DNA of 64,000 bases. It comes from an uncultured Flavipsychrobacter sp. (GTDB taxonomy: Bacteria; Bacteroidota; Bacteroidia; Chitinophagales; Chitinophagaceae). The stretch covers positions 135,785-199,784 of the forward strand of contig CAZPOT010000003.1 of NCBI GenBank assembly GCA_964588295.1, read 5' to 3'. The position numbers and the translations under genes were made by a program. Shown piece by piece: positions 1-64,000 of this stretch. How positions within the stretch are numbered: position 1 is the first letter of the stretch; the number at the start of each line of letters is the position of its first letter. The notes under the pieces were generated by a model, which was not told the DNA's origin, did no database searches, and was given only the letters and a program-made list of their open reading frames with translations.

Positions 1-391
1 CATCAGTATCTTATACACATCTTCGCCAGTATCCGTCTTCATATCCATTGGTGCTACGAAAAAGTAGTATGGTTTCAGCCTGTCCTGGCCACGTGGACTA
101 AGATGATAGATTACATAGGCTGTGCTCTTGTTATAGGTATCTTTTACTGAAAGCATCTGGTACTTCAGCCTGTCGTGCTGAAAAGGGGTAAGGAAGTCAG
201 TAAAATATATCTCCTGCTCACCTACCTCTTCATTGGTGCAATCCAGCTCCAGTTCAAAGAACTTATTTACAAACAGCAGCCGCAGATCGCTGCCACGCAC
301 AATAGCAACAAAGCCGGGGCCCGCGGCCGCGACTTGTTGATAAAAAGCTGTATCCTGTGTAACTGAAACCTGCTCCATTAATGGCCAATTA

Positions 392-1825
392 CTATTCAAC
401 ATTGAATTCCTTAAACTGTTTCATTTTATTGTACAGCGTCTTCCTGTCTACGTTCAGCAACACAGCCGCTTTACTCTTATTAAAGTTCACCTGTTTCAGT
501 GCGTTCAGTATCACCTCGTACTCTGCGTCCAGGTTGGCGCTCTTTAGCTTATTCTCGAACGACACTGGCGTATTGCCTGCCGCTGCGGTCTCTTTTTTAG
601 GTGCCGGGGTCTCAAATTGCAGTTTACTGAAGTTACTGATCTCGAAAGGTAAAGACCTGGCCTCTACATACTCGCTGTCGGTAAGCAGGGTTGCCCTTTT
701 AACTACGTTCTTCAGCTCACGCAGGTTGCCGTACCATACGTAATTGTTAAAGATGCTCACCACCTCATCGCTAAAGCCTTTTACATTCTTGCCTAGTTCC
801 GTATTGGTAACGTTAAGGAAGTGGTGTGCAAACAACATAATATCATCGGGCCTGTCTCTTAATGCCGGCACATCTATGCTGAACTCATTGAAGCGGTGAT
901 ACAAGTCTTCTCTGAACTTGCCGGCGCGTGCAGCATCCCACAGGCGTTCATTGCTCGCCACAATTATACGCACATCAAGATCTATATCTTTATTGCCACC
1001 CACGCGTCTTATTTTGCGCTCCTGCACCACGCGCAGCAACGATACCTGTATGTCGTAAGAAAGGTTACCAATTTCGTCAAGGAATATCGTCCCTTCATTT
1101 GCCAGCTCCAGGCTGCCTATCTTCTGGTTGAGCGCTCCGGTAAATGCACCCTTTTCATGGCCAAACAATTCGCTGCCGGCAAGCTCTTTAGAAAGGGCAC
1201 CACAGTCAATGGCAATAAATGGTTTATTGGCCCGCTTACTCTTCTGGTGTATCTGCTGTGCAATGGCTTCTTTACCACTACCACTCTCACCATAAATGAT
1301 GACGCTGAAATTTGTAGGTGCAACAAGGTCTATTTGCTTCAGGATAACAGTAAACTCGGGGCTCTGGCCAAGTATGTACTGACCCTGCATCTGCGGCTTA
1401 GCCTTACCGGTAGCCGGTGCAGCTGTGCCTGTTGTTGTACGGGCAGGTGCAACTACAGCCTTGCCCTCGTCCGACAGCGCCTTCTTGATCGTCAGCAATA
1501 TTTCATCTGGGAAAAGCGGCTTGGTCACGTAATCGTATGCCCCCAACTTCATTACCTCTACAGCATCTTTTACATCGCTGTAACCGGTAATGATGATCAC
1601 AGATGCCTCAGCGTGCATTTCCTTTATTTTGCCCAGCAACTCTGTGCCGGTCATATCGTCCAGCCTGAAGTCGCACAGCACCAGCGCAGGTGTGTTCTTC
1701 TTCATCCAGTTTATTGCTTCATTGCCACTATTGGCGCTGGCTACATTATAGCCGTTACGCGACAGGAACCTGTTCAGCAACAAGCACATGTCGTTGTCGT
1801 CATCTACAACTAATATATTGGTCAT
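392..1825 (-). CDS. sigma-54-dependent response regulator (NtrC/Fis family)
   Basis: N-terminal receiver domain (ILVVDDD...), central AAA+ sigma-54 activator domain with Walker A GESGSGKE and GAFTGA motif, C-terminal Fis-type HTH; directly downstream of rpoN. Confidence 0.9.
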   Translation of the reverse strand: MTNILVVDDDNDMCLLLNRFLSRNGYNVASANSGNEAINWMKKNTPALVLCDFRLDDMTGTELLGKIKEMHAEASVIIITGYSDVKDAVEVMKLGAYDYVTKPLFPDEILLTIKKALSDEGKAVVAPARTTTGTAAPATGKAKPQMQGQYILGQSPEFTVILKQIDLVAPTNFSVIIYGESGSGKEAIAQQIHQKSKRANKPFIAIDCGALSKELAGSELFGHEKGAFTGALNQKIGSLELANEGTIFLDEIGNLSYDIQVSLLRVVQERKIRRVGGNKDIDLDVRIIVASNERLWDAARAGKFREDLYHRFNEFSIDVPALRDRPDDIMLFAHHFLNVTNTELGKNVKGFSDEVVSIFNNYVWYGNLRELKNVVKRATLLTDSEYVEARSLPFEISNFSKLQFETPAPKKETAAAGNTPVSFENKLKSANLDAEYEVILNALKQVNFNKSKAAVLLNVDRKTLYNKMKQFKEFNVE

Positions 1826-1879
1826 ATTATGGTGGGTTACGTTAACCTAAATTTACTAAAAATCTGCTGTTATACCGGC

Positions 1880-3292
1880 TTATGCCCATACCGCTCTTAT
1901 CTGGGCAATGGGTATCTGCAACTGCTCCCTGTATTTGGCAATGGTACGCCTTGCAATATTATAGCCATTAGACGACAATATGTGCACTAATTGCTGATCG
2001 GTGTAAGGATGTTTCTTATCTTCCTTGGCTATTGCCTCTTCTATTACCGAACGGATCACCTTATTACTGATCACTTCACCCTTTTTATCGGCAATACCTT
2101 CGCTAAAGAGGGTCTTCAGGTAAATGATGCCAAAGTGAGTTTCCGCATATTTATTGCTGGTAATGCGCGATATGGTAGATATATCCATGCCCAGCATATC
2201 TGCCAGGTTACGCAGTACCATTGGCTTCAGCAGGCGTATGTCACCTTCAGCAAAATAATCGGCCTGCAGTTCTACTATGCATTTCATAATGCGCAACATG
2301 GTGTCTTCGCGCTGCTTTACAGCATTCACAAACCACTGTGCTGAGTTGAGCTTGCTCTTTACGTATTGGCTTGCACTCTTGTCTTTATTGCTTATCTGGC
2401 TCGCCAGTTCGTCGTGCAGCGACTGGTTTACAAACACACTGCCGGCGCGGCTGGAGTAAAGGCTCACCTGTATCTCGCTGCCGTAGTTAGTAATAATATA
2501 ATCAGGGATGATCGTATTCTTAGGGTCAAATGCAGTTGTTTCATGTACCGGGTGAAACTTCAGGCCGCTGATCAGGTTGAGTACAGCTTTCAGTTCTTCG
2601 TCGTCTATCTTCAGCACATGGTGCAGCTTTTCAAACTGGCGGTGCATCAGGTCTTTATAATGGTCGCGCAGTAGCTGGATAGCGCACTTTACATCAGGCC
2701 TTCTTTTATCCATCGCATTCAGTTGCAACAGCAGGCATTCCTGTATACTGCAGGCACCGATACCTATCGGGTCCAGGGATTGCACGATCATCAGGCCGCG
2801 CTTCACTGTGTCTACTTCCACTACCTTCTGAAAGCTGAAAGACATATCTTCGGCCACCTCTTCCAGCGGCCTGTCCATAAAGCCTTCTCCGTTCAGTATG
2901 TCTATTATATAGTCAGCACTCAGTCTGTCTTCGTCATTTAGGTCCAGCAGTTGCAGTTGCTGGTGCAGGTCTTCTTTGAAAGTATTAACGTTCACTATCG
3001 GGGTGTCTGGTGCCACATCAGAATCAAAATAGTTCTGGTAGTCCGACTTGTAGTTAGGTACGTCGTCATACATCACTTCATCCCAGTCCTGGTAATCCTG
3101 CATCTCATCCTTGGTTGATTTTATCTCTTCCTCGTCTTTTTTCTCGGTTGCTTCCAGGAAGGGGTTCTCCTCCAGTTCGTTCTTGATACGTTGCTCTAAT
3201 TCCAGCGAGTTTAGAAAATACAGGTTCAGGAGCTGTATCTGCTGCGGCAATATCTTCAGGCTCTGTCTCTGGCTCTGGTTCTGTGTTATCAT
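1880..3292 (-). CDS. rpoN: RNA polymerase sigma-54 factor
   Basis: 470 aa; Gln/Leu-rich region I, acidic region II, C-terminal RpoN box (ARRTIAKYREQL). Confidence 0.9.
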   Translation of the reverse strand: MITQNQSQRQSLKILPQQIQLLNLYFLNSLELEQRIKNELEENPFLEATEKKDEEEIKSTKDEMQDYQDWDEVMYDDVPNYKSDYQNYFDSDVAPDTPIVNVNTFKEDLHQQLQLLDLNDEDRLSADYIIDILNGEGFMDRPLEEVAEDMSFSFQKVVEVDTVKRGLMIVQSLDPIGIGACSIQECLLLQLNAMDKRRPDVKCAIQLLRDHYKDLMHRQFEKLHHVLKIDDEELKAVLNLISGLKFHPVHETTAFDPKNTIIPDYIITNYGSEIQVSLYSSRAGSVFVNQSLHDELASQISNKDKSASQYVKSKLNSAQWFVNAVKQREDTMLRIMKCIVELQADYFAEGDIRLLKPMVLRNLADMLGMDISTISRITSNKYAETHFGIIYLKTLFSEGIADKKGEVISNKVIRSVIEEAIAKEDKKHPYTDQQLVHILSSNGYNIARRTIAKYREQLQIPIAQIRAVWA

Positions 3293-3503
3293 AATCTATT
3301 GGCATTTAAACACCTATCTTAAAGCAACCTTAAAGCCAAATTTTGCTGATGCAGCATTTTATTTCAATAAATTTCTAAATAACTGATAATCAACACACAA
3401 TGAAATAGATAAATTTCAGCGTTTATTAACTTCTTAATGCACAGCGTTGGCTTGAATTTTTTCGTGAGGAATTTGTTCCACAATACTGTAGATTTGGCTA
3501 TCA

Positions 3504-4895
3504 ATGAAAAAGCGGTTGGTCATCATTGCGAGTGCCTTCACTATCTCCTTCTTCGTTATGGGAGCGCTTTCCCTGTTTTCCATCGAACGGCTCAATAAGT
3601 ATATCTATTTCTCTCGCATGTCGGATAAGTCCGCTGCTGTTATTGAAGAAATATTTACAGCCGAAAAAGCACTACGTGATATTGATCGCTCAGAACGCGG
3701 CTACATGATCACCCGCGACACTATGTATCTGCGTTTCCTTAACGGTTCTTGCGACAGTTTGCGGGCCAGCATAAGTGAGCTTAAACAACAAACCGGCGAT
3801 AACCCGGAACTTTTACGCACTGTATCCTTATTAAGCGCAGAAGCTACTAATCGTATTACCGCATCAAAGGAGAATATAGCATTTGTAGATAGCTCTACAT
3901 CGTCGTCATTGTCCAAATATTATTACGACAGCCGGCAATTGATGCTAGATTGTTCTAAACTACTTAAAAAGATACATACATCAGAAAGCGCTATAAGGGC
4001 AGAACACATAAAAGGAGAAGCCGTTTACGAACTGCTCACTACGCGCACCATAAAATGGTTACTACTTGTATTTTGTATCATCACCCTGTTCCTGCTGGTA
4101 CTGCTGATAAAGGAACTGAGCGGCCGTATGAAATTTCAGGAGGAGTTGCAGGCAAGGGTTATAGATCTGCGTCGCTCTCATGAGGAGCTGCAGCAGATAG
4201 CCTATGTTGCCGCCCACGATCTGCAGGAACCCCTGAGGAAGATACAGGTGTTCAGCAATATGCTCTTATACCAGAAAAATGATGGCATGAGTAGTACCAT
4301 GCTGCAAAACCTGGAGCGCATCAACAATTCCGCCAATCGTATGCAATCGCTCATTACAGATCTCTCCGGCCTCACCAGTCTTACCAGGGTAGACGAGGAG
4401 CGCAAAGAGATAGACCTGAACAGGATGTTGCAGTATATAGTACTTGACATTGATGAAAAGGTGAGCAAACGGTCGGCTATTATTACTGTAAAATACCTGC
4501 CCTTTATTACCGGTTTCGAGAATCAGCTAAAGCTGCTGTTTAATAGCCTGCTGGATAACTCGCTTAAATTCTGCCGTCCGGATGTGCCGCCGCAAATATC
4601 TATCATCAGCGATGTGACGAACGGAGAAGAACTGAAAGATATTAACCCGAACCTTAAAAACAAGAAATTTAACCGTGTGGTTATTACCGATAACGGTATT
4701 GGCTTTGAACAACAGTTCATAGACAAGATGTTCCAGATATTCCAGCGGTTGCACCAACAGGAAGAGAACTACGAAGGTAAAGGTATAGGCCTGGCATTGT
4801 GCCAACGCGTAATGGCCAACCACGAAGGCTATATTGTTGCCGATGGGCACTCACAACAGGGAGCAGTATTCAAGTTGTATTTCCCTATTGCATGA
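3504..4895 (+). CDS. sensor histidine kinase (CHASE3-like periplasmic domain)
   Basis: two TM segments flanking a periplasmic region, coiled coil, H-box AAHDLQEPLRKI, HATPase N/G boxes (DNGIGF, GKGIGLALC). Confidence 0.8.
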   Translation: MKKRLVIIASAFTISFFVMGALSLFSIERLNKYIYFSRMSDKSAAVIEEIFTAEKALRDIDRSERGYMITRDTMYLRFLNGSCDSLRASISELKQQTGDNPELLRTVSLLSAEATNRITASKENIAFVDSSTSSSLSKYYYDSRQLMLDCSKLLKKIHTSESAIRAEHIKGEAVYELLTTRTIKWLLLVFCIITLFLLVLLIKELSGRMKFQEELQARVIDLRRSHEELQQIAYVAAHDLQEPLRKIQVFSNMLLYQKNDGMSSTMLQNLERINNSANRMQSLITDLSGLTSLTRVDEERKEIDLNRMLQYIVLDIDEKVSKRSAIITVKYLPFITGFENQLKLLFNSLLDNSLKFCRPDVPPQISIISDVTNGEELKDINPNLKNKKFNRVVITDNGIGFEQQFIDKMFQIFQRLHQQEENYEGKGIGLALCQRVMANHEGYIVADGHSQQGAVFKLYFPIA

Positions 4896-4902
4896 ATCGT
4901 TA

Positions 4903-5124
4903 CTAGCCTGCAATAAACCACCGGTTATCCGCATCTACAGAGTAAGCAAAGCCGTTACTCATTACATACACCTGTTTGCCGGTCTTCTCATCTTTATAGC
5001 TGCTCTTCTCGTAGACTCTTATCCCGTTATTCTCTCTTGTCAGGTAGTTGATCAACGCTGTCATGGTAGGCGGTATATCGTGCAGCCATTGATCATCTCC
5101 TTCCTTTACAAATGCGTGGCTCAT
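4903..5124 (-). CDS. hypothetical small protein (73 aa)
   Basis: clean ORF convergent with the histidine kinase; no recognisable domain. Confidence 0.35.
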   Translation of the reverse strand: MSHAFVKEGDDQWLHDIPPTMTALINYLTRENNGIRVYEKSSYKDEKTGKQVYVMSNGFAYSVDADNRWFIAG

Positions 5125-5191
5125 AAATCAATATTTAGTAGTTCAGTAACAACTTACAAAAATCAATCCCGACAGCTACGTAAAAGCAAAA

Positions 5192-5213
5192 CTCCCGGCA
5201 TAAAACCGGGAGT
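5192..5213 (-). terminator. rho-independent terminator downstream of atpA
   Basis: GC hairpin CTCCCGG-cataaaa-CCGGGAG followed by a T-run on the minus-strand transcript. Confidence 0.5.
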
Positions 5214-5237
5214 TGCTTATTTATCACTCAAACTTTC

Positions 5238-6818
5238 TTATTTCTTGAACTGAGGGATCAGGTCCTGGGCCAGTTTCACCATCTTGGCGATACCGTCTTC
5301 AGGTAATGCACCTTTCTTGAATTCCTTCAATACGTCAGCATGCTTCATTTCCATCTGCTGCAGGAACATCTCTTCAAATGCTTTGATGTTCTTAACAGGT
5401 ACTTCCCTCATCAGGTTGTTAGTACCCAGGTAGATGATAGCCACCTGCTTTTCTACGCTGTATGGGTTGAACTGGAGCTGCTTCAGCACTTCCACGTTAC
5501 GTGCACCCTTGTCTATGATATTTTTTGTAGCCGCATCCAGGTCGCCACCGAACTTAGAAAAGGCTTCCATTTCACGGAATACAGCCTGGTCAAGTTTCAG
5601 CGTACCTGCTACTTTCTTCATCGATTTGATCTGTGCGTTACCACCTACGCGGCTTACAGAGATACCTACGTTGATAGCCGGACGGATACCGGAGTTGAAC
5701 AGGTTCGACTCAAGGAATATCTGGCCATCGGTAATGGAGATAACGTTTGTTGGGATGTACGCAGATACGTCACCAGCCTGTGTTTCGATGATAGGCAGCG
5801 CGGTAAGCGAACCACCACCCTTTACCAGGTGCTTGATGCTCTCCGGCAAGTCGTTCATCTGCCTGGCTATGCCATCGTTATTGATAACCTTGGCAGCACG
5901 CTCCAGCAAACGGCTATGCAGGTAGAATACGTCACCAGGATAAGCTTCGCGGCCCGGAGGACGACGCAGCAGCAGAGACACCTCGCGGTAAGCTACGGCC
6001 TGCTTGGAAAGGTCATCATAGATAACCAGTGCAGGACGACCTGTATCGCGGAAGAACTCACCTATTGCAGCACCTGCGAATGGAGCGTAGAACTGAAGCG
6101 GAGCTGGCTCAGAAGCTGAAGCAGCTACAATAGTTGTGTACGCCATTGCACCGGCAGCTTCCAGTGTGCTCATCACACCGGCAACGGTAGATGCCTTCTG
6201 GCCTATAGCAACATATATACAATATACAGGCTTACCTGCATCATAAAACTCTTTCTGGTTGATGATCGCATCTATACAGATGGCTGTTTTACCGGTACCA
6301 CGGTCACCGATAACCAGCTCACGCTGTCCGCGGCCGATAGGGATCATCGCATCGATAGCTTTGATACCTGTCTGCAGTGGTTCCTTAACCGGCTCACGGT
6401 AGATAACGCCCGGCGCTTTACGCTCCAGCGGCATTTCATACAATTCACCAGCTATAGGGCCTTTACCATCTATAGCTTCACCCAGTGTGTTAACAACGCG
6501 GCCTACCATACCCTCGCCTACCTTGATAGACGCGATCTTGTTAGTACGACGTACTTTATCGCCTTCGCGGATGCTCATGTAGTCACCCATCAGTACGACA
6601 CCTACGTTGTCTTCTTCCAGGTTAAGGGCTATCGCCTTAACACCGTTCTCGAACTCAACAAGCTCGCCCTGGCGAACGCTTGTCAGGCCGTAAACACGTG
6701 CAATACCGTCACCGATCTGCAGAACGGTACCTACTTCTTCCAGGCTTGCAGCGCCATCGACGTTGCTTAACTGCTGACGCAGTATCGCCGATATCTCATC
6801 CGGTTTAATGTCAACCAT
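5238..6818 (-). CDS. atpA: F0F1 ATP synthase subunit alpha
   Basis: 526 aa; P-loop GDRGTGKT; unmistakable AtpA similarity throughout. Confidence 0.97.
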
Positions 6819-6845
6819 ATATTATAGATTCAAAAAGTTTTAAAA

Positions 6846-7442
6846 TTAGTTCATTCTCGCTACATAGCTGTTGTCAACTATGCTGCTCTTAATATCATTC
6901 AATTTCTTTCTTACGCTGACATCAAACAACTTGCCTTCTGTTTCCAGAACAAAGCCGCCTATCAGCGCAGGGTCTACCTTAGCGGTAAGGCTTACGGTAC
7001 TACCGGGCATAAAAGCCGATACCTTAGCTACCAGGCTGTTCTTCATTTCCTCGCTCACCGGCGCTGCCGTAGTCAGGTTCACCGTACGGATGTTCTTCAT
7101 CTCGTTGTACTGAGCAATAAAGGCAGCTGCTATCTCGGGCATATTAGCCTCACGGCCCTTGCTCACCATCAGGTTGATGAACGCCTTTGTAAGCGGGCTT
7201 AGGCTGTTACTGAATACAGCACTGATTATAGCAGCCTTTTTATCACCCTTGATAACAGGGCTACGCAGCATCATCTCGAAATCGCGGTTAGAGCGGCACA
7301 CAGCATCCATCATACGGATATCCTTGAGGGTATCCTCTACGCTGTTCTTTTCTACTGCAAGGTCCAGCAGCGATTTCGCATATCTTGACGCAAGACGGGG
7401 ATTTTGCATATTTTCTAATTTGGCAATTCGGCAATTTGACAA
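6846..7442 (-). CDS. atpH: F0F1 ATP synthase subunit delta (OSCP)
   Basis: 198 aa, position between atpF and atpA, OSCP-like sequence. Confidence 0.85.
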   Translation of the reverse strand: MSNCRIAKLENMQNPRLASRYAKSLLDLAVEKNSVEDTLKDIRMMDAVCRSNRDFEMMLRSPVIKGDKKAAIISAVFSNSLSPLTKAFINLMVSKGREANMPEIAAAFIAQYNEMKNIRTVNLTTAAPVSEEMKNSLVAKVSAFMPGSTVSLTAKVDPALIGGFVLETEGKLFDVSVRKKLNDIKSSIVDNSYVARMN

Positions 7443-7544
7443 TCCGGCAATGCCCTTATCAAATGCTATTTGTTTTCGTTATTTATTCAACTGAACCGAT
7501 CCTTTCATCCAATTGGCTAATTGCCGAATTGGCTAGTTGTCAAA

Positions 7545-8039
7545 TTAATTCAATTTAATAGAGTCGGCAGCCATGCTCATGTAAGCTTCCTGGCCTTCTG
7601 TTGTAGCCAGTTGCTTACGCAGTATCTTTTCAGCTACTTCCAATGCTATAGAACCTATTTCGTTCTTCACTTCAGCCATAGCAGCATTCTTCTGCTGGTT
7701 GATCTGAGCCTGGGCATCCATTATGATCTTGTTAGCTTCAGCCTTTGCCTGCTCTTTAGCTTCGTTGATCATACGATCTTTGATCTCCTTAGCTTCCTTC
7801 AACATCATGCTGCGCTCTTCGTTTGCCTGGGCCATCAGCTTCTCGTTCTCAGACTTCATCTGGCTCATTTCGCCCTTCATCTTCTCAGCAGAAGATATCG
7901 CATCAGCAATACCCTTCTCACGCTCACCGAGTGTTTTCAATATTGGCTTCCATGCAAACTTTGCAAGAATGAACAATACCAGGAGGAACGCTAAAGTGTT
8001 CCAGAAAAATAAACCAAAACCAGGTATCAGCAAATCCAT
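7545..8039 (-). CDS. atpF: F0F1 ATP synthase subunit b
   Basis: N-terminal TM helix then long charged coiled coil (EAKEQAKAEANKII...), operon position. Confidence 0.85.
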   Translation of the reverse strand: MDLLIPGFGLFFWNTLAFLLVLFILAKFAWKPILKTLGEREKGIADAISSAEKMKGEMSQMKSENEKLMAQANEERSMMLKEAKEIKDRMINEAKEQAKAEANKIIMDAQAQINQQKNAAMAEVKNEIGSIALEVAEKILRKQLATTEGQEAYMSMAADSIKLN

Positions 8040-8181
8040 TTTATATAGTAGTTAAATTGTTAACAAGTTAATGAGTGAAGGGGCTTATACTATAGTATTT
8101 ACTTTAATTTTTCGAGTTTTAATTTAAATTAACTGCATCCGCTGCCCTGTGCGTTGGATGCAGTTAATTTCTTTACACTGA

Positions 8182-8442
<261 letters not shown>

Positions 8443-8459
8443 TTAATTAATAAAAAAAA

Positions 8460-9608
8460 CTACATCATTATTTCGATATTCTCCGGCTCATGAGCGTGGT
8501 CATCATCGTGATGATGCGCTTCCTCAATAGCCGACCCGATAAATACCGAAGTCAGGTTGGTGAATATGAACGCCTGGATAGCTGCTACCAGCAATTCAAG
8601 CATGAACATGAATATTGAGAACGCAATAGAGATAGGTGCAAAACCAGCACCGGCAAACTTATTGAGCCCCGCAAATATAAATATTATAGAAATTACACAA
8701 AGGATAATAATGTGGCCTGCCAGGATGTTGGCAAAAAGACGTATTGTCAATGCTACCGGCTTAATGAACAGGGAAATGATCTCGATAGGTACCAGAACGA
8801 TCTTTACAAAGAACGGTACGCCCGGAGGATTAAGCAGGTGACCCCAGAAGTGCTTGTTAGCGCTACCCACCATTACCAGGAATGATATGAGCGATAAGCA
8901 CAACGTTACTGCGATATTGCCGGTAAGGTTAGCACCACCAGGCAACAGGCCCAGCAGGTTATTGATCCAGATGAAGAAGAACAGAGTGAGCAGCAGTGGC
9001 ATATACTTGCCGTGCTTGCTTTTGCCCAGGTTAGGAATAGCCACTTCGTCGCGGATGAAGAGGATAGCAGTTTCAAACGCATTCTGGAAGCCGGATGGCG
9101 CTTTTGTTGCACCGCCCTGTTTGTACTTCTTAGCTACAGAGAAACCGATCCACAACAGCAGCACAACCGATATAAACAGAGAAAGTACATTCTTGGTTAT
9201 AGACAGATCGTAGAGCTCAGAACCATCATCAGCAACAACTTTCTCTTTCATGCCCTTTTCAATATGCACGCCTTCATGAGAGTTACTGCGTACCACATTG
9301 GTTACGGGATCTTTTGACCATTCTTCGAAATGACCGGCAGACATCATCTTTATACCATCTTTGGTATAGAGGATGACTGGCAGCGGCATAGCAACAGGCT
9401 TTTCACCTATTTCAAAAAAGTGCCATTCGTGAGAATCGCCTACGTGGCCGAAGATGATCTCACCAATATCCAATTTCTTTGCTCCACCATCTGCAGGTGC
9501 AGCTGCGGCGGCAGGCTCTGCAGACGCCTCCTGTGCAAACACAGAATTTGTCAGGCAAAACAGCCCGAAAGCCACTATTAACAAGGAAAACAGACTTTTA
9601 CAACGCAT
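8460..9608 (-). CDS. atpB: F0F1 ATP synthase subunit a
   Basis: polytopic membrane protein with conserved Arg in penultimate helix (LTIRLFANILAGH); start moved to the internal ATG at 9608 (MRCKSLF..., signal-like N-terminus) rather than the longer ORF start at 9695. Confidence 0.85.
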   Translation of the reverse strand: MRCKSLFSLLIVAFGLFCLTNSVFAQEASAEPAAAAAPADGGAKKLDIGEIIFGHVGDSHEWHFFEIGEKPVAMPLPVILYTKDGIKMMSAGHFEEWSKDPVTNVVRSNSHEGVHIEKGMKEKVVADDGSELYDLSITKNVLSLFISVVLLLWIGFSVAKKYKQGGATKAPSGFQNAFETAILFIRDEVAIPNLGKSKHGKYMPLLLTLFFFIWINNLLGLLPGGANLTGNIAVTLCLSLISFLVMVGSANKHFWGHLLNPPGVPFFVKIVLVPIEIISLFIKPVALTIRLFANILAGHIIILCVISIIFIFAGLNKFAGAGFAPISIAFSIFMFMLELLVAAIQAFIFTNLTSVFIGSAIEEAHHHDDDHAHEPENIEIMM

Positions 9609-9628
9609 TACGGCCTTGAAATTTTGTG

Positions 9629-9636
9629 CAAATGTA
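9629..9636 (-). promoter_or_regulatory. candidate Bacteroidota sigma-A -7 box (TAnnTTTG) upstream of atpB
   Basis: minus-strand TACATTTG about 20 nt upstream of the atpB ATG. Confidence 0.3.
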
Positions 9637-9827
9637 TAAGTTAAACTCCAAAAAACAGCATTTGAGCAGGGAAAAATTCTACTATTTTCATTCAATCATT
9701 AATAAAAAAGGGAAACACCATATTTTATCAAATATTAAAAAAATGCAACGACACTGTGAGTTAATGCAATAGCCTAATTTGCGACTTGTTAATCAATCTA
9801 CTCAAACTAAACACCAGAAAACAAGTT

Positions 9828-10196
9828 ATGAAATTCACCAGGCTGATGCCGAATATTTTTTACGCTGATATTAAAATTGGATTGGGGCTTTTTGTTGAGT
9901 GTCTCGAATTCACCATTGTACACGATGACCTGGGATCCGACGAGCAGCCATTTTGCGTAATTCACAAAGATAACCTGGGGTTACTCCTGATCCAAAGTGC
10001 CGAATTCGCTGCAAAAGACAGGCCTGAATTAAGGCTGGTAACAGAAGACATTGAGGAAGTATACAACACAATAGCCGCTAAACACCCTCAATACTTATAC
10101 CCCAGCCAAACACAGGTCACGCTAAAGCCGTGGGGAGCAAAAGAATTTGCACTAAAAGATGACTCTGACGTGTGCGTCATCATTCAACAATGGTAA
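9828..10196 (+). CDS. VOC/glyoxalase-bleomycin resistance family protein
   Basis: about 120 aa; betaalphabetabetabeta-like sequence MKFTRLMPNIFYADIKIG...; start moved to the second ATG. Confidence 0.55.
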   Translation: MKFTRLMPNIFYADIKIGLGLFVECLEFTIVHDDLGSDEQPFCVIHKDNLGLLLIQSAEFAAKDRPELRLVTEDIEEVYNTIAAKHPQYLYPSQTQVTLKPWGAKEFALKDDSDVCVIIQQW

Positions 10197-10240
10197 TTGA
10201 TAAAACACAATTAGCTAAGGAAGCTAGTAAACACAAAAAA

Positions 10241-10280
10241 AGGCCCGAAGCGAATTAACCGTCCGGGCCTTTTCCGTTAT
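10241..10280. terminator. bidirectional rho-independent terminator between convergent genes
   Basis: AGGCCCG...CGGGCCT hairpin flanked by an A-run on one side and a T-run on the other. Confidence 0.55.
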
Positions 10281-10288
10281 TTTTCGCA

Positions 10289-11668
10289 TTACAGTTTTAC
10301 ATGGAATATCTTCAGTATGTCCAGGCCATTTACATACACCATTAGTGCCAGTAAGATAACAAGGCCTACGGTTGTGGCTTTTTCCATTACTTTCTCGCTC
10401 ACCTTTTTACCCGTCAGCATTTCAAAGAGCAGGAAGATGACATAACCGCCGTCCAGGCCCGGTATTGGCAAGAGGTTCATAAAGGCCAGTGCTATGGAAA
10501 TAAATGCGGTAAGACTAAGGAAGTCGAGCCAGTTGAACTCAGGTGAATACATTTTGCCCATGGAGTAGAAACCACCCATACTCTGGCTAACCTTCACCTC
10601 TTTAGAGCCAAACAATTTGAACTGCGCAACATATAGTTGCAGCTTATTCCAGGCTGTTGTAAAGCCCTTGCCTACAGCCTCTATAGGGGTATATTTTACC
10701 TGCTTGTAATATTTATCCGACATAGCCCACCCCAAACCGAGAATGGAATCTTTAGGTATCACGGTACGTATGGTATCCATGGCCCCGTTACGCACAAAAG
10801 CAATGGTGAGCGGCTTGCCGTAATTGGCAGTCTTTATATCGCTGAACTCGTTATTGAACAGTACGCTCTGCCCGTTGATGTTAATGATGCTATCGCCTTT
10901 GCGGAACCCGGCTTTCTCGGCAATGCTCTTCGCAAATACGCTATCCACCACAGCCGGCGTACGCGGCGACATGATATTGTTCCTGTCTGCCTTTATCAGT
11001 TTGCTTATGGTGCCGAACGGGATAGGTATAGTAACGTCCTTGCCGTCGCGGGTTACCTCTATAGTACCGTCTTTTTTGTGCAGGATCAGTGCCAGTGGTA
11101 TCTCGTTGAAACGGGTGATCGGCTTACCATCTATGGCACGTATCTTATCGCCGTTGCGCAGACCTATGCTCTGGCCAATGCTGTCTACGGCAATACCGTT
11201 TGTTACACGTTCCATGGGAATGTAGGCTTCGCCCCACACACCAAATATCACCATATATAGCACAATAGCTATCAGCACATTCATGATGATCCCACCCAGC
11301 ATGATGAACAGGCGCTGCCACGCCTTTTTGGCGCGAAACTCCCACGGCTGCGGCGGCAATGCAAGCGCTTCTTTATCCATACTCTCATCTACCATACCAG
11401 ATATCTTTACATAGCCGCCCAGCGGGAACCAGCCGATACCATATTCAGTATCGCCCTTGGTCTTCTTGAATAAAGCAAAATTGAACAGACCGGAGAAGGG
11501 GAAGAGGAAGTCGAAAAATAGATAGAACTTTTCTACACGCGTTTTGAACAGGCGGGCAAAAAAGAAGTGTCCCCCTTCGTGCAGTACTATGAGGAATGAC
11601 AGGCCAGCCAGCAGCTGTAACGCCTGTATAAGGCCGCCCGACATTAAAAACATTGAGTTTAAGAACAT
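10289..11668 (-). CDS. rseP: RIP site-2 metalloprotease
   Basis: HEGGHF zinc motif in TM1, PDZ domains, C-terminal LDGG motif. Confidence 0.9.
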   Translation of the reverse strand: MFLNSMFLMSGGLIQALQLLAGLSFLIVLHEGGHFFFARLFKTRVEKFYLFFDFLFPFSGLFNFALFKKTKGDTEYGIGWFPLGGYVKISGMVDESMDKEALALPPQPWEFRAKKAWQRLFIMLGGIIMNVLIAIVLYMVIFGVWGEAYIPMERVTNGIAVDSIGQSIGLRNGDKIRAIDGKPITRFNEIPLALILHKKDGTIEVTRDGKDVTIPIPFGTISKLIKADRNNIMSPRTPAVVDSVFAKSIAEKAGFRKGDSIININGQSVLFNNEFSDIKTANYGKPLTIAFVRNGAMDTIRTVIPKDSILGLGWAMSDKYYKQVKYTPIEAVGKGFTTAWNKLQLYVAQFKLFGSKEVKVSQSMGGFYSMGKMYSPEFNWLDFLSLTAFISIALAFMNLLPIPGLDGGYVIFLLFEMLTGKKVSEKVMEKATTVGLVILLALMVYVNGLDILKIFHVKL

Positions 11669-11686
11669 GATATCGTAATAGTAAGA

Positions 11687-12856
11687 CTAGTAAATGGACA
11701 ATTGGCTTTTCTTAAGGAATTCTGTTACCTGCACGCGTGCTTCACGATCGGTCTCTACATAATCTTCAATGGTTGGCTGCTCAATAAAGGCTACACTTTC
11801 CAGCGTCTTCTCTATCATTTCACTCATTTCCAGGAAGCCTACCTTGTTCTGCAGGAAGGCATTCACCACCACCTCGTTGGCCGCGTTAAGCACGCACGGC
11901 GCATTACCGCCTTTCCGCATAGAATCTATAGCCAGCTGCAGGTTGCGGAATGTTTTGGAATCGGGAGCCTCAAAAGACAGCTTAGAGAAGTCTTTAAAAT
12001 CGAGGCGCTTGTAATTATTGTAAATACGCTCAGGGTAAGCTATAGCGTACTGTATAGGCAACTTCATATCGGGCAGGCCCATCTGCGCCTTTACAGATCC
12101 ATCTGTAAACTGCACCATGGAATGGATAACAGATTGTGGGTGTATGATTACGTCTATCTGGTCGTCCTTCAGCCCGAACAACCATTTGGCCTCTATTATC
12201 TCCAGGCCCTTATTCATAAGGGTGGCACTATCTATAGTTATTTTGGCACCCATTACCCAGTTAGGGTGCTGTAAGGCATGCGATGCTTTTACATTGACCA
12301 GGTAATTGGGCTTACGGCCCAGGAAAGGACCTCCTGATGCGGTGAGTATCACTTTTTCTACCTTGTTCAGGTCTTCACCCACCAGGCATTGGAATATGGC
12401 AGAATGCTCGCTGTCTACCGGAATGATAGGCACGCGTTTTTCTGCAGCACGACGCATTACCAGTTCGCCTGCAACAACCAGCGTTTCTTTGTTAGCCAAT
12501 GCTATACGCTTACCAGCATCTATAGCGGCTAAAATAGAATGCAGCCCGGCAAAACCCAGCACTGCGCCTAAAACTGTATCTACACTATCCCACTGCACCA
12601 CTTCAGAAAGGGCTTTGGCACCGCCAAACACCTTTATAGGTAGCATCATCAGGGCATCCTTTACTTCTTTATATTTAGATTCGTCGGTAACTACAACTGC
12701 ATTGGGTTTAAACCTTTTAGCCTGCTCTATAAGCAAAGCAGCATTGCTGTGCGCACTCAATACCTCAACTTCAAATAACGATGGGTTAGCCGCAACAACA
12801 TCGAGTGCCTGCGTACCGATAGAGCCGGTAGATCCCAAAATGGCTAAACGCTTCAT
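11687..12856 (-). CDS. dxr: 1-deoxy-D-xylulose-5-phosphate reductoisomerase
   Basis: N-terminal NADPH site LGSTGSIGTQALDV, 389 aa, Dxr similarity throughout. Confidence 0.95.
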   Translation of the reverse strand: MKRLAILGSTGSIGTQALDVVAANPSLFEVEVLSAHSNAALLIEQAKRFKPNAVVVTDESKYKEVKDALMMLPIKVFGGAKALSEVVQWDSVDTVLGAVLGFAGLHSILAAIDAGKRIALANKETLVVAGELVMRRAAEKRVPIIPVDSEHSAIFQCLVGEDLNKVEKVILTASGGPFLGRKPNYLVNVKASHALQHPNWVMGAKITIDSATLMNKGLEIIEAKWLFGLKDDQIDVIIHPQSVIHSMVQFTDGSVKAQMGLPDMKLPIQYAIAYPERIYNNYKRLDFKDFSKLSFEAPDSKTFRNLQLAIDSMRKGGNAPCVLNAANEVVVNAFLQNKVGFLEMSEMIEKTLESVAFIEQPTIEDYVETDREARVQVTEFLKKSQLSIY

Positions 12857-13062
12857 AATTGCTGCAATATTAACCGTTTTTTGGCGGAAAGCGGTGTGAC
12901 CGTTTTAAAATGTTGTGTGAAAGTGGGCATTACGGCTACAGGATTTTAGGGCCTATGACATGCACAAATATAAAAATATATCAATTCCATTTCAGGCAGA
13001 TCATCGTCAACGTCGCCAGTATATGCAAATGAAATTAACTGTCTGGTGAGTTCTAAACCCGA

Positions 13063-13092
13063 ACGGCTATCCATAAGGATAGTCGTTTTCTT
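13063..13092. terminator. hairpin plus T-tract downstream of SCO1-like gene
   Basis: ACGGCTATCC-ataa-GGATAGTCGT followed by TTTTCTTTAT. Confidence 0.35.
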
Positions 13093-13108
13093 TATATAAA
13101 GCCTTTAA

Positions 13109-13747
13109 TTATTCTTTTTCCTGCAGCAATGCATTGATATCGCTGATCAGCTTGCCAACGTCATTATTTTCGAGACCGTTATAAAAGCCCCTTAGCCTGC
13201 CATACCTGTCTACCAATACGTAGTGCTCATCGTGTATAAAATCGTCTTCTATTTTGGTGCCGGCGGCAGTATCTTCTGCATTAATCAGGTAGCTATACCT
13301 GGCCATATCATACAGTTTCTTTTTGTCTCCCGTCAAAAACATCCATTGGCTGGCATCTGCGTCAAAGCGCAGGCTATATGCCTTCAGTGCCGCTACAGTA
13401 TCCTTAACCGGGTCCACCGTATGCGATAATATTAGCACATCTTTATTCCCCTTAAAGGCCTTATACACCTTGGTCATGTTCTCGTTCATCTTCGGGCATA
13501 TGCCTTTGCAGGTGGCAAAGAAATACGACACTACATATATTTTACCTTTTACGTCGGCATTGGTAATGGTGCGCCCGTCCTGGTTCACAAAAGAAAAATC
13601 CTGAACGTGATGTCCCTGGTTATCACCCACAATAGGCAGCACAAGCTTTTTTTGTTCGTGGGTAACCTTATAATAGTAGCCAAGGAACGCAATACCCAGC
13701 ACCATAAAGAATATGATCAGTATAATGCCCGTCTTTTTGTTATTCAT
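13109..13747 (-). CDS. SCO1/SenC family thioredoxin-like copper chaperone
   Basis: N-terminal TM anchor, CxxxCP motif (CKGICP), thioredoxin fold length. Confidence 0.8.
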   Translation of the reverse strand: MNNKKTGIILIIFFMVLGIAFLGYYYKVTHEQKKLVLPIVGDNQGHHVQDFSFVNQDGRTITNADVKGKIYVVSYFFATCKGICPKMNENMTKVYKAFKGNKDVLILSHTVDPVKDTVAALKAYSLRFDADASQWMFLTGDKKKLYDMARYSYLINAEDTAAGTKIEDDFIHDEHYVLVDRYGRLRGFYNGLENNDVGKLISDINALLQEKE

Positions 13748-13845
13748 GGCTGCAAAATTAGCCCTTATCCTTCAGAATAACACTTACACTTAGCTGCCGC
13801 TTACTATTAGTATCGGCGCTTTTACCTAACAAAATGTGAAAACGA

Positions 13846-14817
13846 TCAGAACAGGCTCAGATATTGCGCCCGCTCAGGACCATAACCGTATTCCTTTTTC
13901 CGGCCAAAGTCAAACCCCAGCACTACCTCGTGCGCACCGCCGGCATATCCATTGAGCGATGACACCAGGTAGTCGTAAGCGTACCCTATATTGATATTGC
14001 GGGTCACCTGCAGGTTAAACATCGCTTCAAACGATTTATCTGTGCGGTAGGTCAAACCAAACATCATCCGTTGAATGGCAATGAACGACAGGTTGATATC
14101 GGCATTAAATGGCAGGCTATACTGCCCGTCTCCCTGGTAGCGCGCTACAAACTGGGGCAGTATATCCAGGTTTTCGCTGCTGTGGAACACATAGCCACCA
14201 CCCAGGTAGTAGCCACGCACCTGCTTGCCCCGTATGTTCTTCAGGTTGGCCTTTTCATTTTTATCATAGTAATTCTCTATAAGATTGGGGATGCCAAAAC
14301 CTGCATAATAGTTTTCTCCATGCCAGAAACCTCCGAGGCCGAAGTTAAAAAGAGATGCGTTATTTACATTCTTTACCAGGTTAGGATCATTGGCCTGCGA
14401 CGGATTAAGTGTAGCGTAATTGGCCGAATACAACTGCGTGCCCACCCTGAAGCCAAAAGACAATATAGAGCCATTATCGGTTTTAAAACGGAAAGTGTAA
14501 TAACCAAAAACGTCCTGCTTTTTTTCCACTCCAATCTCTTCACTCGTCACAGTAAGCCCTATGCCCGTCTGCTTCACGTCAACATCCCGGCTGCCAATAG
14601 CCGTCTCGAAGGATATGCCCATCGTCTTGGGCGCCCCCTCTATCCCACTCCACTGGTCGCGGTAATAACCACCAATAGAAGTTACTTCTTTATTAGCTGT
14701 GTAAGCAGGATTATAGTACATTTTATTGTACATGAACATGGTAGTGTGCGACTCTATCTGCGCAGAGGCGGTGTGATAAAACGATAACAATATGGCCGCA
14801 GTGATGATTTTTTTCAC
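13846..14817 (-). CDS. type IX secretion system membrane protein PorP/SprF family
   Basis: signal peptide, about 320 aa beta-rich protein with PorP/SprF-like composition. Confidence 0.55.
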   Translation of the reverse strand: MKKIITAAILLSFYHTASAQIESHTTMFMYNKMYYNPAYTANKEVTSIGGYYRDQWSGIEGAPKTMGISFETAIGSRDVDVKQTGIGLTVTSEEIGVEKKQDVFGYYTFRFKTDNGSILSFGFRVGTQLYSANYATLNPSQANDPNLVKNVNNASLFNFGLGGFWHGENYYAGFGIPNLIENYYDKNEKANLKNIRGKQVRGYYLGGGYVFHSSENLDILPQFVARYQGDGQYSLPFNADINLSFIAIQRMMFGLTYRTDKSFEAMFNLQVTRNINIGYAYDYLVSSLNGYAGGAHEVVLGFDFGRKKEYGYGPERAQYLSLF

Positions 14818-14909
14818 AGGATTCTATTATAGTGGAGTAAATATAGACTATACCTTAATAAATATCGAACAATTTGTCACCAACGGTCGGTTTTGTTCAC
14901 CAACGGTAG

Positions 14910-15314
14910 CTAACTCTTATCCACAGAGAACTTACCCGGCCCTATAAACAGGAAGCCGATATACACAAAACATAATTCTATCGCATGCGATGCTTCCCCC
15001 ACGCCATCGCCGGAATTAAGGTGCTGTAACGTAGCTACTACAAACAAAAATATCATGAACAGGCTCACCATCCTGAACCAGAGTCCCAGCACAGAGAACA
15101 ATCCCCCAACCGTTTCGGTAAGCGCTGCCATAAAGCCCCAGAACGTGGGCCAGAAGTGTATATGCAACGACCCCATGGCCTCGCCCAGCCCCGCCCATTT
15201 TTCAGGATGCGTTATTTTCGGCAATCCATGGTATATCATCATAGCGCCAACACCTGTGCGCATAATAAATAAACCTGCATTTCTGTAATTGCCTAACTGT
15301 CCTAATAGTGCCAT
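14910..15314 (-). CDS. DoxX family membrane protein
   Basis: 134 aa, 4 TM helices, DoxX-like N-terminus (FIMRTGVGAMMIYHG). Confidence 0.7.
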   Translation of the reverse strand: MALLGQLGNYRNAGLFIMRTGVGAMMIYHGLPKITHPEKWAGLGEAMGSLHIHFWPTFWGFMAALTETVGGLFSVLGLWFRMVSLFMIFLFVVATLQHLNSGDGVGEASHAIELCFVYIGFLFIGPGKFSVDKS

Positions 15315-15345
15315 GGATGTAAATTTCTATTGTAAATGTACGCCT

Positions 15346-17517
15346 TTACTGCTTTGGCAAAATAACTGAGAACGTAGTTCCCTTACCTATTTCGCTTTCT
15401 ACCGCTATACTGCCGCCGTTCGCTTTAATGAACTCATAGCACAGCATTAACCCGAGACCAGTACCCCTTTCCCCTGCAGTACCATAAGTGCTGATGCCCG
15501 ATGCGGTAAACAGTTTGGCCACCTGCTGTTTGTCCATACCTACTCCCGTATCAGTAACCGATATCACCACCTGGTCACGCTGCTCAGCCGCCTCCAGCTT
15601 TACAATGCCGCCACTGCCGGTAAACTTAAGTGCATTGTTCAGCAAATTGCGGATCACCACATCTACCTGCCCTGCATCGGCAAATGCCCACACCTTTCCG
15701 TCAATATTGTTTTGCAGGGTAATGTGTTTGGCATTGGCGGTAGCCCCAACCAGCAGCAAATTACTATCTACTATTTGTTTCAGATCTATCTGCTCCCTGT
15801 TAATTGCCTTTACCCCCCGCATGTTCCCGGCCGACCAGTGCAGCAGGTTATCAAGCAGCATATTAACCGCACCCAGTTGCCTGTTGATCTCCGGCTTTAT
15901 CATATCCAGGTCCTCTTGCTCCAGGTCGCTATCCAGTAGAGATATAGCGCTGGTCACCGAAGCTATAGGCCCACGCAGATCATGGGATAAAACAGAGAAC
16001 GTCTTGTCTTTAAACTGGTTCAGCTCATTCAGTTCTGCTGCCTGTACCGATAGCGCATCGCGCTGTTCCGTAATTTGCTGCCTGTTTCTCCGCTCCGCCC
16101 TCCTGCTTACAATAAGCAGTACAATTACCACGGCCAGCAGTAGCAACCCCGAGGCCAGCCCCCACGTTATGGCCCGTTGCTTTTCCGCATTACCTTTCCT
16201 TATCAGGTTATCCTTGTTCAGCAATTTTATCTCGGCTTCCTTCTTATTCAACTCATAGTCTCTTTGCAGTTGCTGTACCCGCATCAGGTTATCTTCATTA
16301 AAAATACTGTCCCGGTATTCCAGGTGCACGTGCATATATTTAAGTGCATTGGCATAGTCCTTATTTTGCTCATATGCCTGCGATAAGAGCTTCGATATTT
16401 CAAACAATTCCCGTGTCACCTTCCCCTCCAGCATTACATCATATGCCTTTAGCAGGTAGCCTATGGCTTCCGTAGGCCGGCCTTTTTTCATAGCCACCTG
16501 GCCCATCCCCCTGTTACAAAAAGCCGCCGACATAGGATCGCCGCTCTTCTGTATCTCCTGTAGTGCAGCAGCGTAACAACGGCCTGCAGAGTCGGCCTGG
16601 CCCATACCGTTTAGGCACTCGCCCATGTTCAGCAGTGCTATCCCTTTCCAGAACGGGTTTTTAATAGAATCGGCCAGCTTATACGCGCTGCGGTAAGCCT
16701 CAAGGCCTTTCGCAAACTCCCTCATCTGGCCGTATACTGCACCAGTAGAGGTATAGTTAACGATCACCTCCTGGATATCATCACCAGCCTTAAATATAGC
16801 ATTACTCTTCCCGATGCTTTCCAGCGCCTTGGGGTAATTGCCCAGTAAAGAATAAATGTCCGCCATATCGCGGTGGGCTTCGCCTTGCCCCTTCACATAT
16901 TTATGGGCCTCGTAAATGGCAAGTGCCGACAGATATTCGTTCAATCCCTCTGTGTATAGCGTCTTATCGCGGTAAAGGTCGCCCGCGCGCAGGTGCGCGG
17001 TAGCTTCCTGTTCCCAGTAGCCCAGCTTATGGCTGAGTGCAATGCACTTATTGGCTGTTGCCAGTCCCTCATCCAGCTTATTAAGACGGCCGCAGATCAT
17101 GATCATCTCCAGCAGCAGCTTGCACTCCAGCCTTGTAAAACCATATTGGCGCACTACAGTCATAGACCGGGTGTAATAGACCTGGCCAGAGTCGTATTTG
17201 TTCAGTGTGCTATATGCTGCACCGGCCTGGAAAAGTGCTTCAGCCTCCCCTTTGTGATAACCGCACTTGCGGGAGATCTCCAGCGCCTTGAACGCTGCAG
17301 GCAACATAGAATCCGGTGCCGCATCCTTGTACACGCACGTTATATCTATCAACACTTCCACCCGCGTGGTATCGGGTAATCTATACTCCAGTAAAACTGC
17401 TTTAAGGCTATCCAGTTTCTGCGCGCGGCTGCTGTAAGATGCAGCAAGAACTAAGATCAGCATCGCTGCATAACTGCAAACGCTGGTATACGATGCCCGA
17501 AATATTGTTTTCATCAT
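15346..17517 (-). CDS. TPR-repeat sensor histidine kinase
   Basis: signal peptide, multiple TPR repeats, single TM, coiled coil, HisKA (LSHDLRGP) and HATPase_c (DTGVGM, GTGLGL). Confidence 0.85.
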   Translation of the reverse strand: MMKTIFRASYTSVCSYAAMLILVLAASYSSRAQKLDSLKAVLLEYRLPDTTRVEVLIDITCVYKDAAPDSMLPAAFKALEISRKCGYHKGEAEALFQAGAAYSTLNKYDSGQVYYTRSMTVVRQYGFTRLECKLLLEMIMICGRLNKLDEGLATANKCIALSHKLGYWEQEATAHLRAGDLYRDKTLYTEGLNEYLSALAIYEAHKYVKGQGEAHRDMADIYSLLGNYPKALESIGKSNAIFKAGDDIQEVIVNYTSTGAVYGQMREFAKGLEAYRSAYKLADSIKNPFWKGIALLNMGECLNGMGQADSAGRCYAAALQEIQKSGDPMSAAFCNRGMGQVAMKKGRPTEAIGYLLKAYDVMLEGKVTRELFEISKLLSQAYEQNKDYANALKYMHVHLEYRDSIFNEDNLMRVQQLQRDYELNKKEAEIKLLNKDNLIRKGNAEKQRAITWGLASGLLLLAVVIVLLIVSRRAERRNRQQITEQRDALSVQAAELNELNQFKDKTFSVLSHDLRGPIASVTSAISLLDSDLEQEDLDMIKPEINRQLGAVNMLLDNLLHWSAGNMRGVKAINREQIDLKQIVDSNLLLVGATANAKHITLQNNIDGKVWAFADAGQVDVVIRNLLNNALKFTGSGGIVKLEAAEQRDQVVISVTDTGVGMDKQQVAKLFTASGISTYGTAGERGTGLGLMLCYEFIKANGGSIAVESEIGKGTTFSVILPKQ

Positions 17518-17594
17518 TTGGTGCTCAACTTCAGAAGAGATATTATAGATGGGTATTCTGATGTGCTAAGTTAGGGCATACAGCCCTTCGTAAG

Positions 17595-18668
17595 TTATAT
17601 TTTCCGGAAACTCATCACTACGGGAAAGTGATCACTGTAGCCGTTCATCCATCTACTGCCCTTAAACGACCGCTTTGGATTTTCCCGGCTGCCCCTGCCC
17701 TGCTCCTTAATAAAATCTGGCGCGTATATATCTGCCCCCTCTTCCCTTAGCCTGCCGATACCGGTGAACCAGTTGCCTGATATCATTACCTGGTCAAACA
17801 AGTTCCAGTCTCCTTTAAATTGTTCGGTACCTCTGCCGCTCTTAAATATTTCGATAAACGGATCATACAGATCAGTCATTGCACCATTCTTACGCTCTGT
17901 AGCCCCCAGCCCTTCTGTAATGCTCACATCCGTTGGGTTATCATTAAAATCGCCCATTACTATTACCTTATGCCTCGGCTGCTTATCCAGCATGCTATTG
18001 ATCGCATTTTTCACAGTGCGGGCAGCCATCATCCGTTTCTCGTCACTGCCCGAATTGGCGTTCCTGCGCGATGTCCAGTGGTTCACAAAAACTTCTACCG
18101 TGTCTCCGTCAAGCACACCGGTTACATGCAGTATATCGCGGCTGTGCCCGCCGCTCTCAAATATCACGGGTATCGTCCCCTCTTCTATCAGCGCGAACAA
18201 TGCGGGATCATAAATAAATCCTGTGTTAATACCCCTTGGGTCTGGCCCTTTGTGGCAGATGTGCCGCAGATGGCTATTGCCCAGCTCAGGCTGGGCACAC
18301 AGGTCGGCCAGTACCTCATCGTTTTCTATCTCTGCCAGCCCCGCTATGGCCAGATCGCCGTTGTCCTTGTTGCTCATGCTTTGCAGCACGGTAGCTATGT
18401 TGTGTAGCTTCTGCTCGTACACCTCGCGTGTGTAGTGGTACTTACCTTCCGGTGTAAAATCATCATCCTGCTTGCCCGGCTGGTGATGATAGTCGAATAA
18501 ATTCTCGCAATTATAAAAAGCCACAGCTATATGTTCACTGCTGCGGGGCGTTACGCTCACCTCATCGTCACGATGCCTTGCCGGATCATGATCGGCCACC
18601 GGGCTGCAGGCCTGTAGCACGACCATAGCTATTAAATAGACGGATATGGAGATTCGGGAAATGCTCAT
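17595..18668 (-). CDS. endonuclease/exonuclease/phosphatase (EEP) family lipoprotein
   Basis: lipobox (LQACS), EEP catalytic-type motifs (NCENLFD, SDHFPV). Confidence 0.7.
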   Translation of the reverse strand: MSISRISISVYLIAMVVLQACSPVADHDPARHRDDEVSVTPRSSEHIAVAFYNCENLFDYHHQPGKQDDDFTPEGKYHYTREVYEQKLHNIATVLQSMSNKDNGDLAIAGLAEIENDEVLADLCAQPELGNSHLRHICHKGPDPRGINTGFIYDPALFALIEEGTIPVIFESGGHSRDILHVTGVLDGDTVEVFVNHWTSRRNANSGSDEKRMMAARTVKNAINSMLDKQPRHKVIVMGDFNDNPTDVSITEGLGATERKNGAMTDLYDPFIEIFKSGRGTEQFKGDWNLFDQVMISGNWFTGIGRLREEGADIYAPDFIKEQGRGSRENPKRSFKGSRWMNGYSDHFPVVMSFRKI

Positions 18669-18729
18669 TATGTTTGCTTATCAGTAAGCAAGAAACTTAT
18701 TTTATTATAAATCACAAAAAACAATTCTA

Positions 18730-19227
18730 ATGACACTTAACGAGCAGCTGATAGCCGAAATTAAAGTTGAAGCAGCTACTACCCGCAAATTGCTGGAACG
18801 CGTACCTGTAGAAAAAAACAGCTGGAAACCACACGAAAAATCTATGGCCCTCGGCAACCTGGCCGCCCACGTAGCCGAACTGCCCGGCTGGGTAACAGGC
18901 ACACTGACCACCGCAGAAATGGACTTTGCCAAGCGCGAATACAAACCATTTATTGCCGAAAAGAACGAAGACCTGGTAAACTTCTTCGATAATAAAGTAA
19001 ATGAAGCCATTGCAGCGCTTGAAAATGCGTCGCAGGAAGAATGGGGTAAGACCTGGACATTGCGCAGCGGAGATCATATCATTTTCACCATGCCGAAACC
19101 AGCAGTCATCCGCTCATTCGCTCTCAGCCACATGTACCACCACCGTGGCCAGCTGAGCGTATACCTGCGCCTCCTCGATATTCCTATCCCTGGCATGTAT
19201 GGCCCAAGCGCTGACGACAGAAATTAA
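18730..19227 (+). CDS. DinB/YfiT-like four-helix bundle protein
   Basis: 165 aa, DinB_2-like conserved His positions (HVAELPGW, HHRGQL). Confidence 0.7.
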   Translation: MTLNEQLIAEIKVEAATTRKLLERVPVEKNSWKPHEKSMALGNLAAHVAELPGWVTGTLTTAEMDFAKREYKPFIAEKNEDLVNFFDNKVNEAIAALENASQEEWGKTWTLRSGDHIIFTMPKPAVIRSFALSHMYHHRGQLSVYLRLLDIPIPGMYGPSADDRN

Positions 19228-19244
19228 TAACAGATAGATATTGT

Positions 19245-19277
19245 AAGCGGGCCTCGGTGCCCGCTTTTCTTTTTTTA
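19245..19277. terminator. rho-independent terminator (bidirectional) after DinB-like gene
   Basis: AAGCGGGC-ctcggt-GCCCGCTT then TTTCTTTTTTT. Confidence 0.55.
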
Positions 19278-20501
19278 ATGGTTCAGGGTGAGCCCCATCA
19301 ACAACCAGCCCATAACTATCAGCGGCGATGGCACCTTACTGAAGTATAGTAGGCAAAAGGTGATAATTACTACAACCACGTTGCTCCATTCGAACTGTAT
19401 ACTCTGGAACAATACTATACCCGACGCCCATATGATACCCACTATAGCCGCGTTGATACCTTCCAGGGCGCGGAATATGATCACGTGATGCTTCAGGTTC
19501 TCGTAAATAGGAAAGAAAAAGAACAACAATAATGTGCTGGGGATGAAAACCGCCGTGGTGGCCACAATACATCCCAACGTCTGCCATAACGGGCCATCGC
19601 TATGCATGGCCAGCCCGCCAACATATGAGCAAATAGAAAATACCGGCCCCGGTACCGCCTGCACCATACCGTAGCCCGTAAGTAGCTGCTGGGCTGTAAC
19701 GCCTGCCGCCACATGGTGTGTATGTGTATTTACGAACTGGTAATACATCATGGGCAATAAAGCCTGACCTCCACCAAACACTATGGCACCGAAACGATAA
19801 AAATTCTCAAAAATATTATAAATGCGCCCATGGCTCCACCCCTGCTGCCTCGATACCTCACTCACTATACCTGCCCCGATGAACAACAGGGCAAACAGCC
19901 ACAGGTTCACCCAGTTAATACGTTTGGGCTTTTGCTGCGTACTGGGGATACGCTTGTTACTGAAGTTACTTATAGTGCCCGACAGCAGAAGCAGGCAAGG
20001 GAATACCCAAGGCGACCTGAACATTACTGTAGCTACAATGCTGCCTATCATGATGCCCGTAGTAGCTATATGCTTTATTGATGAGGTCATCATCCGCGCA
20101 GCCGCATAGCATACAAACCCTACAGACATAGGTTGTATATACGCAAACAGGGTGGCAGGCAGGTTGCGTGCACCATGTAGCGCATCGGGACCAAAATAAA
20201 ATATAAGGAAAGAAAGCAATCCCATGATGAATGCCGCAGGGAACACCCATAGCAGCAAAGTGATGCAGGCCAGCGGGATACCACCCCTTTTCATAGCTAT
20301 GAGTGCCACCGTTTGTGTGGACGATGGACCGGGCAGCATCTGGCAGAAGGCATTATATTCCAATAATTCATCTTCTGTAACATCTTTACGCTTCTGCACG
20401 AAGGTCTTCATCATCATGCCCATATGCCCCTGCGGACCGCCAAAGGCAGTAAAGGAGTAGATGAATACAGACTTAAGAAATGGCACGTGGCGCAGCAGCA
20501 T
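19275..20501 (-). CDS. chrA: chromate efflux transporter
   Basis: duplicated CHR domains, FGGPxxH motif (FGGPQGHMGMM); start moved to internal Met (MLLRHVPFLK). Confidence 0.85.
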   Translation of the reverse strand: MLLRHVPFLKSVFIYSFTAFGGPQGHMGMMMKTFVQKRKDVTEDELLEYNAFCQMLPGPSSTQTVALIAMKRGGIPLACITLLLWVFPAAFIMGLLSFLIFYFGPDALHGARNLPATLFAYIQPMSVGFVCYAAARMMTSSIKHIATTGIMIGSIVATVMFRSPWVFPCLLLLSGTISNFSNKRIPSTQQKPKRINWVNLWLFALLFIGAGIVSEVSRQQGWSHGRIYNIFENFYRFGAIVFGGGQALLPMMYYQFVNTHTHHVAAGVTAQQLLTGYGMVQAVPGPVFSICSYVGGLAMHSDGPLWQTLGCIVATTAVFIPSTLLLFFFFPIYENLKHHVIIFRALEGINAAIVGIIWASGIVLFQSIQFEWSNVVVVIITFCLLYFSKVPSPLIVMGWLLMGLTLNH

Positions 20502-20863
20502 GCGGCGATAAATTTGGCAATGAAGATAGAAACAAAATGTGAAGGGAGGCAAAAACTACCCCTTTCTACCCCGGCAACAACATTTATTTAACCAGCTTTT
20601 TACCACTTCAGGCTATTTGCGTAGCTCTAGCCAGGCACACAACACAGCATTTTGCGCATTTACTTTTGTGTTTTGTATTTAATCGCTATCTTGCGGCACT
20701 AAAAATCATCTGGTATGAACAATCTGATGCTCAGCGCATTTTACGACAATATCAATAGGAATGTAGGCCCTACACTTATGTGGGTCTTCACTATACTGCT
20801 TACTATAGAACTCATCTACGTTATGGTGAAGTATCTGGGTGTAGGCAACAAAAAATAAGTTCC

Positions 20864-21514
20864 TTGTCTCATAATTCCGTTCATATTGCCCATATAAGGC
20901 AGGATTATACGCTGGCAGCACTTGATGAAAGTGTGACAGGTAATGATCCCGTAGCCTTTTTCCTGAAGTGGTTCAGCGAAGCGCAGGAAGCCCAGATATC
21001 TGAGGTGAACGCCATGACGCTGGCCACTGTAGATGAGGAGAATAAGCCGCATGCACGTATAGTACTGCTAAAGGGCATAGAGAACGGGGGATTTACCTTT
21101 TTTACCAATTACAATAGCGCCAAGGGGCAGCAGATAGATGCGCACGACAGCGCCGCTCTGCTTTTCTTTTGGAAAGAGCTGGAGCGCCAGGTGCGTATAG
21201 AAGGTGCCATCCATAAAATAGACGGCGAGGCCAGCGATACGTATTTCAACTCCCGCCCCGAAGGTAGCCGCATAGGTGCCTGGGCATCCCCGCAAAGCCA
21301 ACCTATTGCCGACAGGCAGATCCTCGACGACAATTACAAAAACTACCAGCAGCAGTTTGCCGATGGTAATATTCCCCGCCCTCCGCATTGGGGTGGCTAT
21401 GTGGTTATCCCACAAAGCATAGAATTCTGGCAGGGCCGTAGCAGCCGTATGCACGACCGTATCAAGTTTACCCGCAACGGCAATAGCTGGACAAAGAACA
21501 GGCTGGCACCGTAA
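20864..21514 (+). CDS. pdxH: pyridoxamine 5'-phosphate oxidase
   Basis: aligns to E. coli PdxH from IAHIRQDYT to the C-terminal RLAP; ORF track begins at a GTG at 20780, likely true start is TTG at 20864 (xSHNSVHIAHIRQDYT). Confidence 0.85.
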   Translation: MSHNSVHIAHIRQDYTLAALDESVTGNDPVAFFLKWFSEAQEAQISEVNAMTLATVDEENKPHARIVLLKGIENGGFTFFTNYNSAKGQQIDAHDSAALLFFWKELERQVRIEGAIHKIDGEASDTYFNSRPEGSRIGAWASPQSQPIADRQILDDNYKNYQQQFADGNIPRPPHWGGYVVIPQSIEFWQGRSSRMHDRIKFTRNGNSWTKNRLAP

Positions 21515-21619
21515 CAATTCCCTTACTTCTAATACGCAACAAAGCGCCGCTGTCGTGTTCCTTCACTGACAGACCACAAGCATACGCACTCATTTGAGGA
21601 AAAACTAACCATCAGCTTC

Positions 21620-21689
21620 GTCCTGTAAGACGGGTTATAATAGCGCGGGCGTTTCAACCCTGCGGCTTAAGCGGGCGTATTCATTTTCG
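21620..21689 (+). repeat. two-hairpin dispersed intergenic element (GTCCTG.AAGGAC / GGGTTTCAACCC family), copy A
   Basis: GTCCTGTAAGACGGGTTATAATAGCGCGGGCGTTTCAACCCTGCGGCTTAAGCGGGCGTATTCATTTTCG. Confidence 0.8.
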
Positions 21690-21807
21690 TAAAGCACTAA
21701 ACACACCCCAACCCATCTTTATAAAATCTTTATACTTTCCTTACTACATTTTATAAGGCCTTTGCAAGGGGCCATCTACCTTTATGCCGTAAAAGAACAA
21801 AGCAGGA

Positions 21808-22890
21808 ATGACCGGCGCACTACATAAAAAGATAACCATCCCCATGCAGTTGCTGTATAGTGTACTGGCAGTGGGTATCGTGTCGGCCGCATGCTATTTC
21901 CTATCAGAATATATGGGCTATAGAGTAGTGGCCTATGTGCTGCTGATAACGGTGTCCCTTATTGCCATGTTCTTCGACATACTACCCGTTCTGCTAACCG
22001 CAATACTCACTGCCCTTACGTGGGATTACTTTTTTATCCCGCCACATTTTACCTTACAGGTTGCTTCCGGCGAAGACGGCATTTTGTTGTCCATGTATTT
22101 TGTCATCGCAATGATCAATGCCGTGCTTACCTTTAAGATACGGCAGATAGAAAAAGAAGTACGCCGCAAAGAGAAGCGGGCCGGTGCTGTAAAGCTGTAC
22201 AATACACTGCTCAATTCATTGTCTCACGAACTGCGCACACCCATCGCTACCATCATCGGCGCTACCGACAATCTGCAGGCCAATAATGCACGCCTAACCG
22301 CTCAGCACCGGTTCGAGCTCATCAACGAAATATCACAGGCAGGGCTCAGGCTCAACCAGCAGGTAGATAACCTGTTGAACATGTCGCGCCTTGAATCTGG
22401 CTTTGTACAACCCAAGCAAGACTGGTGTGATATAACAGAGGTCATTTATGATGCGGTAAAACAGATAGAACAAGGCAACGCACAGCAACAGATACACATC
22501 AGCATCACCCCCGATATTCCTCTGTTCAAACTGGACGAAGGCATGCTGGAGCAGGTGGTTTATAATCTGGTGAGTAATGCCGTAAGATATACCCCCGCCG
22601 AAACCCGGATAGACATTGCCGCCATGTGCTATACCGATGTATTGCAGATAACTGTAGAAGACAATGGCCCCGGCTTCCCCGAACAGGCGCTACCCCGGGT
22701 GTTCGATAAGTTTTACAGGCTGGCTGAAACAAAGCCCGGCGGCACAGGGCTTGGCCTATCCATCGTAAAAGGTTTCACTGAAGCTATGGGCGGCAAAATT
22801 GCACTGGAGAACCGTATAGACGGCGGAGCAAGGTTTACCATCAATATTCCTGCAGAAACTTCGTACTTAAAAAACCTGAAAAATGAATAA
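21808..22890 (+). CDS. KdpD-like sensor histidine kinase, C-terminal module only
   Basis: 4 TM helices, HisKA (LSHELRTPIATI) and HATPase_c; homologous to the C-terminal half of KdpD but lacks the N-terminal KdpD/Usp sensor domains. Confidence 0.8.
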   Translation: MTGALHKKITIPMQLLYSVLAVGIVSAACYFLSEYMGYRVVAYVLLITVSLIAMFFDILPVLLTAILTALTWDYFFIPPHFTLQVASGEDGILLSMYFVIAMINAVLTFKIRQIEKEVRRKEKRAGAVKLYNTLLNSLSHELRTPIATIIGATDNLQANNARLTAQHRFELINEISQAGLRLNQQVDNLLNMSRLESGFVQPKQDWCDITEVIYDAVKQIEQGNAQQQIHISITPDIPLFKLDEGMLEQVVYNLVSNAVRYTPAETRIDIAAMCYTDVLQITVEDNGPGFPEQALPRVFDKFYRLAETKPGGTGLGLSIVKGFTEAMGGKIALENRIDGGARFTINIPAETSYLKNLKNE

Positions 22891-23569
22891 GCCCACAGTA
22901 TTGGTAATAGATGATGAGGTGCAGATACGCAAACTGCTAGATATAACACTGCAAAGCAACGACTACAATGTGTTGCTTGCAGAAACCGGCAGACAGGGCC
23001 TGGCTATGGCCGCAGCCCACCCACCCGACCTTATTATACTGGATATAGGGCTGCCCGATGATACCGGCCACAATATTCTGAAAGAACTGAGAGGCTGGTA
23101 TACACACCCCGTCATCATTCTTTCCGCGCACAGCGATGAACAGGATATAGTGGCCGCACTTGATAACGGTGCTAACGACTACCTGGTAAAGCCCTTCCGC
23201 ACAGGCGAGTTGCTGGCCAGGCTACGCTCTGCACTACAGAGTACTATGCACGAGCTGAGTGCCCCGGTACTGGACATTAATACGCTGCAGATAGACCTGG
23301 CAGCAAGAACAGTTAAGAAGAATGGTACCGCCGTCAAGCTCACGGCTACAGAGTATACACTACTGGCTCTTTTTGCCCGCAACGAAGGTAAGGTACTCAC
23401 CCACCAGTACCTGCTGCGCGAGGTATGGGGGCCCGGCTACATCAGCCAGTCGCAATACTTGCGGGTGTTCATTGCACAACTAAGAAAGAAAATAGAAGAC
23501 GACCCCAACAGGCCTGCTTACCTGGTCACAGAATCCGGTATCGGCTACCGGCTGGTAAGCCCCGAATAA
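22883..23569 (+). CDS. kdpE: OmpR-family response regulator, KdpE-like
   Basis: receiver domain plus winged-helix trans_reg_C; overlaps the upstream HK by 8 nt. Confidence 0.8.
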   Translation: MNKPTVLVIDDEVQIRKLLDITLQSNDYNVLLAETGRQGLAMAAAHPPDLIILDIGLPDDTGHNILKELRGWYTHPVIILSAHSDEQDIVAALDNGANDYLVKPFRTGELLARLRSALQSTMHELSAPVLDINTLQIDLAARTVKKNGTAVKLTATEYTLLALFARNEGKVLTHQYLLREVWGPGYISQSQYLRVFIAQLRKKIEDDPNRPAYLVTESGIGYRLVSPE

Positions 23570-23594
23570 CATAGATCATACTTAATCTTTTTAT

Positions 23595-25565
23595 ATGAAC
23601 TCGAATAGCAAAAATTTGAGCAGGGTGAGTATTGCCTCACTGCTGGTAGCCCTTGGCATAATTTACGGCGACATTGGCACAAGCCCGCTTTACGCATTAC
23701 GCGCCGTTATTGGCGACCGCCCCGCCAGCGAGCTGCTGGTATTTGGCGGCGTATCCTGTATCTTCTGGACGCTCGTATTCCAGACCACAGTAAAGTACAT
23801 CTGGCTCACTTTAAAAGCCGATAACCAGGGCGAAGGCGGTGTATTCTCTCTATACGCATTGGTGCGCAGGTATGGCAAGTATCTCGTCATTCCTACCATA
23901 CTGGGTGCCACTACCCTCTTGGCCGATGGTATCATCACGCCTCCCATATCCGTAGCATCAGCCATTGAAGGGCTTAACTCGGTAAAAGGACTGGAGAACA
24001 TCATCGTTCCCGGCAACGCGCTTACCGTTGGCATTGTTGTCGTTATTCTTTCCGCCTTGTTCTTCTTCCAGCGTTTCGGCACCCAGATGATAGGCAGGGC
24101 CTTCGGGCCTGTAATGGCCATATGGTTCACTATGCTACTGGTATTCGGCATTATCAATATTGGTAAATACCCGGCCATCATTGCCGCACTCAACCCCATA
24201 CATGGCTACAGGCTGCTGATGCATTACCCCAATGGCCTCTGGTTGCTGGGCTCCGTATTTCTGTGCACTACCGGCGCAGAGGCCCTGTATTCCGATCTTG
24301 GCCATTGTGGTATCAAAAACATCAGGATCACCTGGATGTTTGTAAAAACTGCACTGGTAGCCAACTACCTTGGCCAAGCAGCATGGATCATGCAGCATGC
24401 AGATAATATGAAGGGGGCCAATCCTTTCTTCGATATGCTGCCACACTCCTTTTTGCTACCGGGAATAATCATTGCCACAGCTGCCACCATCATCGCATCG
24501 CAGGCACTCATCAGCGGTTCATTCACGCTCATCAGCGAAGCCATGAACCTCAACTTCTGGCCACGGGTTACACTACGCCAGCCTACCGATGTAAAGGGGC
24601 AGATATACATACCCAGCGTAAACAGCATTCTATGGGTGGGCTGCGTACTGATGATCCTTTACTTCCGCACTTCATCGCATATGGAAGCTGCGTACGGCTT
24701 TTCCATAACCGTAGCTATGATGATGACCACTTACCTGCTCACCTACTACCTGTTATACAACCGCAGGTGGCATCCCGCATTGGTAGCTATTATCGTTACT
24801 GCATTTGCAGCCATAGAGATATCGTTCTTCATAGCCAATGCCGCTAAGATCAAAGAACGCTGGATGTTCTTGTTCTTCGAATTGTTCATCTTCATGACCA
24901 TGTATGTGTGGTACTACGCCCGCAAGGTGAATAACAGGTTGGTCAAGTTTATCGACCTGGGCAAATACATTCCCTTGCTTACAGAGATGAGCAATGATGA
25001 TGCCCTGCCCAAATTCTCTACGCACCTGGTATATCTTACCAAAGCCAACAGCCGCAACCAGGTAGAAGATAAGATCATCCGTTCCATCTTTGCCAAAAAG
25101 CCCAAGCGGGCCGATGTATATTGGTTCCTGCACATACACCGCACCGAAGAACCCTATACCATGACGTACGATGTATCGGAGCTGGTAGATGATAAGGTCA
25201 TCAAGATCAACATCAATCTCGGCTTCCGTATACAGCCTAAAACAGAGATGTACTTTAAGAAGATAGTAAAGGAACTGGTAGCCAATAAAGAACTGAACCT
25301 GCACATACGCCCCGATGGGTCTACAAAGTACAACCCCGAGCCTGATTTCAAATTCGTGGTAATAGAGAAATTTCTTTCCGTAGAAAATGAATTTACGCTG
25401 AGGGAAGGCATGTTACTTAACTCCTACTTTATGCTCAAAAACCTTGGACTGAGCGACGAAAAAGCATTCGGCCTCGACAAGAGCGATGTGCTGGTGGAGT
25501 ATACTCCGCTCGTATATCAGCAGGTGCAGAATATAGAATTGACGAGAGTCATAGGAAACAAATAA
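23595..25565 (+). CDS. kup: KUP/HAK/KT potassium uptake transporter
   Basis: 656 aa, N-terminal GDIGTSPLY signature, 12 TM plus cytosolic C-terminal domain. Confidence 0.92.
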   Translation: MNSNSKNLSRVSIASLLVALGIIYGDIGTSPLYALRAVIGDRPASELLVFGGVSCIFWTLVFQTTVKYIWLTLKADNQGEGGVFSLYALVRRYGKYLVIPTILGATTLLADGIITPPISVASAIEGLNSVKGLENIIVPGNALTVGIVVVILSALFFFQRFGTQMIGRAFGPVMAIWFTMLLVFGIINIGKYPAIIAALNPIHGYRLLMHYPNGLWLLGSVFLCTTGAEALYSDLGHCGIKNIRITWMFVKTALVANYLGQAAWIMQHADNMKGANPFFDMLPHSFLLPGIIIATAATIIASQALISGSFTLISEAMNLNFWPRVTLRQPTDVKGQIYIPSVNSILWVGCVLMILYFRTSSHMEAAYGFSITVAMMMTTYLLTYYLLYNRRWHPALVAIIVTAFAAIEISFFIANAAKIKERWMFLFFELFIFMTMYVWYYARKVNNRLVKFIDLGKYIPLLTEMSNDDALPKFSTHLVYLTKANSRNQVEDKIIRSIFAKKPKRADVYWFLHIHRTEEPYTMTYDVSELVDDKVIKININLGFRIQPKTEMYFKKIVKELVANKELNLHIRPDGSTKYNPEPDFKFVVIEKFLSVENEFTLREGMLLNSYFMLKNLGLSDEKAFGLDKSDVLVEYTPLVYQQVQNIELTRVIGNK

Positions 25566-25604
25566 GATAATAACAATATTTACATCAACACAAAAAAGAC
25601 CATT

Positions 25605-26981
25605 ATGCTGAAATTTTACAAAACAGACCGTGTTGCCATTGCCGCCGCGCTGGCACTTTCCGCAAGTGCTTTGCAGGCGTCCGCACAAGACAACAACGAT
25701 ACGCTCGATGACATTGCAGCACCTGCACCCGCGCGTTCTGCCGAGCCGTTTGCCTGGGGCGATTTCACCTGGGTGCAGGGCACTAACAGGCAACACGGCT
25801 CCCTGCTCGACTCCAAATACTTCACCGGCGGGTTGACCATAGACTGCAATTACAATTACAATTTTAACCACCCTATAGACCATAGCACATCAGGATCTAC
25901 CGCCACCTTCAGGTCCGATGAGTTCAACATCTCTTACATAGAAGCCGGTGGAGAATTGCACGATCCTAAAAGTGGTGCACACGCTAAGTTGATGCTCCAG
26001 TTTGGCAGCAGGGCCACCGGCATACCTCGAAATGACAATACACCACTGCGCGGCCAGTACGATCTGTACAATGCCCTACGCTATGTAACAGAAGGCTATG
26101 CCGGCATGCACTGGAACAAGATGCACGGTATAAACCTGGACTTTGGTATGTTTAAATCATACGTAGGCCTGCTGTCTTACAACAACTTCGAGAACTGGAA
26201 CTACCAGCCATCATTTACATCAGACAACACACCCTGGTTTTTCACCGGTGCACGCATGCAGCTATTCCCTACCGACAGGCTTAAAATTGAACTATGGGCT
26301 ATCAATGGCTGGCAGAGCTACGGTATGTTCAACGAGTTGCCCGGCTTCGGCTACCAGGTATTGTGGAGGCCAAAAGAAAACCTGTCGCTTACCCAAAGTT
26401 CTTATGTAGGCTGGGATACGCCCAACAGCCGCGACAGGCTACGCTTCCATACAGACAACAGCGCTATCATTCGCTACCTCAACAGGCCTATGGGTAACTT
26501 CATTACCAAAGCAGCCATTTCTGTAACGGGCGATCTCGGCTTCGAAAACGGTGCAGGCGTAGTACCATTCAATGGAACCGCCACTACCCCCGCACAAAAC
26601 TTCCTGAGTGGCATGGTATACAACCGCTTCTGGTTCGGCAAAAAACAACAGCTTGCCTTTACATGCGGTGGCGGTTACATCAGCAACCCCGGCCGCTACC
26701 TGGCCCTGCTGCCTGCCGGTAATGCTGTACTTACACAAAACCCCGGAGATAAATTTGAAGGCTGGGATGCATCTGCCAACGTACAGTACATGCCAAGTGA
26801 ATACCTCACCTTCGGGCTCGAATTTGTTACCCGTCATACCAACGTGCCATACTTCTCAGGCCACGGCGGAGTAACATCTCCCAACGGCTGGAATGCACCA
26901 ATAGGCAACCCCACAGGCTATGTAGCCGACCTGGTGAAAGATGAGAACAGGATCATCCTTTCAGGCATATTCAGATTCTAA
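25605..26981 (+). CDS. outer-membrane beta-barrel porin (putative, K+ locus associated)
   Basis: signal peptide (ALQASAQD), alternating beta-strand pattern, aromatic-rich, C-terminal F. Confidence 0.55.
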   Translation: MLKFYKTDRVAIAAALALSASALQASAQDNNDTLDDIAAPAPARSAEPFAWGDFTWVQGTNRQHGSLLDSKYFTGGLTIDCNYNYNFNHPIDHSTSGSTATFRSDEFNISYIEAGGELHDPKSGAHAKLMLQFGSRATGIPRNDNTPLRGQYDLYNALRYVTEGYAGMHWNKMHGINLDFGMFKSYVGLLSYNNFENWNYQPSFTSDNTPWFFTGARMQLFPTDRLKIELWAINGWQSYGMFNELPGFGYQVLWRPKENLSLTQSSYVGWDTPNSRDRLRFHTDNSAIIRYLNRPMGNFITKAAISVTGDLGFENGAGVVPFNGTATTPAQNFLSGMVYNRFWFGKKQQLAFTCGGGYISNPGRYLALLPAGNAVLTQNPGDKFEGWDASANVQYMPSEYLTFGLEFVTRHTNVPYFSGHGGVTSPNGWNAPIGNPTGYVADLVKDENRIILSGIFRF

Positions 26982-26993
26982 TACCAACAAGCT

Positions 26994-27030
26994 CTGACAA
27001 CTTTTTGAAAGTTGTCAAAGCTTGCTACAA
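26994..27030 (+). repeat. palindromic intergenic element TGACAACTTTTTGAAAGTTGTCA (variant copy)
   Basis: 27 nt inverted repeat, variant of the copies at 44087 and 54763, immediately after porin stop. Confidence 0.8.
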
Positions 27031-27033
27031 TAA

Positions 27034-27066
27034 AAGAGCAGCGGCCAAGCCACTGCTCTTTCTATT
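27034..27066 (+). terminator. rho-independent terminator after porin gene
   Basis: AGAGCAGCGG-ccaagcc-ACTGCTCT followed by TTCTATT. Confidence 0.45.
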
Positions 27067-27086
27067 ATATGATCCTATACATCAAT

Positions 27087-27183
27087 CTCTTTGCGCTCGT
27101 TCTCTCAATGCCTTTGCGGCCCTTTGCGAAAAAACTTCGCGGCTCTTTGCGTGAATTTATATAAGCCGCCTTTGCGCGAAACG
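27087..27183 (+). repeat. CTTTGCG(TGAA) degenerate repeat array, locus 1
   Basis: 5 units: ctctttgcg / cctttgcgg / cctttgcgaa / ctctttgcgtgaa / cctttgcgcgaa. Confidence 0.85.
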
Positions 27184-27193
27184 TCAGCGCACT

Positions 27194-27862
27194 TTACCTC
27201 ACATACCTCTTCAGTATCTCGGAAAAACTATCAGTGTGCTCCGGCGCCCCAATCGCCCTGAACTTCCACGTACCATCTTTGCGATAAACCTCCGAGAATA
27301 CCATAGAGCACATACCATTGTAGGTATCATCGCCCGACAGGCTAAATCTCGCTATCTCTTTTCCCTTGGCATCCACCGCCCTGATGAACGCATTGCTCAC
27401 CATACCAAAATGCTGATTGCGCGATCTGCCGAGGTATATAGACACAACAAAGAGTATCTTCTGGTATCGCTGATCCAGCGAATCCAGCTTTACTATTATC
27501 TGCTCATCATCACCATCGCCGGCACCGGTGCGGTTGTCGCCCGTAAGCCATATCTGGCCCGATGGATGCTGCATATTATTGAAGAAAATAACATCGCTGT
27601 CCACCAGCGATATGTTGCGGCCATCACCCATATGCTGCATATGTCCCATATTGGCTACCTTATCATCGGCATCCAGCAAAAAGGCTATCGCATCCAGGTC
27701 ATATTCCTCCTCCTGCTGCCCCAGCAACTTGCTGAAAAATCCCGAATTCTTCTGCCGCACATCCCAGCCCAATCCTATTGTTACAGAGGACAGGTCAAAG
27801 GTCTCTCCCCTGTCATTCTTCCTAAGGTCAATGGTTTGACCCTTTACCAGGCTTATTGCCAT
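27194..27862 (-). CDS. TerD-family stress protein
   Basis: MAISLVKGQTIDL...IGLGWD TerD-domain signature, Asp-rich Ca-binding-like region GDGDDEQI. Confidence 0.85.
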   Translation of the reverse strand: MAISLVKGQTIDLRKNDRGETFDLSSVTIGLGWDVRQKNSGFFSKLLGQQEEEYDLDAIAFLLDADDKVANMGHMQHMGDGRNISLVDSDVIFFNNMQHPSGQIWLTGDNRTGAGDGDDEQIIVKLDSLDQRYQKILFVVSIYLGRSRNQHFGMVSNAFIRAVDAKGKEIARFSLSGDDTYNGMCSMVFSEVYRKDGTWKFRAIGAPEHTDSFSEILKRYVR

Positions 27863-27929
27863 AATTACTATATTGAGTGGTTACACTTATATTCCTCACT
27901 TCTATTCTGATAAACTGTATACTCAGCTT

Positions 27930-28003
27930 CCTTTTCGCACTTTGCCTTCTTTACTTGTAGCCTTTGCGTGCTTTGCGCCTTCCTCAGCGTGCTTTGCGTG
28001 AAC
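27930..28003 (+). repeat. CTTTGCG(TGAA) degenerate repeat array, locus 2
   Basis: cactttgcc / cctttgcgtg / ctttgcgcc / gctttgcgtgaac. Confidence 0.85.
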
Positions 28004-28046
28004 TTTTATTGCACGTGGCTATCAGCAAGAAGTGTTAATTGAACGG

Positions 28047-28622
28047 CTATTTAATTATCTGTCCCTTATAATACCTCGACAGGAAGTAGGCCAGGTCCTG
28101 CCTATAGCCAATGCCCGATGCCTCGAATCGCCAGCTGCCGTCTCTCCTGTATAGCCTGCCAAACTCAATAGCAGTCTCTATCGAAAAATCCTCATCCAGT
28201 TCGTACTTGGCTACTTCTCGGCCATTGGTATCATCAACAATGCGGATGTACGAATTGCGTACTTGCCCGAAATTCTGCCTGCGCTCAATAGCCTCGTGTA
28301 TGGTCACTACAAACAGTACCTCCTGCACACGTGCATCTACTTTGTTCAGGTCTACTTTTATCACCTCATCATCGCCATCTTCGCTGTTGTCGCCGGTAAG
28401 GTCATCGCCGCTATGGTGCAGCGCCCCATCGGCAGAATCGGCATTGCCATAGAATACAAAGAACGGCTCAGCGGGTATCAGTTTGTTGCCATCTATCATG
28501 AACGCCGAAGCATCCAGGTCGAACGCCGCACCCGTACCATCATTAGGTTTCCAGCCCAGGCCTACGCTTATAGACGACAGGCCAATATTTATCTTTTGTC
28601 CTTTTTGTAAATTGATAGACAT
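28047..28622 (-). CDS. TerD-family stress protein (second paralogue)
   Basis: MSINLQKGQKINIG...VGLGWK TerD signature, GDNSEDGDDEVI acidic motif; start moved to internal Met. Confidence 0.85.
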   Translation of the reverse strand: MSINLQKGQKINIGLSSISVGLGWKPNDGTGAAFDLDASAFMIDGNKLIPAEPFFVFYGNADSADGALHHSGDDLTGDNSEDGDDEVIKVDLNKVDARVQEVLFVVTIHEAIERRQNFGQVRNSYIRIVDDTNGREVAKYELDEDFSIETAIEFGRLYRRDGSWRFEASGIGYRQDLAYFLSRYYKGQIIK

Positions 28623-28665
28623 ATCAGTTCTTTTGCCCCGTACAGGCACTTCAATGCCTTGCGGG

Positions 28666-29847
28666 TTAGTTATTGGTTATTTTACAATTCTCAATAAAAC
28701 TATCGGTCAGCACTCCGCTTTCGCCCGATACTATTATCTTATAATCTCCGTTAGCTATCCTGTTATTGGCCAGTATATCTGCCGACGACCGCTTGAACCA
28801 GGTAATGAACTCCTGCGCATCATCATAGCTACCAAACTGCAGCGGACCGCTATAGATAGCCCCGGCAAGCTCCAGGTATTTACCGGCGTAGCTGATGCGA
28901 TAAGTTGTAAAGGCAAACTTACCCGGCTTTTGCAACTCTATATCGCTACCGGTGGTCTTACCTTTTACTATCTCTACTACATCATCGCCTTCATCAGGCG
29001 TATTATCCCCGGCTATTACATGCCTTACAGTCGCCTCATAGCTTAGCGCAAACTTACCTGTGGCATCTGCTGCCGGTTGCTTTTGCATTTGCAGGCCAGG
29101 TGCAATGCTGTTAGGCTTTATGGCTGCACCGTCTCTGCCCCACAGGTTGTTAAAGTAAACTACCTGCTCTGTTGTCATCTGGCCTGTGTAAGCCACAGTC
29201 ACATCAGCAGTTATATTGCCCGTCAGTTCATTGCCATCCATATTGGCCACGGTCACTACCAGGCTGCCATCGGGCATCACGTTCGATGCCATAGACACCT
29301 GCTGTGCACTTACGCCATCTTTGGCACCAGCTGGCTTATGATAATTACTGGTCAGCTTATCGCATGCTTCAATCTTCATATTGCCGCCTGCTGGTGGAGC
29401 CAGCGTTATGGTCAGCTTCTGTATCTTATCAGATTGTGTAGCATGCATATCATCAACGGCAAATACTATCCTGCGTTTCACCGTTCTTCCACCTTTGGTT
29501 GCAGCACGCTCCTTTTTAGCAGGCACTATATCCATTTGCAACTTGCTATAAATATCTTCCGATGATTCCTCATTATCTGCTATCGATTCTATCAGTTGTT
29601 TCTGTCCTTCCCCCGAAAGCGAAAAGATATTCCTGGCGGAAACTTCACCCTTCGGCTTCGCCTTAGAAGGCATACCGGTAGCATATCCACTTACCCCTAC
29701 AAAATACCTGATGCTGTCTTTTGTTGCAGGATAATTCCGCACAGCAAGACTCTTATATCGCCTGGGCAACTTTTGGGTTTGCATACAAGATGCCATCAGT
29801 AGAACAACACTCAAGGGCAACGCAGCATTAAAAAGAATCCGTTTCAT
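28666..29847 (-). CDS. hypothetical lipoprotein (393 aa), TerD-cluster associated
   Basis: signal peptide plus lipobox (LLMASCMQ); no domain recognised; 17 nt upstream of TerD paralogue. Confidence 0.6.
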   Translation of the reverse strand: MKRILFNAALPLSVVLLMASCMQTQKLPRRYKSLAVRNYPATKDSIRYFVGVSGYATGMPSKAKPKGEVSARNIFSLSGEGQKQLIESIADNEESSEDIYSKLQMDIVPAKKERAATKGGRTVKRRIVFAVDDMHATQSDKIQKLTITLAPPAGGNMKIEACDKLTSNYHKPAGAKDGVSAQQVSMASNVMPDGSLVVTVANMDGNELTGNITADVTVAYTGQMTTEQVVYFNNLWGRDGAAIKPNSIAPGLQMQKQPAADATGKFALSYEATVRHVIAGDNTPDEGDDVVEIVKGKTTGSDIELQKPGKFAFTTYRISYAGKYLELAGAIYSGPLQFGSYDDAQEFITWFKRSSADILANNRIANGDYKIIVSGESGVLTDSFIENCKITNN

Positions 29848-29961
29848 CTATCGTTATTTTTAGAATGTACTGTCAGTAAATTTAGCCAAAACAACCATAC
29901 AACAAGCCACTTTTAGGATTTACCGCTGATGACTTTCGACTTACGACTTTTGACTTACTAC

Positions 29962-30882
29962 TTACCTCACCGCTATCCCTGCTTTAGCCCATGTCTTGGT
30001 GGTTTTATACAGCGGCTCCAGTAGCGTCAGGTTAGGATCATATGCATTACTACCTCCGCCATTAGCTCCGCCACCGCCAAAAGACATGCCCATACCCATA
30101 CCACCTACGCTTATCCCTGGCCTGAAACCACCACCGCCGCGCTGCCTGTTGGCAGTTCTTGCCGTTGGCTGTCCTTCCGGCCTCCTAGAGCCAGTGGTTT
30201 CTATGCATACACTCATCTGCCTTGTCCTGTCCCCCCTGTCTACCTTGTTCTTAAAATAAAACGCCCTGAAAGGTATCTTAGCCTCCCATATCAGTTCATT
30301 GTCTTCATCCATATTGATGCGAACTTCTATGCCGCAAGAGTTCTGCGCTTTTACAGGAAATTGCAGGTTACACCCCTTAAAACCCTGTAGCGAATATTCA
30401 TCAGCCTCTGCTATTGCCTGCTTAATGTTCATGCGCATGTCCAGCAATCGCTTTTGCATGGCTTCGGCTGGCCCCGCATCCTGCTCCACATGCACACGGG
30501 TGTAAGCGCCGTCCTTCACCTCCTTACCTTTATACGCTGCCGGTATCGGGTAATTGATGGCTGTTGTCTGCGTTTCCTTGCCCATCTTATCTATCCACAC
30601 CGTCAGTCCATTCTCCAGTATTTTCATCTGGGTGGCTGCATCGCCTGTCTCCACGGTTATGTACAGGTTTTCGCTATCGTTGGCTACCGCATAACCCAGC
30701 ATGGCCTTCTCGTCGTAGTTGCTCAGCGGCTTATGCCAGTCGTGGTTGATCCCGTCTACCGTCACCGGCTGCTCTGGCCACAAACCCGGCTGCTTTTTGC
30801 TTTGCTTATGACCTGCAATACCGCAGGCACACAACCCAACAGAAATACCCAGAGAAAGTATCAGGAAACGCTTGTTCAACAT
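29962..30882 (-). CDS. hypothetical lipoprotein with Gly-rich C-terminal tract
   Basis: lipobox (LCACG); C-terminal RQRGGGGFRPGISVGGMGMGMSFGGGGANGGGS low-complexity segment. Confidence 0.55.
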   Translation of the reverse strand: MLNKRFLILSLGISVGLCACGIAGHKQSKKQPGLWPEQPVTVDGINHDWHKPLSNYDEKAMLGYAVANDSENLYITVETGDAATQMKILENGLTVWIDKMGKETQTTAINYPIPAAYKGKEVKDGAYTRVHVEQDAGPAEAMQKRLLDMRMNIKQAIAEADEYSLQGFKGCNLQFPVKAQNSCGIEVRINMDEDNELIWEAKIPFRAFYFKNKVDRGDRTRQMSVCIETTGSRRPEGQPTARTANRQRGGGGFRPGISVGGMGMGMSFGGGGANGGGSNAYDPNLTLLEPLYKTTKTWAKAGIAVR

Positions 30883-30980
30883 AACGAATATTTGATCTTA
30901 GCTATAAAAGTAGCAAAGCCGGCCGTTACACCGGCTTTGCCCACCTCTATTCAGAAGAGTTTAACTTTTGAAAAATCAAA

Positions 30981-31032
30981 GGTCTTTGCGGCCTTTGCCT
31001 GCTTTAATTCCCTTTGCGGCTCTTTGCGTGAA
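30981..31032 (+). repeat. CTTTGCG(TGAA) degenerate repeat array, locus 3
   Basis: gtctttgcgg / cctttgcctgcttta / ccctttgcgg / ctctttgcgtgaaac. Confidence 0.85.
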
Positions 31033-31042
31033 ACTCTCTGCA

Positions 31043-32959
31043 CTAAGCCTTAGGTTCCTCATCCTTCTTTTGCTCACCCATCATTTCCATCAGCTTCAAT
31101 CCCATCAGGCCATTCATAGTACCATCTGTACCATTGCCGCCACCGCTGATAATGATATCTGGTATCACCTTTATGTGCTTAGAGCCTATCTCTTCGGTTA
31201 TCTTATAGCGGGTAAAGTTATCGCCACCCATAGCACGTACCTGCAGCTCATACGCTTCGGCTGTACTCTTACCTATGGCCAGTATCTTCTCGGCCTCCGC
31301 ATTACCTGTTTTGGAGATCCTTTCAGCTTCTGCACTGGCATTCAACCTGGTCGATTCTGCTTGCGCACCAGCCCTCAACTTAGTAGCTTCTGCCTCAGCC
31401 TCTGCACGCATCCTGGTGGCTGTAGCTTCTGCGTTCACCTGCAACTTCAGGCTCGCGGCATCACCTTCTGCTTTCTTCACCACAGAATCTGCTGTGCGTT
31501 GAGAGATTTCTACGCTCTGCTGTGCCTTTACTATTTCACGCTGCATATCGGCAATGGCCGTTTCCTTTTCCATACCTTGCCTTGTTTCCTGCGCCAGGCG
31601 CTGGGTTTGGTAGGTCTTCTCCTCTTCCTGTGCTATCTTACGGTTAGTAAGCGTACGCATCAAAGCTTCCGGAGGTACTATATCACCTATCAGGGTATCC
31701 ACAGCATTCACGTTATACTCTTCCAGTACCGCACGTATGTGCGCCCTTGCCGATTCCTGCCTTTCTTTACGGGTAGTAAGGAAAGAGATCACATCACTAT
31801 CCTGGGCACTGTTACGGAAGTAGTTACCGATGGTTGGTTCCAGCACCTGCGATACCAGGTTGTTCATACTGCCGAAGCGGGCTATCACCTTAGGCGCATC
31901 GTTGGCAGGCACGTGTATGATCTGCGCTACGTCCAGGTTAAAAGGGAAACCGTCCTTAGACCTTACTGTAATGGTTGATAGATTCTTATCCAGCGCGTGC
32001 GCTTCACTGCGGGCATTGGCCCAGTTCAGCACCAGGTTGGTAGTAGGCACCAGCTCCATCTTCATGGCATACCTGTTTATCGGGTACTTACCGGGGCCCA
32101 ATGGTTCGTTCCATACACCACGGTGGCCTTTATTCACAATGTTACCGTGCTTAAAGGCAGCGCCGGTTACGTCTTCGCCATCTTCACCTATAAAGCTGAT
32201 CACCACACCTACATGGCCAATAGGCACTTCTGTCATATAGCTTTCTTCTATTTGCACTGCCCATTTGTTAATGTTGTAAGAGCCTGCCAGTATCACCTGT
32301 GGCTGCAAACCGCGGCTACCGCCATTAGCAAGAAAGGCATCAAAATCCTGGAAGTTATTGTGGCCATTAACAATGGCACCCGCTATCTGGCCTTGCTTCA
32401 GCGGCTCACCATCTAGCGCAGTAACTACACCTACCATGCCCTCGCCCACTACCGTCTGCTCTACCATAGTTATCTCGAAGAGATACTTGTTGATACGGTA
32501 AGAACCTGCTGTTATAAAGGCTGTCTGGCGGCCCCTTTGTCCTCCGTTATCCAGGAACTTTTCCGCATCCTGGAAGTTATCGCAATCCACCCGTGTGCCT
32601 AATATGCGGCCTGTAGGTATCTCTGCACCATCTTTGGAAAGCACCAGCCCTATATGGCCTTCTGGTATCACGGTAAATGGTATAAGGTCAAGCGCATACT
32701 GCCATGGCCACATCATCCAGTAAAGACCGGGAGCTAGTGTCTTGGCCTGGAAACCTGCCTCACCCTTGGTAGCTATGATACGGCCATCGGGCAGGCGGTT
32801 AGAACCAGATAAGGTAAACTTCTTGGTAACAAGGCCTATACTGCTTTCGGGAATAATGATCATACCGAAGAAGACCCTTAAAATGATCTTGTACAAAACC
32901 AGTGCAAGAATTAATAAAACGATCCAGCCGTAGCTGAACATAAACGTACTGAAAGTCAT
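31043..32959 (-). CDS. flotillin-like SPFH/band-7 family protein
   Basis: N-terminal TM, SPFH-like core, long Ala/Glu-rich coiled coil (AEAEAEATKLRAGAQAE...), flotillin-type C-terminus. Confidence 0.8.
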   Translation of the reverse strand: MTFSTFMFSYGWIVLLILALVLYKIILRVFFGMIIIPESSIGLVTKKFTLSGSNRLPDGRIIATKGEAGFQAKTLAPGLYWMMWPWQYALDLIPFTVIPEGHIGLVLSKDGAEIPTGRILGTRVDCDNFQDAEKFLDNGGQRGRQTAFITAGSYRINKYLFEITMVEQTVVGEGMVGVVTALDGEPLKQGQIAGAIVNGHNNFQDFDAFLANGGSRGLQPQVILAGSYNINKWAVQIEESYMTEVPIGHVGVVISFIGEDGEDVTGAAFKHGNIVNKGHRGVWNEPLGPGKYPINRYAMKMELVPTTNLVLNWANARSEAHALDKNLSTITVRSKDGFPFNLDVAQIIHVPANDAPKVIARFGSMNNLVSQVLEPTIGNYFRNSAQDSDVISFLTTRKERQESARAHIRAVLEEYNVNAVDTLIGDIVPPEALMRTLTNRKIAQEEEKTYQTQRLAQETRQGMEKETAIADMQREIVKAQQSVEISQRTADSVVKKAEGDAASLKLQVNAEATATRMRAEAEAEATKLRAGAQAESTRLNASAEAERISKTGNAEAEKILAIGKSTAEAYELQVRAMGGDNFTRYKITEEIGSKHIKVIPDIIISGGGNGTDGTMNGLMGLKLMEMMGEQKKDEEPKA

Positions 32960-33389
32960 AGTTCGTGTGTTTTTAAATATAAAGTGAATAGAAAAAACGA
33001 GGTCACTATCCCGTATGTGAACGGGATAACAAATTGCGGGTAACGATAAAAATTAATGTATCGCCAAACCCTATGCGACGAGTGCGCACGGCGGGTGAAC
33101 CATCTTCTTGTGGTTAACCATATTTTCTTTGATCTGGAAAGGTAAGGTGCTGTTTACATCAGCCTTATCTGTGGCAGGAGTTGAAGAAAAAAAGAAGGGT
33201 TTCCGGTCTGTAAAGAGTACAGTAGCACTCATAGTTTTGGTGTCATTTATTTTGACGATGTAAAATTACAACCGCTTTCCATATTGCATAGTGTTACGCA
33301 TGGCATTAACAATACATTAGGTATTGTTCAAATCTATAAAGCTCATTAGCCACGCCTATAATGCGCGCCCATGGCTCATTTCAGCGGCA

Positions 33390-33857
33390 TCAGAGTTTCA
33401 GATACTCGGCACTGGCCAGCATACTGTTGCTCAGTTCCTTAATGCCCGTCACTTCACAGATAACAAGATCATTAATAAAACCCGGCATAACAAATGCCTG
33501 GTTGATATCATTCAGTTCCACCTCCATGATCACCAGCTTTATGTGGTGAAACTCATCCACTTCATACTTCAGTCCGTCGTGCGCATACACATGCCTTGTC
33601 TTGTGTATACCCTTCTTCACAATCCCGCAATTATGAAAAGCATGCACATCTATCTCGTACTCCTCTTCCTCGTTAATACCATTGCCTAGCGCGGTCTTAC
33701 GCGTCTTGTAATAACGCTTATCATCACCGCTGATGCGCTCCCTGTATCGCCAGCCATCAGCCGCATACTTCTGGAATATCGTATACACCTCATGTCCAGT
33801 CACATCAGGCACATTGCGCATAATAAAGCGGCGTTCTATCTCAAGACCATTACCCAT
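33390..33857 (-). CDS. CYTH-domain protein (triphosphate tunnel metalloenzyme)
   Basis: N-terminal LEIERRF motif matching the CYTH ExExK signature; 155 aa. Confidence 0.55.
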   Translation of the reverse strand: MGNGLEIERRFIMRNVPDVTGHEVYTIFQKYAADGWRYRERISGDDKRYYKTRKTALGNGINEEEEYEIDVHAFHNCGIVKKGIHKTRHVYAHDGLKYEVDEFHHIKLVIMEVELNDINQAFVMPGFINDLVICEVTGIKELSNSMLASAEYLKL

Positions 33858-33883
33858 AGCTGTAAAATTATTAAATTGCTGTC

Positions 33884-34213
33884 ATGAACGTTGAATCAAT
33901 AAGAGAATATGCACTCTCCAAACCCGATGTAGAAGAAGGCCTGCCCTTCGGCCCGGAGACATTGGTATTCAAAGTAGCTGGCAAAATATTCCTCCTCATG
34001 AGCCTCGACTCAGACCCGCTGCAATTCAATGTCAAGTGCGATCCCGACAAAGCCATAGAGCTCCGCGACCAGTACCCAGCAGTGCTCCCCGGCTACCACA
34101 TGAACAAGAAACACTGGAACACCATAATAGTCGACGGCACCCTCACCGCCAAACAACTAAAAGAAATGATCGACCACTCCTACACCCTCGTAGCCCCAAA
34201 GAAAAAGAAGTAG
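33884..34213 (+). CDS. MmcQ/YjbR family DNA-binding protein
   Basis: 109 aa, YjbR-like sequence (REYALSKPDVEEGLPFG...KHWNTI). Confidence 0.65.
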   Translation: MNVESIREYALSKPDVEEGLPFGPETLVFKVAGKIFLLMSLDSDPLQFNVKCDPDKAIELRDQYPAVLPGYHMNKKHWNTIIVDGTLTAKQLKEMIDHSYTLVAPKKKK

Positions 34214-34280
34214 TCGGCAATAACATGTTCCGTAGGTGCGCTCCAACGAACTCACACAAATAATACAACCACACGATAAA

Positions 34281-34332
34281 GTCCTGAAAGGACGTTTTAT
34301 TACAGCGATGGGTTTCAACCCATCGGCTTAAG
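34281..34332 (+). repeat. two-hairpin dispersed intergenic element, copy B
   Basis: GTCCTGAAAGGACGTTTTATTACAGCGATGGGTTTCAACCCATCGGCTTAAG. Confidence 0.8.
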
Positions 34333-34435
34333 ACGCTCCACGTCATTGCGCCGTAGGTGCAAAAGCTTTGTAGAAAAGAAATTTAAATTGAAATTGCGCT
34401 CCGTAGGTGCGCTCCAATAACAACGCGGCTGAAGC

Positions 34436-35635
34436 TTAAGAACCTATCGCACCCCGCACAGCCCGCACCACCAGCAGCAGTAATAAGCCTCCACTTGCAC
34501 CCAGTGCCACCCATACGGGCATCCCCGGCACTGCATGCAGCACCAGCCCTTTGGCCTGCGCCATCGTCATAGCCACATACTGCAACGCCACTACAGCCAC
34601 AGCCCCCAGCAGCAATACAAAACCTATAAATGGCACAAACCGTCCCAGCATAAAACCACTCAATCTCCGCGGACTATACCCCAACTCTTTCAACAACACC
34701 AGCGACTGATGTGCACGTGCTATGGTCAGTTCTATGAACAGGATGAACACCAGCGCACCTATCCCCATTAGTAATACAGCCAGCACACCGGTAGCCGTTG
34801 TCACTACCTCTACTATCTCCCTTATCTTACTCCAGCGCAGGTTCTCCGTATTCGTGCTGTAATCCTTATCCTTCAGGTAATTGGTAAAATGCCTGTCCGA
34901 TGGATCTTTCACTTTCAATATCAGTTGCGATGGCTGCCCACCCGTCTTCTGCCCGGCAAACTTTTCATTGCCATAGTCAATAAACGCCTGCGGTGCCATT
35001 ACCGAATTGATCCTGTCCGAGAACCCTACCACGTGTGCAGAGTAGGTCTCTGCACTGGCCTCCGGCCCTATCTTTATCCGCAAGGCTATCATCTTTACCG
35101 ATGATTCCGACAGCTGCGGCAAGCCCTGGCTCGGCGCAAATACATAGTTATATAACCCCAGGAATTGTGTCGACATAATGATCGGCACATCTCGTCTGCC
35201 AGGCTTCCAGTCCCAGTCCGCGGGCTTGTTGTCCAGGAAGTTGTCAGGCACACTCTCCAGCGGCAGATCCGTCGACATTGCCAGTTGCCCGCCAAGTACA
35301 GCCCACACCGGGAATTTATTGGAAGAGATGATACCCACCTCCTGCACCTGCGGTGCCTGCTTCAGCCCTTCAATGTCACCGGCACTGAATAGTGTGGCAT
35401 CCTTTACCCCTACATTGGTATTCGTTACCCTCTTCCCTACTACCACGTAGGTGCTGCCTGCACCGTCCTGGTCATTCTTGCCATAAAGTAACTCATCAAA
35501 GTTCCACCATATCAGCACCGATGCCAGCAGCAGGAAGTTGCCTATAAACAACGCCGTAAGCGCCGCCCACAGCCTGCTGCGCCCTGTGCCGTACAGCAGC
35601 AATCGCTTCAATATCTGTTTCTGTCCGCTCTTCAT
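34436..35635 (-). CDS. ABC transporter permease, FtsX-like
   Basis: N-terminal TM, large extracytoplasmic domain, C-terminal 3-TM FtsX-type bundle. Confidence 0.75.
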   Translation of the reverse strand: MKSGQKQILKRLLLYGTGRSRLWAALTALFIGNFLLLASVLIWWNFDELLYGKNDQDGAGSTYVVVGKRVTNTNVGVKDATLFSAGDIEGLKQAPQVQEVGIISSNKFPVWAVLGGQLAMSTDLPLESVPDNFLDNKPADWDWKPGRRDVPIIMSTQFLGLYNYVFAPSQGLPQLSESSVKMIALRIKIGPEASAETYSAHVVGFSDRINSVMAPQAFIDYGNEKFAGQKTGGQPSQLILKVKDPSDRHFTNYLKDKDYSTNTENLRWSKIREIVEVVTTATGVLAVLLMGIGALVFILFIELTIARAHQSLVLLKELGYSPRRLSGFMLGRFVPFIGFVLLLGAVAVVALQYVAMTMAQAKGLVLHAVPGMPVWVALGASGGLLLLLVVRAVRGAIGS

Positions 35636-36279
35636 TACAGGTCTATCGTTTGGGTATACGGAAAGAAATTATTGTCATCCAGGTCCGCCAGCAGCATTGC
35701 TGCATTGCGTTGGTGTACCACCTCAGCTATCAGTTGCGCAGCCCTGCCTTTATTATCATTGTCCAGGTGGCTGAAGGGTTCATCCATCAGCAACCATTCA
35801 AAGGGTTGTAGCAGCGCCCGTATAATGGCTACCCTTTGTTGTTCACCATAAGATAGCGTTGCCCCGCGCGATGCGCTTTTATTGGCTATGCCCAGCCGCT
35901 GCATCCAGCCCTTCACCGTAGCCTCATCTACAGTATCGGTCAGCTGTCTTTTAACTTCCAGGTTCTCCCATACAGTAAGCTCGGGGAACAAGCGCATATC
36001 CTGGAAGATCACGCTTAGCTTACCGGTTCTCAATTCGGCAATACTATCAGCACCCATCTGCCGCATTTGTTGCTCGCCCCATGCTATACTGCCTTCGTAG
36101 TCGGTACGTATACCATATAACATATGCACCAGCGTGGTCTTACCTGTGCCCGATGGTGCTTTTACAAACACATACTCGTTACCCTGCAATACAAGCTCAT
36201 TAAGCCATATCCCAGACCTCCTGCCCTCCATCCGTTCCCGCAGGGGCACGGGCATTAAACCATTTACAGACAACTGCAT
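35635..36279 (-). CDS. ABC transporter ATP-binding protein
   Basis: Walker A APSGTGKTT, ABC signature LSYGEQQR, Walker B LLMDEP; 1-nt overlap with permease. Confidence 0.85.
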   Translation of the reverse strand: MQLSVNGLMPVPLRERMEGRRSGIWLNELVLQGNEYVFVKAPSGTGKTTLVHMLYGIRTDYEGSIAWGEQQMRQMGADSIAELRTGKLSVIFQDMRLFPELTVWENLEVKRQLTDTVDEATVKGWMQRLGIANKSASRGATLSYGEQQRVAIIRALLQPFEWLLMDEPFSHLDNDNKGRAAQLIAEVVHQRNAAMLLADLDDNNFFPYTQTIDL

Positions 36280-36395
36280 ACTAAAACAAATGTATAGCTA
36301 ACCTGGCAAAAACCGAGCCATATCCACAAAACAAAAACGGGATGCAAAATTGCATCCCGTCACTTTATACACATTTTTTACGATCACATTGAAAA

Positions 36396-36447
36396 GTCCT
36401 GAAAGGACGTACTATTATAGCGATGGGTTTCAACCCATCGGCTTAAA
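36396..36447 (+). repeat. two-hairpin dispersed intergenic element, copy C
   Basis: GTCCTGAAAGGACGTACTATTATAGCGATGGGTTTCAACCCATCGGCTTAAAAGG. Confidence 0.8.
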
Positions 36448-36456
36448 AGGCGGTTA

Positions 36457-37710
36457 CTACTTCAGCTTAAACGCCTTCTTCACCTTAGCTACATAGTCCA
36501 GCTTCTCCCACGTAAACAGCTCTACCTTTACCTTCTTCATCTTACCGTCAGCAGCCTTAAATTCTTTGGTCACTGTTTCAGGTACCCTACCCATGTGGCC
36601 GTAAGCAGCACACTCGCTATACATTGGCTGGCGCAACTTCAGGCGCTCCTCAATAAAGTAAGGACGCATATCAAACACTTCCTGAACGATCTCGCTTATC
36701 TCGCCATCGGTCATGCCTACTTTAGATGTACCCTTTGTATCTACAAATATGCTGGTTGGCTTAGCCACGCCTATCGCGTAAGATACCTGTACCAGCACTT
36801 CATCACATACACCTGCTGCTACTAGGTTCTTGGCTATATGGCGCGTAGCATATGCCGCAGAACGGTCTACCTTGCTCGGATCTTTACCGGAGAAGGCACC
36901 GCCGCCGTGCGCACCCTTACCACCGTAAGTGTCCACTATTATCTTACGACCCGTAAGACCGGTATCGCCGTGCGGGCCACCTATCACAAACTTACCCGTT
37001 GGGTTGATGTGATACTTGATATTGTTATTGAACAAATGCTTGTACTGCGGATAGCTCTTGATAACGCGTGGTATCAGGATGGTCTTCACATCCTTGGCTA
37101 TACGGTCCTGCATCGCTTGCTCTTCAGCAAAGTCATCGTGCTGTGTGCTGATAACTATTGCGTCAATACGCACCGGCTTGTTATCGTCGCTGTACTCCAG
37201 GGTCACCTGGCTCTTGGCATCCGGGCGCAGATACTTCATCTGCTTGCCTTCCCTGCGTATAGCGCTCAGCTGCAGCAGCAGGTTGTGCGCCAGGTCCAGC
37301 GCCAATGGCATATAGTTGTCGGTTTCGTTGGTAGCATAACCAAACATCATACCCTGGTCACCGGCACCCTGCTCTTCCTTATTCTTCTTGTCCACACCCT
37401 GGTTAATGTCCGGAGACTGCTCGTGTATTGCAGAAAGAACACCACAAGAGTTAGCTTCAAACATATACTCGCTCTTGGTGTAGCCTATGCGGGCTATCAC
37501 TTCGCGGGCTATAGATTGTACATCAATATAGGTGCTGCACTTTACCTCACCCGCCAATACTACCTGGCCTGTGGTTACAAGCGTTTCGCAGGCAATTTTA
37601 GACTGTGGGTCCCATGCAAGAAAGTTATCTACTAATGCGTCCGATATCTGGTCGGCTACTTTATCCGGGTGTCCTTCCGATACAGACTCTGAAGTGAATA
37701 AATAAGGCAT
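36457..37710 (-). CDS. metK: S-adenosylmethionine synthetase
   Basis: GHPDK motif, 417 aa, MetK similarity throughout. Confidence 0.95.
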
Positions 37711-37866
37711 TTTAATTCAGAATTTTTAATGAAAAAATGTTTTGCCAGTTCAATGGCGGACAAATGTATGAATTGTTAGCTTTTTTAAAGCATAGTATCA
37801 TCTTAAAGTTTTCAGCACTATCCATTTATGTGTAAACTACGGTAATACCGTACCATTATCAAATAG

Positions 37867-37894
37867 TAATGCCCACCAATGGGCGGGCATTACA
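37867..37894 (-). terminator. hairpin terminator downstream of glmS
   Basis: perfect hairpin GTAATGCCCGCCCATTGGTGGGCATTAC on minus transcript followed by TATTTGAT. Confidence 0.45.
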
Positions 37895-37914
37895 AGATCA
37901 CATTATCCTATAAA

Positions 37915-39753
37915 TTACTCTACGGTCACACTCTTCGCCAGGTTACGTGGCTGGTCCACGTTACAGCCACGCATAATGGCTATGTGGTAAGCCAGCAACT
38001 GCAGCGGCACTATTGTAATGAGTGGAGAAAGTATTTCTTCTGTCTCAGGCACTTCTATCACGTGGTCAGCCAGCTCTGCTATCTGGGTATCGCCCTTCAG
38101 TACTACAGCTATTATCTTACCCTTACGTGCTTTTACTTCCTGTATGTTAGATACTATTTTCTCATACGCACTCTTGTTGGTAGCCAGGAACACAACCGGC
38201 ATGTTCTCGTCTATCAGGGCTATTGGTCCGTGCTTCATTTCAGCAGCAGGATAGCCTTCGGCGTGTATATAAGATATTTCCTTCAGCTTCAGCGCACCTT
38301 CCAGCGCTACAGGGAAGTTGTAGCCACGGCCCAGGTACAGGAAGTTGGTAGCATCTTTGTAGATGGCTGCTATTTCCTTCACCTGGTCATTCACCTGCAG
38401 GGTCTCTTCAATTTTCTTAGAGATGTTCTCCAACTCTATCAGTATCTCTCTTATTTTGGATGTAGGCAAAGTGCCCTTTACCATAGCTATTTGCAGGGCA
38501 ATAAGCGTAATGATAGATACCTGGGTAGAGAACGCCTTGGTTGACGCCACACCTATCTCCGGACCGGCATGTGTATAAGAACCTGCGTGCGAAGTACGTG
38601 CTATAGAAGAGCCGATCACGTTACAGATACCGTATATCAGCGCCTGCCTTTCTTTGGCCAGCTCTATAGCCGCCAGGGTATCAGCCGTTTCACCGCTCTG
38701 CGATATCGCCATCACCACATCGTTCTCCCTGATGATCGGGTTACGATAGCGGAACTCAGACGCATATTCTACTTCTACCGGCACACGTGCCAGGTCTTCT
38801 ATCAGGTATTCGCCAATAAGGCCGGAATGCCAAGAAGTTCCGCAAGCAGTTACAATAAAGCGACCTGCATTATCAATACGGTTAATGTACTCATCAAGGC
38901 CACCCAGCTTTATCCAGCCCTGCTGTGCGTTCATACGGCCACGCAAAGAGTCTTCAATAGCCCTTGGTTGTTCGTATATCTCCTTCAGCATAAAATGCTC
39001 AAAGTTGCCTTTCTCTATTGCCTCCAGCGATAGCTCCAGCTTCTGGATAGCGTGAGATTTCTCTACGTTGCCCAGCGTGCGGATGCTGTAAGACTTATCC
39101 CTGTTCACTACTGCATACTCCTGGTCGTCCAGATATACCACGTTCTTGGTATATTCTATTATAGATGATGCATCTGAACCCACAAAAAACTCGTCTTCAC
39201 CAATACCCAGTACCAGCGGGCTACCCTTACGGGCCGCTATCAGCTGATCAGGATTATTACGGTTCAGCACAACTATTGCATAGGCGCCTACCACCTCGTT
39301 CAGCGCTATACGCACTGCATTATCCAATGTGGTGTTCTCTGTCTTCTTTACTTCTTCAATCAGGTTCACCAATACTTCAGTATCCGTGTCCGATTTAAAT
39401 TCGTATCCCCTCTTTTGCAGCTCTGCCTTTATCGATGCGTAATTCTCTATGATACCGTTATGTATGATAGCCAGCTCGCCCGACTGAGACAAATGCGGAT
39501 GCGCATTCCTGTCGTTAGGCTCACCATGGGTCGCCCAGCGTGTATGACCTATGCCTATTGTTGCGCCGATATTATTCGTATCAACAACAGTTTCCAGATC
39601 CTTTACCTTACCTGCTTTCTTAAAAATGGTCATGCCGCCATTCAGCAGCGCTACACCGGCGCTGTCGTATCCGCGATACTCCAATCTCTTCAGGCCTTTT
39701 ACCAGTATCGGGTATGCCTGTCTGTTACCTATGTAACCAACTATGCCACACAT
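37915..39753 (-). CDS. glmS: glutamine--fructose-6-phosphate aminotransferase
   Basis: N-terminal MCGIVGY nucleophile, two SIS domains, 612 aa. Confidence 0.96.
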   Translation of the reverse strand: MCGIVGYIGNRQAYPILVKGLKRLEYRGYDSAGVALLNGGMTIFKKAGKVKDLETVVDTNNIGATIGIGHTRWATHGEPNDRNAHPHLSQSGELAIIHNGIIENYASIKAELQKRGYEFKSDTDTEVLVNLIEEVKKTENTTLDNAVRIALNEVVGAYAIVVLNRNNPDQLIAARKGSPLVLGIGEDEFFVGSDASSIIEYTKNVVYLDDQEYAVVNRDKSYSIRTLGNVEKSHAIQKLELSLEAIEKGNFEHFMLKEIYEQPRAIEDSLRGRMNAQQGWIKLGGLDEYINRIDNAGRFIVTACGTSWHSGLIGEYLIEDLARVPVEVEYASEFRYRNPIIRENDVVMAISQSGETADTLAAIELAKERQALIYGICNVIGSSIARTSHAGSYTHAGPEIGVASTKAFSTQVSIITLIALQIAMVKGTLPTSKIREILIELENISKKIEETLQVNDQVKEIAAIYKDATNFLYLGRGYNFPVALEGALKLKEISYIHAEGYPAAEMKHGPIALIDENMPVVFLATNKSAYEKIVSNIQEVKARKGKIIAVVLKGDTQIAELADHVIEVPETEEILSPLITIVPLQLLAYHIAIMRGCNVDQPRNLAKSVTVE

Positions 39754-39757
39754 GGGG

Positions 39758-41200
39758 TTATTTTTTTAAGGATGAATATACTACAATTAGCTTTGCCCTG
39801 TATCTCGGATCGGAATAATTTCCGCCGGCAAAAATGTTGCGGTAAGCGCCGTATATCAGCTGCGTACCTCTTACGTGATAATGCAGCGTGTCGTTACCGG
39901 CACCTATGCTGGCTATCACCTCCCTCGGAAGGCCTATAGTATATGTTGTGATACCGGTACTACCGTATGTAATGGTATGCGGTGTGCCGTCAAGAATTGT
40001 ATATGCCGATGTTGATGTCAATGGCCAGCGGTCCAGTACTGTGTACTCATCCCCCGCGGTAGTGCCCGCAGGCCAGGTACCGTTGCCCACCCCTACAGGG
40101 TATATCTGGTCGTGACCAAAGAATATAGAAGATGCAAGCGATGGCAGCACCGAAAGTTGTATCTCAGCCTTATTGATCACAACATTCTTTGGTATAGAAT
40201 TCAGACCCGCTACCTTAATATCAATAGTAGCACCCGGCTGGTTCTGCAGTGCTATGATAGAATCATTGGCCTGCACCGACTGGAACAGGTTATTCAGCGG
40301 GAAGCGACTGTATCCCCTTGTGATATTATTAAAATGCGCACACAGACTCTGCTCATGAGAAAATGCCAGGTGCATAGCGCTGTCAGGCCTTGCATAGGAA
40401 TGGTAGTACATCAATACACCTGCCTTCGAATAGTCATCACTGCCATTCAAAATAAAGTAAGGCATTACCTTACCAAAAGTGCGCGAATCAGAAGGGCGAA
40501 CGCAGATACCTTTAAAATAGTTAACGAACGCAGTTGCCGGATCTGCCTGGGTTGCGCCATAAGCAATCGCCTCGCTCAACCTGGAGTAAATTACAGACTT
40601 CCTCAGCTTGATGCGCATTGCCGGATGTGTCATTGTGCCGTCATGCTCCCTTACTGAGTCACCCAGTTGATTCACTTTTACAGTGATCGGATCGCTCAAC
40701 GGCTGTGCTATGTCTATTGGTTTGGTATCATTGGCATGGTATACTGTACTAGCCCCCAACGTGTCGCCCAGGTAAAACACCTGGTAAGATTGTGTCAGAG
40801 ATTTGGTTGCGCTATCACCAAACGAAAAACCCGAATAAGGCAATACCAGTACTATCGAATCCAGGTAGTTAACTATCGAAGTATCAAAAGCCAGCAATCC
40901 CCTCGAGTTCGCTATCTGGAAGAAAGCAGATCCATTGGTAGTACCAAAGAAAGAATCTGTAATAGCACCAACAGCGGCATACTCAGGTACACCGCTGGCA
41001 TTGTAGCTCGTCACTACATCATTGCTGAAGAAGCTATGCGTAATGCATTTCAGCGTATCAGCACGCACGCCCGCCGTATCACTCGCTGGCGATAAAGAGC
41101 TGCTGATCAGCGTATGTTCCCGGCAGCCGCTGGTAAATATTACGGCAGCAACCAGTAAAGTAACTATTGTCCTCAATCCAAACCGGGAAGTCAAACTCAA
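39758..41200 (-). CDS. DUF4270-family lipoprotein
   Basis: lipobox (FTSGC); 480 aa; conserved Bacteroidota neighbour of the short glycogen-synthase-like gene. Confidence 0.5.
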   Translation of the reverse strand: MSLTSRFGLRTIVTLLVAAVIFTSGCREHTLISSSLSPASDTAGVRADTLKCITHSFFSNDVVTSYNASGVPEYAAVGAITDSFFGTTNGSAFFQIANSRGLLAFDTSIVNYLDSIVLVLPYSGFSFGDSATKSLTQSYQVFYLGDTLGASTVYHANDTKPIDIAQPLSDPITVKVNQLGDSVREHDGTMTHPAMRIKLRKSVIYSRLSEAIAYGATQADPATAFVNYFKGICVRPSDSRTFGKVMPYFILNGSDDYSKAGVLMYYHSYARPDSAMHLAFSHEQSLCAHFNNITRGYSRFPLNNLFQSVQANDSIIALQNQPGATIDIKVAGLNSIPKNVVINKAEIQLSVLPSLASSIFFGHDQIYPVGVGNGTWPAGTTAGDEYTVLDRWPLTSTSAYTILDGTPHTITYGSTGITTYTIGLPREVIASIGAGNDTLHYHVRGTQLIYGAYRNIFAGGNYSDPRYRAKLIVVYSSLKK

Positions 41201-41233
41201 TATATTTAGGGTGCTAAGATGCTAAAAGAAAAA

Positions 41234-42061
41234 CTAAGACTCTGTTAAGCTTTTATAAATGTCAAGCAAAGACGATACGTCCTCTTTCCAGGCCTCGTCA
41301 TATTTTATCACCTTACGTGTTTTGCTTGGCTTCAGTTCGCCCGCAATATCGTCGCTTATGTCTTCCGATCCTACCACAACCACGTCGGCATACTTTGCGC
41401 CGCCCTTGGTAAGTGCGGTATTGGTACCTGCCTTGAACAGGTCGAAATCCTTTTCCTTGATCTCGTTGCTGATCATCGCCTTTTTGGCAAAGTTCGGGTG
41501 CAATGTCTCGTTAAACTGGTCTGCCTGTGCAGTATATATAACTTTACTGTATCCGAAAACCGGCTCTTTCTTATAAGCGGTCTTCAGGTATAGCGGTGCC
41601 AGCGATGTCATCCAGCCGTGGCAATGGATAACGTGCGGAGGCCAGCCAAATTTCTTAACCGTTTCCAAGGCGCTCTTACAGAAGAAGATCATGCGTTCAG
41701 CATTATCATCAAAGAAGGTATCCTGGTCATCCCGGAACACAGCCTTGCGCTTAAAGTAATCTTCGTTATCCATAAAGTATACCTGCAGCCTTGCATTAGG
41801 CAGCGATGCCACCTTTATCTGCAACGGATAGTCGTCTTTATCTATGATAACGTTAATGCCCGATAGGCGAACCACCTCGTGCAGCCTGTGACGGCGCTCG
41901 TTGATGACCCCGAAACGAGGCATGATAACACGGATCTCTAGGCCCGAATCGAAAGTTTTGATCGCCAGTTTATTCAGGATATGTGCAAAATCCGTAAACT
42001 CTGTGTAAGGAGATAACTCGTTGGCAATAATTAATACACGCTTCTTTGTGTCTGCTGACAT
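41234..42061 (-). CDS. glycogen/starch synthase-like glycosyltransferase (short form)
   Basis: 275 aa resembling the N-terminal half of GT5 glycogen synthase; conserved DUF4270-GS-panC arrangement. Confidence 0.55.
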   Translation of the reverse strand: MSADTKKRVLIIANELSPYTEFTDFAHILNKLAIKTFDSGLEIRVIMPRFGVINERRHRLHEVVRLSGINVIIDKDDYPLQIKVASLPNARLQVYFMDNEDYFKRKAVFRDDQDTFFDDNAERMIFFCKSALETVKKFGWPPHVIHCHGWMTSLAPLYLKTAYKKEPVFGYSKVIYTAQADQFNETLHPNFAKKAMISNEIKEKDFDLFKAGTNTALTKGGAKYADVVVVGSEDISDDIAGELKPSKTRKVIKYDEAWKEDVSSLLDIYKSLTES

Positions 42062-42161
42062 TCGTTAGATTAATTATTAATAAATAACAAATAGTCTGCA
42101 AAATTACGAAAATATTGAATTGCAACCGTAATTTGCACCACTTCTCATTAAAAAAATCAAA

Positions 42162-43010
42162 ATGGTTATTTTTAAAACCGCCGCCCAGCTGCAGGATTTC
42201 CTCAGTTTTAAGGCTATCACCACCTCGCACATCGGCTTTGTACCCACCATGGGGGCACTGCATTCCGGCCACATCAGCCTTATCGATGCGGCTAAGAAAG
42301 ATGGGATGTTCACCATTTGTTCTATCTTCCTCAACCCTACCCAGTTCAACGATAAAAAGGATTACGATAAATACCCCGTCTCTACCGATGCCGATATAGA
42401 AATGCTGCTGCAGGCCGGTTGCGATGTACTCTTCCTCCCCTCTGTAGAGGAAATGTACCCCGGCGGAACCGATAACGTAAAAAGCTACGACTTCGGCTAC
42501 CTGGAAACCATACTGGAAGGTGCACAGCGCCCCGGCCATTTTAAAGGCGTAGGCCAGATAGTTGGCCGCCTGCTCGATATCGTGAAGCCCGGCAAGCTAT
42601 ACATAGGCCAGAAAGACTACCAGCAGTGCATGATCATCACTAAGCTGAAGGAACTCCTCAGCCTGAACGACCTCAACATTGTTATCTGCCCAACCAGCCG
42701 GGAACAGGATGGCCTGGCCATGAGCTCCCGCAACCGCCGCCTTACCGATCCCCAGCGTGCTCTTGCAGGCCTGCTCTACCAATGCCTGGTATCTATCCAG
42801 TCTAAAAAAGATGGTGGTAACTTTGCCATAGTGCAGAAAGAGTGCACCGACCTCCTATCCGCCAAAGGCTTTGCCACCGAGTATATAGCCCTCGCCGATT
42901 CCCGTAACCTCCAGCTACTCGACAATTACGAACCCACCCGCCCCATGGTAGCCCTTATAGCCGCCAAAATAGGCGAGATCAGGCTCATTGACAATATCCT
43001 GTTGCAATAA
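42162..43010 (+). CDS. panC: pantoate--beta-alanine ligase
   Basis: FVPTMGALHSGH HIGH-type motif, 282 aa. Confidence 0.93.
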   Translation: MVIFKTAAQLQDFLSFKAITTSHIGFVPTMGALHSGHISLIDAAKKDGMFTICSIFLNPTQFNDKKDYDKYPVSTDADIEMLLQAGCDVLFLPSVEEMYPGGTDNVKSYDFGYLETILEGAQRPGHFKGVGQIVGRLLDIVKPGKLYIGQKDYQQCMIITKLKELLSLNDLNIVICPTSREQDGLAMSSRNRRLTDPQRALAGLLYQCLVSIQSKKDGGNFAIVQKECTDLLSAKGFATEYIALADSRNLQLLDNYEPTRPMVALIAAKIGEIRLIDNILLQ

Positions 43011-43030
43011 AAAAACTTATACAAGAGCAT

Positions 43031-43124
43031 CCCTTTGCGACCTTTGCCTGCTTAAAATTGCCTTTGCGTACTTTACGCACCTCCTCTGCGTGCTTTGCCT
43101 GTCTGCCCACGGGCATGCGTGAAT
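43031..43124 (+). repeat. CTTTGCG(TGAA) degenerate repeat array, locus 4
   Basis: ccctttgcga / cctttgcctgcttaaaa / cctttgcgta / gcgtgctttgcc ... gcgtgaa. Confidence 0.85.
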
Positions 43125-43158
43125 ATTTTTATTCGTTTATCACATCACACATCAGTAC

Positions 43159-43194
43159 ACGTCATTGCGCCGTTAGGTGCAAAAGCTTTGTAGC
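43159..43194 (+). repeat. short dispersed repeat CGTCATTGCGCCGT(T)AGGTGCAAAAGCTTTGTAG
   Basis: near-identical to 34340-34374. Confidence 0.75.
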
Positions 43195-43471
43195 CCCTGC
43201 CAAACCTGCCTCGCTCATGCGCCCCGTAGGGTCGCAACAATCGCTTTCGTACACGTAACTGCCCTATCTCTAAAACTTGCTGTCCTTTTTATCCCTCCGT
43301 TGGGGATAAAAATCGCCCTGCCCCATAATAATTATTTAACGCCCGGTTTTACTTTTACTATCAGATTGGTCATGGCAGGAACGACGCCATCTCACAAGCA
43401 GATGATGCGCTAAAAACACCTCCCTTTAGGGCCGGGGTTCAAGCCACCCCGAACTAAACCACACAGCAACA

Positions 43472-44038
43472 ATGTTCATAGAACCATATTCAGGAAATAG
43501 AAAGAAAGGATGGATAGAAGTGATCGCCGGCAGCATGTTCTCCGGGAAGACCGAGGAACTCATCAGGCGCCTGAAGCGTGTAGAGATCGCCGGACTGAAA
43601 GCCGAGATCTTTAAACCCGCTGTAGACACCCGCTACCACCCCGAGGACATTGTATCTCACGACTCTTCCCGTGTGCGCTCTACTCCTGTAGACAGCCCGT
43701 TCAATATACTGTTGCTGGCATCGGGTGTAGATGTGGTGGGCATAGACGAGGCCCAGTTCTTCGACCCCGCTATAGTGGAAGTGGCCGAGAAGCTGGCCCT
43801 CAGCGGCGTGCGCGTAATAGTGGCCGGCCTGGATATGGACTACATGGGCAATCCCTTTGGCCCCATGCCTGCCCTGCTCTCCCGTGCCGAGTACATCACT
43901 AAGCTCCACGCCATATGCGTGCGTTGCGGCGACCTCGCCAACTACTCTTACCGCATCCCCAAGATCGATGACCAGGTACTGTTAGGCGAAAAAGACATCT
44001 ACGAACCCCGCTGCCGCCACTGCTTCTACCAGGAGTAA
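43472..44038 (+). CDS. tdk: thymidine kinase
   Basis: P-loop GSMFSGKT, C-terminal zinc ribbon CxxC...CxxC. Confidence 0.92.
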
Positions 44039-44086
44039 TTGAATTCAAAATATACTCCCTCCGGCTACGAGGTTACCCAACAAAAA

Positions 44087-44124
44087 TTTGACAACTTTTA
44101 AAAGTTGTCAAATTTAGCTACACC
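44087..44124 (+). repeat. palindromic intergenic element TTTGACAACTTTTAAAAGTTGTCAAA plus TTTAGCTACA tail
   Basis: perfect 27 nt palindrome, identical arms to copy at 54763. Confidence 0.85.
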
Positions 44125-44168
44125 AACCCTGACCAATCCCTACCACAAGCTCCCCCACGTCCTGTAAG

Positions 44169-44220
44169 GACGGGCTATAACAGCATCGGGTTTCAACCCG
44201 ATGGCTTAAGAACCAAAAAA
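44169..44220 (+). repeat. two-hairpin dispersed intergenic element, copy D
   Basis: GTCCTGTAAGGACGGGCTATAACAGCATCGGGTTTCAACCCGATGGCTTAAG. Confidence 0.8.
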
Positions 44221-44272
44221 GAAAATGGACCGCCATAAAGCAGTCCATTTCCGTATTGTAAGTAAGTATCTA

Positions 44273-45691
44273 CTATGGGAATATACCCAGCTCTTCGTAA
44301 GACACACCAACCTTGTTGATAGCCACTACAAATGCTGCTGTACGCATATCTACCTTACGGTCCAGGCGAACCCACTCATCGCGGATCTCGTGGTAAGAAC
44401 CGATCATGGTATCTTCCAGGCCGCTGTATACCAGGTCAGCCTCTTCAGGGCCGTGCTGTATCTGCTTGCGCTCTACATCGGTAGCCTTCTTGCCGGTCAT
44501 GTTCTCAACCGCATTCAGGATAGATGTATTCTGGTTTTCGCTGAAACGCTTGTCCATACGGCCAAAACGTACGTGGCTCAGGTTCTTCAGCCACTCGAAG
44601 TAAGATACGGTAACACCACCTGCATTCAGGTACATGTCCGGGATGATCATTACACCCTTCTTGCCCAGTATCTCGTCAGCTTCCGGAGTCAGCGGACCAT
44701 TTGCACCTTCGCCGATGATCTTGGCCTGGATGCGGTCAGCATTACTGTCGTTGATCACGTTCTCCAGTGCAGCAGGGATAAGGATATCGCAAGGCTGCTC
44801 CATGGTAGCGTAGCTGTTGGTCATGTTGGTAGCACCCGGGAAGTTCAGGATGCTGCCTGTGCTCTTACGGTGCTCAACAACCTTGTACAGGTCCAGGCCT
44901 GCTTCATTGTAGATACCGCCTTCGTACTCAGCCAGGCCTACTATCAGCGCGCCGTTGTCGTAGAAGAACTTGGCAGCGTGGTAGCCCACGTTACCCAGGC
45001 CCTGTACTATTACTTTTTTACCAGCTATGCCTGTAGTAAGGCCCAGCTTGTCCATATCTTCTTTAATGCTCACTGCTTCGCGGATACCGTAGTATATACC
45101 CAGGCCTGTAGCCTCGGTACGGCCACGTACACCACCCTGTGTTACAGGCTTACCGGTGATACATGCCAGCGCATCCACTTCACCTGGCTTCAGGGAAGCG
45201 TATGTATCTACTATCCAGCTCATTTCGCGGCCACCAGTACCGTAGTCTGGAGCAGGAACGTCGATGCCGGGACCAATGAAGTTCTTCTTCACCAGCTCAG
45301 AAGCGTAACGGCGGGTGATCTTTTCCAGTTCGAAGGTTGTATACTTCTTAGGGTCGATCTTGATACCACCCTTACCACCGCCAAACGGTACGTTCACGAT
45401 AGCACATTTATAGGTCATCAGTGCAGCCAGCGCCATCACTTCGTCCTGGTTCACGTCCATGCTGTAGCGGATACCACCCTTACAAGGCAGTTTATGATGA
45501 GAGTGCTGTACACGGTAAGCTTCAATAACTTCTATGTTATCGCCTATCCTTACCGGGAACTTCATACGGTAAACTGAATTACAAGCCTTGATCTGCTCCA
45601 GGATGCCCGCCTCGAAGCGAGTGTACTTGGCCGCCTTATCAAAGTTGCGTTCTACGCCCTGAAAAAAACTGTAGTGACCTTGATTTTCCAC
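44273..45691 (-). CDS. gdhA: NAD(P)-dependent glutamate dehydrogenase
   Basis: GGGKGG glycine-rich motif, catalytic Lys region ([15 protein letters not shown]), Rossmann GLGNVG. Confidence 0.9.
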
Positions 45692-45721
45692 TGTTTTTGT
45701 GTTTAAAAATTAATAATTGTT

Positions 45722-45946
45722 TTATTTGATCAACTTTTCTGCTTTGCCTATTTTCCTGTCCAGGTATATAAGATACGCAAAAATTCCCGCAAATATAGTC
45801 GCTAATACGGCAACAACAACATATATTTTTCCATTCGCACGCATCGTATCGGCCATCTCCGTTTGTGCATTGCAGATATTGGTTGCCAGCAATATAAGTA
45901 TTACGGTTGCTAAAGAATATTTCGCTCTCATCTTAGTGTTTTTCAA
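45722..45946 (-). CDS. ccmD: CcmD-like small membrane protein
   Basis: 74 aa, single TM, overlaps 3' end of ccmC by 14 nt. Confidence 0.5.
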   Translation of the reverse strand: MKNTKMRAKYSLATVILILLATNICNAQTEMADTMRANGKIYVVVAVLATIFAGIFAYLIYLDRKIGKAEKLIK

Positions 45947-46637
45947 AATCGAACAGCTCTTCGTTTTCTTTGGTAAAGGTCAGCAGGTTGGTGCGCACTT
46001 TAAGGCTCGCTATCCAGCAGCCCAGCAGTATCCAACCCATTACAGCGGGGTAAAATACCATGCGCATATCGCTGTCCAGGTCGTATTTGGCAAATGCCGG
46101 GTTGCCGCCGTTGCCGGGGTGCAGGCTGTCCGTCATGCGGGGCAGTATGAACAGCAGCGGTATCAGCATGGCAAAGGCAAATATGTTGTACACCGCGCTT
46201 ATCTTGGCGCGCTTGTCATCATCCTTTATGCCGCTGCGCAATATAGAATAGGCAAAGTAAATGAGCATGCATAGCGCCGTGCCCAGTTGTTTGGGATCGT
46301 TGCTCCACATCTGCCCCCAGGTATACTGCGCCCACTCCATACCCGTAAGCATGCCCAGTATGCTGAAGAAGATACCGGTATTGGTGAGCTGCACCGCGTA
46401 GATATCGTCTTTAAGATCGCCGGTGCGCAGGTATTTAACGGAATAGCCAAATGCCCCCGCAAACAGCACGATCATGGTAAACCACATAGGCACGTGAAAG
46501 TACAGGTTACGGATGGTCTCGTTCAGGATATCCAACCTGGGTACGCGCATCATCAGACCGCCAATAACCGTATAGGTTACCAACAGACCAGCCAATATTT
46601 TCCACCACCAGCTACGCAAGAGATAAAATTTTGGCAA
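45933..46637 (-). CDS. ccmC: cytochrome c-type biogenesis heme exporter protein C
   Basis: 6 TM, Trp-rich WWD-type region (AQYTWGQMWSNDP). Confidence 0.8.
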   Translation of the reverse strand: MPKFYLLRSWWWKILAGLLVTYTVIGGLMMRVPRLDILNETIRNLYFHVPMWFTMIVLFAGAFGYSVKYLRTGDLKDDIYAVQLTNTGIFFSILGMLTGMEWAQYTWGQMWSNDPKQLGTALCMLIYFAYSILRSGIKDDDKRAKISAVYNIFAFAMLIPLLFILPRMTDSLHPGNGGNPAFAKYDLDSDMRMVFYPAVMGWILLGCWIASLKVRTNLLTFTKENEELFDFEKH

Positions 46638-47105
46638 AAGTAGGGATTTTTACACACGGCGCACCATGATAATGAGCATTGTGGAGTACAGTGTTAAAAA
46701 CGTTGCGGATCAACCAACAAACGTGCTTGCCAGATGTTATTGGAAACCCGCAACCATTATCTAATAAGCAACCACTACGGAGTGTCACGCTGAGTAAACA
46801 ATTAGCTGCGCTCAAGAACTTTGCAACTGCCACATAATATCGCCACGACAGCCGCCGTTGCGTCTCCTGACCAACGGCCACGAGACGTATTCGTTTTCGG
46901 ATAGAAATAACATGGTCTTTGCGAGGAACGAAGCAATCTCGCATCGCGATGTACTCTTTTTGTATATGATATCGACGAGATGCACAATGTTTCATTGGCA
47001 GCCTGTTAAAGGGCGGCACGGACACAAGCGCTGTCATTGGCGAAGTACGCAGCTATCTTACAAGCGGGACATATTCGTTTTAGAATGCGCTGATCAACTG
47101 TACAA

Positions 47106-47176
47106 GCCCTGTAAGGGCGTATTATAACAGCGTCGGATTTCAATCCGGCGGCTTCAGCGGGCATATACGTTTTCGT
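47106..47176 (+). repeat. two-hairpin dispersed intergenic element, copy E (compensatory variant)
   Basis: GCCCTGTAAGGGC...GTCGGATTTCAATCCGGCGGCTTCAGCGGGCATATACGTTTTCG; both stems changed but pairing preserved. Confidence 0.8.
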
Positions 47177-47240
47177 ATACAAAAAGCTGGTCATCAAGGC
47201 TGCCGTCAACTGCAAACCAGGGTCAATACCGCCCCAAAAA

Positions 47241-48254
47241 TCACCCGCCTATCATCGCCATACTCTCGTGTACCCCACCAGGCTGAGTAGTACGCTCTGC
47301 CTCATGCCCATCTTTCGCCTTGCCCGCTACTGCCTGCATAATAGCTGCTTGTACCATCTCATCCGTGGCTCCGCTACGCAGCAGGTCTTTCAGGTTTGGC
47401 CCGCCATTATCGTACAGGCAGGTCTTCAGCGTACCTTGTGGTGTCAGCCTTATCCGGTTACAGGTTCCGCAAAAAGACCGGGTGTAGGCCGCAATTATGC
47501 CCACATCACCCTTATGTCCCGGCACGCTGTAGTTATAGGCCGTACTATTAGCAGGGTCTTGTATCTTTTGTAAAGAAGGATAGCCCGTTTTTATTGCCTT
47601 CAATATGCGCAGGTGGTCCCACGCCAGTTGCGTATAATGCTGGGCTCCGCCGTTAAAAGGCATTTCCTCTATAAATCGTACACTCACCGGCAGGTCCTTG
47701 GTCAGCGCTACCAGCGGAATGATATGGTCAGTATTCTTACCCTCCATCACCACAGCGTTCAGCTTCACGCCTATGCCGTGCGCAATAAGGGTATGCATGG
47801 TTGCCAGTACCTTGTCCAGTTCATCACGATGGGTTATGTCCAGGAAACGTTGCCTGTCCAGCGTGTCCAGGCTCAGGTTCACAGAGCGTACACCCAGGCG
47901 TTTCAGTTCAGGTACCAGTGGTGCGGTAACCACACCGTTGGTGGTAATAGTCAGCTCATCCAGTCCATTCAATGCCGACAATTGCGACAAAAATGGCATA
48001 ATATCTTTCCGCACAAAGGGCTCACCTCCCGTTATCCGAATTTTGGTGACCCCCATCTCTACGGTTATCCGGCACAGCCGCAGCATCTCCTCCCAGCTCA
48101 GCAATTCAGACCGGCTCAGCCAATGGTTGCCCTCCTCGGGCATACAATAAAAACAGCGCAGGTTGCACCTGTCTGTAACGGCCAGCCTTAAATAGTTGAT
48201 CTTTCTTCCGAATTTGTCTGTCAGCACCTTACAAAAGTAATATATATGGGTCAA
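47241..48254 (-). CDS. moaA: GTP 3',8-cyclase (molybdenum cofactor biosynthesis)
   Basis: radical-SAM CNLRCFYC motif, C-terminal second Fe-S cluster cysteines (CGTCNRIRLT). Confidence 0.9.
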   Translation of the reverse strand: MTHIYYFCKVLTDKFGRKINYLRLAVTDRCNLRCFYCMPEEGNHWLSRSELLSWEEMLRLCRITVEMGVTKIRITGGEPFVRKDIMPFLSQLSALNGLDELTITTNGVVTAPLVPELKRLGVRSVNLSLDTLDRQRFLDITHRDELDKVLATMHTLIAHGIGVKLNAVVMEGKNTDHIIPLVALTKDLPVSVRFIEEMPFNGGAQHYTQLAWDHLRILKAIKTGYPSLQKIQDPANSTAYNYSVPGHKGDVGIIAAYTRSFCGTCNRIRLTPQGTLKTCLYDNGGPNLKDLLRSGATDEMVQAAIMQAVAGKAKDGHEAERTTQPGGVHESMAMIGG

Positions 48255-48341
48255 TAGAGGACGAAGTGCTCAAGACCATCGACAAGCATAAACCCATTTT
48301 GTTGCCGCTTGTTGAATGGATTTATAAACCATTAAGCAGGG

Positions 48342-48413
48342 CTTTGCGTACTCTGCCTGCTTGATATTCTTTGCGGCCCTTTGCGATATACCTTTGCGTT
48401 CTTTGCGTGAAAC
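48342..48413 (+). repeat. CTTTGCG(TGAA) degenerate repeat array, locus 5
   Basis: gctttgcgtactctgcctgcttga / ttctttgcgg / ccctttgcga / cctttgcgtt / ctttgcgtgaaac. Confidence 0.85.
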
Positions 48414-48489
48414 TTACGGCGCATTAGAACATCACAATTATTTTTTTCGCCCGAAACAGAGTATTTTCGGGCTCAAATTGTTTGTAGGG

Positions 48490-49815
48490 ATGCAAATAGT
48501 ACAACAGATATTATTTATTATACTGGCCGGCGCGGCAATATTCTTATTCAGCAAAAAGGTAAAGGAGATCACCCGGAACATCAATATGGGCCGCGATGAA
48601 GACTTGTCTGATAATAAAGATCAACGCTGGCGCAACATGATCCTGCTCGCGCTCGGGCAAAAGAAAATGTTCAAAAGGCCTATACCGGCGGTGCTGCACC
48701 TGTTCGTATATGTAGGCTTCATCCTTATTAATGTGGAGATCCTGGAGATCATTGTAGATGGTCTGGCAGGCACCCACCGCATATTCCTGCCGTTCCTGGG
48801 TTCTTTCTACTCTTTCCTGGTTGGCTTTTTCGAAGTATTGGCTGCGCTGGTGCTCATAGGCTGTGTGTTTTTCCTTGCACGTCGCAATATCCTCAAGATC
48901 CGCCGCCTGAACATGAAGGAGCTCAACGGCTGGCCTAAAAGCGACGCCAACCTCATCCTCATCACCGAGATCGTACTGATGAGCATGCTGCTCACCATGA
49001 ATGCCACCGATCTCGTATTGCAGACCCGCGGCGTAGAGCATTATCACCAAACATCGCAGTTCATCGTTTCCGGCAGCCTTACCGGTCTGTTCTCGGGCAT
49101 GTCTACCGGCACACTTATAGCTATAGAGCGCACTTGCTGGTGGCTCCACATCATGGGCATCTTCGCATTCCTCAACTATCTGCCATATTCAAAGCACCTG
49201 CACATAGTGCTGGCCTTCCCTAATGCATACTTCGCCAAGCTGACGCCTAACGGGGAAATGAAGAACATGAAGGATATCCAGAACGAAGTGCTGTACATGA
49301 TGGAGCCCGACAAAGCCCCTACCGATGCTGCACCCGCAGAGCCACAGCGCTTTGGGGCCAAAGATGTAATGGACCTCAGCTGGAAGAACCTCCTCGATGC
49401 ATATTCCTGCACAGAGTGTGGCCGCTGTACCGACTCATGCCCTGCCAACCTTACTGGCAAGTTATTGTCGCCACGTAAGATAATGATGGATACCCGCGAC
49501 CGCCTCGATGAAGTGGGTAAGAACATGGACGCCAACGGTGGCGAATTCAAAGACGACGGCAAATCACTCCTGCACGGCTATATCTCTACAGAAGAGCTCC
49601 GCGCCTGCACCAGCTGCCAGGCATGTGTGGAAGCCTGCCCGGTAATGATCGATCCGCTGTCAATCATCCTCCAGCTGCGCCGCAATCTGGTAATGGAAGA
49701 AAGCAATGCCCCACAGGAATGGAACATGATGTTCGGCAACATAGAGAACAACATGGCCCCATGGAAGTTCAGCCCCGACGACCGCGATGCCTGGGTTCAC
49801 GAACTGAATGAATAG
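48490..49815 (+). CDS. membrane (Fe-S)-binding protein with two CxxCxxCxxxCP ferredoxin-like motifs
   Basis: N-terminal TM helices, CTECGRCTDSCP and CTSCQACVEACP motifs; start set at ATG 48490 (MQIVQQ...) because the longer ORF start at 48361 lies inside repeat locus 5. Confidence 0.75.
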   Translation: MQIVQQILFIILAGAAIFLFSKKVKEITRNINMGRDEDLSDNKDQRWRNMILLALGQKKMFKRPIPAVLHLFVYVGFILINVEILEIIVDGLAGTHRIFLPFLGSFYSFLVGFFEVLAALVLIGCVFFLARRNILKIRRLNMKELNGWPKSDANLILITEIVLMSMLLTMNATDLVLQTRGVEHYHQTSQFIVSGSLTGLFSGMSTGTLIAIERTCWWLHIMGIFAFLNYLPYSKHLHIVLAFPNAYFAKLTPNGEMKNMKDIQNEVLYMMEPDKAPTDAAPAEPQRFGAKDVMDLSWKNLLDAYSCTECGRCTDSCPANLTGKLLSPRKIMMDTRDRLDEVGKNMDANGGEFKDDGKSLLHGYISTEELRACTSCQACVEACPVMIDPLSIILQLRRNLVMEESNAPQEWNMMFGNIENNMAPWKFSPDDRDAWVHELNE

Positions 49816-49934
49816 ATACTTGTAACTACTGACTTAATTAAACAGGAACTAACCACAGTGCCGCTGGCCTGTCTTCAGACTGCCAGCCCACAAGCGGACG
49901 TATTCGTTTTCGATTAACAACAATTAGCTGTCTC

Positions 49935-50006
49935 GTCCTGAAAGGACGGGTTATAATAGCGCAGGCGTTTCAACCCTGCGGCTGCAGCGCACGTATTCGT
50001 TTTCGG
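49935..50006 (+). repeat. two-hairpin dispersed intergenic element, copy F
   Basis: GTCCTGAAAGGACGGGTTATAATAGCGCAGGCGTTTCAACCCTGCGGCTGCAGCGCACGTATTCGTTTTCG. Confidence 0.8.
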
Positions 50007-50071
50007 ATGCTAAGCAACTGTGTTATTCCGCAGGTGGGTAGGCATCTCACCCCTGCGGCAGCAAATAAAAA

Positions 50072-50905
50072 TCACTTCTCCGCTGCACTCCAACTATTAT
50101 ACACCCCATTGTGCCGCTTCACCTCTTCCCTTAACTGCAGCGTGGTAATATTAATGGCGTTCAGATCTATTTTATCCACCTTAGAGAAGAGTACGCAATA
50201 GTTATCCTTGCCCACCTTCGTCACCGGCGATTTTTCAATGAAGTAGCCCTTTTCACTCACATAGCTGCTGAAGTTGGCACGTGCGGAATCAGAAGCGAAA
50301 CACGCCGCAAATGTTATAGTGCGCGGCTTATCCAAGCTATCCCCTTTTTGCAGCAGCGTGGTAATGTTACGGTTATTGTCCATCCAGTTTTGGGTAGTAT
50401 CGCTGGGGAACAAGAACGTTCTGTAAGTAAGCCACTCTGCATCCTTCTTTACCATCAGCGAGTACGGATAGCCCGGAAAATTGCGCTTATACATGCGCTG
50501 TATGGCATTGCGCACCACCGTAGTATCGCGCACATAGTAATAGTTATTGCGCTGACCGTTATAGGTAACTGTGCCGGCCAGTATCCTGCTGGTAGCCCCC
50601 ATCAGGAAGTTATCAGTAGCCTCCAGCACTTTTTCCAGCTCCTCTATTTCCGTTTGCCCGGGGATGCCCGATGGGCCTACGTTACTGGTCTTAGGTCCGG
50701 TTACTACCAGGTAGGGGTACCGCGAATCAGGGGCGGTAAATACCAGGTTCATATCCAGCATTACTGTTGCGGGCTTGTTATTGATCTTAGTAATGTATGA
50801 GTCCCATATCTCATTTTGTGCCCGGGCAGCATCGGCGGCGCACGTCGCTATCAATGTAACTAATGGGGCAATAACTGTAGAAAAACGGTGGCTCATACGC
50901 TGCAA
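50072..50905 (-). CDS. hypothetical secreted protein (277 aa)
   Basis: signal peptide (AADAARAQ); no domain recognised. Confidence 0.5.
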   Translation of the reverse strand: MQRMSHRFSTVIAPLVTLIATCAADAARAQNEIWDSYITKINNKPATVMLDMNLVFTAPDSRYPYLVVTGPKTSNVGPSGIPGQTEIEELEKVLEATDNFLMGATSRILAGTVTYNGQRNNYYYVRDTTVVRNAIQRMYKRNFPGYPYSLMVKKDAEWLTYRTFLFPSDTTQNWMDNNRNITTLLQKGDSLDKPRTITFAACFASDSARANFSSYVSEKGYFIEKSPVTKVGKDNYCVLFSKVDKIDLNAINITTLQLREEVKRHNGVYNSWSAAEK

Positions 50906-51048
50906 ACATAATCAACTGCAAAAGAAATCTATGTTAAAACCTCGTATCCTGTACTCACAACTAACGGTAGCTTCACAATTTACTTAAGCCCGGATGGTAG
51001 AATAATTCAAGCAGTTTTATATCTTTATACCTCAAAATAAAAAATGAT

Positions 51049-51372
51049 ATGAAAAAGCTGATTTGCATACTGGTAGCATTGTTTGTATTTGCTGGCCAGG
51101 CATCATTTGCACAAGACAAGAAAGCACCTGAAAAGAAAGCGCTGAAAGCTGAAAAAGCATCAGGCAAAAAGAAAGCAGATGCTCCTGCCGCTGCCGACAA
51201 AAAGGCAACTAAGGTGAAGAAGGATGGAACGCCTGACATGCGCTACAAAGAAAACAAGGAAGCCGCCAAAGCAACGCCGGCAGGCCCAATGAAAAAAGAC
51301 GGCACTCCCGATATGCGCCACAAAGCCAATAAGGAAGCAGCTGCAAAGGCAAAAGACGAGAAGAAGAAATAA
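51049..51372 (+). CDS. Lys/Ala-rich secreted low-complexity protein with internal repeat
   Basis: signal peptide; KKDGTPDMR(Y/H)K(E/A)NKEAA repeated twice. Confidence 0.5.
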   Translation: MKKLICILVALFVFAGQASFAQDKKAPEKKALKAEKASGKKKADAPAAADKKATKVKKDGTPDMRYKENKEAAKATPAGPMKKDGTPDMRHKANKEAAAKAKDEKKK

Positions 51373-51491
51373 TAATAGGCTGCCAGTAGCAACTGGCACA
51401 CTAATTATACGGGGATAGCAAAGCTGAAAGAGGATCATTTTTTTAGTTTTGCTATCTTTTTTTAAATCATCACCCCCTCTAAAAGCATTTT

Positions 51492-52037
51492 ATGCGATCA
51501 ACAGTAGTTCTTTCTGCATTTGTTTTATCCCTTTTTATGTTGGTATCGTGCGGCAATACCGATGAAAAATGGAGCACGTATACCTCCGGAGAAGGCGGCT
51601 TTTCCATTAGCATGCCCACCAAAGTAGAAAAAACCGAAAAGGTAGAAGTAACACCATTCGGCAAGCAAAAGACACATTTCGTTACCTGGAAGCCATCTGC
51701 CCTGGCGATCAATAAATTCAAACTGTTCCAGGTTAGCTATACCGACTGTCCTTCAAAGTTTATAGAAGACAGCATAATGCGAGACTTTATGCTGGATAGC
51801 TCCATCCGCATGCGCTACCGCGACTTTACCGAGAGGGATGATGTGCAGGGCCAGAGCATCGAACTGAACGGCTACCCCGGCAGGGCCTTTATTTTTGAAG
51901 GGAAGGACGATGTGACTATAGTGAAGCAGTGCATCACCAATGGCCGCCGCTACGACCTTACCGTTATAGCCAAAGAAGGCCAGGGCACCAACCCCGAGAT
52001 CAGCCAGTTCTTCAACTCCTTCCAGGCATTGAAGTAA
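51492..52037 (+). CDS. hypothetical lipoprotein (181 aa)
   Basis: lipobox (LVSCG). Confidence 0.5.
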   Translation: MRSTVVLSAFVLSLFMLVSCGNTDEKWSTYTSGEGGFSISMPTKVEKTEKVEVTPFGKQKTHFVTWKPSALAINKFKLFQVSYTDCPSKFIEDSIMRDFMLDSSIRMRYRDFTERDDVQGQSIELNGYPGRAFIFEGKDDVTIVKQCITNGRRYDLTVIAKEGQGTNPEISQFFNSFQALK

Positions 52038-52185
52038 CTTAAAAGTATTGCCTCGTAAGCAAAAGGTCCTGTGTCATCACACAAGACCTTTTTTTATGCC
52101 CATCCGGTACTTTTAGGTTGGATTATTAACTTCCAACTCCAACTTACCACTTACAGATGACTTACGACTGATGACTGATGACTCC

Positions 52186-53109
52186 TTAATTGTCGTAAGT
52201 ACGCGGCACCTTGGGATCGGTAACTATTATGTAGTTGCCATTAGCCTTATACTTGCTCCAGTCTATCTTCGGGAACGATTCATCGCTGCAGGTAGACACC
52301 ACCATCTTCTTCAGCCTGGGGTTATACTCATTCAACTGCTCTACCACCGCAAAACCCTCATCGCTGTGGAATCTGCCATTCACCTGCATTATCTTCTTGC
52401 TCCTGTTAGCATTCTTCTTCTTGTATTCGGCAATGGAGTAGGCCATAGTGGCATCCCATAGAGATTGCGCCGTCACCAGGTCAAAGCCACCCATGCCTGC
52501 TGGCATAGCAGCTGCTTTGGCACTATCGCTGCCTGTGCTATGCTCCCCTACACCAGTAAGCTTTGCTAAATACTTGCCTGTGGCCAGCTTATACGGCAGC
52601 GGCGCAAAATACCCCTGCGATTCGCGGGGCAGCTTCTTCAGGTATTCCTGGCCTTTGCGGCCTGCCAGGTTGCTGTAGCGGCCTGCTGCATTGGCGCATA
52701 TCACATCTATACCGTTCTCTTTGGCAAACTCTACCATGGGTTTGTAGTCGCGGTAGTTGCTCCAGGCGCGGGCATCTTTTATAAACTGCTTCTCTTTTAT
52801 AAAGCCCAGCAGGTACTCATTCATTACCGGTTGCACGTCGCGGTCAAACATCTCCATAGACAGCGCCACCTCGGGGTATTTGTCGTAGAGCAGCGCCAGC
52901 AATGTCTTTTCTATATAGTGGGTCACACTGTCATTATGCTCCTCGCCCAGGAACAGGATGTCGTAGTTGATAAGGTCTTCTGCCACCACGTTAAGCGGCA
53001 CCTCCTTATCCAGCTTTACGGAATAGATGCGGTAGTTGGCCTCAGACAATTGTGCCCACCCGCATACCGACGACGCCAGCAGCGCCACAGAAAAAAGGAT
53101 ACGTTTCAT
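52186..53109 (-). CDS. ChaN/Tiki-like family periplasmic protein (putative haem-binding)
   Basis: signal peptide; GEEHND motif region resembling ChaN family. Confidence 0.45.
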   Translation of the reverse strand: MKRILFSVALLASSVCGWAQLSEANYRIYSVKLDKEVPLNVVAEDLINYDILFLGEEHNDSVTHYIEKTLLALLYDKYPEVALSMEMFDRDVQPVMNEYLLGFIKEKQFIKDARAWSNYRDYKPMVEFAKENGIDVICANAAGRYSNLAGRKGQEYLKKLPRESQGYFAPLPYKLATGKYLAKLTGVGEHSTGSDSAKAAAMPAGMGGFDLVTAQSLWDATMAYSIAEYKKKNANRSKKIMQVNGRFHSDEGFAVVEQLNEYNPRLKKMVVSTCSDESFPKIDWSKYKANGNYIIVTDPKVPRTYDN

Positions 53110-53204
53110 CTATATCGTTTGTGTAAAGCTATGAATTGCCCCGAAATAAAGCACCCTTTTGACGGCTATCAAAAGGGTGCAGAAATATATTGTTTATTAG
53201 ACGA

Positions 53205-53301
53205 GGCTTTGCGTGCTCTGCCTGCTTGAAAATCTCTTTGCGTACTTTACGTAAACTTTTTTTGCGGTTCTTTGCCTGTTGCCGACAGGCAGGCGTGAAA
53301 C
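53205..53301 (+). repeat. CTTTGCG(TGAA) degenerate repeat array, locus 6
   Basis: gctttgcgtgctctgcctgcttgaaaa / ctctttgcgta / tttttgcgg / ttctttgcctg ... gcgtgaaac; first unit near-identical to locus 5. Confidence 0.85.
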
Positions 53302-53314
53302 CCTTGCATTGACA

Positions 53315-54298
53315 CTAAGACTTCGCCAGCGATCCCTTCAAAAAGTCGATCACCTTTACTTCTGTAGCATCAAGTTCGCGCATATCAGCCAGTATCACAG
53401 ATACCCAGTCGGTAAGATGTATCAGGTAGAAAGCCTTCTCCCAGTAACTCTTGCCTTCAGAGAATATCTCTACAATATTTGGTGTGTATTTCTTGATGAT
53501 CTTTTTGTTGATCTCCATCCTTGTCTGCACGCGCTCGTAATCGTCGTCGTTGCGCAGCAGGATCACCACTTTATCTTTGGCATCATCGCGCCAGCCTACC
53601 AGCTCGTTGTGGTTCATTTCAGGTATGGCCGCGTGCCAGCACAGCATCTTGCTGTTCTCATTCAGCTGCTGGCGGAAGCGGATAGCAACACCCTCGTAAG
53701 TAGCAGCAGAGTAGATAATAGGCAGCTTGCCAAAAATCTTTTTGGCTATAGCTTTAGCCTTTTTCTGAGTATCGTTTTCAGCAGCCTTCATGCTCTTGAT
53801 GGCAGCAGCTATTTCTTTCTCAAACTTGTTATCTACCAGGCCAAAGTGGCTCAGCGTAAACAGTATCTGTATCAGCGAATAGCCCAGGCACGCACGCGGA
53901 GGCATACCTGCCGGTACCAGTATGCAATCCAGTCCTTTCTTCTTGGCTATCTCGGCTACCTTACCGCCCGATGTGATACAGATAACCGTAGACTTCATTT
54001 TCAGTGCATGGTTCAGCGCCTCAACGGTCTCTTCTGTGTTGCCGGAATAAGAGCAAACGATAACCAATGAACTCTTGCTCACAAATGCAGGCAGGAAATA
54101 ATCTTTGTTTACGGTAAATGGCATCTTCAGCTTATCGAACACATAGTTCTGAACGATAGAGCCACCTATACCGCTGCCGCCAAGGCCGGTTACCACTACG
54201 TTGGTAAACTCTGCCTGCGGTGTTACAAAACGATGATTTTTTCCTATTATCAAACCCTCCTGCAGTTGGGTAGCAAATTCATGTACTAACTTTTTCAT
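53315..54298 (-). CDS. SIS-domain bifunctional phosphoglucose/phosphomannose isomerase-like protein
   Basis: 327 aa, two SIS-like halves, GLGGSGIGG motif. Confidence 0.55.
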   Translation of the reverse strand: MKKLVHEFATQLQEGLIIGKNHRFVTPQAEFTNVVVTGLGGSGIGGSIVQNYVFDKLKMPFTVNKDYFLPAFVSKSSLVIVCSYSGNTEETVEALNHALKMKSTVICITSGGKVAEIAKKKGLDCILVPAGMPPRACLGYSLIQILFTLSHFGLVDNKFEKEIAAAIKSMKAAENDTQKKAKAIAKKIFGKLPIIYSAATYEGVAIRFRQQLNENSKMLCWHAAIPEMNHNELVGWRDDAKDKVVILLRNDDDYERVQTRMEINKKIIKKYTPNIVEIFSEGKSYWEKAFYLIHLTDWVSVILADMRELDATEVKVIDFLKGSLAKS

Positions 54299-54315
54299 GC
54301 TATTTTTATCGTTTA

Positions 54316-54672
54316 ATGTCCAAACATAGTGAAATTGGTATAAAGGGCGAACAAATTGCCGCAGACTTTTTGCAAAAGAAAGGTTATACTATTATTAATC
54401 AAAACTGGCGCACAGGCAGGAAAGAGGTAGACATAATAGCCTACAAGGATGATATACTGGCTATTGTGGAGGTTAAGACCCGCAGCGGCCTCGCCTTTGG
54501 CTACCCCGAAGAATCTGTGACGCCCCGCAAGCAGCAGCACCTCCGCGACGCCGCCCAGGCCTTCTCCGACCTCAATCCCCACTACCGTAACATCCGCTTC
54601 GATATTGTCAGCATATCTATCACCCGCGGACAAGTCACCGAGATCATCCATTTCGAAGAAGCTTTCTACTGA
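54316..54672 (+). CDS. yraN: YraN-family (UPF0102) endonuclease
   Basis: 118 aa; GExxA...EVD...EVK PD-(D/E)xK-like core (KEVDIIA...VEVKTR). Confidence 0.8.
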   Translation: MSKHSEIGIKGEQIAADFLQKKGYTIINQNWRTGRKEVDIIAYKDDILAIVEVKTRSGLAFGYPEESVTPRKQQHLRDAAQAFSDLNPHYRNIRFDIVSISITRGQVTEIIHFEEAFY

Positions 54673-54762
54673 AGAGTAGGATTTGCTGCAATAGTTCAGC
54701 GGCGTTCTGGTTGCCGCACGAGTGAGCGCATCTAAAACGGCTATTGTTGCTGCCCGACAAAA

Positions 54763-54800
54763 TTTGACAACTTTTCAAAAGTTGTCAAATTTAGCTACAG
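54763..54800 (+). repeat. palindromic intergenic element TTTGACAACTTTTCAAAAGTTGTCAAA plus TTTAGCTACAG tail
   Basis: perfect 27 nt palindrome; third copy. Confidence 0.85.
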
Positions 54801-54815
54801 TATCCATTGTACACA

Positions 54816-54975
54816 CCTTTGCGCTTTCCGCGGCTCTTTGCGTGAACCCTCTAACCACACCTTTGCGCTCTTTGCCTTCTCCAAAAAGAACTTTGCGTGC
54901 TTTGCGCCTTCCTCTGCGTGCTTTGCGTGAACTCCCCCTTTGCGTGAACCCCTTATTTATGCATTCACGCGAAAC
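54816..54975 (+). repeat. CTTTGCG(TGAA) degenerate repeat array, locus 7 (largest)
   Basis: about 10 units including ctctttgcgtgaaccc, cctttgcgctctttgcc, gctttgcgtgaac, ccctttgcgtgaacc, ending in inverted TTCACGCGAA. Confidence 0.85.
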
Positions 54976-55029
54976 TTCTCCTCAAATACACCAAAATCAA
55001 TTAACTTTAAAACACAAGTAATACTACTT

Positions 55030-57276
55030 ATGAAGAAAGTAATAGCAGCACTGCTGTTCAGCAGCATATGTATACCCGCGCTCCGCGCACAGCAAAAGGC
55101 AGGTCTGTCTGCCCCTACATTGCAATACCTCAGCAGGGCAAAAAAGGCCGGCCCCGGCCAGCACGTGCCCGACTATGTATACAAGGTCATCGGAGGCAAG
55201 AAGTACATCAGCGGTATGATACAGGTAAGCACCGGTGTCGACCAGTCTGCGCTCGATGCGCTGGGCGTATTGGGGGGCACCCGCGCCGGCAATATATGGA
55301 CCGTACAGGTGCCGCTGGATAAGGTGGAAGCCTTTACCCAGGTGGCCGGCATCCGCTATATAGATGTAGACCTCCCCATCATCCCCACGCTCGACTCTGC
55401 CCGGAAGATGACCCGTGCCGACTCCGCGCAAAAAGGCATTTACCTGCCTATGCCATTTACGGGCGAGAACGTGGTGGCGGGCATTATAGATGCCGGCTTC
55501 GACTATAACCACACCACCTTTTACGATACCGGCCGCGGCCAGTACCGCATAAAGCGCGTGTGGAACCAGAAGACCATGGGTACCCCGCCCGCAGGCTACG
55601 CTTATGGCCAGGAGATCACAGATACCAACACCATGAAGGCCGTAGGCTACGATACCACTATCACATCTCACGGCAGCCACGTGGCCGGCATAATGGCCGG
55701 TAGCGGCGTAGATGGCGGTGTGGGCGGCAAGTACCGCGGCTTTGCTTACGAGAGCGATATAGTGATGGTGGGCATTATGCCATCGCCCCTGCAGTGGATA
55801 AACACCGGCGTAAGCGATGTGGTAGATGGTATGAACTACATCTACCACTATGCGTCTGCAGTGGGCAAGCCTGCGGTGGTTAACCTTAGCTGGGGCAGCA
55901 CACTGGGCCCGCACGATGGCAACTCCCTCTTTAGCCAGGCGGCCGATTTTCTTACGGGCGCAGGTAAAATATTTGTTTGCGCCGCGGGCAATAACGCCCA
56001 GGATACCGTGCACGTGCAAAAGAACTTTACCCTTACCGATACCATCATACACACCTTCGTCAACTTCTCGCCCGCCCTCGATGCAGCCCATAAAAACACC
56101 TATGTGGATGTATGGGGCGATACCGGCGCATCGTACTGCATGAACATAAAGCTCTACAACGGCGCCTCGGCTATCGATTCTACCGGCTGGGTATGCGTAT
56201 CGGCCGCCGGCAGCCAGGACTTTAACCTCATTGGCAGCAATGGCGATACCTGCATGGTTACCATTACCACCGTGCCTGCCGAGTACAACGGCAAGCCACA
56301 CGCCTTTATATACCTGCACAGCAAGGTACCCGATAACATATGCCTCAGCACCCGCGGCTACGGACTTATAGATATGTGGGAGGGCTATGTAATGCCGCCG
56401 GTAGGTTATTACGGCACCCTCTCCAGCAACGGCTACCCGTGGGCCCGCAGCGGCGATGCCGAGTATACCGTGTCCGATATTGGCAGCACAAAGTCGGCTA
56501 TAACAGTGGCGGCGTATAATACCAAGCCCCGCTTTACCAATATATCGGGCGCCACATACACCTTTCCCGGCGCTACACGCGGCAAGCTGGCGCCATTCTC
56601 CAGCCACGGCCCTACTGCCGATGGCCGCGTGAAGCCCGACATTGCAGCACCCGGCTTTGGCGTAGTATCGGCCATCAGCTCTTACGACCCATCGTTCCTG
56701 CCTGCAGGTGCCGATTACGACAACCTCATACAGAGCCATGCCGATGCGGCCACCAGCCGCAACTATGGCTATGCTATACTGGCCGGCACCTCTATGGCAT
56801 CGCCCTGCGCCAGTGGCATAGTGGCCATGATGCTGCAGCAAAACCCTACACTCACGCCCGATGAAGCTAAGAACATCATCAACACCACGGCTATAAAAGA
56901 CACCTTTACCAGCACCATACTGCCCCCTGCCGGCACCAACCTGTGGGGCCATGGCAAGATAAACGCCTACAAAGCCCTGCGCTACATGGTGGGCAACCTG
57001 GCTGTAGATAACCAAGGCATAGACGCTATGGACTGCGTACTGTACCCCAACCCCGGCCCCGGCAACTTTACCCTCAGCTATACCGGCAAAACGGCCGACA
57101 AGCTCGATATCTGCGTGTACGACATTACAGGCCGCATGGTATACTGCAATACCTGGACCGTGCAGCAAGGCACCAACCAGCGCAACCTCGACCTCGCCAC
57201 CCTGCCCAAGGGCACCTACCTCACCAGGGTCTCTAGCATCACCGGCCACACAACCATAAAAACGGTGATACAATAA
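55030..57276 (+). CDS. S8-family subtilisin-like serine peptidase with T9SS C-terminal sorting domain
   Basis: signal peptide from internal Met (MKKVIAALLFSS...), catalytic motifs DAGFD / HGSHVAG / GTSMASP, C-terminal ~80 aa Por secretion CTD (VLYPNPGPGNFTL...TYLTRV). Confidence 0.85.
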   Translation: MKKVIAALLFSSICIPALRAQQKAGLSAPTLQYLSRAKKAGPGQHVPDYVYKVIGGKKYISGMIQVSTGVDQSALDALGVLGGTRAGNIWTVQVPLDKVEAFTQVAGIRYIDVDLPIIPTLDSARKMTRADSAQKGIYLPMPFTGENVVAGIIDAGFDYNHTTFYDTGRGQYRIKRVWNQKTMGTPPAGYAYGQEITDTNTMKAVGYDTTITSHGSHVAGIMAGSGVDGGVGGKYRGFAYESDIVMVGIMPSPLQWINTGVSDVVDGMNYIYHYASAVGKPAVVNLSWGSTLGPHDGNSLFSQAADFLTGAGKIFVCAAGNNAQDTVHVQKNFTLTDTIIHTFVNFSPALDAAHKNTYVDVWGDTGASYCMNIKLYNGASAIDSTGWVCVSAAGSQDFNLIGSNGDTCMVTITTVPAEYNGKPHAFIYLHSKVPDNICLSTRGYGLIDMWEGYVMPPVGYYGTLSSNGYPWARSGDAEYTVSDIGSTKSAITVAAYNTKPRFTNISGATYTFPGATRGKLAPFSSHGPTADGRVKPDIAAPGFGVVSAISSYDPSFLPAGADYDNLIQSHADAATSRNYGYAILAGTSMASPCASGIVAMMLQQNPTLTPDEAKNIINTTAIKDTFTSTILPPAGTNLWGHGKINAYKALRYMVGNLAVDNQGIDAMDCVLYPNPGPGNFTLSYTGKTADKLDICVYDITGRMVYCNTWTVQQGTNQRNLDLATLPKGTYLTRVSSITGHTTIKTVIQ

Positions 57277-57367
57277 TTAAATTCCAAGAGCCAAATTCCA
57301 AACTCCAAAGGCCCGCCGCAAGGTGGGCTTTTTGTTTCTTTTGGGCATTGCGAATGGTAATACCCGA

Positions 57368-57486
57368 CGCCCGATGAAAAAATAAAGAACCGGAATTTTA
57401 GGTTTTTATGTATTGATTATCAAAGCAAGGACGGAGGACAGACACCCGATTTGCACCCGACATTACCCGGTTACACCCGGTAGGCA
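57368..57486 (+). repeat. ~125 bp tandem-duplicated intergenic element, copy 1
   Basis: CGCCCGATGAAAAAATAAAGAACCGGAATTTTAGG...CCCGACATTACCCGGTTACACCCGG. Confidence 0.75.
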
Positions 57487-57615
57487 GAAAATGGTTGTCA
57501 GAATCAGAATTGGCCAGAATTATAGACTTTACGAAATACCTGCATAGTGTTACGGTGAGCTTGTCGAATCCGCGACACGGACATGGGTGGGCCCGGCAAA
57601 TGGGAACACACCCTA

Positions 57616-57741
57616 CACCCGATGAAAAAATACTGAACCGGAATTTGAGGCTATTATGTATTGATTGTCAATAGGAAGCGGGAAAACCAACACCCGGTTT
57701 AAACCCGACATTACCCGGTTACGCCCGATTGCCGGACAATG
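57616..57741 (+). repeat. ~125 bp tandem-duplicated intergenic element, copy 2
   Basis: CACCCGATGAAAAAATACTGAACCGGAATTTGAGG...CCCGACATTACCCGGTTACGCCCG; roughly 75-80% identical to copy 1 by eye. Confidence 0.75.
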
Positions 57742-57970
57742 CAGCTGCCAGTGCAGGCGGTGCCGTAAAGTGATAGAGCGATAAGTCAAAGAGCGGGAAA
57801 CACGGTTATTCCCAAGCTGCAAATTGCACCTAATAATGACGGCTGCCAAATTGAATTTGGCTATGGGCTATAGTGCGGGTAAATATGTGTATAACTCCGG
57901 TGAGTTGCTACGATTTATTGGCCAAACACGGTCATTGCGACGAAGGAAGCAACCTCGCAAGCGGTGGAGT

Positions 57971-58282
57971 TCACGAAATAGCCTCGCTTAGTAATGATGA
58001 GATTAATTCCTGTATATCTCCATTAGTTGGCTGCTCTTCAGTTTCCTCAACATCATCAAATTCATGGTAATCATGGTCAATTTCTAGATCAAATGGATAA
58101 TGATGCAAGTCTTTTAAATGCCAATCACTAACAAAGAACCAAAGTCCATAGATCAAACGGCTTCTAAGGAAGTCTCTTATATACTCTACTGCTAACTTAT
58201 TTTTATTTGTGTAAACTACTTCTCCGCACTGTTTGTAATTTCCAGCGTCGCGATATAGGTAGAGTAGCTTAATGTTCATCAA
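57971..58282 (-). CDS. hypothetical protein (103 aa) with acidic C-terminus
   Basis: AT-rich ORF divergent from the NUDIX-helicase operon; ...HEFDDVEETEEQPTNGDIQEL tail; no known domain. Confidence 0.45.
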   Translation of the reverse strand: MMNIKLLYLYRDAGNYKQCGEVVYTNKNKLAVEYIRDFLRSRLIYGLWFFVSDWHLKDLHHYPFDLEIDHDYHEFDDVEETEEQPTNGDIQELISSLLSEAIS

Positions 58283-58346
58283 ACAAAGTTAGCCGCGCTG
58301 TTATTCGTCACGTTGGCTTTTAAGTCACGTTAGGATAAAACAAAAA

Positions 58347-58766
58347 GTGGTATTTTGTACCACTATGGATAAGCCGATTATTAACGTTACCTGCGCTATA
58401 ATTCAGAATGAGGGAAAAGTATTTGCTGCACAACGTAGTGCTTCAATGCGTCTTCCCCTGAAATGGGAATTTCCAGGTGGTAAAATAGATGCAGGCGAAA
58501 CTGACGAGCAATGTATATTGCGAGAACTAAAGGAAGAGCTCGGAATAAACGGCGAAATCATCGAACGGCTGAATGCTTGCGCTTTTGAATACGAACATAA
58601 TATTGTTAATCTCATTCCTTTCATTGTTCGCCAAAAAGATGGAGTAATTGCTCTTACTGAACATGCACAATACATTTGGGCCGACATACCAACATTAAAA
58701 CAATTAGATTGGGCACCTGCAGATATCCCCATCCTTAACGATTATATTCGCCAATATGGAACTTAA
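58347..58766 (+). CDS. NUDIX (MutT-like) hydrolase
   Basis: Nudix box GGKIDAGETDEQCILRELKEELGI; about 135 aa; start may be ATG at 58365 (MDKPII...). Confidence 0.85.
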   Translation: MVFCTTMDKPIINVTCAIIQNEGKVFAAQRSASMRLPLKWEFPGGKIDAGETDEQCILRELKEELGINGEIIERLNACAFEYEHNIVNLIPFIVRQKDGVIALTEHAQYIWADIPTLKQLDWAPADIPILNDYIRQYGT

Positions 58767-61700
58767 ACTCGGACTCTATGAACAACTAATTAACCAACTA
58801 GTTGATGAACGTATCAAACTATTGGATACAGATACCTATTACATAAAAGAAACAGCATTAGATAAGGCTGAGGCATCTGAATACCTTAGTAGATACGTAG
58901 CAGATATAGTTAAACAAGCGCTTTCCCGGATCAAAGGCGAAGAAGTATTGAAAAATCAAATAGAATTAGCAAATTCGATCTTACAGTTGCTCAGCGAAAA
59001 AATATCTGCCGACGATTTTTCAAGTAATATTCTTGATACGCAAGGTCGAATATTAAATGCAATAGTATCGAAGGTAAATAGCGATCATGCAGATATTGCA
59101 GAACACATCCAGAAAATAACTCCCTATACTCGTTTTTCTCAAAGCGAATTATTTACAGGAGGTGCTACCAATGTCAGTATTACGCTAGAAAGCGAACTAA
59201 AAAAAGAAATACAGTCCGCGAATGAAATTTATTTTCTGGTATCATTTATAAAATTTGCAGGTATTCGCATTTTTTATAAGGAGTTGGAAGCATTTACGCA
59301 CAACGGTGGTAAGCTGAAGATAATTACCACTTCCTACATGGGTGCAACAGATCTAAAAGCAATTGAGCTGCTGAGTAAACTAGAGAATACTGAAATTAAA
59401 ATTTCCTACAACACGCAGGCCGAAAGACTACATGCCAAGGCATATCTATTTTTAAGAGATACTGGATTTCATACCGGATATATCGGTTCGTCAAATTTAT
59501 CCCGTTCTGCCGTTACCAACGGTATGGAGTGGAATATCAAAATAACAACAAGAGAGGTTGGGCATCTTATTGATAAGTTCAAAAAAACATTTGAAACCTA
59601 TTGGAAGGATGCTTCGTTCGAAATATTTGATTCAGCAAAAGACACAATCAAATTAAAAACTTCACTTGAAGCACAACGGGCCACGATAGCGCTGAACACT
59701 ACTTTCTTCGATATAACCCCTCACCACTATCAGAAAGAAATTTTAGAAAAACTAATTGCTGAAAGACAAATTCACAATAGATTCCGGAACCTTATTGTGG
59801 CTGCTACAGGAACTGGCAAAACAGTAATAGCTGCTTTCGACTTTCAACGATTCCTAACTGTAAATAAGTACGCGAGGCTGCTATTTGTGACACATAGAAA
59901 AGAAATATTGCTTCAAGCGTTGAGTACTTTTAGAGGCGTACTGAAGGATGCTAATTTTGGCGAATTATGGGTAGATGGCATAATGCCAACTAAGCTCGAT
60001 AAAGTCTTAGCATCTGTTCAAACACTCAGCAGTCAATTGTCGTCGAAAAATCTAACCTACGACTATTACGACTATATAGTAATTGATGAGGTACACCATA
60101 TAGCTGCTGCTAGCTATAGACCAATCCTCAACCAGTTTCAGCCATCTATTTTGCTTGGCCTTACTGCCACTCCAGAAAGAATGGATAATGAAAATATCCT
60201 TTCAGATTTTTGCAATGTAATTGCCGCAGAAATAAGGCTGCCTGAAGCGTTAAATCAGCAATTACTTTGCCCATTCCATTATTTTGGAATTTCGGATAGC
60301 GTTGACTTGTCTCATGTAAAGTGGGATAAAGGAAGATATCTTCAGTCAGAATTGGAGGTGCTCTATACAGGTAATAAGCAAAGGCTTGGAGAAATAATTA
60401 CCAACCTTGACAACTACTTGACGGACATCCACAATGTCCGCGCCCTTGGGTTCTGTGTTTCTCAGCAGCATGCGCGATATATGGCTGAAGGCTTTAATAG
60501 TGCAGGGTTGAGTGCCGCATACCTAACAAGCGAGAACAGTAACGATCGCGAGACAATTAGGCTTAATCTGAAAGAAAGAAAAATAAACTACCTTTTTGTG
60601 GTAGATATTTTTAACGAAGGTGTGGATATACCTGAGATTGACACTGTTCTTTTTCTGCGTCCTACCGAAAGCTTAACTATATTTTTACAACAGTTGGGAA
60701 GAGGTTTGAGAAAGGCTAATGGAAAAGAATGCCTTACTGTTCTAGATTTCGTGGGTAATGCTAGAATGGAATACGATTTCGAAAAGAAATTCAGAGCTTT
60801 AATAGGCAGAACAATTTCGAGTACACAAAAAGAAATTGAGGATGACTTTCCGCATTTACCTTTAAATTGTTCCATAATACTGGAACGAAAGGCAAAGGAA
60901 TATATTCTACTTAATATCAAACGTGCTACATCCCTCGGTAAGCGGCAGCTGATTGATAAAATAAGAAGCTACCATTACGATATAGACCTGCCGCTTACAT
61001 TAAAGAATTTTATTGAACTATATAATCTTTCTTTACTGCAGATATATAAAGGTGGCAAATTCTGCTTTACCTCTTTGAAGAGGGAGGCAGGGCTATTAGT
61101 TAACAGTACAACAGTAAATGAGGCTGAAATAAGCCGGGCTATTTCAAAAAAGTGGTTGACTTGTAGTTCTTACAGTTATCTAACTTTTATCCTCAACGCT
61201 GCAAAACAAAATTTTAAACTCGACTTTGCCAACTTAACAGAGAATGAAAAGCTTATCTGTCAAATGCTTTACTATGATATTTGGCAAAATGCAAATGAGT
61301 TCTCTACTATAGAAGCGAGTTTTGAGGCAATAGGTAGCAATGAGCATCTGACAGATGAGATAATTGATGTTATTGAACTAATCATTGATAAAATTGACTT
61401 TGTTGAAAAGGACATTGATCTTGGCTATGCAATGCCTCTAAAAGTGCACAGTAGATATACCAAGGATCAAATATGTGCGGCATTTGAAGAAAGTACTATA
61501 AATAAAAAGTCATCGTCACGAGAAGGGGTGATCCTAATTGCAAAGAAAAATACGGAGCTTCTGTTCATCACTTTACAAAAAAGCGAAAAAGAGTATTCTC
61601 CTACTACGCTTTATGATGACTATGCCATTAACGAAACACTATTTCACTGGCAGTCACAAAATTCGGCACGGGCAGACTCAGGTAAAGGACTTACTTACAT

Positions 61701-61908
61701 CGAGCAGCACAAAACCGGTAAAAAAATATTGCTATTCGTTAGAGAAGCTAACGAGGATGAAAATAACAATACCATGGGTTATGTATTTCTGGGTGAAGCA
61801 AAATATGTAGATCATTATGGTGAAAAACCAATGAGTATCACTTGGGTTTTGAATGAGCCGATACCAGAGTATATGTGGAAGAGTTCCGCAAAAATGGCTA
61901 CGGGTTAA
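58756..61908 (+). CDS. PLD-family nuclease / SF2 DEAD-DEAH helicase / DUF3427 fusion protein (1050 aa)
   Basis: HKD motif LHAKAYLF...GSSNLSRSA (PLD/NgoFVII-like) at about aa 200-260; helicase motif I AATGTGKT, II VIDEVHH, III LTATPER, VI QQLGRGLR; C-terminal about 250 aa DUF3427-like; 11 nt overlap with NUDIX gene. Confidence 0.85.
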   Translation: MELKLGLYEQLINQLVDERIKLLDTDTYYIKETALDKAEASEYLSRYVADIVKQALSRIKGEEVLKNQIELANSILQLLSEKISADDFSSNILDTQGRILNAIVSKVNSDHADIAEHIQKITPYTRFSQSELFTGGATNVSITLESELKKEIQSANEIYFLVSFIKFAGIRIFYKELEAFTHNGGKLKIITTSYMGATDLKAIELLSKLENTEIKISYNTQAERLHAKAYLFLRDTGFHTGYIGSSNLSRSAVTNGMEWNIKITTREVGHLIDKFKKTFETYWKDASFEIFDSAKDTIKLKTSLEAQRATIALNTTFFDITPHHYQKEILEKLIAERQIHNRFRNLIVAATGTGKTVIAAFDFQRFLTVNKYARLLFVTHRKEILLQALSTFRGVLKDANFGELWVDGIMPTKLDKVLASVQTLSSQLSSKNLTYDYYDYIVIDEVHHIAAASYRPILNQFQPSILLGLTATPERMDNENILSDFCNVIAAEIRLPEALNQQLLCPFHYFGISDSVDLSHVKWDKGRYLQSELEVLYTGNKQRLGEIITNLDNYLTDIHNVRALGFCVSQQHARYMAEGFNSAGLSAAYLTSENSNDRETIRLNLKERKINYLFVVDIFNEGVDIPEIDTVLFLRPTESLTIFLQQLGRGLRKANGKECLTVLDFVGNARMEYDFEKKFRALIGRTISSTQKEIEDDFPHLPLNCSIILERKAKEYILLNIKRATSLGKRQLIDKIRSYHYDIDLPLTLKNFIELYNLSLLQIYKGGKFCFTSLKREAGLLVNSTTVNEAEISRAISKKWLTCSSYSYLTFILNAAKQNFKLDFANLTENEKLICQMLYYDIWQNANEFSTIEASFEAIGSNEHLTDEIIDVIELIIDKIDFVEKDIDLGYAMPLKVHSRYTKDQICAAFEESTINKKSSSREGVILIAKKNTELLFITLQKSEKEYSPTTLYDDYAINETLFHWQSQNSARADSGKGLTYIEQHKTGKKILLFVREANEDENNNTMGYVFLGEAKYVDHYGEKPMSITWVLNEPIPEYMWKSSAKMATG

Positions 61909-62278
61909 AATCGTTTTCAACTTCCCAGAATATATATAGACATTCAGGATTAGTGCATGTATTCAATATTGCGGGGAATCCTGTTTCATCCCATGTGGTT
62001 CGCCATCCACAGTGCGGACATGTTGAAGGCTGGTCTGTAGTAAAATATACATCAAACGGCATTCAGCAAATATCTGAAGGCGATACTATTTCACATTTGC
62101 TTTTAAGTCACGTCTCCTATCTGGCTATGTGAGTTAGCGCGAGGTGGGCACTACGATGAACCCAGCATGTACACATGGTACATCCATCCCCCGTGTCGTG
62201 GATTTACCTTCCGACAAGCTCAACGTGACACGCTGTGATTAACTCGGCGCGAGCGAAAAGTTAAGCCTTTAAAAACAA

Positions 62279-63379
62279 CTATTCCCACTTAAAAATCTTA
62301 CCGGCTACTGCGTAGATGATAACACCCCAGAGCAGGAGAATACCTACCTCGAAACGGACATCCCACAGGCTGGCACCATCGAAGGATATCTTGCGGAGCG
62401 CATCGTTCATGTAAGTAAGGGGCAGGGCCTTGCAGAACGGGCGCAGCCACGCCGGGAAGTTGTCGGCAGAGAAGAAGGTACCACCCAGCAGGAACTGCGG
62501 CAGGGTGATCATATTGGCAAATGGCGGTATGGTAGATTCGCTCTTGGCTACCGCGCTTACAATAAAACCAAACCCCATGAATATCAGCAAACCCAGCGCA
62601 CACATTACCAGCATATTGAAGAAGGTAAGAAAACCATGCGCCAGCGTAAAACCAAATGCCAGGTGGCCAACGCCAATGATGATGATGGAGCCCATCAGCT
62701 GGAAGATAACACGGGCTATACCCTCGCTCACAACAATGGTTTGCCGGCGCACAGGCGTAGCAAAGAAGCGCTTGAGCACCAGCGTCTGCCGCAGGTTGAA
62801 GAACACAAATGCGGTACCGAACACGCCAGACGCCAGCAGCGAAAAACTAAGCTGTCCGGGCAGTATGAAGTCGATCTGTTTGTACTCGCGCATCTCGGCC
62901 ACCTTGCTGTCTATCTCCACCTTGTCTGCTATCAGCTGGCGTATCTGCGGGTCGGTTTGCTGTAACACGCCCGATATGATGCCTTCCAGCTGTTTGGCCT
63001 TCGGCAGCTCAGCCGACGATTCTGTGAGTGTTATCCTGTACTCCGGCTTCACACCTGCAGGCTGATGCTTTATTAGTACAGTGGCTACAATATCGCCCTC
63101 CTGCAGCATTTTGCTAAGGCTATCCTTACCGCCGGCCGGCACCCATTTTATGGCATCTACCTGCCGCAATACCTGGTAGGCAGGGCTGGTAGTATCGCTG
63201 CCGGGGGCAGAGGCCACCTTGATGCTGAAGCCCGATCCGTTGCGCAGAAAACCGAAAACGATGATGAGCGTGAGCGGAAAGGCAATAGTAAAGATGATGG
63301 ACGACGGGCTTTTGAACATTGCCTGCAGACTTGCCTTTATGAGTGCGCGCATAGCACGCAGATTGCTATATGTAGCCAT
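62279..63379 (-). CDS. ABC-2 family transporter permease
   Basis: 366 aa, N-terminal TM, periplasmic loop, 5 C-terminal TM helices. Confidence 0.75.
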   Translation of the reverse strand: MATYSNLRAMRALIKASLQAMFKSPSSIIFTIAFPLTLIIVFGFLRNGSGFSIKVASAPGSDTTSPAYQVLRQVDAIKWVPAGGKDSLSKMLQEGDIVATVLIKHQPAGVKPEYRITLTESSAELPKAKQLEGIISGVLQQTDPQIRQLIADKVEIDSKVAEMREYKQIDFILPGQLSFSLLASGVFGTAFVFFNLRQTLVLKRFFATPVRRQTIVVSEGIARVIFQLMGSIIIIGVGHLAFGFTLAHGFLTFFNMLVMCALGLLIFMGFGFIVSAVAKSESTIPPFANMITLPQFLLGGTFFSADNFPAWLRPFCKALPLTYMNDALRKISFDGASLWDVRFEVGILLLWGVIIYAVAGKIFKWE

Positions 63380-63607
63380 GTGTATCGTAAGTGGTGCCGC
63401 AAAGGTACGTAGGGCTGCCTATATGGCAGTAATGGAAATGTAAAGATGTATAAACCAGCTACTTACTACGGGCAATAAGGGCTTTAACGTAATAATACCG
63501 GCGCGGACAACCGGTTGGGGCATGCATTGTGCAACTTAAGTTTAACGCTACTGTTACACAGCCTGCCGGGGATTATTTGTAACTTGTGGTACATATCTTA
63601 AAGGGCC

Positions 63608-64000
63608 ATGGGAACATATATCAATATACACTCGCACCGCCCTGCTGCCGGCGAAGCGACAACGATAGAAAGCCTCTACAGGGATTTTGACCGCATGGAG
63701 GAAGGCCGTAATTACAGCATAGGGCTACACCCCTGGCATTTGCAGGACCACAAAGTGCAGCTAGACCTTGTAGCGGCCCATGCCGATGCCGAAGGTGTAA
63801 AAGCCATAGGCGAATGCGGGCTGGATAAGGTGACCACCACGCCAATGGACCTGCAGGTGCAGGTATTTACCGCCCACATAAAACTGGCCAATAAGCTACG
63901 CAAACCCCTTATTGTGCACTGCGTGCAGGCCCATAACGAGGTGATGGAACTGCTGAAGCAACACAAAACTCAAGTGCCGGTAGTGTTTCACGGGTATAAC
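63608..64000 (+). CDS. TatD-family metal-dependent hydrolase (partial, runs off window)
   Basis: N-terminal INIHSH metal-binding motif, GECGLD motif; no stop within window. Confidence 0.7.
   Translation, partial: MGTYINIHSHRPAAGEATTIESLYRDFDRMEEGRNYSIGLHPWHLQDHKVQLDLVAAHADAEGVKAIGECGLDKVTTTPMDLQVQVFTAHIKLANKLRKPLIVHCVQAHNEVMELLKQHKTQVPVVFHGYN

Follow-up and report, generated by a model that had tools for sequence, protein, structure and literature searches.

A two-hairpin intergenic repeat matching Rfam Acido-Lenti-1 flanks a small IS200-like transposase gene as inverted copies in other genomes

Acido-Lenti-1 (RF01687) is typed in Rfam as 'Gene; sRNA' with unknown function and was described from Acidobacteria and Lentisphaerae (Weinberg et al. 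2010, PMC2864571). The original description comprised 89 instances, sometimes near group II introns (PMC2864571), and Acido-Lenti-1 annotations in Tannerella have since been speculated to regulate nearby virulence genes (bioRxiv 10.64898/2026.02.09.704811). REP, BIME and REPIN sequences with their RAYT proteins form another group of short structured repeats: like the elements described here, they are short extragenic palindromes that are numerous and clustered (Nunvar 2010, PMC2817692; Bertels & Rainey 2011, PMC3116915; Ton-Hoang 2012, PMC3333891). Among the related TnpA-Y1 proteins, subclass 1.2 was reported to occur in low copy number, not to resemble IS elements and to have neither REPs nor terminal structures associated with it, and class 3 genes to be flanked by high-copy 'atypical secondary structures' (Quentin et al. 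2018, PMC6006769).

The window analyzed here (the whole stretch of DNA, 64,000 nucleotides or 64 kb long) is ordinary chromosome with housekeeping genes, including pdxH, a two-component system, kup, yjbR, an ABC transporter, metK, glmS, panC, tdk, gdh, a cytochrome c assembly gene and moaA. It carries six copies of a two-hairpin element within 28 kb which, judged by their sequence matches, are real copies of Acido-Lenti-1. We consider it probable that these six elements are dispersed, non-autonomous DNA repeats of the REP/REPIN kind, with a 150-aa HUH/Y1 transposase of the IS200-like subclass 1.2 as their cognate enzyme. In related genomes, the motif flanks the gene of a small IS200-like transposase as inverted repeats, so that most likely it is not a small RNA gene but a DNA repeat of the REP type, either selfish or domesticated.

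Anatomy of the element and its six copies

The original prediction of six copies holds. The element is seen by direct reading at each of the six positions, pattern searches return matches far above the shuffled-sequence level, and a covariance model trained on copies of the window and of other genomes, 63 in all (hereafter R1), run with filters off over the 64 kb, gives exactly six matches, every one on the + strand, at 46-67 bits, with a runner-up at 8 bits. The same model also recovers copies more widely in other genomes. The R1 matches lie at 21618-21667 (copy A), 34279-34328 (B), 36394-36443 (C), 44157-44206 (D), 47104-47153 (E) and 49933-49983 (F); among the predicted positions, the start of copy D is to be corrected, as it is at 44159 and not at 44169. 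The unit begins with a conserved hairpin 1, G(T/C)CC-TG(A/T)AA-GG(A/G)C, followed by a linker of about 12 nt (a G, then around 11 A/T-rich nucleotides) that ends in AGC, and by a hairpin 2 with a variable stem of 6-8 bp, a TTTCAA loop and a trailing GGCTTAAG. Read on the - strand, hairpin 1 begins with CGTC. Both hairpins had been described as common to all copies; in hairpin 1 of copy A a 1-nt deletion is present (GTCCTGTAAG-AC). Copy A folds no better than shuffled sequence (z +0.56) and is a decaying copy. Hairpin 2 carries a bulged C in copies A and F.

Copies B, C and D are minimal, tail-less units, while copies A, E and F are parts of larger composites. A 14-nt tail, CGTATTCGTTTTCG, occurs in the window at 21676, 46886, 47070, 47162, 49899 and 49992. 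This previously noted tail is real and over-represented: with up to 3 mismatches allowed, 11 matches are found against 4 expected, a number reached by 0 of 100 shuffles. Among 189 loci, the tail occurs in the window and in the MAG CANGNA01 only. Two kinds of unit make up the composites. The type-A unit consists of a linker resembling ACAACTAACTGT, hairpin 1, hairpin 2, GGCTTMAGCGG and the tail; the type-B unit, situated 5' of it, consists of AGCGCCG, a hairpin with a loop of 11-13 nt, CCACAAGCGG and the tail. The window units are bounded by direct tails spaced 92-93 bp apart.

The core of copy A (21618..21667, + strand; R1 46.3 bits) lies between pdxH (+) and a histidine kinase gene (+). According to alignments and the tail match, it belongs to a composite at 21540..21689 (+) in which a type-B unit (AGCGCCG, the hairpin with its 11-13 nt loop, CCACAAGC and a degenerate tail) precedes a type-A unit (linker, hairpin 1, hairpin 2, GGCTTAAGCGG and the tail at 21676-21689). 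Copy B is a core with GGCTTAAG at 34279..34332 (+; R1 66.4 bits), situated between the convergent genes yjbR (+) and a 399-aa gene (-). Copy C, a core with GGCTTAAA at 36394..36447 (+; R1 67.1 bits), has the stop codon of metK (36457, - strand) on one side and the terminator hairpin of that gene (~36340-36365) on the other. Copy D, again a core with GGCTTAAG, occupies 44157..44211 (+; R1 60.9 bits) between the convergent genes tdk (+) and gdh (-), and the gdh terminator hairpin adjoins it (~44222-44250). Copy E (core 47104-47153; R1 61.5 bits) ends an array at 46845..47176 (+), downstream of moaA (-), that comprises approximately 3.5 units with a 92-bp period. The array starts with a type-B unit (46845-46899), continues with a degenerate unit and a mixed unit (~46991-47083) that has a hairpin-1-like and a type-B-like part, and closes with the type-A copy E; its tails are at 46886, 47070 and 47162. 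A 141-aa ORF that overlaps the array (46612-47037) matches no protein family. Finally, copy F (R1 59.5 bits) is part of a composite at 49857..50006 (+), supported by alignment and folds of the single-stranded DNA, which consists of a type-B unit at 49857-49913 (tail 49899-49912), the core at 49933-49983 and the tail at 49992-50005; its neighbors are convergent genes for an Fe-S protein (+) and a DUF695/RraB protein (-).

The Rfam model RF01687, whose curated gathering score is 37 bits, matches copies C (46.8 bits), B (44.6 bits), D (41.2 bits) and E (38.8 bits) on the - strand. Copy F stays just under the gathering score with 36.3 bits, and copy A is not reported in the RF01687 search of the window. 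Acido-Lenti-1 and the window element have the same build (hairpins of 8 bp and 5 bp with 12 nt of linker between them), and the Rfam seed alignment already shows tandem occurrence, as in the window. A tRNA-like or anticodon-loop resemblance of CUGAAAG was discarded, as ARAGORN finds no tRNA.

Distribution and the flanking transposase gene

A scan for the conserved loop and linker pattern, with one genome per species, yields at least 108 loci in at least eight phyla, which among the matches listed include Bacteroidota, Acidobacteriota, Planctomycetota, Verrucomicrobiota, Chloroflexota, Desulfobacterota, Moduliflexus/Vecturithrix and others. Around one quarter of the pattern matches are due to chance, lying inside genes and lacking the stem of hairpin 2. 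In many lineages a second hairpin 1 follows in direct orientation approximately 25 nt past hairpin 2, resulting in a three-hairpin unit. R1 finds 224 matches on 100 loci; inverted doublets with the copies 90-160 bp apart are common in Acidobacteriota, and same-orientation arrays with a spacing of 200-950 bp are present in some genomes among the matches listed.

At one of these loci (L059), the unit is located immediately 5' of an ORF that matches the IS200-like Pfam family Y1_Tnp, with inverted copies on its far side. A local phmmer search identifies homologues of this protein in four of the at least 108 pattern loci, each 8 kb long (L059, L045, L025 and L090), which belong to four different genomes, and the Y1_Tnp gene adjoins the motif in each. 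The association was also examined in reverse, by searching with R1 in 80 metagenomic loci chosen solely for encoding this Y1 protein. Of the 102 matches, 86 fall no further than 250 bp from the gene, in a zone that makes up 12% of the bases. Upstream matches are mostly on the + strand (36 versus 6 on the - strand) and downstream matches mostly on the - strand (38 versus 6 on the + strand), and the modal gap between motif and gene is approximately 55 bp on the upstream side and 50 bp on the downstream side. A flank in the correct orientation is present on one side or both in 41 of the 80 loci (counting matches at E <= 0.01 to a model whose training relied on a narrow sequence pattern), and on both sides in 25. 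RF01687 itself, at its gathering score, matches the flanks of tnpA in nine of 14 loci examined (L134, L143, L155, L202, L025, L141, L176, L120 and L059). The bracketing units in relatives are inverted, keep a fixed distance and have hairpin 1 outermost; both the association and its geometry are observed. The close relative represented by ENA contig L202 carries an intact 150-aa tnpA between inverted three-hairpin units. The type strain of F. stenotrophus shows the same layout, but its tnpA has an in-frame TGA where L202 has TGC. The 64-kb window holds no Y1 transposase gene, and the tail-bearing CGTATTCGTTTTCG sub-variant, which lacks the second hairpin 1, is never seen flanking tnpA among the 189 loci.

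The flanked protein contains a (D/N)HVH HUH motif, WQ, Y(I/V)xxQxxHH (with the tyrosine motif taking the form Y..[NTD]Q..HH) and a conserved C-terminal segment. By this motif signature alone, and not by the profiles of Quentin et al., it would be assigned to TnpA-Y1 subclass 1.2. It matches the Pfam family Y1_Tnp at E 3.9e-25 and passes the NCBIfam model NF033573 (IS200/IS605 family transposase; 65-73 bits against a cut-off of 55). It fails NF047646 (REP-associated tyrosine transposase), for which it scores no more than 28 bits where the cut-off is 80. Among solved structures, the IS200-family TnpAs 2fyx and ISDra2 2xm3 are closest. The family comprises more than 5,000 proteins at E < 1e-30, many of which are labeled 'RayT' by JGI. 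Among the best 120 of these more than 5,000 homologues, nearly all are exactly 150 aa long and 65-75% identical across Bacteroidota. No paper tying Acido-Lenti-1 to a transposase was found in a literature search, so the link appears to be new, although the kind of system is already known.

Genomic context, covariation and alternative readings

All six copies are intergenic and adjoin a gene 3' end; three are situated between convergent genes and none between divergent ones. Their orientation relative to transcription is variable, copy A running with + genes and copies C and E opposite to - genes. At the six copies, the unit comes with neither a conserved promoter nor a conserved terminator. 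An intrinsic terminator is a G+C-rich hairpin with a T-run immediately after it on the transcribed strand. Hairpin 2 is followed by GGCTTAAG and not by a T-run, nor is there a consistent T-run at hairpin 1 when read on the - strand. A terminator-associated element, one of three functions that had been proposed, is not supported: a T-run follows none of the copies, and since real terminator hairpins stand separately beside copies C and D, the element itself is not the terminator.

The tdk protein of the window is 91% identical in Flavipsychrobacter stenotrophus, 99% in the Chitinophagaceae MAG CANGNA01 and 100% in a JGI metagenome contig. This points to a Flavipsychrobacter-like host within the Chitinophagaceae; Tannerella, considered because of its Acido-Lenti-1 annotations, was rejected as host on the tdk identity to F. 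stenotrophus. Variability between strains is evident, with 0, 1 or 2 copies occupying the same site. At the copy D site (tdk-gdh), the element is absent from F. stenotrophus, which has a 90-bp spacer, and from MAG CANGTA01, although the gdh terminator is shared by this MAG. A JGI relative contains two copies at a distance of 148 bp and, in addition, another three-hairpin unit. At the copy C site (the metK 3' end), four related contigs (L197-L200) lack the element; their stop codon and terminator are conserved, with a CGCAAAG-rich filler in between. The copy B site in L197, a JGI relative, carries two tandem copies versus one in the window. None of the sites compared in relatives yielded a clean empty-site junction, because at the sites of copies C and D the relatives contain different filler or have an altered synteny. 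From these differences in occupancy we infer that the elements are likely mobile. The REP/BIME-like option of the original prediction is the one that the data support: in relatives, a Y1 transposase gene is bracketed by inverted copies, and the elements are intergenic, occur in clusters and vary in number from strain to strain.

Alternatively, the elements may be kept for a host function, however they spread, as 3'-end stabilizers, read-through barriers or sites for nucleoid or topology proteins. Their constant placement at gene 3' ends, with three copies flanked by convergent genes and no copy in the promoter region of a divergent pair, would be expected from such a role, and the REP literature (PMC3733652) reports like placement and roles. 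The strong conservation of the cognate protein (65-75% identity across Bacteroidota and nearly always 150 aa among the best 120 homologues), which suggests that it was domesticated, points the same way. Nonetheless, occupancy of a given site is not conserved even among close strains, copy A is decaying, and the separate terminator hairpins adjoining copies C and D deprive the element of a terminator role. We regard a host function as the explanation of these elements as unlikely. It would add a role rather than compete, as it is compatible with a REP origin: secondary host uses of REP-type repeats are possible, and passive transcription into 3' UTRs, e.g., of copy C in the metK 3' UTR, is likely.

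The second alternative is a family of small structured RNAs, trans-acting or cis-acting, transcribed from the - strand of the window and with the hairpins as functional fold. The covariation of the stems had been predicted from compensatory base changes and is confirmed on 63 copies, which come from many phyla. All seven pairs of hairpin 2 vary on both sides and 99% of the cells are paired; as the 63 copies were preselected for at least five consecutive hairpin-2 pairs, this percentage is inflated, though not the diversity of the pairs. At the variable position of hairpin 1, 43 copies have C-G, 18 have U-A and two have U-G, and none is unpaired. Both hairpins covary, with a score of 0.54 compared to 0.15 for shuffles (none of 500 reach the observed score) and at most 0.11 for slid registers. 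The conclusion drawn at the time, that such covariation indicates selection on RNA or DNA secondary structure, is judged correct.

The wobble pairs bear on which of the two nucleic acids is concerned. In an unbiased count on copies picked by their loops alone and by at least five Watson-Crick pairs, the 693 pairs of hairpin-2 stems comprise 671 Watson-Crick pairs (97%), nine G.T, six A.C and seven others. Assigning a strand from nine versus six wobble pairs was tried and abandoned as uninformative. As wobble is nearly absent and has no strand asymmetry, the stems suggest DNA hairpins or recent copying rather than an RNA made from a single strand. In copy C, the two hairpins form equally well on either DNA strand (-12.2 and -11.7 kcal/mol; z about -4.5). 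The GC skew of the + strand is negative over nearly the entire window, which places all six copies on the C-rich strand; across 64 loci, orientation relative to the local GC skew follows the direction of the window in 37 cases versus 27, which is not significant (p = 0.26).

An RNA gene would agree with the four copies that exceed the RF01687 gathering score on the - strand, with the strong covariation in both stems, and with the position of copy C inside the metK 3' UTR on the - strand, between stop codon and terminator. DNA hairpins, however, account for the covariation equally well, and the nine G.T versus six A.C among 693 pairs are unlike typical RNA helices. Further points against an RNA gene are the inconstant orientation to flanking genes, with three copies between convergent ones, the lack of a conserved promoter or terminator of the unit, the inverted doublets, tandem arrays and bracketing of a transposase gene, and a copy number that varies at the same site across strains. 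The small ncRNA that had been offered as a candidate function stands in so far as the element matches the Rfam label of RF01687, while nothing else found favors an ncRNA, and we consider this reading quite unlikely. Most likely, the Rfam 'sRNA' label misreads hairpin conservation that acts at the DNA level.

Other recombination sites, i.e., integron attC sites, group II intron targets or the ends of a miniature IS200/IS605 element (PATE) that moves as a unit between direct tails, are highly improbable: the proximity to group II introns noted in Lentisphaerae by Rfam's authors, the same-orientation arrays (200-950 bp spacing) of some genomes, a protein nearer to IS200 TnpA than to E. coli RAYT, a direct second hairpin 1 resembling the left and right ends of a mini-IS, and the direct tails 92-93 bp apart around the window units all speak for them, but no integrase or reverse-transcriptase gene is present among the window ORFs scanned, attC is one long imperfect hairpin with paired R and L boxes as opposed to two separate hairpins, and the inverted units that bracket the gene (36:6 and 38:6) correspond to a REPtron layout and not to IS ends. 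An attC cassette array, prompted by the same-orientation arrays, was dismissed on the two independent hairpins and the absent integrase, and the PATE-like variant is no true rival, being a version of the REP-type reading that we prefer.

Proposed mechanism and comparison with described systems

For REP-type repeats mobilized by a Y1 transposase, the following course can be proposed by analogy. The enzyme would be encoded outside the 64-kb window and would recognize the hairpins in single-stranded DNA, for instance at the replication fork, as IS200/IS605 TnpA and E. coli TnpA-REP do. Like the TnpAs of IS608 and ISDra2 and E. coli TnpA-REP, it may then cleave beside the hairpins, by which units would be copied, excised or rearranged. 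The stems would covary since the shape of the hairpin and the bases of loop and foot are presumably recognized instead of the stem sequence. In this lineage, direct tails 92 bp apart could stand in for the second hairpin 1. Both the recognition of hairpins on single-stranded DNA and the mobilization are thus modeled on these better-studied enzymes. On a broader scale, we lean, with some reservation, towards the view that Acido-Lenti-1 is not an RNA gene but the missing cognate repeat of subclass 1.2 (a very widespread and strongly conserved HUH enzyme with a uniform length of 150 aa), a repeat of mini-IS-like units with a REPtron-like bracket around the gene that may represent an intermediate between IS200/IS605 and REP-RAYT systems in at least eight phyla.

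If the elements are REP-type repeats, 'Acido-Lenti-1 ncRNA' annotations, including those of NCBI's pipeline, and the regulatory inferences based on them need revision, and the elements of the window would be ordinary intergenic repeat DNA that marks sites of strain-level rearrangement. If the link to the transposase is true, subclass 1.2, a large, conserved and uncharacterized HUH group, would obtain a concrete DNA substrate. A multi-phylum, multi-hairpin variant would then join the REP/RAYT picture, which bears on the domestication of IS200-like transposases.

Among known systems, REPtrons share several traits with the elements described here: occasional inverted doublets, placement at gene 3' ends, a small HUH/Y1 gene between inverted copies and lineage-specific variants. 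The bracketing of the gene that characterizes a REPtron is found both in relatives (L202 and F. stenotrophus) and in metagenomes (among the 80 loci). Yet, a REP unit is a single hairpin, while the present element has two different hairpins, and three in many lineages. The strict 5' GTAG (GT[AG]G) foot of REPs is not found: ahead of hairpin 2, conservation of at least 90% is limited to AG and the C that follows it, and the two bases in front of AG vary (ATAG, ACAG, TTAG, CCAG and, in some lineages, GTAG, among others). RAYT proteins belong to class 2 (Y..NP), in contrast to the IS200-like protein flanked here, which by its Y..Q..HH motif would belong to subclass 1.2.

The likeness to IS200/IS605 elements consists of subterminal hairpins, a presumed recognition on single-stranded DNA, which is proposed here by analogy, and the location of all six window copies on one strand. 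However, IS200/IS605 ends are direct, with an asymmetric left and right end enclosing the gene, whereas here inverted copies of one unit are found; direct and distinct ends were not observed at the tnpA loci (36:6 upstream and 38:6 downstream). In addition, the short units far outnumber the gene and occur without it. An integron attC site is a single imperfect hairpin with R''/L'' and L'/R' boxes beside intI, which does not correspond to the present element.

The TIRtrons and TIRYTs of Di Nocera et al. (2013, PMC3733652) are similar in combining a tyrosine transposase, inverted and partly self-complementary flanks and a dispersed family, also in Acidobacteria. Acidobacterial TIRYTs (e.g., aba 1552) carry the class-2 Y..NP motif and hence form another protein group than the one described here, which rules them out as the cognate enzyme. 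CGTC-tagged REPs, with 8-9 bp stems, A/T first pairs and no transposase (PMC3733652), were rejected as well. In comparison with the Rfam record, which lists an sRNA gene on the opposite strand in two phyla, the element is now found in Chitinophagaceae and at least eight phyla and linked to a Y1 transposase. The protein agrees with TnpA-Y1 subclass 1.2 in the signature DH[VI]H / WQ / YIxNQxEHH, in being about 150 aa long and in having a C-terminal domain that is conserved, which makes it a putative member. While this subclass was reported to be repeat-less, its presumed members here are flanked by the Acido-Lenti-1 motif, in a layout comparable to that of the flanks of TnpA-Y1 class 3 genes.

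Possible additional pairing and sub-variants of the two-hairpin repeat

In copies A, E and F of the two-hairpin repeat, the linker that precedes hairpin 1 can pair with a GGCTTMAGCG segment located 3' of hairpin 2. The paired stretches are 47088-47093 with 47155-47160 in copy E (CGCTGA/TCAGCG), 49926-49929 with 49985-49988 in copy F (GCTG/CAGC) and 21614-21617 with 21670-21673 in copy A (GCTT/AAGC). Such pairing would produce a three-way junction that encloses both hairpins. The three pairings all differ in sequence, a number too small for a covariation test (n = 3). A divergent three-hairpin unit is also present in the tdk-gdh spacer of a JGI relative (contig L204, 4730-4830), in which GGTCTGAAAGACC is followed by AATAGCCCGG..CCGGGG and then by GCTCTGAAAGAGC. 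This arrangement suggests that two sub-variants of the repeat family reside side by side in one genome.

Surroundings of copies B and C

Copy B is bracketed by an exact 15-nt direct repeat, CCGTAGGTGCGCTCC (window 34230-34244 and 34401-34415), and a third, shorter copy of this repeat, CCGTAGGTGC, lies between the two exact ones (34350-34362). Only these two exact copies of CCGTAGGTGCGCTCC occur in the whole window, and the count alone is not beyond chance, as 13 out of 100 shuffles reach three matches at three or fewer mismatches. The direct repeat may be either a further small repeat or a duplication tied to the insertion of the element.

Between copies B and C, the ABC-transporter ATPase (window 35635-36279) is only 85% identical to its counterpart in the JGI relative (L197, 2501-3145), while the tdk of the same relative is 100% identical to that of the window. 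Divergence thus seems to be far higher in this segment than around it, which may reflect recombination or a replacement with the repeats as its boundaries. At the copy C site (window 36370-36456), related contigs L197-L200 instead carry a filler of about 100 nt, rich in CGCAAAG / GGCCGCAAAG repeats, which lies between the metK stop codon and the metK terminator (2299-2400 in L197). This filler is a small repeat distinct from the two-hairpin element. A weak Rfam match to sroE on the minus strand (window 36284-36368; 29 bits versus a gathering score of 51) was rejected: it covers the intrinsic terminator hairpin of metK and its surroundings, and is therefore a chance resemblance.

The transposase gene and other open reading frames

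In the type strain of F. stenotrophus (RB1R16, NZ_PPSL01000001.1), the gene for the Y1 transposase contains an in-frame TGA (664-666 of locus L025), where a closely related metagenomic copy on contig L202, encoding protein P0241 (95% identical), has TGC (Cys; about 1625-1627). The cultured strain probably carries an inactive form of the gene.

Within the window, a 141-aa ORF on the minus strand (46612-47037) extends into the repeat array that lies upstream of copy E. This ORF has no family match and is probably an open frame through repeat DNA, not a gene. On the plus strand, a helicase-like ORF of 1050 aa (58756-61908) partly resembles type I restriction R subunits and RadD; every match scores far under the cut-off of its family.

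Follow-up and report, generated by a model that had tools for sequence, protein, structure and literature searches.

A probable SauUSI-family Type IV restriction cassette with a coupled NUDIX gene in a low-GC islet of an uncultured Flavipsychrobacter

SauUSI is a characterised Type IV restriction enzyme of Staphylococcus aureus (PMC3141236), from a family that cleaves DNA with modified cytosines; a crystal structure, 7CLG, and a domain description are available (PMC7913695). The enzyme dimerises through its PLD nuclease domains; in the pocket for the modified base, Met829 enters the space that the flipped base vacates in the duplex, and Tyr831 provides the methyl contact (PMC7913695). The linkage of NUDIX genes to SauUSI-like genes was published in 2011, with at least 60 cases (PMC3141236). 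In S. aureus, the nudix gene is located directly upstream of sauUSI, with 1 nt from its stop to the sauUSI start as read from the deletion primers, and has been interpreted as degrading mutagenic nucleotides; when it was deleted in 2012, restriction was kept and no harm was reported (PMC3312211). In Streptococcus suis, a NUDIX protein of the candidate defence family PDC-S07 of PADLOC co-localised with a Type IV restriction system in 23 of 23 cases (bioRxiv 10.1101/2025.08.29.672906). A further relevant NUDIX enzyme is Escherichia coli NudG (Orf135; structure 2RRK), a 5-methyl-dCTP pyrophosphatase (PMC5389931, PMC3744803, PMC5158307) that also hydrolyses CTP and dCTP (PMC5158307) and is encoded by a stand-alone chromosomal gene without linkage to a restriction enzyme.

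The locus described here lies in a 64-kb stretch of DNA (the window) from an uncultured Flavipsychrobacter sp. and is very probably a horizontally acquired Type IV, that is modification-dependent, restriction cassette of the SauUSI family. It coincides with a low-GC islet at 57950–62120, in which the GC content is 0.377, compared to 0.481 for the remainder of the window. No other 4.17-kb segment of the 64 kb is as poor in GC, and with a mean of 0.475 and an sd of 0.024 the islet falls about 4 sd short of the average. The third-position GC content shows the same contrast, with values of 0.30–0.35 in the islet genes versus 0.56–0.70 in the flanking genes. The AT-rich islet of about 57.9–62.3 kb in the original prediction was thus confirmed with all its coordinates, and its reading as a horizontally acquired defence module is supported. 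The three open reading frames (ORFs) named in that prediction are also present, but they are not the only ones: the islet holds four conserved ORFs, coding for a small acidic protein (P103), a NUDIX hydrolase, a 1050-aa restriction endonuclease (REase) and a 54-aa protein (P54). The ORF list contains no methyltransferase gene within the islet. Like the GC contrast, the surroundings of the orthologues speak for mobility: each flanking family is seen in at most 7 of 80 REase loci, and the 128 nearest flanking ORFs are of mixed content in Pfam and PADLOC scans.

The REase gene (58756–61908, + strand) encodes a protein that matches the PADLOC mREase_IV model PDLC03659, a Type IV methyl-directed restriction enzyme, over nearly its full length (E=5e-225; residues 120–1047 to model positions 14–942 of 945), with residues 1–119 outside the model, and a second mREase_IV model, PDLC03658, with E=8.8e-91. 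It is also collinear with the SauUSI structure 7CLG (E=2.6e-87; residues 146–1020 to 42–919), although the match is distant, the alignment sparse and the host phylum a different one. The Pfam domains PLDc_2 (residues 149–283), ResIII (320–475), Helicase_C (551–652) and DUF3427 (809–1042) stand in the SauUSI order and, as predicted, follow an N-terminal region of about 150 aa. As in SauUSI, a PLD nuclease, an SF2 ATPase, a helical coupler and an SRA-like DUF3427 target-recognition domain follow one another, a NUDIX gene lies directly upstream and there is no methyltransferase. The PLD (HKD) nuclease domain (59191–59604, +; PF13091 E=2e-12, PF09565 E=3.7e-8) retains the catalytic H226 and K228, which align with SauUSI H119 and K121 and are invariant in the subfamily alignment. 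The helicase-like ATPase (59713–60780, +; PF04851 E=4.2e-38, PF00271 E=6e-11) carries the motifs AATGTGKT (349–356), DEVH (444–447), TATPER (470–475) and QQLGRGLR (645–652), invariant in the same alignment. The DUF3427 region (61180–61905, +; PF11907 E=3.9e-35) holds the SRA-like domain, in which four of the six SauUSI pocket residues, as given in PMC7913695, are kept: F937, I938, D955 and W965 align with F841, I842, D858 and W868 and include the Asp in contact with the cytosine as well as the stacking Trp. Met829 and Tyr831 are replaced by G924 and I926, and because these two residues are not conserved, the modification or site recognised may differ from that of SauUSI. We assign the family and architecture to the SauUSI type with high confidence, and dependence on cytosine modification is probable.

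The NUDIX gene overlaps the start of the REase gene by 11 nt (ATGGAACTTAA, 58756–58766, +), its stop codon TAA (58764–58766) lying within the overlap, in line with the predicted co-translation of the two genes. Among 77 orthologous REase loci, 45 have a NUDIX gene directly upstream on the same strand, and stop and start overlap in 43 of these 45 pairs, by 1–23 nt and as ATGA in 30. The two genes thus form one tightly coupled operon, and the overlapping arrangement is conserved across Bacteroidota. The other 32 of the 77 orthologous loci have no NUDIX gene, indicating that it is dispensable for the enzyme.

The NUDIX ORF extends from 58347 to 58766 (+) with a GTG start, while an ATG at 58365 gives the 133-aa protein of the public gene call (58365–58766, +). 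The protein belongs to the MutT/NudG type (PF00293 E=1.2e-17, PF14815 E=5.9e-13) and matches PDC-S07 across the entire model (E=3.7e-46). Its best PDB matches are 5X1X (E=4.9e-27) and, second, 2RRK (E=2.2e-19), with 34% identity to NudG over 131 aligned positions. It shares with NudG an intact Nudix box, which is invariant in 46 of 46 REase-linked NUDIX proteins, a C-terminal APADIP motif and, in all 46, an Asp equivalent to NudG D118 at the position of MutT Asn119. These motifs mark it as a MutT/NudG-type nucleoside-triphosphate pyrophosphohydrolase with an intact catalytic site. It differs from NudG in its linkage to a REase gene, in a score of 98.7 bits with the NudG model, its best NCBIfam match but under the equivalog cut-off of 156, and in the replacement of R72 and R77 by F80 and N85 (139-aa numbering). 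From the Orf135 mutagenesis literature, we take these two arginines to act in substrate recognition. There is no difference in kind from PDC-S07 or from the S. aureus protein SAUSA300_2432, which occupy the same place directly 5' of a Type IV gene.

By homology, the REase is expected to work like SauUSI. Its C-terminal SRA-like domain would flip a modified cytosine of the 5mC or 5hmC type into the pocket, base flipping would activate the SF2 ATPase for translocation along the DNA, and the N-terminal PLD nuclease domains would then cut the foreign modified DNA. No methyltransferase would be needed, since the host DNA does not bear the mark. The NUDIX protein would be made from the REase mRNA through the overlapping stop and start, and in the role that we prefer it would convert modified dCTP (5-methyl-dCTP or 5-hydroxymethyl-dCTP) to the monophosphate. 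In this way it would bar modified cytosine, from degraded invader DNA or phage-made, from the host chromosome, in which the resident REase would attack it. Phages whose DNA is assembled from modified dCTP could be starved as well. Action on a modified pyrimidine dNTP is a tentative proposal, with somewhat less than an even chance of being right. The suggestion in the original prediction that the NUDIX enzyme may hydrolyse a modified dNTP or serve in self-protection is likewise reasonable.

Two other roles for the NUDIX protein have to be weighed. It is unlikely, but conceivable, that it acts as an independent single-gene defence protein or effector that merely shares an operon with the REase, and that it depletes canonical dCTP, CTP or another nucleotide in the course of infection or destroys a nucleotide signal or cap. 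Its family is catalogued in PADLOC as the candidate PDC-S07, which has been called in Streptococcus thermophilus UCCSt95 and 4052 in a table restricted to non-R/M systems, the activity of NudG on CTP and dCTP would fit (PMC5158307), and related NUDIX genes are carried by phage genomes (phrog_1198, E=3.7e-25). However, the overlaps in 43 of 45 pairs and the co-localisation in 23 of 23 S. suis cases speak for a functional tie with the REase, and no anti-phage phenotype has been reported for it in the literature searched. Less probable still is an ordinary MutT-type sanitiser of 8-oxo-dGTP that is carried along without a functional tie to restriction. The score with the mutT model TIGR00586 is close to the cut-off (91.2 versus 97.9 bits), and both the interpretation of the S. 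aureus gene and the lack of an effect of its deletion on restriction (PMC3312211) agree with such an enzyme, yet the Asp in place of Asn119 in 46 of 46 linked proteins, the low GC3 shared with the REase gene and unlike that of the flanking genes, and the overlapping operon kept across Bacteroidota, together with the position of nudix directly upstream of sauUSI in S. aureus, speak against it. As the gene is REase-linked, lies in a low-GC islet and scores below the NCBIfam MutT and NudG cut-offs, it is not a conserved housekeeping mutT orthologue; such an orthologue is what the original prediction had named as counting against it.

The idea that PLD, helicase, DUF3427 and NUDIX constitute an undescribed defence system with a new mechanism is very improbable. 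The conserved N-terminal extension and the accessory genes P54 and P103 are undescribed for SauUSI and favour novelty, but the PADLOC Type IV model and 7CLG are matched over nearly the full length and the NUDIX pairing has been in print since 2011 (PMC3141236), which contradicts an undescribed system. The earlier statement that no named system matches does not stand, the architecture being exactly that of SauUSI and both proteins falling into known PADLOC families (mREase_IV PDLC03659 and PDC-S07). The comparison with DISARM and Mokosh likewise reduces to shared domains: DISARM DrmC has the PLD domain in common with the REase (E=3e-5) and PbeA the helicase (E=1e-34), as opposed to 5e-225 for Type IV, and the ORF list and PADLOC models revealed no other DISARM or Mokosh components. 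A RadD-like repair helicase or an orphan Type I/III restriction subunit can be dismissed with near certainty, as the matches to RadD, EcoAI HsdR and Hef and to PDB 6JDE and 3H1T are confined to the helicase core and far under curated cut-offs (e.g. 105.9 versus 720 bits), the ORF list shows no HsdM, HsdS or Mod gene nearby, and only the SauUSI architecture accounts for the PLD and SRA-like domains. The islet is therefore a further instance of a system already described, a SauUSI-type enzyme with its known NUDIX companion; the architecture, the pairing (2011), the S. aureus nudix deletion (2012) and PDC-S07 were known before.

Some details are new. The N-terminal extension of the REase (residues 1–145; 58756–59190, +) is absent from SauUSI and has no Pfam, PDB or PADLOC match. 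The conserved extension measures about 120–145 aa; compared with SauUSI, the protein has about 100–120 additional N-terminal residues, which are kept in a large, mostly Bacteroidota subfamily, with many invariant residues in the subfamily alignment (A1), and the best 120 REase homologues are all 1044–1050 aa long with 100% coverage. AlphaFold2 predicted helices with low confidence (pLDDT <55).

Some members of the subfamily also carry the accessory genes P54 and P103, neither of which is described for SauUSI. The P103 ORF (57971–58282, −) encodes 103 aa, or 102 aa from the ATG at 58279, and has no Pfam, NCBIfam, PADLOC, PHROG or PDB match. Its uncharacterised family comprises 968 cluster representatives at E≤1e-3, with the nearly invariant residues Y, Y, R, D, N, K, N, F, D and E. 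Of 80 orthologous REase loci, 8 contain the P103 gene, which elsewhere adjoins an HNH_2 nuclease gene, or genes for an HTH protein and a Schlafen-like helicase. P54 (61898–62062, −), missed by the original prediction and by the public gene call, overlaps the 3' end of the REase gene by 11 nt and encodes a Cys-rich, zinc-ribbon-like protein (CPxC...CxxxxC). It is present in 5 of 80 REase loci, and its homologues lie directly upstream of NUDIX in five other genomes (L003, L004, L051, L066 and L081). P54 is homologous to the N-terminal extension of the fused P103-family proteins P0136 (E=4e-9) and P0212 (E=2e-7), so by homology P54 and P103 are the split halves of a protein with a zinc ribbon and an unknown domain that is fused in other organisms. 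Both structure predictions were too poor for use. A functional tie to the nuclease has somewhat less than an even chance; the two genes are optional accessories, and their products may be DNA-binding regulators.

A 23-nt motif, D2, accompanies both genes. One copy (TCACGTTGGCTTTTAAGTCACGT, 58308–58330) sits in the divergent P103/NUDIX intergenic region, 26–29 nt upstream of the P103 start, and the other (TCACATTTGCTTTTAAGTCACGT, 62091–62113) 29 nt upstream of the P54 start. The 64 kb contain no further copy, and none occurred in 100 shuffles. A 21-nt stretch of the second copy is identical to the NUDIX–P103 intergenic region of loci L082/L002.

As judged from its sequence, the islet is a further SauUSI-family Type IV restriction system, a Bacteroidota member with a known NUDIX partner. 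The segment 57950-62120 has a GC content of 0.377 versus 0.481 in the rest of the window, in line with the low GC originally described, and is the lowest-GC 4.17-kb stretch of the 64 kb, about 4 sd under the mean; GC3 is 0.30-0.35 in its genes versus 0.56-0.70 in the flanking genes. The ORF listing of the window returned the three ORFs named in the original prediction, namely P103, a small acidic protein of 103 aa (57971-58282, with the gene itself at 57971-58279, minus strand), the NUDIX hydrolase (58347-58766, plus strand), which has 139 aa as an ORF and 133 aa in the public gene call starting at ATG 58365, and REase, the 1050-aa PLD, SF2-helicase and DUF3427 protein (58756-61908, plus strand). 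They are not the only ones: a fourth conserved ORF, the Cys-rich, 54-aa P54 (61898-62062, minus strand), which overlaps the 3' end of REase by 11 nt, had been missed both by that reading and by the public gene call. The conserved ORFs of the islet are limited to these four, flanked by genes for an S8 peptidase and an ABC-2 permease, and no cognate methyltransferase is found among them in the ORF listing or the public gene call.

REase is matched almost end to end by the PADLOC model for Type IV methyl-directed restriction enzymes, PDLC03659 (mREase_IV; E=5e-225, residues 120-1047 versus model 14-942 of 945), and its best match among solved structures, 7CLG (E=2.6e-87), is collinear with it (residues 146-1020 versus 42-919). 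7CLG is SauUSI, a dimer made up of a PLD nuclease at the N-terminus, an SF2 ATPase, a helical coupler and a target-recognition domain with the SRA fold [PMC7913695]; its PLD, helicase, DUF3427 order was reported in 2011, together with the cleavage of 5mC and 5hmC DNA [PMC3141236]. Pfam searches of REase bear out the domain order claimed for it, with PLDc_2 at residues 149-283, ResIII at 320-475, Helicase_C at 551-652 and DUF3427 at 809-1042. Within the PLD (HKD) nuclease domain (PF13091, E=2e-12), H226 and K228 align with H119 and K121 of SauUSI in the 7CLG alignment and are invariant in an 11-sequence alignment of the subfamily. The SF2 helicase-like ATPase (PF04851, E=4.2e-38; PF00271, E=6e-11) has intact motifs I, II, III and VI, and AATGTGKT (Walker A), DEVH, TATPER and QQLGRGLR are kept in the 7CLG alignment and invariant in the same 11 sequences. 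The C-terminal DUF3427 is likewise recognized (PF11907, E=3.9e-35), and four of the six SauUSI pocket residues, taken from the list in PMC7913695, are kept (F841, I842, D858 and W868, which are F937, I938, D955 and W965 in REase), while M829 and Y831 align with G924 and I926 and are not conserved. It is very probable that REase recognizes a cytosine derivative in flipped form, and the modification and sequence context to which it responds may differ from those of SauUSI.

The idea of an undescribed defence module thus holds as regards defence and falls as regards novelty, as the system belongs to the SauUSI family and has a known NUDIX partner; both REase and NUDIX are already recognized by current tools such as PADLOC, which makes this an ordinary annotation result. 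Matches of REase to DrmC (E=3e-5, in the PLD domain), PbeA, HsdR and RadD are restricted to single domains and are far weaker than that to the Type IV model. The suggested likeness to DISARM or Mokosh was not borne out, as the full component sets of these systems (DrmA/B/C plus a methylase, and MkoA/B, respectively) are absent from the islet, and DISARM, Mokosh and Pbe readings of REase were rejected on the PADLOC scores. The PADLOC model leaves residues 1-119 of REase uncovered and the SauUSI alignment residues 1-145, and the latter stretch has no significant match in Pfam, PHROG, PADLOC, NCBIfam or PDB searches. This N-terminal extension contains many residues that are invariant in the 11-sequence subfamily alignment, and the best 120 REase homologues are all 1044-1050 aa long with full coverage. 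It is predicted to be helical by AF2, at low confidence only; the AF2 model of the full protein (pLDDT 49.9, from 11 low-diversity sequences) was not good enough for a fold search.

In 2011, Xu et al. reported that sauUSI and 60 or more SauUSI-like genes are linked to a conserved MutT/NUDIX gene [PMC3141236], and in S. suis PDC-S07 and RM Type IV co-localised in 23/23 cases, according to a 2025 preprint [bioRxiv 10.1101/2025.08.29.672906]. From the sequence of a deletion primer we infer that 1 nt separates the stop of the S. aureus nudix gene from the ATG of sauUSI [PMC3312211]. In the islet the two genes share 58756-58766 (ATGGAACTTAA), with the NUDIX TAA at 58764-58766, which is the 11-nt overlap originally noted. 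Linkage was sampled in 80 species-level genomes with REase orthologues of 57-84% identity, 77 of whose loci had enough upstream sequence. In 45 of these, NUDIX directly precedes REase on the same strand, and its stop overlaps the REase start in 43 of these 45, as ATGA in 30 and by 11 nt, as in the window, in 3. The NUDIX-REase operon and the proposed translational coupling are therefore real and conserved. NUDIX is missing from the remaining 32 of the 77 orthologues, and REase therefore does not need it.

No functional test of a SauUSI-linked NUDIX was found in the literature searched. The islet protein matches PADLOC PDC-S07 with E=3.7e-46 (residues 7-135 versus model 3-130 of 135), and its nearest solved relatives are 5X1X, on whose organism or substrate a literature search returned nothing relevant, and E. 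coli NudG (2RRK). It scores 98.7 bits against the NCBIfam NudG model NF007834, below the cut-off of 156, and is therefore not classifiable as a NudG equivalog. The Nudix box GX5EX7REUXEEXGU of an active NUDIX hydrolase is present (GGKIDAGETDEQCILRELKEELGI), and the catalytic positions of the box are invariant in 46/46 REase-linked proteins. At the base-contacting position of MutT Asn119, an Asp is found in 46/46 linked NUDIX proteins, as it is in NudG (D118) and 5X1X. Of the substrate-recognition residues of NudG known from Orf135 mutagenesis (E33, R72, R77 and D118), the equivalents of E33 and D118 are conserved (Asp 46/46), and those of R72 and R77 are replaced. NUDIX may work like NudG. The latter is counted among the 5-methyl-dCTP pyrophosphatases (kcat/Km ~3x10^5 M-1 s-1), and 5-methyl-dCTP is preferred to dCTP even by MutT [PMC5389931, PMC3744803, PMC5158307]. 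The most economical hypothesis, which we put forward tentatively, is that NUDIX clears modified dCTP from the pool. The partner REase would, by SauUSI homology, attack 5mC/5hmC DNA, and NUDIX would provide self-protection by keeping modified dNMPs from degraded invader DNA out of the chromosome; phages that use modified dCTP could in addition be starved through loss of the precursor. Removal of modified dCTP fits the upstream, antidote-first gene order and a restriction activity unaffected by nudix deletion, S. aureus Newman having gained no transformable phenotype when nudix was deleted by Monk et al. in 2012 [PMC3312211]. The 45/77 linkage, the 43/45 overlaps and the invariant Asp sharpen this testable hypothesis.

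Two other roles have been considered. NUDIX could be an independent effector that acts on canonical nucleotides or signals, a role that we regard as unlikely. That NUDIX is a hitch-hiking MutT is very improbable, and as an equivalog of the MutT 8-oxo-dGTP diphosphatase it fails, with 91.2 bits against the TIGR00586 cut-off of 97.9 and Asp replacing Asn in 46/46 proteins. Directly before the NUDIX ATG at 58365 lies a perfect palindrome with a 7-bp stem (58346-58364, AGTGGTA-CAAAA-TACCACT), which a terminator scan scored as terminator-like on the minus strand and which could be a 5' hairpin or operator of the NUDIX-REase operon.

Besides the role of NUDIX, for which modified-dCTP removal is a candidate, the remaining interest of the islet lies in the P54/P103 pair. 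P103 belongs to an uncharacterised family with 968 cluster representatives (about 1000 sequence clusters) and has no significant match in Pfam, NCBIfam, PADLOC, PHROG or PDB, for Pfam and PDB even with a 97-sequence profile; its AF2 model (pLDDT 55.5, from a 5-sequence alignment) was too poor for a fold search. Polar residues are nearly invariant in the family (Y, Y, R, D, N, K, N, D, E), which suggests a binding or active site. P103 is found in 8/80 REase loci, usually directly downstream of REase, and its relatives elsewhere adjoin a NUDIX-REase pair (L082, L083), an HNH_2 nuclease (L084, P103 at 2355-2681) or an HTH protein and a Schlafen-like helicase (contig of P0125). P54 has no significant match in Pfam, PHROG, PADLOC, NCBIfam or PDB profile searches and a word-based database search found nothing; its homologues, all of them detected by searching the fetched loci with tblastn and HMMs, lie directly upstream of NUDIX in five other genomes (L003, L004, L051, L066, L081). 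The N-terminal zinc-ribbon of fused P103-family proteins is homologous to P54 (P0136, E=4e-9; P0212, E=2e-7), and in the family members P0184 and P0226 the zinc-ribbon is C-terminal instead. By this homology, P54 and P103 are the two parts of a single protein that some organisms encode as a fusion and others in separate ORFs. The gene order in Mucilaginibacter is P54, NUDIX, REase, P103, and in L084 a P54-like ORF and P103 bracket the HNH_2 nuclease; P54 and P103 are plausibly an accessory or regulatory pair, forming an uncharacterised small-protein family that recurs beside different nucleases. An HNH_2 nuclease (PADLOC HNH PDLC04132, E down to 1e-88) is also found directly downstream of REase in six or seven orthologous loci, such as L047:8179-8949 and L076:8140-9129. 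In L076 an 82-aa 'YNYEGxHFR' ORF and then P103 come after it; P0160 has this 82-aa domain as a fusion with P103, and a NUMOD1 motif was detected there.

Combining both components, we hypothesize that NUDIX is a dedicated immunity factor for modification-dependent restriction which hydrolyses 5-methyl-dCTP/5hm-dCTP, and that P54/P103 is an undescribed split zinc-ribbon accessory or regulator pair bracketing SauUSI-like and HNH_2 nucleases, although this joint reading is on balance doubtful. Modified cytosine, whether salvaged from restricted invader DNA or phage-made, would be barred from the host chromosome, and the Type IV enzyme would thereby not be turned on its own genome. If true, this would account for a linkage of genes that has lacked an explanation since 2011.

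A 23-nt motif, D2, has only two copies in the window (58308-58330 and 62091-62113), which form a direct repeat identical at 21/23 positions and lie 26-29 nt upstream of the P103 and P54 starts. This arrangement suggests shared regulation of P103 and P54, and D2 may be a shared promoter or operator. Two ACGTGA-like hexamers are found within D2, and a Bacteroidota-type -7 box (TAACTTTG) follows the first copy, just before the P103 ATG. A sigma-70 promoter scan, whose model is unsuited to Bacteroidota, gave no more hits than chance (18 versus 14.3 expected), terminators were likewise not above chance, and Rfam (E<=1) and tRNA scans covering 54-64 kb and the window found nothing. A longer direct repeat, D1 (132 nt, 57362-57493 and 57610-57741, about 80% identical), also has only two copies in the window; it is intergenic, between the S8 peptidase terminator and the islet, with no Rfam match and no significant fold. 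Near D1 lies an element of ~50 nt (57543-57592), several copies of which flank the module on either side in L002 and L082, arranged in inverted arrays, and a 20-26 nt remnant of it is present at 62212-62237 of the window.

The nearest relatives of REase are encoded by Chitinophagaceae MAGs (L002, 84% identity), and orthologues are found across Bacteroidota, with few outside. Those of Pseudidiomarina (Gammaproteobacteria), Candidatus Sulfurimonas (Campylobacterota) and a Leptospiraceae MAG (L036, L065, P0112) are ~58-62% identical, which indicates that REase has moved between phyla. The flanks are not conserved, no non-module family occurring in more than 7/80 loci, and Pfam and PADLOC scans of the 128 nearest flanking ORFs identified mostly housekeeping genes and a minority of defence type (HNH, 6; Type II R-M, 2; PDC-S02/YhcG, 2; AriA/AAA_21, 3). 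At two loci an Eco47II-type restriction enzyme and a C-5 cytosine methyltransferase adjoin the 5mC-type Type IV gene, and self-restriction would be avoided there only if the site specificities do not overlap. Neither an empty insertion site nor any tRNA, integrase or Rfam element marking the insertion of the islet was found; since the tRNA and Rfam scans found nothing, no tRNA insertion site is assigned to it. Compared with window 57768-61946, the closest relatives (L082:1971-6549 and L002:3950-8540) carry the P103-NUDIX-REase module beside the same S8 peptidase gene in the opposite orientation, with ccsA and glutamate dehydrogenase on the far flank versus the ABC-2 permease in the window, and the module there sits between inverted arrays of 50-130-nt repeats. 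The module has been inverted or rearranged between the inverted repeats that flank it; a phase-variable inversion was considered and not adopted, given the differing far flanks and the lack of a recombinase gene next to the module in this comparison. About 3.7-4.3 kb past the right end of the window, an 81-aa ORF and a PIN-domain gene (L001:10825-11441) make up a VapBC-like toxin-antitoxin pair; the ABC-2, TatD, ThiF and DinB genes lie upstream of it, and a similar pair lies at an equivalent distance in L082.
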